Assembly (NCBI RefSeq): GCF_018350175.1
Contig: NC_058377.1
Coordinates: 57,536,001-57,600,000, forward strand
Direction: 5' to 3'
From: Felis catus
Lineage: Eukaryota
DNA length: 64,000 nucleotides
The notes beneath the pieces are model-generated. The model saw only the letters and a program-made list of their open reading frames with translations, had not been told where the DNA came from and did not search any database. The position numbers and the translations under genes were made by a program. Shown piece after piece: positions 1-64,000 of the stretch (its first letter is position 1; every line of letters starts with the position of its first letter).

Positions 1-68
1 TAGATGAAATAGACCAATTCCTTAAAAAACATAAACTACTATAATTCACCCATATGAAATAGATAATT

Positions 69-286
69 AAAAAAAATTTTTTTAACCTTTATTTATTTTT
101 TTGAGACAGAGAGAGACAGAGCATGAACGGGGGAGGGTCAGAGAGAGGGAGACACAGAATCCAAAGCAGTCTCCAGGCTCTGAGCTGTCAGCACAGAGCC
201 CGAAGCGGGGCTTGGACTCACAGACCGTGAGATCATGACCTGAACTGAAGTCGGACGCTCAACCAACTGAGCCACCCAGGCGCCCC
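69..286 (-). mobile_element. CAN-SINE (SINEC_Fc)
   Basis: tRNA-derived head, (CT)n tract and A tail; TSD TGAAATAGATAATT at 55-68 and 287-300. Confidence 0.95.
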
Positions 287-1196
287 TGAAATAGATAATT
301 TTAACAGACCTATAATTATTAATAAAATTGAATTTGTAATTTTAAAACTTCCCAAATCTCCGGACCCAGATGGTTTCACAGAGATTCTACCAAATGTTTA
401 AAAAAAGAATGAAGACAATCTACACAATCCCTTCCAGAAAACAGAAAAGGAAAAATACTTCACAATTCATTTTATGAATCTAGTATTACCCTAAACAAAA
501 CCAAAGAAGCACAAAAAGGGAAAACTTGAAACCAATATCTGTCATAAACTTAGATGCAAAAATCCTCAGCAAAATATTAGCAAACCAAATAGAATGATGT
601 ATAAAAAAAATTACTCACCATAACCAAGTGGGATTTATTCCAGCTATGCAAAGCTAGTCAACATCCAAAATTCAATCAATGATATCTACCACATTAACAG
701 GTTAAAGAAGAAAAAAGCCACAAGATAATGTATCATTGCAAAAAAAAAAAAAAGCTTTTAACAGGATTCAACACCCTTCATGATAAAAAATAAAATAAAA
801 ATAAAAAAAATAAACCTCTTAGGAAAACATGAATAGAGGGAAACTTCCTCAACTTAATAAAGACCATCTACAACAAGCCTACAACTAACCGTTTATTTAA
901 CAGTGAAAGATAAATGCTTTTCCCCCAAAACTGGAAAAAGGCAAGGAGATCTGTTCTTACTACTCTTATTCAAAGGCAAAACAAAGGCAAAACAAATCAA
1001 TTAAATGCATACCCATCAGAAAGGAAGAATATAGAACTGTCTATTTGCAGATGACAAAATTATCTACTTATCTACATAGAAAATCCTAAAGAATCTACCT
1101 ACAATTCCTAGGGTTAATAAGTGAGTCCAGCAAGGTATCTTGCAGGATGCAAAATAAACATACAAAACTCAATTGCATTTCTATATATTTGCAATG

Positions 1197-1361
1197 NNNN
1201 NNNNNNNNNNNNNNNNNNNNNNNNNNNNNNNNNNNNNNNNNNNNNNNNNNNNNNNNNNNNNNNNNNNNNNNNNNNNNNNNNNNNNNNNNNNNNNNNNNNN
1301 NNNNNNNNNNNNNNNNNNNNNNNNNNNNNNNNNNNNNNNNNNNNNNNNNNNNNNNNNNNNN
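1197..1361. other. Assembly gap (others at 2413-2556, 45680-45811, 50190-50360)
   Basis: Runs of N; all four fall inside L1, SINE or Tigger repeats. Confidence 0.99.
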
Positions 1362-1587
1362 CATTCATAGACTGGAAGACCCAATATAGCAAATATGGCA
1401 ATTCTTCCTGAATTGATATACACGTTCAATGCAATTCCATCAAGATTTTTCAGATATATACAAGGTTATTCTAAAGTTTATATGGAAATGCAAAAAACTA
1501 AAACAATTTAGAATAACTAAAACAATTTTGGAAAAAAGAAGAATAAAGTGGGAGGAATGAGAATATTTGATTTTAAAACTTATTATA

Positions 1588-1821
1588 GGGGCGCCTGGGT
1601 GGCGCAGTCGGTTAAGCGTCCGACTTCAGCCAGGTCACGATCTCGCGGTCTGTGGGTTCGAGCCCCGCGTCGGGCTCTGGGCTGACAGCTCAGAGCCTGG
1701 ACCCTGTTTCCGATTCTGTGTCTCCCTCTCTCTCTGCCCCTCCCCCGTTCATGCTCTGTCTCTCTCTGTCCCAAAAATAAACGTTGAAAAAAAAAATTTT
1801 TTTTAATAAAAAAAAATAAAA
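1588..1821 (+). mobile_element. CAN-SINE (young SINEC_Fc variant)
   Basis: Head GGGGCGCCTGGGTGGCGCAGTCGGTTAAGCG...; TSD AAAACTTATTATA at 1575-1587 and 1822-1834. Confidence 0.95.
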
Positions 1822-1963
1822 AAAACTTATTATATAGTTACAGCAATCAATAATATATGGTATTGGTGTGGGAAAAGACACATAGTTCAATTAGTGTGGG
1901 GATCAGTCATAGAATCCTGAAATCAGCCCATACAAATGTGCCCAACTCTTTTTTGTGGGTTTT

Positions 1964-2067
1964 GTTTTGTTTTGTTTTGGGTTTTTTTGCAATCTCTACA
2001 CCCAATGTGGGGCTCAAATTCATGACCCCAAGATCATGCTCTTCCAACTGAGCCAGCCAGGCGCCCC
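1964..2067 (-). mobile_element. Short old CAN-SINE
   Basis: Ends ...CTGAGCCAGCCAGGCGCCCC; flanked on both sides by TGTGGGTTTT. Confidence 0.75.
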
Positions 2068-2144
2068 TGTGGGTTTTTTTTTTTTTTTTAACATAAAACA
2101 GTCTTTAGTATAATGACTGAAATAAACAAAACATGATTAAAATA

Positions 2145-3740
2145 ATTTTTAAATTATTTATTTTTTAAATTCCACTATAGTTAACATAGAGTGTTATAGT
2201 AGTTTCAGATGTAAAATATAGTGATTCAACAATTCTATGCAATACTTGGTGCTCTTAGTCCCCTTGACCTTATTTCACACATCCTCCACCCCCAGCCCCA
2301 CCTCCCTTCTGGTAACTATCAGTTTGTTCTCTATAGTTACAAGCCTGCTTTTTGGTTTGTCTCTTTTTTTCCTCATTCATTTCTTCACTCATTCACTCCA
2401 CATATGAGTGAANNNNNNNNNNNNNNNNNNNNNNNNNNNNNNNNNNNNNNNNNNNNNNNNNNNNNNNNNNNNNNNNNNNNNNNNNNNNNNNNNNNNNNNN
2501 NNNNNNNNNNNNNNNNNNNNNNNNNNNNNNNNNNNNNNNNNNNNNNNNNNNNNNNNTCTTTGTCCATTCATCAATCAATGGACATCTGGGTTGCTTACAT
2601 ATCTTGGTTATTGTAAATTATGCTGTGATGAACGTAGGGGGGCATATATCTTTTCAAATTAGTATTTTCATTTTCTTTGGGTAAATACCAAGTAGTGGAA
2701 TTACTGGACCATATGGCAATTTTATTCTTAATTTTTTGATGAAACTCCATACTATTTTCCACAGTGGCTGCACCTGTTTGCATTCCCACCAACAGTGCAT
2801 GAGGGTTCCTTTTTCTTCACATCCTCACCAACACTTGTTGTTTCTTGTTTTTGATTTTAGACATTCTGACAGGTGTGAGGTGATACCTCATTGTTGTTTT
2901 GATTTGCACTTCCCTGCTGATGAGTGATATTGAGAATGTTTTCATGTGTGTGATGGCCATCTGGATGTGTCCTTTGGAAAAACTTCTGTTCATGTCGTCT
3001 GCCCACATTTAATTGGATTATTTGTGTTTTTTTTGGTGTTGAGTTGTATTAGTTCCTTATATATTTTGGATATTTACCCCTTATTAGATATATAATTTGC
3101 AATTATCTTCTCCCATTCAGTGGGTTGTCTTTTTGTTTTGTTGGTGGTTTCCTTCACTTTGCAGAAGCTTTTTATTTTGGTGTGGTCCCAATAGTTTATT
3201 TTCACTTTGGTTTCCCTTTCCAAAGGAGACATGTCTAGAAAAATGTTTCTACAGCTGATATCAAAGAGATTACTGTGTATTTTTTCTTCTAGGAATTTTA
3301 TGCTTTCAGGTCTCACATTTATGTCTTAAATATATTTTATTTTTGTGTATAGTGTAAGAAAGTGGTCCGGTTTCATTCTTTTGCATGTAAATGTCCGGTT
3401 TTCCCAATACCATCTGTTGAAGAAATTATCTTTTTCCCATTGCATATTCTTGCCTCCTTTGTCATAGATTAATTGACTATATAACCAAGGGTTTACTTCT
3501 GGGTTTCCAATTCTGTTCTGTTGATCCATGTGTCTAATTTTTTGTTTTTTTGCCATTACCATACTGTTTTGACTACTACAGCTTTGTAGTATATCTTGAA
3601 ATCTGGGATTGTGGTACCTCCAGTTTTTTTTTCTTTTTCAAGATTGTTTTGGCTATTTTGGCTTTTGTGGTTTCAAACAAATTTTAGTATTATTTGTTCT
3701 AGTTCTGTGAAAAATGTTATTGGTATTTGATAGGGATTTA
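2145..3740 (-). mobile_element. 5'-truncated carnivore-type L1 (ORF2 C-terminus plus 3' UTR) nested antisense in the older L1
   Basis: Minus-strand ORFs give ORF2 remnants (KIKSFCKVKETTNKTKRQPTEWEKIIANYISNKG; [15 protein letters not shown]). A-rich tail at ~2145-2170. Confidence 0.88.
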
Positions 3741-4483
3741 TGCCAACTGGTTTTTGACAAAGATGTAAGAGCAATAAATGTTGGAAACAGCCCTTTGAAC
3801 AAATGGTGCTGGAGCCTGGAATATCCATAGGCAAAACAAAATTTAAAAATAATGACCAAAGTTTCAAAACTTAGGAAAAACACAGGAGAAGGTGATCAGG
3901 ATCTAGAGGTAGGCAAAGATTAGACCAAAACCACAATCCATGAAGTGAAAAGTAGATAAATTGGACCTCATCACAATTACAACCATTTGCTCTTCAAAAG
4001 ACCTTATTAAGAGGATGAAAATATAAGCCATAGAGTGGGAGAAGCTATTTACAAACCATTTACAAATCAAAAAGGACTAGTATTTAGAATATATAAAGAA
4101 TTCTAAAAACTGAACAGTAAAAAAACACAATTAGGAAATAGGCAAAATACATGAACAGACATTTCATTGAAGAGGATATTCAAGTTGAAAATAAACACAT
4201 GTAAAGATGTTCATCATTAGCCATTAAGGAAATACAAATTAAAGTCACAAAAAAATACCACTATACACCCATCAGAATGTTTAAAATAAAAATAGTGACA
4301 ATGTCAAATGCTGGCAAGGATACAGAGAAATTAGATCACTCACAGATATATTGCTGGTGGGAATGTAAAATGGAACAACTAGTCTGGAAAGAAGTTTGGC
4401 AGTTTTTTGAAAAACTAAACATGCAAGTACATATGACAGCAATTTTACTCCTAGCCATTTATTCCAGATAAATGAAAACTTAT

Positions 4484-4485
<2 letters not shown>

Positions 4486-4523
<38 letters not shown>
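4486..4523. repeat. (AC)19 microsatellite
   Basis: Perfect dinucleotide run within L1. Confidence 0.95.
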
Positions 4524-4525
<2 letters not shown>

Positions 4526-5711
4526 GTACACAAATGTTTGTAGCAGTTTTATTCAGAATATCTGAAAACTGGAAATAACCTAGCCATTCTTCAACAGGGG
4601 AATGGATAAACAAATTGTGGTACATCCCTACCATGATATAATACTCATCAATAAAAGAAACGAACTATTGTTACATGCAACAACAATCAGAAAATTATGC
4701 TGAGAAAAAAAAGAGGAAATTCCAAAAATTTATACATTGTATCATTCCATTTATATAACACAGATTTGTGTTTCACAGGAGTTAAATAGTGCAGATAAAA
4801 AAGCAGATCATGAGGGATCCTTGTGGTGATGGAAATATTCTATATCCTGACTGTTCAATGTCAATAACCTAATTATGACATTGGCAAGGCATTACCATTG
4901 GGTAAAGGGTCCACAAGATCTCTCTGTATTACTCCTCACAACTGCATGTGAGTCTACAATTTTCTTAAAATAAAAAATTAAATATATATAAAAATATTAC
5001 CTTTGTGGTTTCTCTCTTGTCTGAACCCCAATTGATGCAATTCATCACACTGGGGAATTTCTCTTCTCTTCCTAGTTCACTCCAGTTTGCTGGGAGTTTT
5101 AGTCAGGGTATATGTTGATTTTTGCCAACTGCTTTTTTTGCATCTACTGAAAACAATTATATAGTTTTTCTCTTTTATGGTGAATTATACTGATTTTATA
5201 ACGTTAAACCAACCTTGCATTCCTGGGACACATTACTTTATCATGATGTAATAATCCCTTTATACATTGCTGGATTCAATTTGCTAATATTTGCTTGGGA
5301 TTTTAATGTCCATATTAGGAAATGTCTTTCAGATACCTAAGGGAGCAATGTTATTAGTTTCTAAAATTAAAAAGATACCTGGGAAAAAATAGTAAAATAT
5401 TAAAATTACACAAGGCTGGAGGGTGGTAAACAATAATTTGTTACATTATTGTCTACACTTTCCTGCTTTCTTATTTTTGTTTGTTTGTTTTTTTTCTTTT
5501 CTATTGAACAGTCCTTGGCTGCAGCTTGTAAGATAGATTCAGATGATAGATTGAGGACATAAAAACTGGGTTCTTTATGCTATTAGGAATGCAGGGACGG
5601 GATAGCCTTATGAATCCTGTTTATCTAGCAATGGGCCTAACAGCACATAGTTGCTACTCAGTAAAAGTTTATTGAAGGAGTCCAAGTTTATTTAAATGGC
5701 AATCCAATACA

Positions 5712-5769
5712 GGGGCATCTGGGTGGCTTAATTGGTTCAGCATCCGACTTCACTCAGGTCATGATCTCA

Positions 5770-5800
<31 letters not shown>

Positions 5801-6174
5801 AGTGTTTATTTATTTTTGAGAGAGAGAGAAAGAGTATGAGCAGGGGAGGGGCAGAGAGAGAGGGATACACGGAACCCGAAACAGGCTCCAGGCTCTGAGC
5901 TGTCAGCACAGAGCCTGATGCGGGGCTTGAACTCACGAACCATAAGATCATGGACTGAGCTGCAATCGGACACTTAACCGACTGAGCCACCCAGGCTCTC
6001 CATGATCTCACAGTTCTTCAGTTCAAGTGCCGTGTCGGGCTCTGAGCTGACAGCTCAGAGCCTGGAGCCTGCTTCGGATTCTGTGTCTCCCTCTCTCTCT
6101 CTGCCCCTCACCCGCTCATGCTCTCTCTCTCTCAAAAATAAACATTTTAAAAAAATAATAAATAAAATAAATAA
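5712..6174 (+). mobile_element. CAN-SINE (outer element, interrupted at 5778-6000)
   Basis: Head 5712-5777, body resumes at 6019; TSD CAATCCAATACA at 5700-5711 and 6175-6186. Confidence 0.92.
5778..6000 (-). mobile_element. CAN-SINE nested antisense inside another CAN-SINE
   Basis: TSD CATGATCTCACAGTTCTT at 5760-5777 and 6001-6018. Confidence 0.95.
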
Positions 6175-6189
6175 CAATCCAATACAACA

Positions 6190-6610
6190 TAATGGATGCT
6201 GTGGTCCAGACCCACTCTCAGGATCTAGCCAGTCATTTCCTCAGCTTCTGGAAGTAGGCTGCTTATGGTTCATAATTCTTCTCTGGGAATTGCCTTCCAC
6301 AGAAGGAATGAAACTTGCCAAAAGTTACAGATAGCCTCTATCACTGGTCAATGATAGGATATAAACTACTGGCCCCTGTTCTTTAATTTGGAACAACTCT
6401 TAAAGGTCATCCTAGGCTCAGAGTATTTTTTGAGGTTGGCTGAGGCCTCTAAAGCGATTGTTTCAGTTTTTCTCCCTCTGCTATCCTGCTTCCATCACTC
6501 TCTCGCAGGCGGGGTCTTGACAGTAATCCCCACCTCCTCCCCGCCATAAAATTTCTGCACGTTCACCTGCTTTTCAGAGTCTCTTCATCGGGCATCTCCA
6601 CCCAGGACAC
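6190..6610 (+). mobile_element. ERVL-type solo LTR (LTR16C-like)
   Basis: Colinear with the LTR16 consensus as recalled (GGATGCTGTGG...GGGAATTGCC...TATAAA...ACAACTCT...GGCTGAGGCCT...TTCTCCCTCTG...GACA). Confidence 0.7.
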
Positions 6611-6879
6611 ACACTAGCCTATTTTATATTTTTTTCCTAGCACTTATCAATGTGTGAAATAACCTTGTTTATTCGATGCTTTAATACTTGCTTATTTAAG
6701 ACTGTAAATCAGGCAACTCCACCCAGGACAGACTTTTTTCCCCATACACTGTGCACCACTGTATCAGGCGCCTAGAGCAGGGCCTACAGAACACAAGCAG
6801 ACCCTAAATACTGGTTGTTGAAATAAATGAATGGAAGAAACACACCTGATGCTGGGTCTTGGGCTCACAATCTCTCTAG

Positions 6880-7600
6880 AGCTAGCGGAGCGGCAGCCGG
6901 GGAGGGGCCCCGAGTCCCCGCCCCTCCTGGCACGCCCCCCCCTTCCCCGCCCGCCGGCCTAGACAGGGGGCGGGACCTCGCAGAAGGAGCCGCTGACGCG
7001 ATGTTGCAGCCCGTGGTACGGCTGGTGCGGCTAAATCGGCTGCCCTACGCCGAGCTGCTGGCCCTGCAGGAGCGCTGGTTGCGACGGCTGCAGGCCGAAC
7101 CAGGCAGTGAGGCCCTGTCGGCGGCTGAGGCGGGCGCGCTCCTGCTCTGCGAGCCCGCGGGGCCCGTATACACATCTGGGCTGCGTGGCGGCCTGACTCC
7201 GGAGGAAACGGCGCGGCTGCGGGCCTTGGGCGCCGAGGTACGCGCCACAGGCCGCGGTGGCCTGGCCACTTTCCATGGGCCGGGCCAGCTGCTCTGCCAC
7301 TCGGTGCTAGATCTGCGACGCCTGGGCCTGCGCCTGCGCACCCACGTGGCTGCGCTGGAGTCGTGCGCGGTGCGCGTGTGCGAGCTCCTGGGCTTGCATG
7401 GAGCCCGCGCGCGGCCCCCACCCTACACCGGCGTCTGGCTGGGGGAGCGCAAAGTCTGCGCGATCGGTTAGTGCTATGGGCTAGGGCGGGGCTGGGGGCG
7501 GGGCTTGGCAGAACTGGGCCAATGGAGGTGAGGGCAAGCGCGGGCTGGGAGGAAGTGGATCTGGCGCGGGCTTTAATAAATCAAAATTGCCCGCTGCGTT
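6880..7600. promoter_or_regulatory. LIPT2 CpG-island promoter with Sp1-type GC boxes
   Basis: Sharp rise in GC and CpG content. CCCCGCCCC at 6916-6924, CCCCGCCC at 6945-6952, GGGCGGG at 6968-6974, all just upstream of the ATG. No proximal TATA box. Confidence 0.85.
7001..7466 (+). CDS. LIPT2: Lipoyl(octanoyl)transferase 2, coding exon 1 (aa 1-155 plus first base of Gly156)
   Basis: ATG at 7001 gives [11 protein letters not shown]...; LipB-family motifs PVYTx[18 protein letters not shown] and RKVCAIG. Phase-1 donor ATCG|GTTAGT at 7466/7467. Lies in a CpG island. Confidence 0.97.
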
Positions 7601-8002
7601 TGAGTTTTTAAGCCTTCTCACGGATCTCATTTTCGCAGCTCTCAGGAGGGCCTTCAATGGTCATTTCCAATATTCATCTTTTTGAGAAGTGAATTGCCAT
7701 GTTACTTCCAATGAATCACAATGTCTGGACAATAATGAAGCTTAGTAGTTTTCAAACTTTTTTTTTAAACAACTTACTCTGTTAAAAGACATTTTCTGGA
7801 ATTTCCATAATTGCAGCAGCTGTGGAGCCACACACTCCTCTCCAGCTTTGTCCCCCTCCCCCGATCTGTGCACAACCCCTTGAATGCTCAAAAACAAAGC
7901 TGGAAAACCAGTGATCCAGTCCAGTTCCTTCATTGTACCGAGGGGGACCTTGAAACCCAGGGAGGAAAGATCTACTCTGAGACCCTTTGGCTTGTCTTGC
8001 AG

Positions 8003-8232
8003 GAGTCCGCTGTGGAAGGCACATCACGTCCCACGGCCTGGCTCTGAACTGTTGTACAGACCTCGTGTGGTTTGAGCACATCGTCCCCTGCGGGCTGGTT
8101 GGGACAGGCGTCACCTCTCTGAGTGAGGAACTCCAAAGGCACGTCAATGTGGATGAAGTAATACCACCTTTCCTTGAGGCCTTTAGGGAGACCTACAAAT
8201 GCACATTTATCTCAGAGGACAGCCCCAACTAA
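8003..8232 (+). CDS. LIPT2: Lipoyl(octanoyl)transferase 2, coding exon 2 (to TAA at 8230-8232)
   Basis: Acceptor CTTGTCTTGCAG|GA rejoins G+GA=Gly and continues [15 protein letters not shown]...HIVPCGL (catalytic Cys codon 8089-8091)...EDSPN*. Spliced CDS is 466+230=696 nt = 231 aa, the length of human LIPT2. Intron 7467-8002 is GT-AG, 536 bp. Confidence 0.97.
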
Positions 8233-8899
8233 AGGATGTTCATGTTATCACAGCTGGGAGGTTGTGCTTGAAAAGCACCAAGCCTGACTTGGAGTCACTG
8301 AAACCCAGATTCTAGACCTGGCCCTGTCATTCATTCACCATGAGACTATGAACAAATTATGAGCCCTTAGCATTGTTTCCATATGTGTACTGGTTTATTT
8401 ATATCTTCTCATCTACCTCAGATATAGTAGATTTGAAAACATTCTGAAAAGCAACACATGCTATATAAATGTAAGACATTAGTACTGCTATTGACACCAT
8501 TTTCTCAGCTTAGAGAAACTCAGATGTAATCAGTTCTCAAATATTTATTGCTTCCTAAATAGTGTATTTAATTGGACAATTCTGAGATCCAGTTCCTTTG
8601 ACTTTATAGGAATCATACCTCTGGATAGCCCAGGTGAAGGTAATGTGGTGGGGTGCTTTTTCATTCTCAAGAGATCTAGGTGCTTTCTGCAATGGAAGGA
8701 AAAAAGGGAAGGGATCTTTAAAGAACAAAATGAGATTTTGCCTTCCTGGGTTGGATTCTCCAAGCCCAATAGCTATTTTTAGTTAGGTAACCTGAGCTAG
8801 ACCAGAGCCAGGGAAAAGACCAGAGGAATATCTTACATTATACAAATGTCAAAGGTAGAAGTAAGTTTTCCTTAAGTGAGATCCGTAAATTTATAAAGC

Positions 8900-9385
8900 T
8901 GTGTAATTATTCATTGCTATGCAACAAATCACCCCAAAATGTAATGGCTTAAAACAATAAACATTGTCTCATATATATTCTGTGGGTCAGGAATTTGGGA
9001 GAAGCTTAGCTGGGTGGTTCTGGGTGGAGATCTCTTATGAGGTATAGTCAAGATGTGAGCTGGGGCAGCCATCATCTGAAGGCTTGACTGGGATTGGAGG
9101 ATCACTTTCAAAGATGGTTCACTCTGATTCGTTGGTACTGGTTGTTGACAGGGGGCCTGGGTTCTTCACCATGTGAGCCTCCCCATAGAGCTGCTTTTTC
9201 TCCTGGAGCAAGTGACGCCTGAAAGAGACAAGGTGGAAGCCAAAATGTCTTACGACCCAGCCTTGGAAGTTACAGAGTCATTTCTACAGTCTCCTAATAC
9301 GGGAACCCTACTCAGTGTGGAAGGGACTGCACAGGGTGATGGGAAGTAAAGATCTTTAGGACTACCTTAGAGACTGGCTACCACA
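8900..9385 (-). mobile_element. MaLR LTR (MLT1 family)
   Basis: ACAAATCACCCCAAAATGTAATGGCTTAAAACAA...TTCTGTGGGTCAGGAATT...TGGCTACCACA is the typical antisense MLT1 pattern. Confidence 0.8.
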
Positions 9386-9485
9386 GGCAGTTAGGGTGGA
9401 AAGATCCTTGAATGAGAAGACAGGTGATCCAGGTTGCTTTTTGAGCAAGTCGTTTACCCTCTCTGCACTTCAGTTTGCCCTACAC

Positions 9486-9772
9486 AAGCACTATTCAACA
9501 GAAATACAACGTGAGCCACATTGTAATTTTATGTTTTCTAGTAGCCACATTAAAAAGGCAAAACAAACAGGTGACATTAATAATACTTTAATTAACATAA
9601 TAGACCCCAGATATTGTCAGTATAAAAATGTTTTACATTCCTTTTCTCCATACTATATCCAGATATTCAATGTGTATTTTCCGCTTTATAGCACATCTCA
9701 TTTTGGAGTCATCACACTTTGGCTCTTCAGTAGTCACACGTGGCTAGAGGCTACCACACGGTAAAGTTCAGC
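9486..9772. mobile_element. hAT-Charlie fossil (MER33/MER3-like)
   Basis: GTGAGCCACAT...TTTTCTAGTAGCCACATTAAAAA...CACGTGGCTAGAGGCTACC motifs. Confidence 0.7.
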
Positions 9773-10633
9773 TTTAGGTAATATGGTATCTAAAGTCCTT
9801 TTTTGAGCTTCCAGTATCCTGTGGCCCCACTGCCTTGGAGAAGAAAGAGGAGTTCTCCCACTTCTGGGGCACACAGTTTATATCAGTTATTAAAGCTGGA
9901 AGAGAATTTGGAGGTATGTTCCTGTCTCCTCATTGTACAGAGATGAAACCAAGACTTTGGAAAAAACTTGCTCAAGACCACACAGTAAGTTAATCACAAA
10001 GCTAGGACTGGGTCCCAAATATAAGCCCATTTCTCATGCTCTTTTCCTGCTCTGCATACTGACTTAGAGCTCAGGGTAATATGCTTTCCGTCATGGACAC
10101 TTGGTCAGTATTCGTGGATTGCTAGTTTGTCCACCCGTCATTAACCTATATTCTTTCTAGGCCTTTTATTTCCCTCCATGGAGCCAACAGTACTGTTGTA
10201 GGAATGTGGGAGGTGAGTGGTAGTTGATAATTACTTTGTAGTATTACTGCCAAGAAGGAAAACAATTATTCCCGGGAAAAGTGGAGTTAGGTTCTCATGG
10301 TTGGAAGGCTGTGCATAGTGTTGCTCCCCATCTAGTACTCGACTCCCCTCTCTAGCAACCCTAGCAACTGACCATAAAGCCTGATCTTGAATACCTCCAG
10401 AGACTGGTAAAGAAACATTCACTCCATTTATTTTTGGTACCAGGTACTGTGTTAGCCCTCTTAATTACATTCTCTCATTTAGCAACTGGATCACTGGGAA
10501 TCGTTCTGCATGGTGTAGTGACTGAGTTACCTGGCCTTCCTGAGCCTCTGTTTCATTAGGCTCAAGGCTTGGCACAGAATAGGCAGCGGGAAATGTATGG
10601 TAGTTATTAATGTTCACCAAATATTTCAGGCAG

Positions 10634-10861
10634 GGGGCACCTGGGTGACTCAGTCGGTTGAGCATCCGACTTCAGCTCAGGTCATGATCTCACAGCTTGT
10701 GGGTTCGAGCCCTGCATTGGGCTCTGTGCTGACAGCTCAGAGCCTGGAGCCTGCTTCAGATTCTGTGTCTCCCTCTCTGTCTCCCCCTAACCCACTCGCA
10801 TTCTGTCTCTGTCTCTCTCAAAAAAAAAAAAATAAACATTAAAAAAATTTTTTTTAAAAAC
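10634..10861 (+). mobile_element. CAN-SINE
   Basis: Full-length; TSD ATTTCAGGCAG at 10623-10633 and 10862-10872. Confidence 0.93.
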
Positions 10862-10874
10862 ATTTCAGGCAGGA

Positions 10875-11175
10875 TGGTGCTTTGTGGCTCCCTTGTGGTT
10901 GGGTGGGGCCAAGTAACTTGTTCTGATCAATGAGTTATGAATGGAGGGGACATGCCACTTCTGAGCTGGAGCATTGAATTGCTGGTGTCAGACCCCTTGG
11001 GGTTTCTCTTCCCCTCTGGAACGGTGACCAACAACATTCAGGATAGCGGCTGCTTCCGGAGGGACTGCAATGGGCAGAGGCCCCTGCTGCTGCTGGACAG
11101 GTGGTATGGTTAAGCCACTGAAATGCAGGCGTTGTTCATTACCACAGCATAATCTAACCTATTCTGACTGATATA
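10875..11175 (+). mobile_element. MaLR LTR fragment (MLT1 family)
   Basis: MLT1-type 3' end TAAGCCACTGAAAT...TTACCACAGCATAATCTAACCTATTCTGACTGATATA. Confidence 0.7.
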
Positions 11176-11246
11176 ATACGTATATAGTAATTAGGAGTCT
11201 TGTATTTGCAAATGTAGAAACCCCACTCAAGTTCACTTATGCAAAA

Positions 11247-11287
11247 ATAGATAGATAGATAGATAGATAGATGAATGAATGAATGAA

Positions 11288-11330
<43 letters not shown>
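11247..11330. repeat. Compound tetranucleotide STR (ATAG)6(ATGA)4(ATAA)11
   Basis: Read directly; all three blocks are in the same 4-nt phase. Confidence 0.95.
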
Positions 11331-11553
11331 AGAGTGACAATGAAGGCATTATTGGAAAAGGTACTGGGGAGGGCCTCATAAAATGCAAGGGTAGGTCTGC
11401 CACTGGGCTCAAGAACAGAACTGGAGCACGTAGCCCTTTAGGAGCCCAGACAGTCTTTTCTCTCCTATTCCCTGCCAGGCTTTTTGGTGTCTGCTTCATT
11501 CTATCTGGCTTCAGTCCAGCTTTCTCTGTTTCCCAGGCTGCATGGTGGAAGAT

Positions 11554-11555
<2 letters not shown>

Positions 11556-11585
<30 letters not shown>
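11556..11585. repeat. (CTG)10 trinucleotide repeat
   Basis: Perfect run. Confidence 0.95.
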
Positions 11586-11586
<1 letters not shown>

Positions 11587-12002
11587 CATCCATTAATATT
11601 GGAGTAGTCAAGGAAAACCCCCAGGTTTCTGGCTTGAGCAACAAGGTGGATGCTAGAGGTATTGCTGGGATGGGAAACACTGGGTGGGGACTGAGTTTGG
11701 AGAGGAAGATAACTCGTTCAGTTTTAGGTAAATCAAGTTTGAAACACTTTTGGGAGATGCAAGTGGAGAGGACCAAGAGGCAGTGGATTTGTGGATCTGG
11801 AGCATGGGTGTGAGGAGTTATGTTTTAGGTCTGGAGACAGAAGAGGAGGGCACAAGACTGACAAATGTGAGGCATGGGCGAGGAGGGGCAGGCAAGGAGG
11901 CACAAAGGCAGTAGGCAGAGAAATAGTTGGGGGCCCAGAATGAAACAACAGGCAATCTCATTCACTCCTCTGGCAGCAGAGCAGTCTAGGTAGGATTATT
12001 TT

Positions 12003-12232
12003 TTATTTTTATTTTTTTAAAATTTTTGTTAACGTTTTATTTATTTTTGAGACAGGGAGAGACAGAGCATGAACAGGGGAGGGTCAGAGAGAGGGAGACA
12101 CAGAATCTGAAACAGGCTCCAGGCTCTGAGCTGTCAGCACAGAGCCCGACGCGGGGCTCGAACTCACGGACCTCGAGATCATGACCTGAGCCGAAGTCGG
12201 CCGCTTAACCGACTGAGCCACCCAGGCGCCCC
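12003..12232 (-). mobile_element. CAN-SINE inserted in a MIR
   Basis: TSD TAGGTAGGATTATTTT at 11987-12002 and 12233-12248. Confidence 0.95.
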
Positions 12233-13030
12233 TAGGTAGGATTATTTTAAGGGTGAGAAAACCAAGGCTCAGCAAGGCTAAGTGACTTGTTTGAGGCTAT
12301 GCAGTTAGTAAGAAGCAGAGTCAGTCCCCGGCTCCCAGGCTGGGTCTCTCCACTCTTCCACAGTAGCCTCTGAAGGGTGAGCATGCCAGGCATCCTGGAA
12401 GAGCCAAGCCTTCAAGAACAGGTGGGCTGTGGGTCAGCAGAGCCAAGAGGATGCAGAGCAAAAGGTCAGAGTAGGATTGAGGCCAGGCCTGTGGGATCAG
12501 GTCAAGCCACTGCTGTGGGTTCCTGGCTCTTCTTCCTGCCTGGACAGAGCCCACCTCCGGTTTCCCACAGGGGCCCTTCCTCCAGGAAGGAAGCTGAGCG
12601 TACGAAGAAGGATATTTAGCACCTCCAGAAGGCCTCTTCTTGTTTGTGCAGAATCTTTTCCCCATAAAGAGATTGTTCAGGGTCTGGTAAATGAGTGTTA
12701 AACATAAGGTTGTGACCAGCTGCTGTGTCTGGTTCAACATCTTGTTCCTCCAGTGAGGCTGGCAAGAAACCAAATCAAACCAGCTCTTGGCACTGTGACC
12801 CAGTACACCTTACTTCTTGGGGAAAGCCTCTCTCTGAAAGCCCTATGGAAATCAGATCTTTGCAATCTCAGTCTGATTTTCCTTTTTGCCAAATTACAAT
12901 TTGCCATACATATAACCCTACCGTATTGTAACACCTATAAAATTGAAAAAGAAAACAATAGTTGCACTCCCACCTGACAACACATCCCGTCCATTTGCGT
13001 GTCTCTAGTACTTTAGCATGAACAGACATT

Positions 13031-13080
13031 TTATGTACTTGTATTTTATGTACTTGTAATTTATGTACTTGTAATTATGT
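13031..13080. repeat. 15-bp tandem repeat TTATGTACTTGTA(T/A)T, ~3.3 copies
   Basis: Units start at 13031, 13046 and 13061. Confidence 0.85.
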
Positions 13081-13502
13081 GGGTACAATTATGTACCAAA
13101 TGTAACCAAACATTACATACATTTTCCCACATTGCTACATAATCTTTATAGTTATATTTTTTGAATGTCTTAATTTTGTTTCCATTTTGCTTAAAACTTA
13201 GAATTTAATGTTTTTTAAAATATAGGTAATGCATGCACATGGGACAAAATTAAAAAGGTACAAAGTGGTAACACTGAAATGTAAGTCTTGCTCTTATTCT
13301 TTTCCCCTGTAAACTCAGTTTCTTTCCCGGAGGCCCAAATGGTGGTAAATTCTTTTTTATATACTTCAGAGATATTTTATGCATCTGTAAGTGTGCATGA
13401 TTATATATATACATTCTTTTTCATATAGTAACATACTATAGACACAGTATTGCACTTTGCAGACTGTTTCAGATCAATATATAAAGAGCAACCTCATTTT
13501 TA

Positions 13503-13742
13503 TTTTATTTATATATTTATTTATTTATTTAAATTTTTTAACGTTTATTTATTTTTGAGACAGAGAGAGACAGAGCATGAACAGGGGAGGGGCAGAAAGT
13601 GAGGGAGACACAGAATCCGAAGCAGGTTCCGGGCTCTGAGCTGTCAGCACAGAGCCCGACGCGGGGCTCGATCTCACGGACCGTGAGATCATGACCTGAG
13701 CCGAAGTCGGACGCTCAACCGACCGAGCCACCCAGGCGCCCC
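13503..13742 (-). mobile_element. CAN-SINE
   Basis: TSD CAACCTCATTTTTA at 13489-13502 and 13743-13756; sits in degraded antisense L1M-like sequence. Confidence 0.95.
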
Positions 13743-14129
13743 CAACCTCATTTTTAAAAGTGACTACAGAGTATTCCATTCAGTGGATTTCCTATGACTT
13801 ATTTAGCTAGGATCCTATTGAGGACATTTAGGTTATTGCTAATCTTTTGCTTTTACAAACAAGGCTGCAGTGAAAATCCTTATAAAAGTGTGTGTGTGTG
13901 TGTGTGCGCACGCGTGCGTGCCTGTCTGTCCTTCTGTCTGTGTGTATGTGTTACATCACACATGGTGAGTACATGGGTTGCATTTTTAGAAGTGATTTTC
14001 TGAATCAAAGGATATGTGTGTTTTTATTTTAATAGATATTGTCATATTGCCTTCCATAAAAGTTATACCAATTTATACTCCAATAATGTACAAGGGAGAT
14101 GCCTGAATTTTAAATGTTCCAGCATTTTA

Positions 14130-14312
14130 GGGGCACCTGAGTGGCTCAGTCAGTTAAGCCTCCGACTCTTGACAGCGGCTCAGGTTGTGTTATCGCCGTG
14201 GTGAGATGAAGTGCTGCATCAGGCTCTGTGCTATCAAATTCTCTTTCTCTCTCTCTCTTCGCCCCTCCCCCACTTGCACTGTCTCTCTCTCAAAATAAAT
14301 AAATAAATTGAA
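14130..14312 (+). mobile_element. Older CAN-SINE
   Basis: Diverged body; degenerate TSD TTAAATGTTCyAGCATyTTAG. Confidence 0.85.
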
Positions 14313-15194
14313 GGTTAAATGTTCTAGCATCTTAGGTTTTTTCTCATTTTTGAAATTTTTTTGGTATAAAATCTTTTTAGCATACAACAATGAACCCCCA
14401 CATACCCATCATGCCCCTAAAGCAGTCATCAACTCATGGCCAGTCTTAGTTTGTCTAAACTAGTACCTACTTCCTGCTTTCTCCCTGGATTATTGTGAAG
14501 CAAATCATAGATACCATATTATTTCACCCATAAATATTTCAGTATGTATTCCCCAAAGATAAGGACTCAAAAAAAAAAAAAACCCAAACACAAAAAACAA
14601 ACAAACAAACAAAAAAAACAACCCACAATAGCATTATTACACAGGAAAAATACTTCAGTATCAACAAATATTCGATTAATACTCAGATTTCCCCAAATGT
14701 TTGCTTTTTTTTTTTTATACTTGGTTTGTTCAAATCAGGATTCAAACAAGGTCTGCACACTGCATTTGTCATGTCTCATAAGTGTCTCTTTAGTCTCTTT
14801 TCACCTATAGATTACTCCCACAACTTAAAAAAAAATCTTTTTCTCCTGTGTTTCCTGAAGATTGAAAGGTGAAACCAGACATTTGATCTGATTCAGGTAT
14901 GGTTTCTTTTGGGCAAGTTGGCTTCATGGGTGGTGGAGTGTTCTTAAGGCACACAGTATGTTTTTCCTTTTTTTGTGATGATCATTCCCTAGATCCATTA
15001 ATTTGTTAGGAGTTTATAAAATGTAATACTCTGATTCTGTCATGCCTTCACTTACTAGCTGGAGTATGGTTATAGAACTCAACAAGATCAGTGGCATTAG
15101 TGTTGTTATTGGCATTTTATTAGTTTTTTAGTTCTTTTCATATTCACTAATAGTCTGTATTGAATACAAAATTATATATAAAAGATTTACTTTT

Positions 15195-15400
15195 TTTTAA
15201 CGTTTTATTTATTTTTGAGACAGGGAGAGATAGAGCATGAACAGGGGAGGGTCAGAGAGAGGGAGACACAGAATCTGAAACAGGCTCCAGGCTCTGAGCT
15301 GTCAGCACAGGGCCCGACGCGGGGCTCGAGCTCACGGACCACCAGATCATGACCTGAGCTGAAGTCGGCCGCTTAACCAACTGAGCCACCCAGGGGCCCC
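15195..15400 (-). mobile_element. CAN-SINE
   Basis: TSD TAAAAGATTTACTTTT at 15179-15194 and 15401-15416. Confidence 0.95.
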
Positions 15401-16799
15401 TAAAAGATTTACTTTTATGGTTGCATTAGTTTTTACCAAGTTTAAATCTGAACATAATTTAGATTGCCAACACTGACTGCCTCAATAATTTTGGGGGGAT
15501 CCATACGTTATTCAAATTCAAGAGACACAGGTATAAGACTAAAGTGTTTTTTGCAGTTTACCTAAATTGTGAGTTTTTCTAATCCAGAGACTGTTTGTTC
15601 GTGTTTGTGCCTGAGTACCTGGCACGTAAAAGGAAGCAAGTTTAATGTTTATGTTACTGTGAAGAATTTCCTACAGCCTCCACATTTGGTTCTTTTGTTG
15701 ATGGATATGGATATCAGGTCTGTGAAGCAGTCACAGTGGCCATGCTCACAGCTTCCAGCTCTTTCAGATATGGAGCAGGCAGCTTCCATTCCTGAGTGAT
15801 TCTGATTGTGAGAAAGTTAGTCGTCACTCTAAACTGAAACTTACCTCTAACACTGTCATAATTCTACCCCCTGCAAGGCCTCCTCTGAGAGTCCTTTCCT
15901 GGCCTCATTCTACATCCCCCTCAAAAGGCAGTAACCACGGCGTGTTATAGTTACTTGTTTCCATGTCTGACTGTGAGCTCTCCAGGCAGGGACTGTAGCT
16001 GCATCCTCTGTGGCCTCCTGGGGACCTGCCCAGGGCCTCATGCAGAAGAGGTGCCCAGAAATGGCCTGTTGAGTCAGCAAATGAATTCTATCCCGGGAAT
16101 GGTCTCTTCTTCATGTTTTCTTTCCTGATTCTTCTGTTCTTCACAGAACATGGCTTCCAGACGCCACACCCCTGCCCTTATCTCAATAGGCTTTAATTGG
16201 CTAATGTGCCTTTAATCTGTGTGGCTTGGAATTGAAGATAACATGGCTGGTATGGTCTGGCCAGTGTGAGGTCTGTCAGCCTGTGCTGGGCCTTGAGGAG
16301 GATGGATCCGACTTGGTTCCTGTCTTCAAGGAGCTCATAGCTTTGTGGAGGAGACACACCTGTAAAAACAATTCACAATAAACTGTCACAAGTACCATGA
16401 GAGAAGTTTGCACAGGGTACTGTGGAAACATAAAAGAAGTGACAGATTTTAAAAGGGAGGAGGGGGGCAGAAAAGGCTCAAGGTGACATTGAATTAGAAT
16501 TCTAGGTTCTAAGTAAGAAAAAACCCAGCTCAAACTAGCTCAAATGAAAAGAGTATCTTAGAACTCAAAACTAAACAAGTCTGGGGCTAGCTTCAGGCAC
16601 AGATTGATCCAGGAGGAGGTAGCATGTAAGGGGGGAGTTAGCCAGCCCCTGGAGGAAGGTGCTCCAGGTAGAGAGACTAGCACAGCAAAGGCCTGGAGAG
16701 GATAGAGAGCAGGTGGGTATTTGAGGAAATGCAGGTTGTCTTCCTGCCTCTTTCTAGGGTGAACAGCCTGCGTTCACAGCCTCCCCCATATTCCTTCAT

Positions 16800-17300
16800 T
16801 CTCCCACTCCCTCCCTCCGCCCCCTGCGTGTAGAGCAGGATAAAGAGGAATGGGGCAGGCTCCCACCCATCAGACTGCTGCCACTGCCTGTACTCTCTCC
16901 CACTTGCCCTTCTAGATGCTCACCACCCTTCTCCACTACCACAGGCCTCCTTGCTCTGGAGCTCCCATCTGCACTAGAGCAAAGGGAGACAGTGGTAGAT
17001 GACTATAAGGAAGGGAGGGAGTAGGGGCAGAGAAGGATATTTATTTCCTCAGCTCTCTCCCTGCTGGGTCAGCATGGGTTGGGTACAGCCTCTACCAAAA
17101 GCCACAGCTCCAGCCTGCTGCCCTCTGCAGTTTCCTGTAACCCCTTCCTCCCCTGCTCTCTGAGCCTAGCCACCGTGTCTCTCCACTGTGGCTAGCCAGG
17201 GGGGTGGCACCATTGCTTGCTGGTTTCCTGAACCTTCCTCATACTCTCTTCAAATTACCCAGTTTCAGGGAGCCGTCTGTTTCCTACCAGAATGCTGACA
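16800..17300 (+). mobile_element. ERVL-type LTR (LTR33-like)
   Basis: TATTTATTTCCTCAGCTCTCTCCCTGC...CAAATTACCCAGTTT...TCTGTTTCCT matches the LTR33 pattern as recalled. Related antisense copies at ~21140-21400 and ~56330-56980. Confidence 0.6.
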
Positions 17301-18499
17301 CCCAGCTCTCACCTGCAGCCAGAGGTGGGCTGGGGGCACGCTGGGCCCTGTGAAGTACTGGGTTCCTGTGAGGGGATAGCATTACTCAGGTCAACTCCAT
17401 TCCACCACAGACACCTCTCTCCAGCCTGACCCACAGGGATCCAAGGCTGTGCTAAGCATTTTACACGCTTTATGTCAACTTCACAGCAAATAACAAACCC
17501 ACAAGGTTGAATTACTGACTGTTTTACAAAGAGGAAAGCGGCTCAGCTGAAGGTTTGCCCAAGTTCACAGTTAGTTAGAGGCAGTCCATGGTTTGAAGTC
17601 AAGTCTGGACTCCAAAGGCCGTGTGTTAAACAGCACTCCTATGACCCCCACTCTGCTTTCCTCATAGGTCAAGGGAAAGAACCAAATGAGACAGTTGGTG
17701 CTTTTGAGATGCTGAAAAGCCAACACACCTGGTTGGCCTGAGAACTGTGCTATGTCACATCCCTCCCAAGAAGGCCAGGCTGAGTTTTTGACGGAGCACT
17801 GGAAGGTCAGAGCTGGCAGGGGACCCAGAGATCAGACAACCTCATCCCCTCCTATGCCCAGGAGGAAACAACCCCAAAAAGGACAAGTGGTTCCTCTTAG
17901 GTCCCACATTCCTGCAGGAACCAGAATTCGAATCCAGACGGTCTGCAGACATCCCGTAAACATATCAGCAAGAAGGATGTAGCATTCCCCTCAGAGAAGA
18001 GTTCAGAAGAGAGAAAAACAGTGGAGATTAGGATGGGGGGTGGGGAGGAGCTGATTTCTGGACTATAGGATTTCAGATTTGGGGAATGCAAGGCATGTCA
18101 GAGCCCATCTAGAAAATTTCCCTGATAGCAACTCTGAAAAGGAAACCCTGCTTGCACACCTCTCCAGTGATGGGAAGCGTATTCTGGCCAGAGGCAGCCT
18201 GTTTCTGGTTCCCAGTGAGCGGAGATCTGGGTCCTGTGACTCCCCCGTCCCTAAGCACAGTTCTGGGTCTTCTCTCTGGGACCCATAGAACATGTCCACT
18301 CCCTCTGCCCCAGATGTGTGAGCTGTGCTCACAGCACACTTAATCCCCACTTCTCACTTTTGCATGGCTGTGAATCTCTGGATGTCCTCCTCCCTCCTCC
18401 CTGTCTGCTCACTTAAATGTCCATTTACCCTACTTCCCCTAATAACACCCATATCTTCCTTAGGCATCGTACTCCCACCAACTTTATGTTTGTGTGTTA

Positions 18500-18797
18500 T
18501 TTTTTATTAAGGTGTAATTGGCATAGAACATCATGGTTTCAGGTGTACAAATAATGATTTGCTCTTTATATGCATTGCAACTTGATCACCACTCTAAGTC
18601 TAGTTAACACCTTACATAGTTCCAAACTTTTTTTTTCCAGTGATGAGAAATTTTAAGAACTACTCTCAGCAGCTTTCAAATATGCAACACAGTATTAGTG
18701 ACTATAGTCACCGTGCTGTACATTATGTCCCTGTGACTTGTTTACTTGATAACTGGAATTTGCACCTTCTGAACACCTTCACCCATTTCTCCCACCC
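18500..18797 (-). mobile_element. L1 3'-end fragment
   Basis: TTTCAGGTGTACAA...GATGAGAAATTTTAAGAACTACTCTC...ACCTTCACCCATTTCTCCCACCC. Confidence 0.75.
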
Positions 18798-18809
18798 AAG
18801 TTTATGTGG

Positions 18810-19235
18810 TTTGAGTAAAGGTGACACCCCTGCCAGCCTCTTTCCCTGGCTTTCTGTGACTGGTGCAGAGATGAGCACTGGGCCTCTTTTAGGACAATAC
18901 GAGTCAGACCCAGACTTCTGCCAGGAGGGTTGTGGGGGAAAGGAGCTCTTCCTACTGGCTTTGCAGACAGAACAGAGTGTATACATGGAACTGCAGACAG
19001 CCATCCTGTCACCACAAAGTGGGATCCTGCCTGAGAAGGGAGCAATAGTGAGAGAAGCAGAGCCAAAAGATTCAAATAGCTTCATGAAGACATCATCTGA
19101 GCTCCTGGATCTAGCCATGCCTGAAGTCAGTCCTCTGGTTGTTGTAATTACATGAGCCAATGAATTCCATTTTCTACTTAAGTCCATTTGAGCTGCATTT
19201 TCTGTCTGTTGCAACTATGACTCCAGACTGAGACA
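18810..19235 (+). mobile_element. MaLR LTR (MLT1J/K-like)
   Basis: GAGCTCCTGGATCTAGCCATGCCTGAAG...GAGCCAAT...TTTTCTGTCTGTTGCAACT. Confidence 0.65.
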
Positions 19236-20013
19236 CTCACTTCCTCTGTACATCTCAGTCCTAACTTATCCTACTTTCTTCTGCCTTCTTTTATTGTTTA
19301 AATCATAAGATTTAAACGTCCATATTCATACCACTATGAACATGCCCTCATTAATAGTTATTCTTTATGTAACACTTGCTATGTGCCAGGTACCAGCTAA
19401 AGCACTTTAGAAATAATATCTTACTGCAATTCACAGATGTAACTACTTTTATCCCCATTCTACAGATAAGGAAACTAAGACTCAGAGAGGTTAAACTCTC
19501 ACAGCCAATAAGTGTCAGGGCTAGGATTCAAACCCAGCTCTGTTGGACCCCAGAGGCAGTGTTCTGGACCAGCTGCTTCCCAGGACATAGCATGTGTGAG
19601 GGTGAGGTGGGGAGAAGATGCTACAGAGATCTTTAGTTTCCTGACACCACACCATCCCACTCTTGCTGTACCTCTTCCAGTGCTCTCTTCACTGCTCTGT
19701 GCTGCTTGCAGAGGCAGGAGAAAAGTGATGCTCGGAACAAGGAGACAAAGTGTTCTGAGGGTCAAACTGACAGGCCAAGAGGAGACAACTCACAGAAGTA
19801 TGGGCTGCTGATGGGTAATGGCATAAAATAACTTGATGTGACCGTTAAGCTTCCTCTGTGTTTCATGCTGTATTTTCCCTGGTAACCCAGGCTTTTAGCA
19901 CTGTTGACAGATACAATTTGTGTTCACCCTACCTCTGAACCCTTCTCCCCCAACCCACTAGATAGATATTGAGTTATGTCCTGTGTATTCTATGGTGAAA
20001 AAGACACACCTGG

Positions 20014-20569
20014 TTCTGAAGGGGCACATGCACTTGAATGTTTATAACAGAGCTATCAACAATAGCCAAAGTATGGAAATAGCCAAAGTCCATCAATGGA
20101 TGAATGGATAAAGAAGAGTGATATATACTACAATGGAGTATTACTCAGCAACCAAAAGGAATGAAAATTTGCCATTTGCAACTATGTGGATAGAACTAGA
20201 GGGTATTATGCTAAGTGAAATTAGTCAGAGAAAGACAAATATCCTATGGCTTCACTCATATGTGGAATTTAAGATACAAAACAGATGAACATAAGGGAAG
20301 GGAAGCAAAACTAATATAAAAACAAGGAGGGGGACAAAACATAAGAGACTCATAAATATGGAGAACAAACTGAGGGTTACTGGAGGGGTTGTGGGAGGGG
20401 GGATGGGCTAAATGGGTAAGGGGCATTAAGGAGGACACTTGTTGGGATGAGTACTGGGTATTATACATAGGGGATGAATCACTGGATTCTACTCCTGAAA
20501 TTATTATTGCACTCCATGCTAACTAACCTGGATGTAAATTTAAAAATTTTTTTAAAAGAAAGAAAGAAA
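20014..20569 (+). mobile_element. 5'-truncated felid L1 (ORF2 end plus 3' UTR)
   Basis: TSD GAAAAAGA(C/T)ACACCTGG at 19997-20013 and 20570-20586; G-rich 3' UTR and (AAAG)n tail. Confidence 0.92.
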
Positions 20570-22220
20570 GAAAAAGATACACCTGGACTGTATTCTTGTA
20601 GTGCCTACAGTCTGATGGGGAAGGCAGACCCCATGTCAGTACACAGCTAAATAGGAGACTAGGTTGAGTTCTCTGAAGAAAACAAACAGGAAACTGGATT
20701 GATAATCGTTCCATTTACTGAGAGAATGAAGACTGAGGGGAGCCAGGGAAGGAAGTCAAGGGTTCCAACCCCAATATGTCATCCAGAGATGTCAAGTAGG
20801 TAGTCAGATATAGGAGTCTAGTGCTCAGAGGAGAAGTCTAGTCTAGAGGTTTAAAAAGCATCCTATTATCCTTCCAGGCTTCCTCAGGTTCTATCTCTTC
20901 TTGGAAGTTTTCCCTGATAATGTAATTCCTAGTGATCTCCCCTTCATGACATTGATTCATCGATTCATTGATTCAACAAATTCTCAGTAAGATCTACTCT
21001 GTGTAGACTCAGTGTTGGCTACTGCCCTCAAGGAGCGTATGTTCTAAGTGTGGAGTCAACATATAAAGTGGACAATTATAAGACAGACTGGTAAGTCCTG
21101 TGTTCAAGGGAAGTGCAAGGGGCTGCAGGAGAATGGGCCTGTGTATCAGCCAGGTCCTGCAGGAAGCAAATGGCCATCTCAGGTCAGTAATTTGAGGAGG
21201 CTCTATTCAAAGAGGTGGGCAGGGAGTAGGGAAACCACAAGGATCATGAAGTACCCTGGGGCTTGAAACATTTGGGCATCATTACCTCCCCAGGCCTGCA
21301 GGGGAGAGGGAAGAGGGTGGTTACAGGAATGCGGAAACAAGTAGAGCTCTGAGATAGGGCTGACAGAAGCTGGGAGCTTCAGCTGAGGAATGCAGCAAGA
21401 GAAACAACAGCAAAAGATTTTTTTTTAAGTTAAATATATCAGATGATGTTAAATGTTACTGAAAAACCAGGCAGAGAAGGGGGTTAGGGAGGGCAGCGGT
21501 AAGGAGGGACTAGGATTTGTATATGGGATGGTCAGGGAAGACCTCAGCCAGAAGGTGGCACTTGAGCAAAGACTTAAAGGAGGTGTTATCTCCAGGTGAG
21601 TCTTTCCCTGACCCCTTCGATCATCCCACCCCACTCCCCTGCCCAACCTGTCCTCAGGTCAGGGCCTTGTCTCCAAATTCTTTGGATTTGAGAGTCCCCT
21701 GAAGGCTGTTCTCAGACTATGGTCTCCCTGAGACAGAAACTTTGTTCCATCCTTTCTTTTCTCATCTAATAACAATAGGAGCTGCCACCTATTAAGCACA
21801 CGCATCACGCTGGACCCAGCTCTGGGCCCGTTGCACACATTGGGTCATCTAAGCTTTGTTGCAAACCTGCGAGGCACAGAAAAAGAAAATGAGGCATCTC
21901 GGTCCACTTTCCAAGAACCCCTTAGGCACCTGGCTTCTCTAACACGGTTCCTGCTCCATTCTCACTCCAGAGCAGGGGAAGTGGAGGACAGACCTCAAAT
22001 TTCTGAAGGACCAAAAAAGGGAACGAAAACTAGGCATACACTTTATGTCTCCAGTGGGCACAAGGACCAAAGGGCAGAAGTAACTAGGAGGCAGTTTTTG
22101 TCAAAACGTGAAAACATCCTAACAATCAGAACTTTGCCTGCCTCAGAAGCAGTGAGCTGCTTGTCACTAATGGTGTGCCAGAGAAGCTGGACAATCTCAT
22201 GTCAAAAATGAAATGTAGGT

Positions 22221-22439
22221 GGGGCCCCTGGGTGCCTCAGTCCATTAAGCAGCTGACTTCAGCTCAGGTCATGATCTCGCAGTCCATGGGTTCCAGCCCC
22301 ACGTTGGGCTCTGTGCTGACAGCTCAGAGCCTGGAGCCTGCTTCGGAGTCTGTGTCTCCCTCTCTCTCCGCCCTTCACCCATTCGCGCTCAGTCTCTCTC
22401 TGTCTCTCAAAATAATAAATAAACATTAAAAAAAATTTT
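22221..22439 (+). mobile_element. CAN-SINE
   Basis: Full-length; degenerate TSD AATGAAAT(G/A)TAGG. Confidence 0.9.
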
Positions 22440-23079
22440 AATGAAATATAGGGGATTCTTAGGGGTTTGACCAGATAACTCCAAGGGTCCTTCCAAGTTA
22501 GGTTCTATCACTAAATGATTCTAGAACTCTAAGATGGTGTGATTTTAAGTCTATGATTCTAAAATTTTATTAAAACGAGATAATCCTTATCTTCAAAGAA
22601 CTTGCAATCTAGTAGATGAGGTGGGCAAATAGTTACTTTTGATAAGCGTAATAAAAAGTCCTATAGAGTAAATGCAAGGCCCTGGCAGAATGGGGAAGGA
22701 ACCAGGACTGTTTCCTCAAGGCTGATCTTAAGAACCACTCACGTCAGAATCATTGGGAATCTTTTTTTTTTTTTTTTAAATGTTTATTTCTGAGCTCCAT
22801 TCCAGATCTCCTGGATTGGAACTTCTGGTGTGGCATCCAAGTCTACTTTATAAGAATGAGCTCCTAGGTGATTCTTAGGCAGACTGAAATTTGGTACTGC
22901 ATGCCCAGAGTCAGGATGACTTTTCTGAGAGGTGATAATCGGACTGAGGAAAAGAAGTAGCTGGGTTAAAATACGTAACCACAGAAATAAAATGACAGTA
23001 CTGTGTTTTGATAAAGAATAGCAGTTTTGTACAGCATTCCCTCCACGTGGTAGATCTTTTCAAAATGATAGCACTTCTT

Positions 23080-23298
23080 TTTAAATTTTTTTTTTAACGT
23101 TTATTTATTTTTGAGACAGAGAGAGACACAGCATGAACGGGGGAGGGGCAGAGAGAGAGGGAGACACAGAATCGGAAGCAGGCTCCAGGCTCTGAGCCAT
23201 CAGCCCAGAGCCTGACGCGGGGCCCGAACTCGCGGACCGCGAGATCGTGACCTGAGCTGAAGTCGAACGCTTAACCGACTGAGCCACCCAGGCGCCCC
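23080..23298 (-). mobile_element. CAN-SINE (young)
   Basis: CpG-rich; TSD AAAATGATAGCACTTCTT at 23062-23079 and 23299-23316. Confidence 0.95.
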
Positions 23299-24099
23299 AA
23301 AATGATAGCACTTCTTAAATACAACCTGAGATTCTGTGATAAGGGCCTCAGATATCCTGGAACAGATCTTTGTTTACAAGGGAGCAAGAGCTGGCCTCAG
23401 TTTATTATTAATTAGTCCAAGGTGGGAGGCTGTTAAAGAGGGCTCTGATAAGGACTCCCACAGAGTCCCTGAGAGGCTATTCTCTGCCACTGTCCACTCT
23501 GCTGCCCATAGCCTCCTGGTCCTCATTTTCCAGCTGCCCCTGGCTGCTTATCTTTTCTGGAGCCTGCAGTGTCATCAGCAAGAAAGTAATAGTGGGAGGG
23601 AGGGCCTGGTGGCCACAAGTGCAGGGTGTTCTGGGACATGAGGTACAGCTGGAAACAGTTGTGTGGGCATGTGGGGAGCTGTCGACACGTGTCGACACGT
23701 GGAAGGAAGAGGCATAAGCTGGGGTGAAGGAGAGAAAGTGGCATAGTAGATTCTAAGTCTGAGCTCTGCTGCTGGCTTCTCAGTGAGCCTGGGCAAGTCC
23801 CTTCCCCAAGCTGGCCTGGAAGAGACGGTTTGTGTGAGATGATTTCTCCAGTGACCACTGGCTTTAATATTTTGGATGCTACAATCTCATCTGACCCCAA
23901 CCACCACCGTATGGTGAAGAATGCATGCCAGGAACCGTACCCATTTTACAGCGAGGAAGCTATGGCCCAGCGCGGGGCAGTGACTTGCCCACCACCACAC
24001 AGCCACTTAGGGGCAAAGCCTTATTCCCCCAGCACCCAATGTTCAGCCTCGCCTTTTGATCAGTCTCAGGCTGGATAAACTGAAGCAAAGTGAGAGGCA

Positions 24100-24800
24100 T
24101 TTGGTCTCCCGTCCAGGAAGCAGGCGCTGCAAGAGACGGAAGGATCGGAGCCCTCCGCTGTGTAAGGCCAAGCAGCTGGGCGGGGGCGCCCTAAGTCAGC
24201 CAGAGTAGAAGTGGGTGTGCTGGGGCCGGGCGGGGCTGGGGGAGGAGGCGCCCTGGGGAAGGTTAAAGGGAGCAGAGCGCGGGTTGGGGCGCAGAGCCGA
24301 GGGGGCGCGCTGTGTGCTAACTGGCCACCCGAGCGCCAAGGGGTGCTGTGCGGAGGCACTGGGGAGCACAGAGTGCGGTGTCCTACCGACGGACGGGCGC
24401 CCCTCAGAGGCTTGCCGAGAGGCAGGTAAGGCGCACTAGCAGGGTCGGGAAAGCTGGGTTGCAGCTGAGGGTAGAAGTGAGGAGTCTTCCCGCTTCCCGG
24501 GAGAACGCCGACCCGAGGTGCGGAACGGCTCACGTACGGAGCTGATCCTCCCCAGACCCGAGCTGCAGGGATCCCGGGGCCCCACGTGGCGCGGAGCTGG
24601 GCTCCTGGCACACCCAGCCTGAAAACCATGGGGGCTTGCACCGGCATTCACAGGCCCCCGGACCGCGGCTCGGAAGCTCTTTCCACGTCCACAAATGTGC
24701 GTGCGAACACCGGCTGGTCCGCAGCGAGAGCACAAGCAGAAACACCCTTCGGGGACCCTGCGTGGTCTTTTTGCTCTGCCGGAGCTGACTTGCCCATTTG
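24100..24800. promoter_or_regulatory. KCNE3 CpG-island promoter
   Basis: CpG-rich tract with GGGCGG boxes (~24178-24183, 24228-24233), a TATA-like GGTTAAAGG at 24261-24269 and a consensus splice donor at 24425/24426. Confidence 0.8.
24270..24425 (+). other. KCNE3: KCNE3 exon 1 (5' UTR, non-coding; 5' boundary approximate)
   Basis: Consensus donor CAG|GTAAGG inside the CpG island. Fits the known KCNE3 structure of two 5'-UTR exons followed by one coding exon. Confidence 0.7.
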
Positions 24801-24957
24801 CTACTGCATTGTGTCCTGCGCCTGGGGACTTTCAAAGGCACACCTTCTGTTGCTAATAACAGAGGTCTACTACGTTGGGAGTCGGGAGACTGGAGTTCCA
24901 GTTTACAGGTTGTGTAAACCTGTGCAAGCCCCCTACCGGCTGTATGCCTTGTGCTTT

Positions 24958-25596
24958 TTTTTTTAACTTGTTTTATTTTTTTATTTTTTTAAACTTACAT
25001 CCAAATTAGTTAGCATATAGTGCAACAATGATTTCAGGAGTAGATTCCTTAGTGCCCCTTACCCATTTAGCCCATCCCCCTTCCCACAACCCCTGCAGTA
25101 ACCCTGTTTGTTCTCCGTATTTATGAGTCTCTTCTGTTTTGTCCCCCTCCCTGTTTTTATATTAGTTTTGTTTCCCTTCCCTTATGTTCCTCTGTTTTGT
25201 CTTAAAGTCCTCATATGAGTGAAGTCATATGATTTTTGTCTTTCTCTGACTGACTAATTTCACTGAGCATAATACCCTCCAGTTCCATCCACGTACTTGC
25301 AAATGGCACGATTTCATTCTTTTTGATTGCCGAGTAATACTCCATTGTATATGTATACCACATCTTCTTTATCCATTCATCCATCGATGGACATTTGGGC
25401 TCTTTCCATACTTTGGCTATTGTTGATAGTGCTGCTATAAACATGGGGGTGCATGTGTCCCTTTGAAACAGCACACCTGTATCCCTTGGATAAATGCCTA
25501 GTAGTGCAATTGCTGGGTTGTAGGGTAGTTCTATTTTTAGTTTTTTGAGGAACCTCCATACTGTTTTCCATAGTGGCTGCACCAGCTTGCATTCCC
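24958..25596 (-). mobile_element. Young 5'-truncated felid L1 in KCNE3 intron 1
   Basis: Perfect TSD ATGCCTTGTGCTTT at 24944-24957 and 25597-25610. Uninterrupted ORF2 C-terminal frame at 25211-25582 ([11 protein letters not shown]...EYYSAIKKNE...). Confidence 0.95.
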
Positions 25597-27121
25597 ATGC
25601 CTTGTGCTTTCTTTTCCTGGGTCACTACCTGTAGAATGGGCCTCTCCATCTTGTTGCCCCACACTCCGTGTGACATGAGGGGAAAGAGGTCTGGACCTGG
25701 GTGGGATTCTCTTATCTAGAAAGTAGATGAGTTCAGACAGACCCTTGTATGAAGGCCCATGAAGAGTATCTCCTCCTTTCCCTCCTCCCCATCTTCACCA
25801 ATTTGCATATGGGGAAACTGAGGCAGCAGGGAGATAGCTTGCCTAGGAACATACCAGGACCAGAGAGAAGCAAAACCCAAGCCTCCTCACTTCTAATCCA
25901 GGGCTCTCTCCACTTCACCTACAAACGTGCATTGTAAAAGTGTAAGGCCCTCATTTTGTAATGCCATCTATCAACTTTGGTGGTTCCAAATGGAGGAGAC
26001 CCCTGCCTGAGGCATGGAAACTGCTTTCATATTTTCTTGATTCCTAAGATGATAACCAACAACGTTCTTCATCCCTCACTCACTTCATACATCTCAAAAC
26101 ACATTTCTATCCATACACTGAATGAGCAGGTGCTCAAAATACCTACTGAGAAGGAATTAAGGCAAAACCCCCATCTTACTGATGGGGAACATGAGGCCCA
26201 GAGTGGAGCCGTCACTTCACTGAGACACACAGCTAGACACAGCCAAATAGGGGCAGGTCTCTTGATTCCAATTCCTGTGTGTTCTCCATTAACTATAGGA
26301 CTACCAAATGGTACCCCTCAATTGAAAGGGACTACAGGGCTGATCAGAGTATGAGAAACAAGGAAGGCTTCTGAAGGAGGAAAGTGTGTCAAGAATCAAG
26401 AAGAGTAATAAGAACCTGTTGACTTCTTCAGAAGATAGAGAACTAAGGCAGCAGGCGTGGGGCAACACTTGGTAATCTGGAGGTGGGGGTAGAAAAACGG
26501 AAAAGAAAACCAGGTGACCCGACTGCCCCATCATTGTCTCTTATGTTTCTATAATACTTGGCAATTTCTAAAACACCTTCCTCTGTTGTCTCCTCCAGTT
26601 CCCATGTGAGGTAAACAGGGCAGGGATAATTATCCCCATCTCATACATGAGTTTCAGAGGAAATAAATGCAGTGCTCAAGGTCACATACCCAAGCATACA
26701 GCCAAGATTGGAACCATGAAACGCACACATGAAAGGCAAAATCACAGGCTGGGTGACTGGAAATTGGACTGTGTGTGTGCAGTGGTTGGGTGTGTGTGGC
26801 CACACCCTGAGTAGGTACACAGGGAAGAGGGTGGCAAAGCCACTGCTAGTGTTTTGGGGCCAAGAATGTTTGCCCTTTGGATTGAATGCGATTCAGGTGC
26901 AGGGAACATCTGGGCTTTCAAAGAAGTCTTAGAATTCCTTCTCCTCTGAGTCACTTCCCCACCTGACTGAGACACCTTCTTTTCTTTGAGCCACCCCTTC
27001 CCCAGACCAAATCAAATATGTTTTGGCCTGCTCTTGCTTTTTAAGTACTGTAAGCTGTTTTCATGAATGTCTATGTGTGTACTGGGTAGGGGATGGTCTA
27101 ATAAGAAATGGCATTGATTCT

Positions 27122-27344
27122 TTTTTTTTAATCAATTTTTAAAATGTTTAGTTATTTGTTTTGAGAGATAAAGGGAGAGAGAACACAAGCAGGGGAGGGA
27201 CAGAGAGAAAGGGAAAGAGAAAATCCCAAGCAGGCTCCACACTGTCAGTGCAGAGCCTGATGCAGGGCTCGAACCCACAAACCATGAGATCATGACCTCA
27301 ATCAAGAGTCAGATGCTTAACCAACTGAGCCACCCAGGTGCCCC
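27122..27344 (-). mobile_element. CAN-SINE (older subfamily) in KCNE3 intron 1
   Basis: ATCAAGAGTCAGATGCTTAACC...CCAGGTGCCCC; flanked by TGATTC. Confidence 0.9.
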
Positions 27345-30300
27345 TGATTCATTTATTCTTGAGTGCCTACTATGTGCTTGGGCCCAGGGCATAAAGAAGT
27401 ATATGAGGCACAGGTCCCTGCCCTCACACCTCACAGCACATAGTTTAGCATACATATCTACATATATCGATACCTATACACACATACACTTTTAGTACAG
27501 CATAGTGCTCTAATAGGGTTTTATGCAAAGCACTTTAGGAACAGACAAGAGGGAAAGACTAATTGGCTAGGGAGTGGGGAAGGGGGTCTCTCAGGAGGGG
27601 GTCTATAGAGGTGACATTAGAGCTGGGTCTTTAAGGATGAGTAGGAGTTCACCAGGAAGGTAAAAAGAGGAAGGAAACTCCTCTGCCTAAGAAAACAGCA
27701 TAAGCAAAGGCAAGAGGTGTGCAAATGTGAGGAATGTTTGGAGAATGGTCTGTAACTCAGTACCAGTTGGCACAGGGAACTGGGGAGAGTCAGGGTCATA
27801 TCCAAAGAAGCTTCAATGACAATCTGAGAAGGTTAGACTTTCCTACAGGCAACGGGGAACTGACACTAGAAAGGTCCGTGGATGTGAAGCCAATTTGTGA
27901 TCCCAGTTCATGGGGCTGTGAGACCTTGTGCAAGTGGTTTCCTCAGGGAGGGGGTGCTCTATTTTCCTGTTTGGATGGGGATTGTACTAACAGCATAAGT
28001 ATTAAGATCCCTTTCAGCTCAGATTCTATCTCTGTCTCCTTCCAACTCTTTGTTAAGGTCCATACCTTGAACTCCTCCTCCCACTCCACTGGCTTCCCAG
28101 TCCATGTGGTGATAAGATTGCCAGAGGGACCAATGGCAAAATTGTGTGGTCCCAGGGATTGTCTTTGGATCTCCATCTGCTTTGTGTGACTTTTTCCCCC
28201 TCACCTCTCTTTACCACATTTCTAAACACTTAAGATGTTCACTCTGAAAGAGTAGCTAAAACAGAGCAGTGGGAAAACCAAAAGAACCGATGGCGGAGTT
28301 TCATTTTTCCCCAGAGAAACCTGAAAGAAAACCTAAGATGCCCAGTTCATCCTTCAGATGACAGCTTTACAGCTCCACCCCCAGGTTAGACACCTTTGAG
28401 TTCTAACTCTCAGGGATGGGGAGTTGGGGGATGAGGTACCTGGCTGGCTCAGTTGGAGCATGTGACTGGAGTTCAAGCCCCATGTTGGGCATAGAGCTTA
28501 CTTAAAAAACAAACAAACAAACAAACAAAACATTTAGGAAGAATCTGTTAAGGTGCAGGAAATAGAAATAGCAATAGAGTGTGGAAGAAGAGAGTGAGCC
28601 TGGCGTTTTGGGGGATCAGGAGTGGGTCTAGAGCAGGAAGGACCATAGGAGATGAGATTATAAAAGAAGGTTAACTCCCCGTCCAAAACATGCCAACATC
28701 CACCGCCCCCCCATCCCTACTAGATCCTCGACTGGTGAGAATCTGCAGTACAGGAAAAAGTATGGAATTAGAGGATATGATGCTACAGGACACGAGAAGA
28801 CTGTGTTCCATATGATGCACAACTCAGATGCCAGGGAATGTTGCCATTGGTAGTGGAAAGAGCACGTTAACAGCACATGCCCCCAAAGACCTCGGTCCTG
28901 ATCAGAGCTCTGCCCGTCACTAGTCGTGTCATTTTGGGCAAGTCACCCTCCCTCTCAGAGCTTCCATTTCCCCATCTACAAAATGGAGGCCTTGGCCTAG
29001 AATCTAGATTCTAAATAATCTTTACAATCTCTTTCAGCATGGTCAGTTCCTATTAACTGGTCTATCTTCTGTTTCAAGTTAAGAACTCTCCGGAGCAGAG
29101 CTCTATCTGCCCCATTATGAACTTTATAATCAGTGACTGTCTTGACAAGGGAAACCAAGGAGCTCAGAAAGAGGAACAAAATTCTCATTGTTGCCAACTG
29201 CCAATCCTTGGACCTAGAGGCAGTTCACAGAGAACCAACCCATTCTTTATCAGCTTTCTGTCTCTCCTGACCCAGCAATGCCCTTGCACCCAGGCCCTCA
29301 TTCCTACCCCAACCCAGTACCTAAAGATAATGTAAGAGTGACTTCTTTGCTTCCCCTGTCAGAACCACAAACTTCCAGGTCTATCCAGAGGCCCCAGAAG
29401 GAGGATCTGAGGGATCAATGATTTCATGAACTTTTACTGCCCTCACTGAACCCTGCATTGGAGCCCACCCCATCCCCCACACTGTCCGTCCACCCTCATT
29501 TTCTGCACAGAGTCTCCCTCCTTCCCTGGCTAGATCACCTGGACAGATGAACTGTTAAGAAAAAAAGCCAAAGTCAACTGACTTGACTCTCAGTTCATCT
29601 AGGCAGGAATATTCAGTGTAACTTAGTCCTTGTCTCAGGTACATCTTTAATCTGTGAGAAAAAAGTCTGCAGCCTTCCTTATCTTGTGATTCAGGGGCTC
29701 TAAAAAGACCCCAAAATACCTCTCCCACCAACCTGTCCAATCTCCCATAATCTCACAGTGTGGTTTTGTGATTTGTACCTTTGTGGGATGTTAGAGCTTA
29801 CTGCAACCTTGCCAGATTACATAAAGTGCCTTCATTTTATAGATGCAGACAGAAGCTGAGGCCCAGAAAAGGGAAGTCACATGCCCAAAGTCACACAAGT
29901 AGCAACTGAACCAAGACAGCTCCTTGGGTTTCCATTTCCTTAACTGTAAGATGAGGGAGGTTAACTAAAGGTTAGACTAAATGGCCTCTGAAGGTCCCGC
30001 CAGCCTCTGCTCTGCAAAAATAAAACCGTCACCACTCCTGTGCGGCACCTGGTACCAGACGCTGCAATTTTCTTCTTTAATTTTCACAATGAGTTTTGCT
30101 ACAGATAGTGCTGATGCTGTGACCATGTATTACCCAGTCTCTCCAAATAGGTTCATTGGAAACATCATTTGTGTCTATGTAAAATATCAACCCACTGCCA
30201 GCTGCCACCCTGCCACACACATCATTCCCTTGGGGCTCAGGCTCTTTGAACCTTTTAGAGACTTCTGTTAAGATACCTGTACCCTTAGGAAAGGGAATAT

Positions 30301-30639
30301 TTTAGTCTGCACTATTGGCAGCTCCCCGAGCAGGAGTCCACATGTTAAACTGAGGTTTTATCACAAAGTCACCCAGTAGAGACATCGCGGGCCTGAGGTT
30401 GGGGGACAGCAATCAGATGTCCCTTAGCCACTGCACAGTTCCTGTAACTGCAACCCTAGGCTGGTCTGACCCAGCTGCTGCATAAAGGGGAGGGGAAGTG
30501 GGGGGGGGGGTTGGTTAGTGCCCACAGCAAAGCTATTGCACAACCCTCGGGGCCCCAGCCTTAGGAGATCCACCCTGGTTCTGAAGATTTTTCTGTGTGT
30601 CTGATTTCTTCCTTCTCTGCCTCCTCCCCTGTTTTCCAG

Positions 30640-30794
30640 CACTGGGCCTTTCCTTCTCGGCTCTCAGTGTCAACACTGAGACCCCAGATGTGTCCAGAGA
30701 CACCCTGAAGAAGCTGAGGGGCAGGGGAGCCTTAGGGCACCCACAGGGAGATTTCTGAAGCTGATTCAGAGCCAGAGAATTTGCCTACTATTTG
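30640..30794 (+). other. KCNE3: KCNE3 exon 2 (5' UTR, 155 nt)
   Basis: Long polypyrimidine tract ending TTTTCCAG| at 30639 and donor TTG|GTGAGT at 30794/30795. Size and sequence resemble the human KCNE3 5' UTR as I recall it. Confidence 0.8.
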
Positions 30795-31691
30795 GTGAGT
30801 CTTCCAGATATAGGTTCCCCTTCCTCTGCCCTGTCAGTTAAAACTACTTTGCAAAGGATTTCTAAGAAAACTGGTAACAGTGACTGCTCCGGGAAAGAGT
30901 CCTGGACCACTGGGAATAGGGAGACTTCGTCTTCACTGTATGTACTGTGTATACATACTTACTAGATTGAAACATTTTTTTCACCATAATAAAAGTGTAT
31001 GCTCAAGCAAGCCTGGAGGGAGGCAGGACAGGGATAATAAATAGTCTTTTGTTGTTGTTTTTAATCATGGTTTAAAAAATACATGAAATTTACTATTTTA
31101 ACTATTTTTAAGTATACAGCTCAGTATCATTAACTGTATTCACATCGTTGTGCAACAGATCTCTAGAACTTTTTCATCTTGCAAAATTGAAACTCAACCC
31201 ATTGAATAACTCCCGATGATAATCATTTCGACAGATGAGAAAACTAAAGCCAGAACATGGCAAGAAGCCCATTTCTTTCAAAGTGGGATCCTCCAGGCAC
31301 TCCATCTATCTGTTATCTGCCTGTAAAACTGCCCAAGGCCCCTTCTTCCCTAAGCCATTCCCCACATACCTCTCACAAATCACATCTGTGAGATCTTAAC
31401 TCCTGCCCCCACCTTGTCATCCCCATGGTCCCAGCTCAGGACTCAGTGTCTTCTGCCTGAACTATTTCAGGACCCTTGTCATTAGGCTCCCTGCCTCAAT
31501 TCTTGCCTCCTCCAGTCCATATGGCAGCCCGACTGTCCTTTCAAAGCATAGATCTCATCACTGTATTCCCTTTTAAAATACTGTTCCATGGCTCTTCCCC
31601 AACTACAGGATAAAGTTCCAGCTCTGCAGCCTGGCACTCAAGGCTCTCCATGATCTACTTCAGAGAAGTCTCTCTCTATTCCACGGTCTAC

Positions 31692-31918
31692 GTTGTTGTT
31701 TTTTTTTTTAATTTAAATTTTAATGTTTGTTTTTGAGAGAAAGAGACAGAAAACGAGCAGGGGAGGGGCAGAGAGAGAGGGAGACACAGAATCCAAAGCA
31801 GGCTCCAGGCTCTAAGCTGTCAGCACAGAGCTCAACGTGGGGCTTGAGCTCATGAACCATGAGACTGTGACCTGAGCTGGAGTCAGCTGCTTAACCGACC
31901 GAGCCACCCAGGTGCCCC
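31692..31918 (-). mobile_element. CAN-SINE in KCNE3 intron 2
   Basis: Poly-T, (GA)n tract and body ending CCAGGTGCCCC. Confidence 0.9.
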
Positions 31919-34027
31919 TCTTCTAAACATTCTTGTTGTCATGCTTGTTTACCTCTTTGCTTTTCTTGCCTTCTCTACTTCCTAAAAGCCCTTCAAGGTC
32001 CAATTCAAATGCCTCCGTCACTGAATACTCTCTGAGCCTTGATCAGAATTCGTCCCTTCTTTCTCTAAGCCCCAGTAGCCCTTGGCTTGTTGCCTTCATA
32101 ATATATCAGCTGGCAATGTCCCTAAGTTCAGGGACTGTGTTTCATCCTCCCCAAGCTCCCAGCATGAGGCCCTGACTGGCTGAATGATGAGTTGAGCCAT
32201 TAATTTCATTGTGCTGCTCCTGCTTTCCATTGGTCCATACAAGGGAAGAAGAAGGCACAAATTTCTTACCTGACAATTGAGGTCGTAGATGAGAATCTCT
32301 GCCTTCTGGATCTTAACTCCACGAGCCCTTGTTCTCTTTCCCTCCTCCATCCAGACAAGGTAGTTCAAGTACTACTTACCAGGGAGCCCCAAAGGCCTTG
32401 CACGAAATGTAGGTCAGTCCTGGGTGATTGCTGTACTATTTAAATTCTTCCCCCTAACTTCTTCATTCATAGAGTTGTTCATGAATATTGATCATGATCA
32501 TAACAGTCATCTTTTGTTTGGAAGAGACCATATGTAATATTCAAGTTTGTTAGTTTCAGTTAGGTTGACAGATCTACCTAGATAAAGGAGGGCTTTGGAA
32601 CCAGTTAGTGAACTCTGAGTGATTGGCCTGTGGAAAAGTCCCTAAAATAGCCATTTTTACTGGAGACTATTGAAGGAAGAACAGCCAGCCAGTTACTAGG
32701 TAGAACCCTGGGGAAACACAACACCCAGCCAGTCTCAGGGTAATCCCCTAGACTTGAGGGAGAGATACAGTCCTGCTGACCAGGAGCATGTGGTCTGCTA
32801 ATACCCTTATCAATAACAAGAGAATAGCCACACAGTGCCTTACATGTAAGTGCTGGTCAAAAGGGAGGGCTGCAACAATAAAGCTTGTGGAATATGGTTA
32901 AAGTATAGAGAGGACTCAATGAAGTCTTCCTGAAAGAAGTGAGTGTGGATGGAGCCTTGCTTAAAGAGAATGACATGATTTTTCAGAGATTAGGATACAA
33001 AGTTGTCTTTGGATGTTTTTCTATATTATGGACTAAGGATCTCTAAGAAGAAGGGGAAGGAACATTTATTATATACCAGGTACACAGTGACTTTGTGTCA
33101 GAAGGCAGGAGAGTTGAGGTGCCTGTCTCTTCCCTCTCTGGGGTAGGAAAACTCCAAACCAGACTGAGTGTTCCTTTCACACCCCTGCCCTCAGGTTCAA
33201 CCCTGTCCTTCTTTTCCCTGGTGTCTGCAGTGGTTATCAGCCTCTCCCTGTTTCCCCCACCGCCTCTTTTCCAACAGAATTTCCCCTAAATAGCTAGCAA
33301 TACCTAGAGCATTTGGGACATAATGTGCTTAAGAGATCAAATGACCCAGCCTCTGGCCTCCAGGTAGGGTGAAATTTAAGCCATCCCCAAACTTCTTGTA
33401 AATGCTGTCCATGGAATATAAAAAAAACTGTGCTGAAGGAGGGCTCTGGGTAATGTCTTCTGATGGTGCCACACAGTCCTGCCGAGAGCTGGCCCAGGAG
33501 CCAAAGGAGCTGTAAGCCGGCCATCACAGAGAGGGACTCTGTCTTGGCTCTACTTCCAATATTCTCTGTGATCATGGACAGGCCACTTAATTCTCTCTGG
33601 GCCTCAGCTTCCCTTTGTATAAAAATGGAAGGAATTAGAGTAAATAATCCCTAAAGCCCTTGTAGCCTAAAGCTCGGTGATTTATAGAATCAAAAAAAAA
33701 AAAAAAAGATTAATATGGGTTACAATGGTTGAGGAAGGCTTTATTTCACAAGTATTTATTGAGCACCTACTGGGTGCTGTCTTAAGTGCTTGCATATAGC
33801 AGTTAGTAAAACAGACATAGTCCCTGCCTTCATTGACCTGGCAGTCTAGTGGAGAAGACAGACAAGTAAACAAATAGGTAGAATAAACTGTGATGTTGGG
33901 ATTTTCGCTGGGGTTTGAGGGAGTCGGGATGGAATTCAAGCTGCAGATGACAGAAGCTATCCCCTTTCTCTTTTCTGTCACCAACAGAGCGTCCTCCAGT
34001 TCTTTGCCCACTGCAATCCCTATTGCT

Positions 34028-34327
34028 ATGGAGACCACCAACGGGACTGAGACTTGGTACAAAAGCCTGCACGCTGTGCTGAAGGCTCTAAATGCCACTA
34101 TTCACAGCAACCTGCTCTGCCGGCCAGGGCCAGACAACCTGACAGAGAAGCGGCGGGCCAGCCTACCTGGCCGTGATGACAACTCCTACATGTACATTCT
34201 CTTTGTCATGTTTCTATTTGCTGTCACTGTGGGCAGCCTCATCCTGGGATATACCCGCTCCCGTAAAGTGGACAAGCGCAGTGACCCCTATCACGTGTAC
34301 ATCAAGAACCGTGTGTCTATGATCTGA
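34028..34327 (+). CDS. KCNE3: Potassium voltage-gated channel subfamily E regulatory subunit 3 (MiRP2), 99 aa
   Basis: METTNGTETWY...RDDNSYMYILFVMFLFAVTVGSLILGYTRSRKVDKRSDPYHVYIKNRVSMI. Single TM helix with the TVG triplet, KCNE signature RSRK...SDPYHVYI, and sequons N5, N22, N37. Kozak context GCTATGG. Acceptor CCAACAG| at 33987 lies 40 nt before the ATG. Confidence 0.98.
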   Translation: METTNGTETWYKSLHAVLKALNATIHSNLLCRPGPDNLTEKRRASLPGRDDNSYMYILFVMFLFAVTVGSLILGYTRSRKVDKRSDPYHVYIKNRVSMI

Positions 34328-34921
34328 TGCTAGGGGGCCAGGAATGGCAGAATATCAAGACACCAGAACTCAGTGCTGAACCACATCAGGCCTCAGTGTC
34401 CCCATCTATAAGATCAACAAGAGAAAGGGCTAGAAGAAATCGTTAGGGTGGGAGGAGAGGGGCTGGGAGACCTGGGCCTTGCGGATAAAGATTTTTTTTT
34501 CCAGCAAAAGCAGACTTTTGGGAGCCCCATGAACAAATATATAGAAGTAGCAAAAGATAGTAACCACTACTGGTCCAGTGGCTGGAGTACTGGGAGCTAG
34601 GAGCTGGAGGCTGGAGGAAGGAGAAAAGGAAGTTGTAGCAGAAGCAAATAAAACGGGAAGATGCACGGAGGACATGTTTTTTGATGTGTTATCTTCAATG
34701 ACCATGAAAAGCAGCAGTGATTACCATATCACAGATAAGAAATGAGTAACGTTACTTATTTATATTTGTTCACATTTTATATTTTTCCAGACATTTAACA
34801 TTTGTGATTTTACCCCCTGTGAGGGAAGCAAATTAAGTACCATTCTGCCCATCTGGGCCAGAGTAGTGCCATAGCTGGAATGTAGGAGCTCTGGTTTCCT
34901 TGACTAGTGCTTTTTAAACAC

Positions 34922-35110
34922 GGGACAGGATCCAGGCCTGAAACTTACACGATTCTGGGGGTCCCCTTAAGAAAAAGAATTCAAAATAATTTTGCTTTTG
35001 CAAATATTACAAAAACATATTGCCATGTCAATACATTACTAGGACCCCTCCCAAGACCCTAAGGAGCCATGCAAGTGCAGGGCCCTGAATGTTAAGGCTC
35101 TTTAGTTCCA
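34922..35110. mobile_element. hAT-Tip100-type fossil (MER45-like) in the KCNE3 3' UTR
   Basis: GCCTGAAACTTACACGATT...TTTTGCAAATATTACAAAAACATAT...GCAAGTGCAGGGCCCTGAA. Confidence 0.5.
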
Positions 35111-35452
35111 TGATTCGTGCACTTCTCCAGCCAGGTCACAGTGCCCTTCCGAGCCACATCTCCAGTCACTACCTCTAACACAGCCTCTTCTGATTTGATT
35201 AAACTCTGGGAAGAATTTTCTGACACCAAATTGAAATCTGCTTCTAGAAGGTTATTATCACACCTAGAAGATTACCATATTAAAAGAAGGAGAGCATGCA
35301 AGGCAGGTACCTGGTTCAGTGGAAGGATTCTGGTACATGAACTGAGTGGTCATGCCTTTCTCTGATCCTTTTCCCACCTCCTCACAATGAAACAGTTCAA
35401 CTGGAAAGTCTCTAAGAGCTCTACTAATTCTGACATTCTGGTCTTCACATAC

Positions 35453-35532
35453 ATTAGATTAAAACCATAAAATTGTGTTTGTAGGTCAAAAGCAGCTGAA
35501 TATCAGTAGTTTTCATATGGTTCAGCCTAATA
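35453..35532. mobile_element. MADE2-like mariner MITE (~80 bp, palindromic) in the KCNE3 3' UTR
   Basis: ATTAGATTAAAACCATAAAATT...TTTGTAGGTCAAAA...GAATATC...TTTCATATGGTTCAGCCTAATA, with degenerate terminal inverted repeats. Confidence 0.7.
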
Positions 35533-35830
35533 TGTGCAATGTGACGAGTGAATACCTTACAAGCTACAAATCCCCAGCTGGAACCTCGCACTGTTCTGTT
35601 TGATTACTGTTTAAGGGATGTACAAAGGGTCTCCAGAAAGCCCTACTGAAACATACATATTTGTATATAGCAAAAACCCGAAAGAATATTTTGATAGTAA
35701 TTATCTCTGAAAAATAAGGATTGTGATTTTCCCTTTTTTACTTAAAAAAGTATGTAATATTTGATTTATCTGACCATAAGTATGCTACTTGTATAATCGG
35801 GGGGGGGGGGAGCTACTTCCACCTTGAAAA

Positions 35831-35842
35831 AATAAAAATAAA
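35831..35842 (+). terminator. Probable KCNE3 polyadenylation signal (tandem AATAAA AATAAA)
   Basis: Two back-to-back hexamers followed by GT/T-rich TGCTTGTGTGTTTCTT; implies a ~1.5-kb 3' UTR. Another AATAAA occurs at 34647-34652. Confidence 0.6.
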
Positions 35843-35967
35843 TGCTTGTGTGTTTCTTGAATGGAAGATACAGAACACATTCATTCCCATGAGCAGTCAG
35901 TTGTGTTAACTCCCTGCAAATCTGTGCTGAGCCCCATATATGCTCAAGCCTTTCCTTAGTTTTTCTT

Positions 35968-36165
35968 TTTTTTTTTTTAATGTTTATTTATTTATTTTGA
36001 GAGAGTGAGCATGAGCAGGGGAGGGGCAGAGAGAGGGAGAGAAAATCCCAAGCAGGCTCCAAGCTGTCAGCGCAGAGCCCGACGTGGGACTCAGTCCCAC
36101 ACCCTGAGATCATACCTGAGCTGAAATCAAGAGTCAGATGCTTAACTGACTAAGCCACCCAGGCA
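35968..36165 (-). mobile_element. CAN-SINE
   Basis: Flanked on both sides by CTTTCCTTAG. Confidence 0.9.
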
Positions 36166-38564
36166 TAGCTTTCCTTAGCTCTTCTTGAAGGAGAAGGTAG
36201 AGACCTATTTAAGAAGATTTGACATATGGGAAGAAAACGATTCAGAAGTCTACAGTTGAATGAGACTTTAGAGAGCACCCAGTCCAAAGTCCCAAATAGG
36301 AAATGGAATCAAGAATAGGAATGAATGGTCAGGCTAGAAGGGTTTTAAGAAATGAGATTGGGTAGATTTTGAGGAGTCAGACAAAGGTAGAATTTGAACT
36401 GGGTTTTGAAAAGATAGGACTGATCTAAGTGGGCACAGCAAAAGAAGAAAACAAACCAAGGGAAGCTTGAGGGTAGAAATGTGGTGAAACCACACGCCTA
36501 AAGAGAGTGGTTGGCTGGGAAATTGGGCAGGAAGCAGACCCAGTGTGGCAACTCTGGGACTTCAGTGTCCCTAACCATGGTAGTGGCTCTCCTTCACAGA
36601 GTCCTTATGCTTACAGGATTAAATAATAGAATAATATGAATTCTTTTGCTTGCAAGTTGCAGAAACCCAGTGTATATTAGCATTAACAGGAAAGAGGATT
36701 TGTTGAAGGGAGCATGGAGCAGTCAGTCACAAGTTCAAAAGAAGAGCTACTCCTGAGTAGCACCAGGGCAACTCCTGAGCACCAGGGCAGCTCCTGAGCC
36801 TAGAACTACTTATTTGCCTGAATTCACAAAGTAAGGGCTCTATATACCTCGTTACTACCCTCCCCACCCTCCAGCTCTACCCCACCCCAAATGTTTGCGA
36901 GTTAAGTGGCAATACCCTCTCAGCACATAGGATTTTTTATCGGCACCGGTTCTGCCCTCTGCTGACCAGATCCCAGAACATCACCTTGAGCCCTCAAAGC
37001 AAAACTTCAACAATCCCTCATTCGCCAGACATTTACTGAGGGCCCACTACGTGCCAAGCACTCATCTAGGCACTCTTGGAATACATAAGTAAAAAAGATC
37101 AAAGAAACCCCTGTTCTAACACTTAAGAGCATTTATTATATGTCAGGTAGTGGTCTAAGCATTGTATATACATTAACTCATTCAGCTTGTAATACCCATA
37201 TAACAACGCTTATTAGTAGGTGTTCCTTATAATTACTTCAGTAGAGCCCACTAGTTCTTCATCTGACTGCTGTACCACATTCAATCCAACTTTGGCACCA
37301 TGGTACACCCAACCCAGGGTGTGGATCTGAATTGTCCCTTGAAATGAATGGGAAAGTGATCTGGGGAAATGGTAGCAGGGCACTGACACTGATAGGTTGA
37401 GGTTGGGTTCCCTAGAAGCAGAATTTGAGACAGGCATTTATTGATGGGGCACTTTTCAGGAAAAACCTTCAAGGGAGAGAAGGAAGTAGATAGGAAAGGG
37501 AAAGAACCAAAATGTGTTCTCATGTCCCTAGCATAATCCTCAGGGAACTGTTCTACATGGCAGGGGCACAAACCACACAGCAGGATTACACCCCCTTGAG
37601 GCAAGGGGGATGGCTCTTTATGCCCCTATATAGTCAGTCATTGGTTGTGGACCACCCTGGTTGGGAGGGGGGACAAGAGGAAGGTTGTAAGGAGGATCTC
37701 ATCAACGGAGGGCAATTCTCTGGAGACAGGTGATGGCTGCTAGAGGGGGTACTTAATCTCGGAGGGGCACTTGACAAGAGCTTAGTAACATGACCACCAC
37801 TGGCTCCAAGGCAAGTAGGCAAATGAGGTTCCTGCCTGGGCAGCGATGTCCTAACCAAATCTCTATTACTGTGGAAGGGAAGAATGGATTTCAGTGGACA
37901 GCTAGTGGTCTTCACCCTACCCTCCTCACTCTTTCCCCCAGGACTGGCCATGAAAGAAAAATGTACAGCCTTGTCAAGAAGAAAGAAGTGCTGTTACTCT
38001 GATTTGGTCTTGTTTTTGGGGGTGTGTGGGGGTTGGAACCTTGTAGGTATAACTAAGCCTGTCCTGGCAGTGTGACTTTTACTCATTTTTTTCCCCTGGT
38101 ATTGGTGAATCTTGTCTCATCTCTCTTTGTAATGGCAATATCCGAGATGTTGGTTTAAGCATAAGGGAAATAGACAAAGCAAGGCTTTCAGCCTGTTTCA
38201 GGTGCCACTAAGAAACCAAGAATATGATCTGCCTAGATGAAATCAGAGGACCCATCCGTGGCAGTGGTTAAACACTGACAGAGAATGAGCTCCTGGGGAG
38301 CAGGAGAGTCAGAAATTAGTGACCAGGAAAAAGTGAAGAAAAACTAGTTTTTGATGTGCAGCCAATCTCTGCTAAGCACTGTGCTGAGAATTTGCATGTT
38401 ACCTATTTCACCTTCCCAAAATCTCTTAACTTTTTTAAATCCTCATTTAATAGATGAGGAAACAGAAGCTCAGAGGTGAAATAGCTTCTTTAACATTCAC
38501 TTAATGCGTGAGGCTGTCTAGATTTTAACACTGACTTGCCTGCATTCAAAGCCCATGTTGTCTC

Positions 38565-39406
38565 TGATGTGGGAAACAATGGCAGAAGAAAAAAAAAATT
38601 AAATTTCCTGACAACTTAACAGCCCATTGACAAGTCCTTGGGACAGGCAGAGTGACCTTCCTCTAGGAGCTCAGCTGCCTCGATGATGACACTTTGCTAA
38701 GGGCAAAGGCAATCAACATTATCCCAAGCTCCAGGATCCTGTAAGTCTACTTAAACAAATAAAAATTGCTTTGGAGGGGCACCTGAGTGGCTCAGTCGGT
38801 TAAGCGTCCAGCTTCAGCTCAGGTCATGAACTCATGGTTTTTGAGTTCGAGCCCCTCGTCAGACTCTGTGCTGACAGCTCAGAGCCTGGAGCCTGCTTTG
38901 GGTTCTGTGTCTGCCTCTCTCTCTGCCCCTCCCCCGCTCATGCTCTGTCTCTCTCTCTCTCTGTCTCAAAAATAAATAAACATTAAACATTTTTTATTAA
39001 AAATAAATAAATAAATAAAAATTGCTTTGGAAACTTCCTTTATCTCTACCCCGCAAGATATATGTTGACAATCATACTCCAAGCTTACAGCCCCCTGATA
39101 TACATGTGAAGGGTCTCATGACTGAGTTTTTACTAAACAATAACAAATGATCTCTTCTTAACAGCAGCTAGCCCTTCAAGGTCCTGGAAACCTTGTTTCC
39201 AAAATTCCTTAGAGGCTTACTCTATCCCTAAAACCCTCTCCCAACTTGAAAGTATATAATCAGCCACCCATCACAACCCCAGTGCAGCTCTTTCTGCCCA
39301 GGGGTCCTGTCCCCATGCTTTAATAAAACCACCTTTTTGCACCAAAGATGTCTCAAGAATTCTTTCTTGGCCATTGGCTCTAACTCCAACACCTCAAACC
39401 ACATCA
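38565..39406 (+). mobile_element. Solo ERV LTR (ERV1-like, probably carnivore-specific), inserted in a MIR
   Basis: Perfect 8-bp inverted termini TGATGTGG...CCACATCA; 4-bp TSD TCTC/TCCC with one mismatch; TATATAA at 39253-39259 and AATAAA at 39322-39327. Flanks rejoin as a MIR. Confidence 0.85.
38776..39012 (+). mobile_element. CAN-SINE inserted in the solo LTR
   Basis: TSD AAATAAAAATTGCTTTGGA at 38757-38775 and 39013-39031. Confidence 0.95.
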
Positions 39407-39431
39407 TCCCCACCATAGCTGGCTCCTTTGA

Positions 39432-39770
39432 GAGTCACATTAGATCCTTTCTTGAATGTAAACCCTTCTAATCTCCCAGCAGACTGTGGCCGGCCTCTCT
39501 GTTCCACCTTCAGGGATCAAAGAGAGCAATCACAATCTCATCCCTGCCCAGCTTCTTCCATCCTCAATCAAGATGCCTTAAAGAGAAGAGAGGACATTGT
39601 CATGATTCTATGGGAATAACAAGCCAATTGGGACGGCTCTCGAGTGAGGGTCCCTGAGTCCCCACAACATTGACTCCAGACACTGGGGACAAGGGGAACA
39701 GAGACACCAGCCACAGAATCCGCTGGGAGATTAGAAGGAGTTAATCTCAAGAAAGCATCTAATGTGAATC
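39432..39770. repeat. Imperfect inverted repeat / fold-back of unknown origin
   Basis: 39435-39510 is ~80% identical by eye to the reverse complement of 39691-39767, including an exact CCTTCTAATCTCCCAGC core. Further inner stems are present. Confidence 0.9.
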
Positions 39771-40462
39771 ATTGCTGCATCTCCCTTAGTCAGAGACAGG
39801 ATGGGATTATTTAAGTACATCTGAAAAGAGCTCTGTGGGACAAATGCAGGCTGACAGTTCTGCTTTTGGTTTATTATGTATTCATTCATTCAACAAATAT
39901 TTATTAGGTACTTAGTTGTAGGTAAAGTGTTTGGGACTAAGAGAACAGCAACAAATAAGGTAGGCATGGTCCCTGCCTTCATGGGGGCAAAGATTAGCTC
40001 ACCACTTCAGGTTTTCTACCTATAAAAACATTCTATTTCTATGAAGTTTTACTTTGAACCCATCTCTGCCCCTCCCTAACATAGACTGAGGCTACTTTCA
40101 CCCATCTTACTGCCCGGTTTATGATTCTCTGATCATTTTTACCACGTTGTACTCTTTTGGCACGTCTTTTTCCCTCCAAGAAACAATGCAAAGGTGCAGA
40201 CAGGGACCATGTCTAATGTATCTCTATGCCCCATCAACTAGGATAAAGCCTGGCACAAAGTAGATGCTTAATAAATATTAGAATGGATTAACATTATTAT
40301 GAGTATTGTGCTACATAACCTCTCACATGTATATGTACTACCAATCTTTCAAACTATTTCTCTCTCCATTATCTCATTTGGTTTAGAGAATTTTGTTCAG
40401 TGGTTTCAATTGAAAGTGAATATGAGAGCACTTTGTAAAATGCTCTCATAAAGGGTGAAGCA

Positions 40463-40668
40463 GGGCATCTGGGTGACTCAGTCAGCTGAGTGTCTGACTC
40501 TTGATTTGGGCTCAGGGTATGGTCTTACGGTTCGTGGGTTCGAGCCCTGCATCAGGCTCTGACAGTGCAGAGCCTGCTTGGGATTCTCTCTCTGCCCCTC
40601 CCCCAACCCTCTCGCACGAGCACGCGGGCACGCTCTCTCAAAAATAAATAAACATTAAAAAAAAAACT
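40463..40668 (+). mobile_element. CAN-SINE (older)
   Basis: Flanked by GGTGAAGCA repeats. Confidence 0.88.
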
Positions 40669-40884
40669 TTAGCGGTGAAGCATTGTTGTTGAGCTCTCTT
40701 GCTAGCCCTTAGGCTGGGATAATTTAGGTGACGTACTTAAGGTCATGTAGGAGTGTATGCTAGAATCTGTCTCCTGATTTTCATTTCTGGACTTTTCCTT
40801 CCTGCATCAAGGGGAAACTGACAAAAAGAGAGGAACAAAGTACTCAGGAAGCCCATGAATGTGAATGCAAACTCCCACGAGTGG

Positions 40885-41270
40885 ATTCAGGGTTCTGTGC
40901 CCAGATCTTTCACATCACCCAGCTGCTGGGAATGTGAGCTGCTCCCGGCTCCCAGCCGCATCTCTGTGTGTTGTCCTGGACCACAGATGACTATTTCACC
41001 ACCCCTCCTGGAGGTGACTCACAACCAATGACAGACTGATGCAGGGATATATAAAGTTCTGGTTCCGTGGCATCAGTTTGGGACAATTCAGCTGCCACCT
41101 CAACTCCAGACCTCCTCGTTAGGATCAGATGAGGCTTCAGTTGCAACCACTGTGTGAGTTAGCTTCTCCCTCTGTCTACTCCTGTGTCCTCACTTACTGA
41201 GGTACCTGCCCCCCAAAACCTGCATGCCACTCTCTATCTCAGTCTGGTTCTAAGGGAATCTTTCCCTGGA
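40885..41270 (+). mobile_element. ERVL-type LTR (LTR16-like)
   Basis: CCCAGCTGCTGGGA...CCAATGAC...TATATAAA...GGGACAATTC...GCTTCTCCCTCTG, the same architecture as 6190-6610. Confidence 0.65.
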
Positions 41271-41931
41271 GATAGAAATGACAGAGGAATGAGAGGACAG
41301 AATATAGATGGGGGCAGTTAGTGGTTCTAACAAAACCAAAAAGAAGATGGGACAGTGATCAGTTCTTTGAATAAGAACTAGAGAACTTGAGAAAAGAGCG
41401 TTATGGTCATTGAATAAGAACTAGCCACTAGAGGGCCCAGCACTACAGGTCTAGAGCTCTGCTGCTAAGTTAGAAGCAAAATTCTCATTTTGCCCTTCAC
41501 TTGGCAGATGCCCACCATAATTATGTGCACTATGTGCACTAAGTGGCCGAACAGTTCCTGTCCTTTTACCTCGTCCATGAACATCAGTGCCCTAGCCTGT
41601 TCTAATACCGTTACCAAGCCCTCTGTTCCATTACATATAAACGTACTCCTATAAATCAAGGCTTCGAAAGCCTGTGTTTTTTCCACCCACTGCTCATTGG
41701 TTCTCAAGGGGTTCAGAAGATCTGAAATGTAGAATTCCAAATGGTTGGTTTGGAAAATTCTCACCCACAAATTGGGAGAATCAGCAACATATTCTCTCTA
41801 GTATTGTCCTTTCCCTACCTCCTCTGCTTCCCCAGTTTGGAGTAAAGATAAGACCTGCAAGGTTAGATGTGAAATATAGTGGCCAAGGGAGAAACAGGTT
41901 ACAAGAGACTTCACAGAAGACGAAAAAGTTT

Positions 41932-42369
41932 GAGGCACCTGGGCGGCTCAGGAGGTCAAGCGTCCGATTCTTGATTTCGACTCAGGTCATGACATCACGA
42001 TTCATGAGATGGAGCTCTGCATTGGGCTCTGCGCTGACAACATGGAGCCTACTTGGGATTCTCTCTCTCCCTTTCTCTCTGCCCCTCCCCTGCTTGTGCA
42101 CGCATACTCTCTCTCTCCCAAAATAAATAGATAAAAAATTTTTAAAAAAAGAAAAAAGAAAAAGAGGGGCACCTGGGTGGCTCAGTTGGTTAAGAATCCC
42201 ACTTCAGCTCAGGTCATGATCTCGTGGTTCGTGGGTTCAAGCTCTGTCTGGAGCCTGCTTCAGATTTTGTGTCTCCCTCTTTCTCTGCCCCTTCCCTGCT
42301 CATGCTCTGTCTCTCTCTCTCTCTCTCAAAAATAAACATTAAAAAAATGGTTTTTAACTTAAAAAAAAA
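41932..42369 (+). mobile_element. Two tandem CAN-SINEs (second, from 42166, inserted in the A tail of the first)
   Basis: Outer TSD GAAAAAG(T/C)TTGAG brackets both elements. Confidence 0.88.
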
Positions 42370-44056
42370 GAAAAAGCTTGAGAATATGGTGTAATTGAAT
42401 GAATTAAATCAATTAATTTTTTTTTTCTGCTTAGTAAAAAGACAGAACATTTTCATCTGTACCCTTTTTGGAAGGACAGTTAGTCCTTTGTAGGTTGGGA
42501 GGCTTTCTTTACCTCAGGGGAAAAACATTTAGAGGTCCTTTTCCAACATATATATTCTTGAAGGGAAAAAGCTGGATTATTTGGGAGGGTGACTCAAAGC
42601 CAAGAGGATGAAGGGGTGGTGGGGACCTGCACTTGGCTCTCTCCCAATATTTTTGGCAGTGGTAACTATAAGGATGCCATGGCTTTGGGAGTCATACAGG
42701 AACTCTTGGCGGCCAAGTTTAGATTAGAAAGAGTAGATGCCTTGACCAATTGGGCCAGATACATCAGACTACAACACACCTCCCTGAACAGTGAGCTACA
42801 ACTATGATGGGCTAAAGACACTTCCCCGGGTTTTCTAGGTTGGGGAAGCCCTGAGATTTTGGCATCCCCATAAAAGCTCTGAAATTTTATGTCCCACTAA
42901 CCTGGTAGGTGAGAGTGAAGCTAAATTTAATTAGATTTGAATTAGAGAAATTAAAATTTGACTTGATTTGATTTAGAAAAAAATAAAGAAATCTAATGTT
43001 CTTGCACTCATTATCGATAAATCAAATGAGTTCCAATAGTTGGTCCTCTGATATCACAATAGCAAATCTAGTGTGGTCAGGTTTAATAAAAGGATAGTAA
43101 TAATCCTTTGAGAGATTACCATGTGTTAAGCAATGCATTATTTCATTTAATCTTCACAATGACCTATGAGGTAGACTGAGACAGAGGAGCACAGTGGGTC
43201 ACCCTAGGTCACATGGCTAGTAAATGGCAGAACCAGGTTTGTTGGATTCCATGTCTGTCTGACTTCTACAGCCACTCATTCCCTGCCATCTAGCCATGTT
43301 TTCACTGACATCTAATCCATCACTCCCTAACTCTTTTAGCCAGATAGTCACTTAGACAACAAATGATATTAATGCAGTGCTTCTGTTACTGGAACAGTGA
43401 GATAGATCTACCAGCAGTTCGAAGAACAAAAGAATCTTAGAATTATAGAGTGTTTGCACTGGCAGCTGGTCTAGTGGGAAGAGCAAGAGCTTTAGAGCCC
43501 TGTGGGCTCGCTTGGAATCCTGGCTATTCACTCCCTATGTGACCTTGAGTAATTTATTTGACCTCTTTCATTCTCATCTTCTGTATTTGTATATCACATA
43601 TAATAGTACACATATATTTTCACTAGACTGATGTGAGGATGAGAAATAATATTAGAGACAACCTTTCTCTTTCTGTCTCTAGATACACAAACACGCACAG
43701 GATCAGCTACATAATGTATGGGGCCCAGCGCAAAATGAAAATGCAGAGCTCCTTGTTTAAATATTACTAAGAATCAAGATGAGTCAAGAATCAAGATGGT
43801 GACAGCAGATGGTAGCCATTGATTAAGTCAAGCATGGGGCCCTTCTCAAGTCAGGACCCTGATGGCATGTCAGCGCATGACACAGAGTAAGTGTGCAATA
43901 AATGGTAGTCCTTTTTTCTCTCTAGATCATTGATTTCAAACCTCTCCTTTTGCAGATGAAGAAACTGAAGTCCAAAAATGATGAAAAAGGCAAATTAGTG
44001 GCAAAGATGTGACCACAACCCAGACCTCTTCTGTTCCCAGTCAGTAGTCTTTACCT

Positions 44057-44297
44057 CAGCATTTCCTAAGTGTGTTCTGTGTGGTAATAGATATTCCGTG
44101 AATAAAAGTTTCCATTTGTAAGCAAGTTTGAAAAACATTGGACTAAGGGTAAACAGATATCTTTTGCAGAGCTCTTCAGAGACTTTTCTATGAGCAACAT
44201 GAATCTTCAAGACAAGGATATAATATGGAACATTCCCTCATAGTATCAATACGGAATCCTTTCTCAAGAGCATATTGGAACTCTTTGGGAAATGCTG
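44057..44297. mobile_element. hAT-like non-autonomous DNA transposon fossil
   Basis: Terminal inverted repeats CAGCATTTCC...GGAAATGCTG; no TSD recognisable. Confidence 0.55.
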
Positions 44298-45565
44298 TTC
44301 AACCAGTGCTGCAGAACAGTGGAAGTTTCCATGGATTTTGATCTGTGGGGTGTGGTTGTTCTTAGTCTAAATTAGGAACAAATATATTCCTTCCATTAGG
44401 CCTTTCTGTCGGCATCTCTGCCCTGGCTGATTTGTAAGCCTGAGGTTATAAAAATAATGAAAACCAGACTCCAGGAAGAGCATACTTGTTTAGAGTCACC
44501 CAGCTGCATTCGAAGGGACATCACATCCACTCTGCCCTTCCTCCAGGAGCAGGAATATACAGACAAAACATACACATGACCCCCAAATTCCTTCCATTAT
44601 AAGTAATTTGCTCACAGCCACCACATTTTAAAAGTAACAGCTAAAGGCCCACGTGATGGTACCCAAGAAGCCGGGAAATCATGCTTCTTGTCTTAGCCCC
44701 TCCACTTATTATTAGCCATTTGACCTACATGGTTAATTCATCTTCTCATCCTCTTATTTTTATTGAAAACCTTCTTGCGTCAAATTAATTTCTCCTTTCT
44801 TTGAACTACCACACATTTGTATTTCGTCTGTGACACTCCTTCCTTCTCCCCAGGCCTTTGAGAATCTCTATGAAACACAGTTTGAGAATCAGCACACTAG
44901 ATGATCTCTATAGTTCCTTTCAGCTCTGATACTCTGTTATTCACATTTTTATATAGTTTTGCAAGCTCTTGCCTCTACCTCTTAACAAAGGACACTAGCT
45001 CCTTGAGAAATATTCCTCTTAATTCCTGGGAGACCCAGAGAGTGATTCTCACAAGCTGTGTTGTTGGGATGCCAGGTGACACTGACCCTTCTGGGGTCCC
45101 CAGTGCCCAGAACCTATTATACGGATTGTGCAGTGGAGAGAACACCTTTCTCCCCGTATCATGTTATACTTTGTCACATGGGCTTCCAATAGGTATTATT
45201 TATGCCCTTTGACTCAGACTTTTATTAAAGCATCTCTTCTATATTTTGCTGATTCCTCCTCACCCCCATTCCCCTCCACAAATTACTAAGCATGTGCCAA
45301 TGGTAGGGGTAAGGCTGCATCGAGGCTAGGAAACCAATCCGTGATAAACCTAATGTTGAACTTAGACTCCTCTTTGATTCTGAAGATTCTGTGACTGGAT
45401 CCACATTGCCTATAATCCTCACTTTCCTTAGGATAAGTTCCCTCCCAGGAGACACCTAAAGCCCTCATGAAAAATAGACCTTTGGTGAGTTGGCCCAACT
45501 AGGTTGGAAGTGCTTGTTTGGGACCTCCAGGAAGCAGATGGCAAGACAGAGTAAGCAGTCCAAGA

Positions 45566-45811
45566 GGGGCGCCTGGGTGGCTCAGTCGGTTAAGCGTCCA
45601 ACTCTTGACTTCCACTCAGGTCAGGATCTCACGGTTCATGAGATCAAGCCCCGCATCAAGCTGTGCACTGGCAGTGCAGNNNNNNNNNNNNNNNNNNNNN
45701 NNNNNNNNNNNNNNNNNNNNNNNNNNNNNNNNNNNNNNNNNNNNNNNNNNNNNNNNNNNNNNNNNNNNNNNNNNNNNNNNNNNNNNNNNNNNNNNNNNNN
45801 NNNNNNNNNNN
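45566..45811 (+). mobile_element. CAN-SINE running into an assembly gap, within ERVL-LTR-like sequence (~45490-46195)
   Basis: SINE head at 45566-45679, then Ns. Confidence 0.8.
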
Positions 45812-47167
45812 TGAGAGAAACACCTTATAAAAGATAAAGGGGAAAGGAAAGAGGAAAGCCTCAGACTGCAATGCAGTTCTGACACCGGTGAATGGAGGAG
45901 GAAGGAAGCAAGATTGGCCGAGAGCATAATAATAATAATAAATAATGCAGCTCTGAGAAAGCTGCAGGGCAGACTGCCCATTAGAGGAACCCCACGTTGG
46001 GCAGGAAAGGCTTGGCTCTAGCACATCTGCAGTGCCCTGTCACTGACAGGGAGAAGGACAGGGAAAGCATGACTGGTGTATTAACACTGGTAGATCCCAA
46101 AGATGCTACAGCTAGAGGCTGTCAGCTAACTACACTCATCCCAGGAGGCTCTCTGTATGGGAAATCTGAGCAGTGCACTCCCTATGCCTGCCACACTGGA
46201 CATGCACACACCTGTGTGAATTCAAAAATGGGCATAATTTAAGCTCAAACTGAGGCCTATTTTACATATTTATGACAAATATTTATTGGACCTATACAAG
46301 ATATTGCACTCAACACTGTAATACCCCTGCCCTCTCCAGTGGAATGACTGAATCTGGGAAGATCTCAAATAATTGGGTGGGTTTTTATTACCTTTATTGT
46401 CAACAATAGGCATGTATTAATAGCCTCTATTATATATTAATACTGTGTCAAGCGTAGTGCAAAAGAGAACAATCCTTACAGAGCTCAAGGTAGGTTAGCA
46501 ATCAAATATCCCTCACCCCTGGGGAGCTCAGAGGAGACTTTTGAAGACTTTCCTCGTGCTAATGACTGGATGCTCCAAGGACAAAGGATCCTTTTAGTAG
46601 AACTGGCCTTGGCGGTTACCAGAGAGACCTTGAAACTGATCTGGCAGCCTACCAGGTGGCACAAGGGCATGCTCCACCCTCAGGACCCTGCCAGCCAAGA
46701 TTCAGGATTTGCTGAAAGGCAGGCCCAACACCTGTTGTGGCTCCTGGATTAGAGTCAAAATTTGAGAGACACAAGGTAGGGAAGAGGAAAGAACTGGGAA
46801 AGAGGAAATTATAGCTAGAAAGATAAGATGCGGGGGGGGGGGGGGGGGTGCTTTTCAGAACCATGCCAAAACTCATCCCAAACTAATCCCCTGGCAAAAC
46901 AGATAGTGTCGGGGTGGAAAGAGTACTGGGCCTGACATCTAAGCTCAGTTTCTAACTCCCTGGCTGACCTTTGTCATTCAATGCTCCTCTGGGCCTGTGC
47001 TCCTTAGCTGTAATCTGCAGAACTAGGCCAGGCATTCTTTAATGTTCTTCCATTTGAACAGTCTAAGATTCCAACAGCTTCCCTAAATTAATCTTGGAAG
47101 AGTCTGCAGAAAGGCATGAAAGAGAAGGGGTACAGAGTGAAAAGAATTTCCAGCGAAGCCAAGAATA

Positions 47168-47206
47168 ATATGATATGATATGATATGATATGGTATGATA
47201 TGATAT
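47168..47206. repeat. (ATATG)n pentanucleotide repeat, ~8 copies
   Basis: Read directly; one variant unit. Confidence 0.9.
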
Positions 47207-48602
47207 AATAATTATTATAACAACACAACATAACAAGCATTATGATAGGCAGTAGAGTGTAGGAAAGAGGACCAGTAACATCTCTAAAGTGGAGCTAAAT
47301 TCATGATCGAGACATCCAGGGCATCGAAATGTGACTCTGTTCTATCTTTATATAGAGGTGCAGATGATCTGGGAAGGAAAATAGTTCTCCAGTCAGCTGG
47401 CTCTAAAAGATCTAATATTCCCGTACATTTCAACAATACACAAACCCCCAATGCTGCCAAAGCCAGGGAGATGGAACTGTCCCTGTCCTTTACTGAACCT
47501 TCGGTTTTCTCTTATAAAAACAAGCCATTCTACTCCCCTTGAAGTCTGCATTTGCTGTTTATTTCCACCTAGATAAGAATGCTGGGAGAGGAAAGCATAG
47601 TGTGGGATTTCTTTCAGGTCCGGTATTTTAGGATTCTAAGAGCAACAGGGTTCCAGGCGCCCTTCTCATTTATTTCTCCTACTGAGCTAAGTATCACAGT
47701 TTAAAATAAAAAACAAAAAATTGCAGGCAAGGGAATGGCATAATTAGCAGCCAATCAGGAGAAGGCTCCATAATCCGCAGGCCTTCAGATATAGTACCTT
47801 CCAGACTAGCTCCTCCCGGAGAGGATCGGGTTTTCTCTTGGGGTTTCTTCCTTTTTGAATTAAGCACCACTGAGGGCTACAGTCCAGAAACACAAACTCT
47901 TAACCTAGTCTCCAGCAAGATAAACAGGTCTAGGGAGATTGTATGACCTGCAGGGAGAGAGTGCTCTAGGTTCCCTGAGAGACCAGGCTAAAGTGAAGGG
48001 AAAGGGTATATTGTCCACGAGGATACAAGAGCAGCCACAGGAGGGCCGTGCAGCCTAAATAAATAATGGCCTGTTTGGCAGCAGACCCAATTCTAGGACA
48101 TGCTGGGGCCTACAGGTAGGGAGTCTGCTAACTCACTTTTGCCCTTTAGATCTCAGCTTAAACATTATTTCTTCTGGGAAGCAGGGTGCCACACACAGTT
48201 GTGCAGGTTGCAAACTGCACATACTTAGGGTATGCCAATTACAGCATAGCTATTACAGATTTATATATTTTTATTACAATTTTCTGGCAGTTGGCAGCTA
48301 AGTATTTTGAGGAAAGGGCACCTTTTTTTTCTGATTCCCAAACAGGTAACCATATAAGCTGTCAGTGACCCCTCTGTGGAGCTTTTACTAACTCAGATCG
48401 GGTTTAATGCCACTCTTACCTGCTTCAGAAGGACCCTGTACTCCCTCTGTGTTCACATTTACCACACTTTATTCTAATTACCTGTTTACTGGTCTATCAC
48501 ACTGTTTTATCAGCTTCATGAGAGAAGAGACTATGTCTTGTTCAGCACTGTACCCTGGGCCTAAGAATGGTGCTTGGCTCTAGCACAGGCTCAGTGGTAT
48601 TT

Positions 48603-48798
48603 GTTTGTCTTATATTTATTGATTCTGGGGAGAGTGCAAACAAGGGAGGGGCAAAGAGAGGGGGAAGAGGATCTGAAGCGGGCTCTGTGCTGACAGGTTG
48701 ACAGCAGTAAGCCCAATATGGGGCTTGAACTCACGACCTGTAAGATCATGACCTGAGCTGAAGTTGGACACTCAACTGACTGAGCCACCCAGGTGCCT
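48603..48798 (-). mobile_element. CAN-SINE in an L2 fragment
   Basis: TSD CTCAGTGGTATTT at 48590-48602 and 48799-48811. Confidence 0.9.
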
Positions 48799-50114
48799 CT
48801 CAGTGGTATTTATTGAACTAATGAGCAACATATTCTGAGCCAGTCCGGTGCTCTTGCCCCAGTGGACAGAAAGTGTGGCATAACAGAAACCGTACTAGCC
48901 ACATCCTGGATTCAAGACCTTGCTCTACCTCTTACACACCATGTGACTTTCAGCAGGTCACTGCACCCCGGTAGCCTTAATGCAAAACAGGGATAACCCT
49001 ATCCTCTCCACCATGGAGGATTATTGTGAGAAGCAATTTGAAAGTACCACCTGGTAAATTGTAAAAATACTAAGCAGGAGAAGTAAGGGGCTGTTTCAGG
49101 AAAGCTGGATCTATGAGGGGCCCAGGACCAGGAGTAGCCATATCTCTGAACACAGTAAGGAGTCACCTTCAACAGAAAACAAGAGTTTCTGGGTCAAGCA
49201 ATACTTTTTTGGTTGCTGGGGACAGAAACCCAAAAATGTCAAAAGGCAAATTTATTCCCTCATACAAGGGAAAAGTCGTAACTGGGTTTTCAGGACAAAT
49301 GGAAACAGGTACAATAATGCCACAAAGTGCTCTGCATTCTCATTCTCCTCCCGCTTCTGCCCATCCTACCCTCCTACTCTCCCAGCCCTCTGCCTTCCTT
49401 TCTTGTCAGCCTTAGGGGTACAGCAAAGGACATGGCTACCACTAGCTCCTGACTCCATCTCACAGCTTTGCCATCTGAGAAGGATAAACCCCTCCTCTTC
49501 ATCCCAATTTGCAAAATCTCCCTTTGCCCTGGCTTGAGGGACACATTGCCTCTGTGCCAAGGGTGAGGGGTACTATGATTTCCACACCCATGGGAACCAC
49601 ATGATTAGAGTGGGGGAATCAGTGTTCAAGCAGAAGGGAGGCTACCGTTCCAAGAAGAGAAGGTGGGTGCCAGCCAGACAAAACAATAGATGTCCACTGC
49701 AGTTTTCTAAAGATCATTCCCATCCTGAGACCCGAAATGTGACCATTTGCAATCACTTAGCTTCGGTTTGGGTTCTGCTCCTCTAGGCTTATTTTTTCAT
49801 ATACCTTCTCCAAGTTCCTTACAACAGAAGGAGACCAGAAGGGTGACAAGAGCAGGGAGACAGGCAACTAAGTGAAAAGTTAGAGTCCACTCTCCTCACA
49901 AACATTCAATAAATAATCAGAGGAGCAAGCTTAGTTCCCTTTATAGAACTGATCCTACTCAGTTCACCTGCTCAACATCAGATCCTAAAATCCTCTGTGC
50001 TTTGGTCAGGTTGGGGCTCAAATGACAATGTTACTGAAATGGAATACTATTCAGCCACACAGACCACTTTCACTTTCTGTTCTGTAGCATTCCTTTCTTG
50101 TTTCTTTTCAAATA

Positions 50115-50673
50115 CAGTTGACCCTTGAACAACACAGGAGTTAGGGGCACTGACATTCTCTACACAAAGATCTGAGTATAACTTTGACTNNNNNNNNNNN
50201 NNNNNNNNNNNNNNNNNNNNNNNNNNNNNNNNNNNNNNNNNNNNNNNNNNNNNNNNNNNNNNNNNNNNNNNNNNNNNNNNNNNNNNNNNNNNNNNNNNNN
50301 NNNNNNNNNNNNNNNNNNNNNNNNNNNNNNNNNNNNNNNNNNNNNNNNNNNNNNNNNNNNAGAGGGAGACAGAGCACGAGTGGGGGAGGGGCAGAGAGAG
50401 AGGGAGACACAGAATCTGAAACAGGCTCCAGGCTCTGAGCTGTCAGCACAGAGCCCGATGTGGGGCTTGAACCCACGAACTGTGAGATCATGACCTGAGC
50501 TGAAGTCGGACGCTTAACCGACTGAGCCACCCAGGCGCCCCCAAAAATATATATTATTAAGAAAATTGGAAGGAAGAAAAATTACATTTGCAGTACTGTA
50601 CTGTATTTACTGAAAAAAATCTGCACATAAGTTGTACCCTTGCTGTTCAAACCTGTGCTGTTCAAGTCAGCTG
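50115..50673. mobile_element. Tigger2-type (TcMar) non-autonomous element containing a CAN-SINE (minus strand, 50361-50541) and a gap
   Basis: TA|CAGTTGACCCTTGAACAACAC...GTGCTGTTCAAGTCAGCTG|TA: terminal inverted repeats with a TA target duplication. Confidence 0.85.
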
Positions 50674-50811
50674 TAGTCTAACACACACAGGCTGGAGATG
50701 GAGAAATCATCTCAGAGAGGGGATATTTCTTACCAAACACCATATACCAAGGCAGTTAATGGCCAAACCAAGATCAGACTCCATGTCATCTGACACTTGC
50801 TTTTCACATAA

Positions 50812-51025
50812 AATATTTATTTAATTAATTAATTAATTTGAAAGAGAGAGAGAGAGAGCATACACAAGCCAGAAAGAGGGGCAGAGGGAGAGACAGAGAA
50901 TCCCAAGCAGCCTCCACACTCAGCACGGAACCCAACACAGGGCTTGATCTCATGACTGCAAGATGATGACCTGAGCCAAAATCAAGAGTCAGAGACGTTC
51001 AACCGAATGAGCCACCCAGGAGCCT
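50812..51025 (-). mobile_element. CAN-SINE (older)
   Basis: (GA)n tract, AAAATCAAGAGTCAG, GAGCCACCCAGG. Confidence 0.85.
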
Positions 51026-52098
51026 TTGTTTTTCCCAATATACCACCTTTTGTTTTTCTGAACATTTATGACTTGAAATCTGAGCTATCCCTTAATCTCA
51101 CCCTTTTTCCATTCTTTTGTCTCTCTGGGTCACCTATTCAATGCTTTCTCTAGGTCAGTTTTACTATATTACTATTCAGTCACCTCTAGGTCCCAGTCAA
51201 CTGCTGTTGTCTTATCCTTAACTGTCAGGAAGGAAATTCCAATAGCAGAGGGAACCCTTCACCCCCCTAATTATGCAGTATTCTCTACACTATTCCTCAA
51301 TGTGAACCCACCATTTAAACAAACTAGTCTTGCCTTGTGGCAAATTTTCAGGCATCATCTTGGCAAACTCTTAGTTATCTCTCAGATATCCATTTAGATC
51401 ACTTTGTTTCAGGAAGTGAAATATATCTTATTTGGTCTGTCTCCTCAGTCTGGATCAGAAGTACCTCCTATAAGCACCCATTGTATCCCAAACTTCCCTC
51501 AACAAAACATTCATCTCCCTGGACAGTAACTTCCTGCTTACTTTGTCTCTAATTCCCCACTCCATTGTAATTCTATGAGAACAGAAACCATTCTAGTTTC
51601 CCTATACTATTATTTTCCCCAGGACCCATCGAAGGGCCTAGCACATGAAAATGCTGCATAAATATTTACTGAATGAATGACTAGAACTCTGACTCCATGG
51701 TTCCTAATTATTTGCATAGTAGTGATCAAATGACAAAAAGATGTGAATACTTCATAGTTGAACACATTATGTGTATGTCAAGGACTTATGTTAAAAGAAC
51801 CCTTTGTACCAGCTATCACTATAATAAAAATTTTCTGTTTATAACATGGAAATGAAAAAAAAAATCAGCAGTCCATGCACAAAACTTCCCAAGATTCTTA
51901 AAATGTTTGCTATTGCTACAGGCAAACATCATCACCAGAGTCAAAAACCACCTTTTTGACATTACCCTCACCTCAAGAGTAGTCAGGACTTCCTGCCTCT
52001 GGTGTCTTCCTTAGTCTACTTGGTGTCCACAAATGGAGTGCTTGCTAGGAGTCAGTCCCTGTTCTAACTTTTTACATGTATCATCTCATTTAATTCTT

Positions 52099-52323
52099 TT
52101 TTTTTTTAATTTTTTTTTTTCAACGTTTATTTATTTTTGGGACAGAGAGAGACAGAGCATGAACGGGGGAGGGGCAGAGAGAGAGGGAGACACAGAATCG
52201 GAAACAGGCTCCAGGCTCCGAGCCATCAGCCCAGAGCCCGACGCGGGGCTCGAACTCCCGGACCGCGAGATCGTGACCTGGCTGAAGTCGGACGGTTAAC
52301 CGACTGCGCCACCCAGGCGCCCC
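52099..52323 (-). mobile_element. CAN-SINE (youngest variant) inserted in a MIR
   Basis: CpGs retained; TSD ATCTCATTTAATTCTT at 52083-52098 and 52324-52339. Confidence 0.96.
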
Positions 52324-55300
52324 ATCTCATTTAATTCTTATAACAACCCTAGGAGGAAGGTTCTATTTTCATCACCTTTTAACAATGGGAATTTCAAGAC
52401 ACAGGAAGGTTCTGTGACTTGCCCAAAGCTATAAAGTGGTCTAAGATTCAAACCCAGCTTTTGCTCTTAATCACTATGCTATAAGATTTTCTTTGTACTG
52501 TTTACCCCCTTGACAACAACCTAATTTACACTGGCCTGTTCCTGTTATCCAAACACACATTGGACTTTCCAACTCCATGCATCTAGAAGATCCTTCTATT
52601 AAGAATTCAAGATAGATTATCTTATCAAATACTCCTATGTTATCAATAGCAAAGTCGTAGTATGTGTCATAGAAAGATTACCAGCATTGGAACAAGGAGG
52701 ACCTAAAGCCAAAGCCTGGCTGTCTCAGTCATCTGTGGCTATATAATAAATCACTTCATAATAGCAATTTACTACTTCTCACAGTTATGTGAGTCAGCTG
52801 GGCAGTTCCTCTGCTGGGTGCACCTGAGCTCACTCATGGGCCTGCGTTCAGCAGGAGTGTCTGTGGGGTTAGAAGGCTTGTCATGATCTCACTTACATGT
52901 CTGGGTTTGCTTGGGCACCTTCCACATGGCCTCTCGCACTCCAGATGTATGGTGGTCTTGGTGACAGGAGCTGAAAATAATTTGTGGCCTTATTTAATTT
53001 ACCTCACTTCCTAGTTGGTTGACCTTGGGCAATTTACTTTTTCTCTCCTGAGATCAATTTCCTTATCTGTGAAACTGTGAAAGTTAACCCCAGGTGTCTC
53101 AGGTTCTCCTAAGTATTAAATGAAATAATACATGTCAAGTACCTAACAAACTCCTTGCCATATAACAACTATTTATTCAATGTTAGTTTCCCTTGCTCTA
53201 AATCATTAGTTATTTGACATTTCTAGGGCATGGAGTGAACCCATGCCTTCCTCCCGTTCCCCATAATCTCTTTCCAGTCTGCTTAAATCCTATAGTTCAA
53301 CCAAAATTAAATGCTACTCAAACTTTCTTTAGAAAAATTTATAAAATTAGTAGCCTTCAATAACTGTCTGTATTAGTAAATTCCGAAGTTCTGTGCATAA
53401 ATTAACGGTTCTCAGCCTTTTTTTCATATCCCCATAGAAACAATAAAGTTATATGTGAAATGATTTATTGTTATGCACAATGTATCATTTCTGGCTAGCT
53501 GGATATAATTCTACCCTTTTTTCCCCAACTTAAGGAAGCATACCGAAATGTGATATCTTTATTGTCCTTATAATCTGCTCTAATTTATTTTATAAAGGCA
53601 AATAATTTATAAAATTTGCTTCATTATTAGAAACAAATTACTTGCAATGGTTCACTGGTCTAAATCACTCATTTGACCCTAAGCACATGACCCTTTGTTT
53701 TTAAATCTTTTAAAGGATATATCCTGTTTTCCTGACTAGATTTAAAACACTAATAAAACCAAAGACTTTGATTTATATACATTCACACACATAAATAGAT
53801 GCATTTATACTTAATTTATCTTGTAGTTCTATCATAGTGCATTAAACATAATAGAAGGGCAATGCATATTTGTCATATACTCGCTGTTGAGGTTTGTGTC
53901 AACAATGAGCAGGAAGAGGCTTAGAACAGTGGGGAAAAAAACTGGATGTACAAGCACAGGTTCCAAAGTTTATGTGCCAGCTCTCGGGCTCTGGACCAAG
54001 AAGTTACTCCCTTATCCCTTGAACTTCTCTGGTATAATGGCAGAAAACACTGGATGAAGAGAGTGAGGGGCCCTTGGGTACTCAAAACTCATTATCTTAG
54101 GCCAGTGAGTCCTAAGTGTGTGTGGAGGTTACTTTTTATCAAACTGAACAGGCCTGATCCTTCTCTTCTCTTACTCACTGATATACCCTAGAATGGGAAG
54201 GCAAGAGAGAAAGATAAATTTGGACTACATTCTCTTGGTGAGAACTGCAACAGTACCAGACTTTGAGTTTATTCAGTGTAGTTAAATCTTAATAGCTTTG
54301 TGCAGTTGCAGGGAGACAGAGCCTTTCTCTATATCTCCACAATTATTCTGATTACCGAGAGCTATTTTTATTAAATTGAACCAAGTTACTGTTTTCACAA
54401 AGTAGATTTCTCATCTCCAGGGGACTGGAGAGGGAAATATAGACATTCATAGGGATTATAAGCTCTCTACAGTCTATTTGAAAAACCCACCTTGCCAAAT
54501 TCCTAACCGTGTAATCATTTCCTTCAATGCTTTTCTTCCTTATCACCATCAACTCATAAAAGTCCTTACGATGATAGGAGTTTGCAGAATGCCTAGAAGA
54601 TAGCAAAACGTTTGCTGCTTAACTAATCTCCAAGTGCATAAAGGACTGCTCTCTCTGTGATAATTCACACTAACAGTTTGTTATGGTTATATTTATATCT
54701 ACCACAGTAGGAGACACCAGAAGGTGCTTAATAAGTGCTTTTGGATTGTCTAGAATGACCTGTACATCTTGGTTCTTTTCCGAAGCAGTGGAGAAAACCT
54801 GAGAATTTAATCCAACTGTGGCTCTTAGGTGCCCAGAGGGAAGTCTCTTATGAAAAAGAAAGAGGATTAAACCTTAGGGAAGTTGTTAGCAATTTAGCAT
54901 TTCTGAGTCAGGTGGGAGCATCTAATTTGCTCAGTAAAGAGAGCAACTTCAGCTCCAGGGCGTGGCAACAACAAAGCTATACTAATACATAGCCCTCACA
55001 TTTATTTAGCCCTTTATTGGTTACAAGATGTTTTCATATCTCTCGTCTCACTTGAGCCCCCGGCAACCTTATCAGGCAGATGTTATTTATCTTAATTTTA
55101 CAGAAGCAGATGCTAGGGCATAGGTGGCTTATATGACACGCCCAAAGTCACACAGCTAGGAAATGGCACAGCTAGAACAGGTACCAAGATATTCCTAGTT
55201 GAATTAATCAGGGCCTTTTCAAGACAGGAAAGAAACTTGACATAAAACAGCTTAAGAAGGAAATAAACTTTTGTCTTATAATAGTTAGGAAGGCATAGAA

Positions 55301-55757
55301 GATATTTCGATGATCTCCCCCCAAGATCTGTTCCCTTTTCTCTCGGTATCTCCCCTATTTGTTTTCATTATCCATGCTCCCCCTCCATCCCTACTGTGGC
55401 ACCCATGTGCTTTGGGGGAAACTGACCTACTCTTGATTGGAAGAGAAAATTTTATGCTCAGGTTTACACTCAGCACAATCCCACTTCCCGGCCATAGTTA
55501 TTGGTTCAAGGATGGGCCTGTGATATTGTGTGGACCAATGAGAAGCAAGGAGAGGTTTGTTGAGAGTTTTCAGAAAAAGAATTTCCTGAATTTTCTAAGA
55601 AAGTATTTGGAAGCAAATGCCTCCCACCAGATGTGAGGGGAATGGATACAAGCCTTTTTACAACTATGTAGATATTCAGACCCTAGAATATGGATGGCAC
55701 TGTGGGTGGCAAACAAGGTCTATGGTACATTGTTAAACTACTAGATCAACTGATTCC

Positions 55758-55978
55758 AGGGGCACCTGGGTGGCTCAGTTGGTTGAGTGTCTGACTTTAG
55801 CTCAGGTCATGATCTCACTGCTCGTGAGTTTGAGCCCTGCATCAGGCTCTGTGCTGGCAGCTCACAGCCTGGAGCCTGCTTCACATTCTCTGTCCTCCTT
55901 TCTCTCTGCCCCTTTCACACTCATGCTCTGTCTCTGTCTCCCTCAAAAATAGATAGTAAAACATTAAAAAAAAAAAAC
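55758..55978 (+). mobile_element. CAN-SINE within MLT1-like sequence
   Basis: Full-length diverged copy. Confidence 0.88.
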
Positions 55979-56513
55979 ACTAATTCTGAAGCACAACCTA
56001 TCTCTGGACTTTGCAGTTTCATAAGCCATGAGCTACCTTAGTATACTTCATGGCAAGTAACAGAAAACTCAACTCAAATTGGTCTAGACACGAATGGGCT
56101 TCCTGATACTTGCCTGTTTGCCATACAGTACATTAATGGAACTGAAGGAATGGAAGGAGGGGTTTGAGAAATGAGGGCTTTGGGGACTGGAATTGATATC
56201 TCCATGGCACCAGGACTTTTCCTTTTTCTCCTTCTCTCTCATTCTCCTCTACTGCAGACATGCCTCTTCCACTCTGTGGCAAGTAAATCTGTCACCTCAG
56301 CATATGAGTGTGTGTGCTGACAGGAAAGAGAGGCCTTTCAGATTGAATACTCTGAGCAGAGTCTATTGAAGAGATTATACACAAAGATATGGATAGAAAT
56401 ACCACAAAGGATAACGTAGGGCCCCAGAGTTAGAAATTGCTTGATGAGGAGATGTCACTTCTGCAAAACCTATAGGGATGAGGGGAGGTAGCAGTTTCTG
56501 GAATCAGAAACAA

Positions 56514-56735
56514 GAGGTGCCTGGGTGGCTTAGTCCGTTAAGCATCCGACTCTCGGTTTCAGCTCAGGTCATGATCCTATGTTTCGTGAGTTTAAGCCCC
56601 GCATTGGGCTTCAAGCTGACAGTGAGAAGCTTGCTTGGGATTCTCTCTCCTGCTCTCTCTGCCCCTCCCCCACACCCTCTCTCTGTCTTTCTCAAAATGA
56701 ATAAACTTTTTTAAAAAATTAAAAAAAAAAAAAGA
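56514..56735 (+). mobile_element. CAN-SINE (older)
   Basis: Head, (CT)n tract and A tail. Confidence 0.85.
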
Positions 56736-58190
56736 AATCAAAAGGGCTTGTGGAGAGAATCACCTGACATCAATTATATCAAAGGATAAGTCAGATTGCA
56801 TTCCAATTTCAGTCTCCTCCTTCTTTCAGTTACCTGCTGGTGTTCCCCATTGGCCAACCAGACTAGAAGCAGAAGAAAAGAAGCCTGTGGAGGCACTCCA
56901 TATAGGTCAGCCTCCTGAAGCACAGTGGGCTGTAGAAGGGTGGAAGGCAGACTTAGAGGGGCATATGGAAGACATCCGGTACAATAAAGTTAGCAACCTG
57001 TACAGAATGACAGCATTTTTAAAAATTAAGTAATCTCTATGCCGAATGTGGGGCTCAAATTCATGATCCCAAGTCCCATGCCCTACTAACTAAGCCAACC
57101 AGGTGTCCTCAGAGCAGTTATTTACGTTATCTAAATGTCAATACCAGTAAAAGGAGTCTGGCCCTACTTGGGAGAGTGGCTCCCTTCTTGAATTAATTGT
57201 GTAAACATATAAATAATTCCTTACCCCCAACAAACACTCTGTGGAAGAGTGTATCAGGGAGAGGTTTATTATAAAACATAAATATCACCATGAATGAGCA
57301 GAATATTCAGGTCTTACATGGTTTTCCACTGACCTTTTTAATTGATGCAAGTTAAATACAAGCCTAGGACTAACATAAGCATCTCGGATCAGTGTAGCAG
57401 TGTCATGGTGGGCAATCACATTATTATTGTTATTGCTATTATTATTATTAGGTTATGGCAGTATTTTTATTACTGCTAAAACAAAGTATTCTTATAATTG
57501 TTATTACTAACTGTAGCTTAATGGTTAGAAGAAGGACTTTTGGTCATAACAGTAAAAACTAAAAACAACTTAAATTTTCTTACATTCTCACAATGGAATA
57601 TTAACCAGGAATGAAAATAGTGCCAACAAAATTTTGGTAACACAGAAAATCCCACAAGATAATATAGATATTAAAATCTGTTTATAAAAATAAAAAGTAA
57701 ATAAAACCATATAAGTGATAAAACACCTCCTCCCCAAAAGCAAACATAAAAACAAAATTTGAGAGGGTGGGTGTCTTTGAGGGGGAGGCAAGGGGATGGG
57801 ATAGGGATGGAGAACTTAGGAAATGTAAGTTATCTGTTTTTAATTTAGGTGGTAGGTTCATAATCTTCATTTTATTAGTACAGAAAAATAAATGAATACA
57901 ACTAAGGTTCTTCACTGGACCAATGATGACAGTGTATCTATCATAAACTGATGATTATATTTAATCCAATACTCTCTACTTAGGAAAAACAACGTTCTTC
58001 ACCAAGAATAATGTTCATAACATTATTAAAATTTTTCATTTGTAAAAGCAAAAAACTGAAAATAATGCAAATGTCTAACCCCAAAACACCAACTGAAGTT
58101 GGGGAATGATTAAACAAAATTGGCACATCAATATAGTGGAATACTAGTCAGCAATGAAAAGAAACAAACTCACATTAAGCACAATAATCT

Positions 58191-58402
58191 GGAGCACCTG
58201 GGTGGCTCAGTCAGTTAAGTGTCCGACTCTTGATTTTGGCTCAGGTCATGATCTATCTCAGGATTCATGGGCTTGAGCCCCATGTGGGACTCTGAACTGA
58301 CAGCACAGAGGCTGCTCAAGATTCTCTCTCTCTGCCCCTCCCCTCCTCGTGTGCATGTGCTCTCTCTCTCTCAAAATAAATAAATAAACAAAACAAAAAT
58401 CC
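58191..58402 (+). mobile_element. CAN-SINE in old L1 3'-end sequence
   Basis: CACAATAATCT(GGA) on both sides. Confidence 0.9.
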
Positions 58403-58660
58403 CACAATAATCTGGATGAATATCAAGGACATTTTGCTTAGTGAAAAAAAGCTAATTTTAAAAGGCTACTCACTGCATGACTCCATTTAATAATATTCTC
58501 AAGATGACAAAACTATAAGATGTGGATGCCAAAAGGGTAGCAGGTGGGCACAGAAATATAAAGGAGTAACATTAGGGAGTTCCTTTGTGGTTATGGAACA
58601 GTTTTGTATGTTGAATGTGGTGGTGGTTACACAAATATACACATAAAACTGCATAGAACT

Positions 58661-58688
58661 ACACACACACACACACACACACACACAC
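58661..58688. repeat. (AC)14 microsatellite
   Basis: Perfect run. Confidence 0.93.
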
Positions 58689-59247
58689 CCCAAAAAACCC
58701 AGCATATTATAAAGATACAGTATTCTAAGCATGTTGGCACAGACACACGAATGGACAAAAAGATCAATGAAATGGAAATATATACAGAAATTAAGTATCT
58801 GATAAAATGACATTTCAAGTAGTAACAAAAAGATGGTTTATTTAATAAAAATTATTTGACCTAAATAGATCAAAGATACTACAAATAAAAAAAAAAAAAA
58901 AAAAAGCAAAATGGTTAAAGTGCTAGGAGAAAACATGAGATAACTCTTCTTAAATAACCAAGGAGAAACTCAGAAAAACATAAAATATTTATGTAGATGA
59001 CCACATAAATATTAAAATAACACACATGAAATCATACAATAAACAATGTAAAAAGCTAAATGACAAGCTTGAAAAAAAATGTTTGCAAGACATACAACAG
59101 ACAAAAAAACTGATTTCCTTTAGCTATAATGACCTTTGATAAGAGACAACCAATATACAAATGGGAAAAGACACAAAGGAAAGTTAGTAATAATAACAAA
59201 CTAAAACACAGCTGCAAAATATATGAAATTTCATTCACAGAGAAAAA

Positions 59248-59458
59248 TTTCTTAAGGTTTATTTATTTTTGAAAGATAGAGAGAGACAGAGCACATGCAG
59301 GGGAGGGGCAGACAGTGAAAGAGTCACAGAATCTGAAGCAGGCTCCAGGCTCTGAGCTGTCAGGACAGAGCCTGACGTGGGGCTTGAACTCACAAACCGT
59401 GAGTTCATGACCCGAGCCGAAGTTGGACTCTCAACTGACTGAGCCACTCAGGCACCCC
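59248..59458 (-). mobile_element. CAN-SINE
   Basis: TCATTCACA on both sides. Confidence 0.9.
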
Positions 59459-59517
59459 TCATTCACAATTTTAAATATATAAATTTAAAAACTTTTTTAA
59501 AAGCTTTATAATAAATT

Positions 59518-59711
59518 GGAGCACCTGGTGGCTCAGTCGGTTAAGTGTCCAACTTTAGCTTGGGTCATGATCTCCTGCTTCGTGAGTTCGAGCCCCACAT
59601 CGGGCTCTCTGCTGTCTACACAGAGCCTGCTTCTGATCCTCTATCTCCCTCTCTCTCTGCCCCTCCCCCCTCTCTCTCAAAAATAAAATAAACATTTTAA
59701 AAAAAAATTTA
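59518..59711 (+). mobile_element. CAN-SINE
   Basis: TSD AAAAGCTTTATAATAAATTG on both sides. Confidence 0.92.
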
Positions 59712-62448
59712 AAAAGCTTTATAATAAATTGTATTGGCCAAGGTTTATGGAGAAAAAAAGGAACTAATTAACATCTTAGAAGGCCAGAGATCCTAAACCT
59801 TACAGGTAATTATCATTTCATTCCTATGTTTATTCATTTAAAAACTCAATACTTAGCATCTGTACGTGCCAGGCATTATTGGTGCTGAACATGCAGCAGT
59901 GAACAAAACAGATAAAAAAAAAAAAAAAAAAAAACCCGTGCTCATGAAGCTCACATTCATTCAGGTAAGGAATAGAGAGGCATGCTGAGAGCTAGCTTTG
60001 GATGAAGACAGGAGTAAGATAAGAGACAAAGGTAAAATTTACCTATTTCACAGCTTTACATACGAATCTCTTCCCTCTCAACTGCCTGGCAATATCCTGT
60101 CCATCTACTTCTGAGCTCATTTCTAATGAATCCTACCTCCTCCCTGACTTCATCCTACCCACCCTACATCATAAAAAATATTTTTACAAATTATAAAACA
60201 GTATATAATATAGTGTTATATTTCCATTTCCTGTAATGTGCACAATTGTGCCATGAACATTTTAGATGCTCGGTAAATGAATAAAAGAATTTTTGTCAAA
60301 GGCAGCATGTGGAATATGTAAGCAGTAGAGCTGTTATAAGAGAAAGCAGATGGCTTACAGGGAGGGGGCAGGAGAACAGATGACCACGTTGCTGTTCCAA
60401 GATGCAAAATATACCTCTTATTAACTGTGCAATAAATGTGAATCATCAGTACTGTGTCAGCAAATACGAAATCATTTTCAATAGGCCAGAATGTAGCTAA
60501 AAGAAATAATGAAATACAGTAAAGGCAGTTCAACATGCATATCCATCTTTGTTTGACTATTTGAAAAAAAAAGTATTAATAGGTAAGGCTGTAAGTACAA
60601 TGGAAATATATTCAATTAATACTAAATAAAAATACTGTATGGTCTAAGGATTGCTTTTTAAGCTTTTTACCACCTTAACTTTAATTAACTAAAGCTCTTT
60701 TGAAGTAGAACTTACTTAGTCTTTTTGAAATAAAGTATTTTCCCCAATGCTATTATTATAAAGCTTGAACACAACATCCTTGCCTTGGCATGTCATAAAA
60801 GCCACTTCTTTGTGTATGCTTGTAATTCAAGCATGCAGTAAAGAGAGACTGCAGAACATTCGGGAATAAAAACTGAGAACAAGAGGAAAAGAAACATAAT
60901 AAAAAGCCAGGGTTATAATGTTCAAATACATGTTGCTGACAGCCTTAATGAATGTACTTTTCAAAGGTTACATATCACTAAAATCCCTTTTCACCAACAG
61001 GAGGCCAGGAAAACAGAGGAAGTAACACAAAAGGCAGATTTAGAATAAAGATGTGGCATTAATTCAAGTCAGCGATAAGTTAGAAAATAGTTCTTGAGCG
61101 TTAAATGACTCATAATCAATTTTAGGTGGTAAAATTTTCCAATTCTTATTTTGGGGAACACGTATCGCTCTACCCCTACTTGGAATCACTATTGCAACAG
61201 ATAAAAAGTCACAAATAAAAATATAAAAATGAAATTTTAAAATAAAAAAATGTTTTAAAAATTGTTTTCAATTTAAAAAAATGGAGTGGTTCTGCATCTG
61301 TGATGGGTAAAAACAGAATAAATTCTGAAACTGTCCCTGTGACAGCCAGAATCCAAGAGATGGCTGTGCCAGGGTGTAATTGGACACAATGAACTGCCAA
61401 GAAAGGCATCCTGGGCGAGAACCATTCTTTAACAGTGTGTACCTGTACCAAATTAGGTTAGTTCCGCATTAGGCAAAGTCCAACTTGGGCACAACAGAAC
61501 CTCTTCTAAGTTAGTCTCAGCTTGCCAGTCACCAGGGTCACCTTAGGAGACAATGTTCCTCAACATCCCTTGGCTGTTCCATGAGTTGGGGAAGTGATAG
61601 CTTCTGCTCTGTGGAGAGGTCCTGCCAAAGAAAGCTGCGACTCTGTCACCAAATCCCTTCCCCTGAGGTCACCTCAGCAGGACAGGATCAAGATGGCTGT
61701 GTTCTTCTACTCAAGACACCCTGAGAAGGGACAGGGGACATTGTGGCTACATAAAACTTTTCTGCCCCACTGGCCTTTAAGTTCTCCATGTCTTCCTCTG
61801 GTACTCTGCATTGTCATAGTCCTCAGCATTACGCTTGTCTTCCTTACAAAATAACATAAAATGCTCAGCACGTACACATCCACCTAGCTCCCAGCTCTCA
61901 TTGTTTCCTGACCTGAATCTATTTTCTACACCTATCCCCACTCTTCCTCCTAATCTCAGTCCAGCAGTCAAAACAATCTTTCCTCCCGTGAGCTCTTTGG
62001 TTGTCATGGTAACCAAAAGACAAGTGCAAAGAAAGCATCATATAACAAGGCTGGATACAAAATTTGAGCTATCCCCAGGGGACTTGCTGAGACTACCTCA
62101 TTCCTTTTCATCTTGAATGCACATAATAAATAAACTGCAATCTGTGTGGCTAGTTTTAACCATTTAACCTGATTAATTAAAGAAAGGTGTTGGGGTGGGG
62201 GACTGGCTCAACCTGTTTTAAAGAGGCTTATTGCCAACCTTTAAGACAACTTGCTTTAATTGCCACAGGTTTTTTAACACATCATGAAAAAACTTCAAAA
62301 TGACTCAAAAAGGAATGTAATCAAATCCCACTCACTTCAAACAAAAAATATCCCATTTCTTGATGATAAAGAATGCTTTAAGTAAAAGGTTGTCTGTAGA
62401 GCTCCATCTTTGCTTATTTTGCCTTGCTTGAGATCAAGCATAGAAACA

Positions 62449-62695
62449 GGGGTGCCTGGGTAGCTCGGTTGGTTAAGCTCTTGACTCTTGGTTTCAGCTC
62501 AGGTCATGATCTCAGGGTTCCTGGTTTTGAGCCCCTGTCAGGCTCTACATTGGCAGCTCAGAGCCTGCTTAGGATTCTCTATCTTTATGCCCCTCCCCTA
62601 CTCATGTCTGTGCTTTCTCTCTCTCTCTCTCCCTCTTTCTGTCTCTCTCCTTCCCAAAATAAATAAATAAACTTATATATATATATATATATATA
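62449..62695 (+). mobile_element. CAN-SINE with (TA)n tail
   Basis: Head, (CT)n tract and ~(TA)10 at 62674-62694. Confidence 0.88.
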
Positions 62696-62889
62696 AGAAA
62701 AACTTTTCCAAGGAATAAATTCTGGCCTTCCTTACTTATCAGTATGTCCATGAGCACATATTACAGGGAAAGCAGACTGCTCTTGGGATAGACTTTATAC
62801 CAAATACTTGAAAAAGTACTTTATGAGACCAATTACTATTTCCTCTGATATAAAAGTCCATTCTTTCAAAAATAAGAAGTGAGCAACTA

Positions 62890-63102
62890 AGGTGCCTGGG
62901 TGGCTCGACTGGTTGAACATCCAATGGATCAAGTCATGATCTCATGGTTCATGGGTTCAGCCCCAAATTGGGCTCAGGCTCTGCACTGGCTGCTGGGGAT
63001 TCTCTCTGTCTCTGCCCCTCCCCAACTTGTGCCCACATGCACGCACATGCACACACACGCACCCTCTCCCTCTCTCTCAAAATAAATAAACATTAAAAAC
63101 AA
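62890..63102 (+). mobile_element. CAN-SINE (older)
   Basis: TGAGCAACTA on both sides. Confidence 0.85.
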
Positions 63103-63569
63103 TTGAGCAACTACTAATTGTCGTATTAACTCATCTCTTTCAACATTGATATGTAATGTTTTGATGCTCTCCCCCCGGAAATTTTGATGCCACAGTGCAG
63201 CATTCAAGAGCCTAAGATAGTATGGCCTCTCTGTCTCTTGCACTCTCCTTTGGTGTATAACACACACACATTCTCTCCCTTTCTCTGTCTCTCTCTCTCT
63301 CTCTTTTTTTCCATCACTCCCTGTCTTTAGCAGATATTGTTGTAGCGTCTCCATATGCCAATTCTTCCTATTCTCATGCTGGCAGAGCTCCACTTTTGAT
63401 TAGATCCCATCTTCCTGCCCAACGCTCTCTAGCTCCAGCTCACCGCAGGAAGGAATTAGGACTGATCTAAGGCACTCGTGTGGTCTCATTCTCCTTGCCC
63501 GGGATTGGTTAGGTATGTATCTCATTTGGACAATTAGTTATGAGCAGAAAGCTGCCCAAAACCTCTGTG

Positions 63570-64000
63570 TTTTTAACTTCAAATTCCATTTATTCATTGC
63601 AGGTATATAGGAAAATGATTGAGTTTTGTATAGTAGCCTTATATCCTGGAGCCTTGCTATAATTGCTTATTCATTGTAGGAGGTTTTTTTCTCAATTCTC
63701 TTGGATTTTCTACATAGACATTCATGTCATCTGCAATCAAAGACAGTTTTATTTCTTCCTAACTTATCAGTATGTCTTTTATTTTATTTTCTTATGTTAT
63801 TGCATTAGCTATGATTTCCAGTATGATGTTGAAAAAGAGTTGTGAAAAGAGACATCCTTGCCTTGTTCCTCATGTTAGGTGGTAAGATTCAAGTTTCTCA
63901 CCATTAAGTATGATGTTAGCTATAGGTTTCTGTAGATATTACCAAACTGAGAAGTTCACTCCTATTGCTAGTTTACTGAGTTTTTATTATAAATTGGTGT
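63570..64000 (-). mobile_element. L1 ORF2 fragment running off the window
   Basis: CATGTCATCTGCAA...GACATCCTTGCCTTGTTCCT...CCATTAAGTATGATGTTAGCT is the antisense of the RT region. Confidence 0.85.

What the first reader, a model, noticed from the sequence alone, without database searches (positions are those of the whole stretch)
39432..39770. Unexplained ~340-bp branched fold-back with a flush three-way junction
Seen: the left arm TCACATTAGATCCTTTCTTGA...CCTTCTAATCTCCCAGC...TCTCTGTTCCACCTT (39435-39510) pairs with 39691-39767 over ~75 bp at ~80% by eye. At the inner end of that stem two more helices start with almost no spacer: GTCCCCA/TGGGGAC (39658-39664 with 39684-39690) and CAGGGATC/GGTCCCTG (39511-39518 with 39649-39656, one G-U). 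Pairing continues inward with GAGAGC/GCTCTC (39522-39527 with 39636-39641), TCACAAT/ATTGGGA and TCCC/GGGA. I do not recognise it as a SINE, LINE, LTR or known MITE, and I see no TA or 8-bp TSD. Inference: an uncatalogued long-TIR transposon fossil, an old local inverted duplication, or a selected structured RNA or cruciform element.
Basis: partly seen in the sequence, partly recalled or inferred. Interest (0 to 1): 0.7.

Follow-up and report, generated by a model that had tools for sequence, protein, structure and literature searches.

The report
Old backward-copy scar downstream of KCNE3
About 80 bases of non-coding DNA downstream of the KCNE3 gene in a cat-family genome are repeated backwards 180 bases further on, likely the leftover of an old DNA-copying slip, and nothing found here shows that the hairpin it would form is transcribed or used.

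Summary
The inverted repeat is real: 39432-39510 pairs with 39691-39770 (81 columns, 82.7%; folding z about -10.6). It lies about 3.6 kb past the likely KCNE3 poly(A) signal, and own-genome searches found no other copy. The three-way junction is weak as a structure: probability at most 0.19, and the 180-nt interior folds no better than shuffles. It reads better as history: the symmetry continues about 26 bp inward behind a 34-nt hairpin present in one arm only. Once a solo LTR beside the left arm is skipped, the symmetry also resumes outward in register, into the tail of a neighbouring MIR (p 0.002-0.01, post hoc). A transposon's terminal repeat should not contain host MIR sequence. There is no TSD and no Rfam match; 0 of 12.9 million RNA reads fell on it, and arm divergence (10%) fits neutral decay. 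A 1.6-Mb sample of the genome held one comparable 326-bp fold-back, made from an old dispersed repeat. Best reading (0.65): an old local inverted duplication by template switching, decaying neutrally. A low-copy transposon or a selected RNA is not excluded, because orthologues and Dfam could not be checked.

The parts
39432..39510 (+). Core left arm (79 bp)
   Evidence: BLAST self-match, 81 columns, 82.7%; alignment
39691..39770 (-). Core right arm (80 bp), inverted counterpart of the left arm
   Evidence: base-pair probabilities 0.98-1.0 for the two outer helices tested
39511..39536 (+). Inner continuation of the left arm (about 26 bp), decayed
   Evidence: 21 matches with 2 gaps to 39627-39656; anchored test 4 of 2000 shuffles; unanchored tests p 0.08-0.17
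39627..39656 (-). Inner continuation of the right arm
39657..39690 (.).
   Evidence: alignment gap; stem probability 0.98 on RNA +, 0.49 on RNA -
39537..39626 (.). Central spacer (about 90 nt), no significant symmetry or structure
38549..38564 (+). Putative outermost left block, in the MIR tail, cut off from the rest of the arm by the LTR
   Evidence: 13 of 16 match to 39793-39808 in register once the LTR is skipped; p 0.002-0.01; post hoc
39793..39808 (-). Putative outermost right block
   Evidence: (pair I14)
39411..39431 (+). 21-nt block between the LTR and the core arm; first part continues the MIR; does not pair with 39771-39792
   Evidence: inverted match p 0.89, direct match p 0.03-0.05, micro-inversion model 19 of 150 null runs as good: unexplained
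38370..38564 (+). MIR-type SINE (name recalled), interrupted at its tail by the LTR and resuming to about 39421
   Evidence: profile built from genome copies hits at E 7e-13; score 38.2 rises to 40.3 bits across the empty site
38565..39406 (+). Solo LTR with a 4-bp target duplication (3 of 4 bases kept; ERV1-type by recall), ending 25 bp before the core left arm
   Evidence: 3697 candidates, alignments end near 39406; 5' end at 38565 in 14 of 19 copies
38776..39007 (+). Carnivore tRNA-derived SINE (name recalled) inserted in the LTR, with a 24-nt flanking direct repeat
   Evidence: repeat family D14
34028..34327 (+). KCNE3 coding exon (context); likely poly(A) signal AATAAA at 35831-35836
   Evidence: Pfam ISK_Channel; PDB KCNE3 E 1e-59; sequence

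Best explanation
This is a single-copy inverted repeat in intergenic DNA 3' of KCNE3, likely made when a replicating or repairing polymerase briefly switched template and copied about 80-140 bases of neighbouring DNA backwards, and likely decaying without function since. Shown: the two arms, the lack of detectable copies elsewhere, the MIR and solo LTR next to the left arm. Inferred: (1) the copied stretch ran from the MIR tail (38549) to about 39536, so the left arm is the original and the right arm the copy; (2) the LTR then inserted into the outer end of the left arm; (3) a 34-nt hairpin was later lost from the left arm (or gained by the right), which produces the apparent three-way junction; (4) point changes and small indels accumulated independently in both arms.
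For: Only self-matches in the 2.43-Gb genome for three overlapping queries (1 candidate each), against 255 candidates for an old MITE copy. No nhmmer hit below E 0.6 in 1.91 Mb, against 17 hits at E<=0.01 for that MITE and 5 for the neighbouring MIR. Four pattern searches gave 57 other loci, none extending beyond its seed. No TSD. In-register 13-of-16 match in the MIR tail across the LTR site: 7-38 of 4000 random controls as good, depending on scoring; best without skipping the LTR is 9 of 16. Arm mismatch 8 of 77 (10.4%, 95% interval 4.6-19.4%) matches the 10-14% between this LTR and its 19 best copies (P 0.40), so no selection is needed; 2 of the 4 transitions are CpG decay and 4 transversions plus 4 indels break pairing on both strands. 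A comparable 326-bp fold-back, made by inverted copying of part of an old dispersed repeat, turned up in 1.6 Mb (L208). Template switches of type 3-2-1-4/1-4-3-2 create such repeats and made up 31% of high-confidence human-chimp events (PMC5453318, passages).
Against: No outgroup sequence was available, so the pre-event state is not shown. The copy is long for the class: median 12 nt, maximum 128 in the ape gold-standard set (PMC7954356 section 8). The model needs extra events for the 21-nt block that does not pair (micro-inversion test inconclusive) and for the 34-nt indel. The outward and inward extensions were found post hoc; unanchored versions are not significant (p 0.08-0.21). The genome search is weak for very old repeats (3 candidates for a MIR). 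All 4 transitions would give G-U pairs on a minus-strand RNA (two-sided p 0.125, my arithmetic).
Confidence: 0.65

Rival explanations
1. Fossil of an old, low-copy non-autonomous DNA transposon with long imperfect terminal inverted repeats, possibly already in Dfam.
For: About 340 bp with long outer repeats and weaker inner symmetry is the usual MITE shape (recalled). The search is insensitive to very old repeats, and only 1.91 Mb of 2.43 Gb was scanned with nhmmer, so a family of up to some hundreds or a few thousand old copies could be missed.
Against: No copy in any search; no TSD; the symmetry appears to include host MIR sequence; arms are too alike for the age of the control MITE, whose copies are 71-83% identical in most rows (P 0.0002 at an assumed 28% mismatch, 0.02 at 20%).
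Confidence: 0.17
2. An older, longer palindrome whose 79-bp core was re-homogenised later by arm-to-arm conversion or quasi-palindrome correction; still neutral.
For: Identity is uneven along the arm: about 81% (16 bp), no match (21 bp), 90% (core), about 80% with gaps (inner). Conversion of near-perfect into perfect inverted repeats is the classic template-switch outcome (PMC5453318 passages).
Against: Core divergence already fits the age of the LTR without conversion; the blocks are too short to show rate differences.
Confidence: 0.1
3. A structured RNA or cruciform kept by selection, for example a long dsRNA stem in KCNE3 read-through or antisense RNA that is edited or diced.
For: Very stable predicted stem; all 4 transitions keep G-U pairs on the minus strand; contigs over the element in 2 of 3 RNA-library runs laid, one at depth 47.7 over 39743-39850; flush junction geometry is rare by chance.
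Against: 0 of 12.9 million single-cell RNA reads on 39414-39850, no A>G or other listed difference inside the element, other contigs at depth 2-3 and may be DNA; no Rfam match; interior not structured; longest perfect helix 17 bp; 8 of 12 differences break pairing on both strands.
Confidence: 0.08

Closest known systems
Short-range template-switch mutation, four-point type 3-2-1-4 / 1-4-3-2 (Loytynoja and Goldman 2017, PMC5453318; Walker et al. 2021, PMC7954356)
   Same: [quoted passage not shown]
Mammalian MITEs / non-autonomous DNA transposons such as the MER5 group (names recalled)
   Same: Size of a few hundred bases, terminal inverted repeats, strong fold-back.
   Different: No dispersed copies where a control MITE gave 255 candidates, no TSD, and arms that seem to include host MIR sequence.
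Long inverted repeats (LIRs) linked to deletions (criteria of Wang and Leung as quoted in PMC4319165: stem >30 bp, identity >85%, spacer <2 kb)
   Same: Stem of 79-80 bp and spacer of 180 bp fit.
   Different: Identity is borderline (82.7% with gaps, 89.6% over paired columns); no instability was shown here.

Membership tests
Template-switch inverted duplication (3-2-1-4 / 1-4-3-2) | Reverse-complement copy of a nearby stretch, tens to hundreds of bases away | tested here: met
   spacer 180 nt
Template-switch inverted duplication (3-2-1-4 / 1-4-3-2) | Copied sequence is local host DNA, not a mobile unit | tested here: inconclusive
   no other copy and post hoc extension into a MIR tail, p 0.002-0.01; search weak for old repeats
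Template-switch inverted duplication (3-2-1-4 / 1-4-3-2) | An outgroup shows the pre-event state with one arm only | not testable with these tools
   no mammalian relatives held; the only other-organism contig was identical over 163 nt
Template-switch inverted duplication (3-2-1-4 / 1-4-3-2) | Copied length within the described range (maximum 128 nt) | tested here: inconclusive
   79 bp core is inside, about 140 bp extended arm is just outside
MITE / non-autonomous DNA transposon | Dispersed copies in the genome | tested here: not met
   positive control; low copy number not excluded
MITE / non-autonomous DNA transposon | Target-site duplication at the ends | tested here: not met
   no exact 4-12 nt direct repeat at 182 boundary pairs; no TA at the BLAST ends by eye; an old TSD may have decayed
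MITE / non-autonomous DNA transposon | Terminal inverted repeats | tested here: met
   in form only
MITE / non-autonomous DNA transposon | Match to a Dfam or Repbase consensus | not testable with these tools
   no repeat library among the tools
Structured ncRNA / pre-miRNA / hairpin endo-siRNA locus | Match to a known RNA family | tested here: not met
   cmscan of 37000-42000 to E 5: 2 weak hits, neither on the element
Structured ncRNA / pre-miRNA / hairpin endo-siRNA locus | Transcribed and processed or edited | tested here: inconclusive
   0 of 12.9 million raw reads (about 1% of one single-cell run); low-depth contigs without a DNA control
Structured ncRNA / pre-miRNA / hairpin endo-siRNA locus | Defined, stable inner architecture (the three-way junction) | tested here: not met
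   junction probability 0.002-0.19; interior z about 0
Structured ncRNA / pre-miRNA / hairpin endo-siRNA locus | Covariation across species | not testable with these tools
   no orthologues obtained
Recombinogenic long inverted repeat (Wang and Leung criteria) | Stem >30 bp, identity >85%, spacer <2 kb | tested here: inconclusive
   stem and spacer met; identity 82.7% with gaps, 89.6% without

The most novel reading that the evidence does not exclude
A copying scar that was kept and put to use: an 80-bp double-stranded stem with a branched interior in KCNE3 read-through or antisense RNA, conserved across carnivores or mammals, or else the remnant of an uncatalogued low-copy fold-back transposon.
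Probability: 0.1. Interest if true: 0.6.

Novelty: new member of a known kind. Interest (0 to 1): 0.15.

Why it matters
If the best reading holds, it matters little: it is one more, fairly long and old, example of a known mutation process that creates stable hairpins and even junction-like folds without selection. It is a useful caution that a folding z-score of -10 in mammalian DNA is no sign of function (an unrelated fold-back in a random stretch scored -24). Its small extra value is that an LTR inside one arm gives an internal clock. It would matter more if orthologues showed covariation or tissue RNA showed editing, which would give KCNE3 an unreported downstream RNA element.

Tried and rejected
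Rfam: nothing on the element. Own-genome DNA searches with the whole element, the interior and the right arm with flank: self only. Pattern searches: 33, 6, 10 and 16 places; the excess over the reversed-pattern control (33 against 2) did not hold up, since none of 57 other loci extended beyond its seed. Paired-arm pattern in metagenome contigs: 2 loci, both the lowest-scoring; arm motif in viral contigs: 0. The element as part of the neighbouring ERV: rejected, LTR homology ends near 39406. A nested hAT-like unit bounded by CAGGGATC...GGTCCCTG: no flanking duplication by eye, no copies. Coding: no ATG-started frame of 80 codons or more over it. Flanking direct repeat as a decayed TSD: p 0.08-0.17. 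Micro-inversion of the 21-nt block: 19 of 150 null runs as good. No poly(A) signal, G4 or i-motif pattern in 39411-39860. X16 holds 0.91 of the words yet showed no contig on the element, so holes are not informative. A sequence-only covariance model could not be run on this genome. Literature: 12 papers name both KCNE3 and PGM2L1, none about this element by their listing; the 10 listed of 147 do not mention KCNE3; searches gave nothing closer. No supplement was opened; genome-wide tables of conserved RNA structures or template-switch events could bear on the human orthologue.

Full report
Setting. The window is from a 2.43-Gb genome in 71 contigs with cat-type SINEs (names recalled); one RNA run that holds the stretch is labelled a feline metagenome. 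KCNE3 is at 34028-34327 on +, with a likely poly(A) signal at 35831. The element starts about 3.6 kb further on, in DNA rich in old repeats. A lipoyl-transferase-type gene (LIPT2 by recall) lies near 7000. PGM2L1 was not checked.

The observation. The outer stem is real: 39432-39510 against 39691-39770, 81 columns at 82.7%, E 2.7e-14; 69 matches, 8 substitutions, 4 indels; z -10.7 and -10.5 with 0 of 100 shuffles as good. The junction, however, is not the favoured fold: probability 0.19 on RNA +, 0.003 on RNA -, 0.02 and 0.002 as DNA. The 180-nt interior folds like its dinucleotide shuffles (z -0.35, -0.01), so the whole signal comes from the outer stem. The flush arrangement of two 7-bp helices is rare (1 of 3000 base shuffles, 3 of 3000 genomic 180-mers; 66 and 158 of 3000 at 5 bp), with the caveat that the pattern was defined after seeing it.

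What the junction is. Aligned as sequence, the left arm continues inward (39511-39536) and matches 39627-39656 at 21 positions with 2 gaps once a 34-nt segment of the right arm (39657-39690) is skipped. Anchored at the end of the core arm this scored as well in 4 of 2000 base shuffles; unanchored versions gave p 0.17, 0.084 and 0.083. The skipped segment is the one closed by the 7-bp stem. So the junction is likely an indel between two copies. Loss of a hairpin by slippage across its base is the obvious cause (general knowledge; one search gave no paper I read), but gain on the right cannot be excluded.

Copies. Three DNA searches of the own genome returned one candidate each, the element itself. 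Controls: an old palindromic MITE copy (MER5-like by recall) gave 255 candidates, the solo LTR 3697, but the MIR next door only 3, so very old families are poorly seen. Four pattern searches in the genome and one in metagenomes gave 57 other loci; none extended beyond its seed. nhmmer over 1.91 Mb of fetched DNA gave no hit below E 0.6 for the element or its interior, against 17 and 5 hits at E<=0.01 for the MITE and MIR controls. A high-copy family is excluded; a low-copy old one is not. No TSD of 4-12 nt was found at 182 boundary pairs.

Flanks. A solo LTR spans 38565-39406 with a 4-bp target duplication, 3 of 4 bases kept, and itself carries a SINE. It sits in the tail of a MIR: a profile built from genome copies matches 38370-38563 and runs about 11 nt further across the empty site (38.2 to 40.3 bits). 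With the LTR skipped, 38549-38564 pairs with 39793-39808 at 13 of 16, one base off register; with no fixed length, 7 to 38 of 4000 random controls did as well; without skipping, the best is 9 of 16. A gapped extension was not significant (p 0.21), and the 21 nt in between do not pair (p 0.89); they resemble the right side in direct orientation (p 0.03-0.05), but a micro-inversion model was matched by 19 of 150 null runs. The profile finds no independent MIR on the right. If the 16-bp block is real, the repeat predates the LTR, includes host MIR sequence, and was copied from left to right, which a transposon end would not explain.

Age and selection. Arm mismatch is 10.4% (interval 4.6-19.4%, K2P 0.11). 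This LTR differs from its 19 best-scoring copies by 10-14% (biased low by the choice of best hits), and 8 of 77 is unremarkable at that level (P 0.40) or at 15% (0.17), but low at 20% (0.02) or 28% (0.0002). The arms were therefore last identical at about the time of the LTR, tens of millions of years ago on recalled rates. Two of the 4 transitions are CpG decay, a third may be; 4 transversions and 4 indels break pairing on both strands. All 4 transitions would be G-U on a minus-strand RNA, which is not significant with four events.

Expression. Twenty runs hold the stretch or part of it, 5 on record as RNA. Four were laid: 0 of 12.9 million raw single-cell reads (about 1% of the run) fell on 39414-39850; one run gave a 243-nt contig at depth 2.3 and a 151-nt contig at depth 47.7 from 39743; one run of another organism label gave 163 identical bases at depth 3.2; one gave none. 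No difference was listed inside the element. Contigs cannot show transcription and no DNA control was laid. Rfam has nothing on it.

How unusual. In 160 stretches of 10 kb (evenly spaced picks, 6 of them beside the window) 43 close inverted repeats scored 50 bits or more and 25 scored 75 or more; 38 of the 43 were pairs of high-copy repeats, 4 were simple repeats, and 1 was neither. That one, L208:5130-5455, is a 326-bp fold-back with z -24 whose right part continues as an old dispersed repeat (L1-like by recall) and whose left arm is an inverted copy of it. One in 1.6 Mb suggests roughly 1500 per genome, with a Poisson range of about 40 to 8000 (my arithmetic). Earlier unchecked notes from this scan describe similar scars in the same genome; they are leads, not support.

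Comparison. [quoted passage not shown] Copied lengths in the ape set had median 12 and maximum 128 (PMC7954356, passages and the first part of section 8), so this one is long. Micro-inversions flanked by short inverted repeats are described (PMC8755829, passages). The recombinogenic-LIR criteria quoted in PMC4319165 (passages) are met for length and spacer and borderline for identity.

Verdict. A real, uncommon but ordinary inverted duplication, most likely neutral (0.65; 0.75 with later homogenisation). Low-copy transposon 0.17, selected structure 0.08. New member of a known kind; interest 0.15. An orthologue alignment and a Dfam search would settle it.

Noticed in passing
L208:5130-5455 (G000:C13:95005130-95005455): A 326-bp fold-back with a nearly perfect outer stem of about 75 bp (z -24 as RNA), made by inverted copying of part of an old dispersed repeat (L1-like by recall); a stronger hairpin than the finding itself.
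   Followed up: partly
window 38370-39421: Three nested insertions in order of age: MIR, solo LTR in its tail, SINE in the LTR, with target duplications still visible for the last two.
   Followed up: yes
window 39743-39850, run X18: One 151-nt contig at depth 47.7 in an RNA library, twenty times the depth of the neighbouring contig; may be duplicates of one molecule.
   Followed up: no
window 5714-6100: A SINE interrupted after about 60 bases by a second SINE in the opposite orientation, which gives a short inverted repeat (5719-5775 with 5937-5994).
   Followed up: partly
G000:C16 54.49-55.06 Mb: The five best relatives of the control MITE copy L099:7520-7710 cluster within 0.6 Mb on the same contig, 25 Mb away, which hints at local duplications in a gene cluster.
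   Followed up: no
window 34028-34327: KCNE3 here is 99 aa against 103 in the solved human-length chains, a 4-residue difference.
   Followed up: no
   Followed up: no
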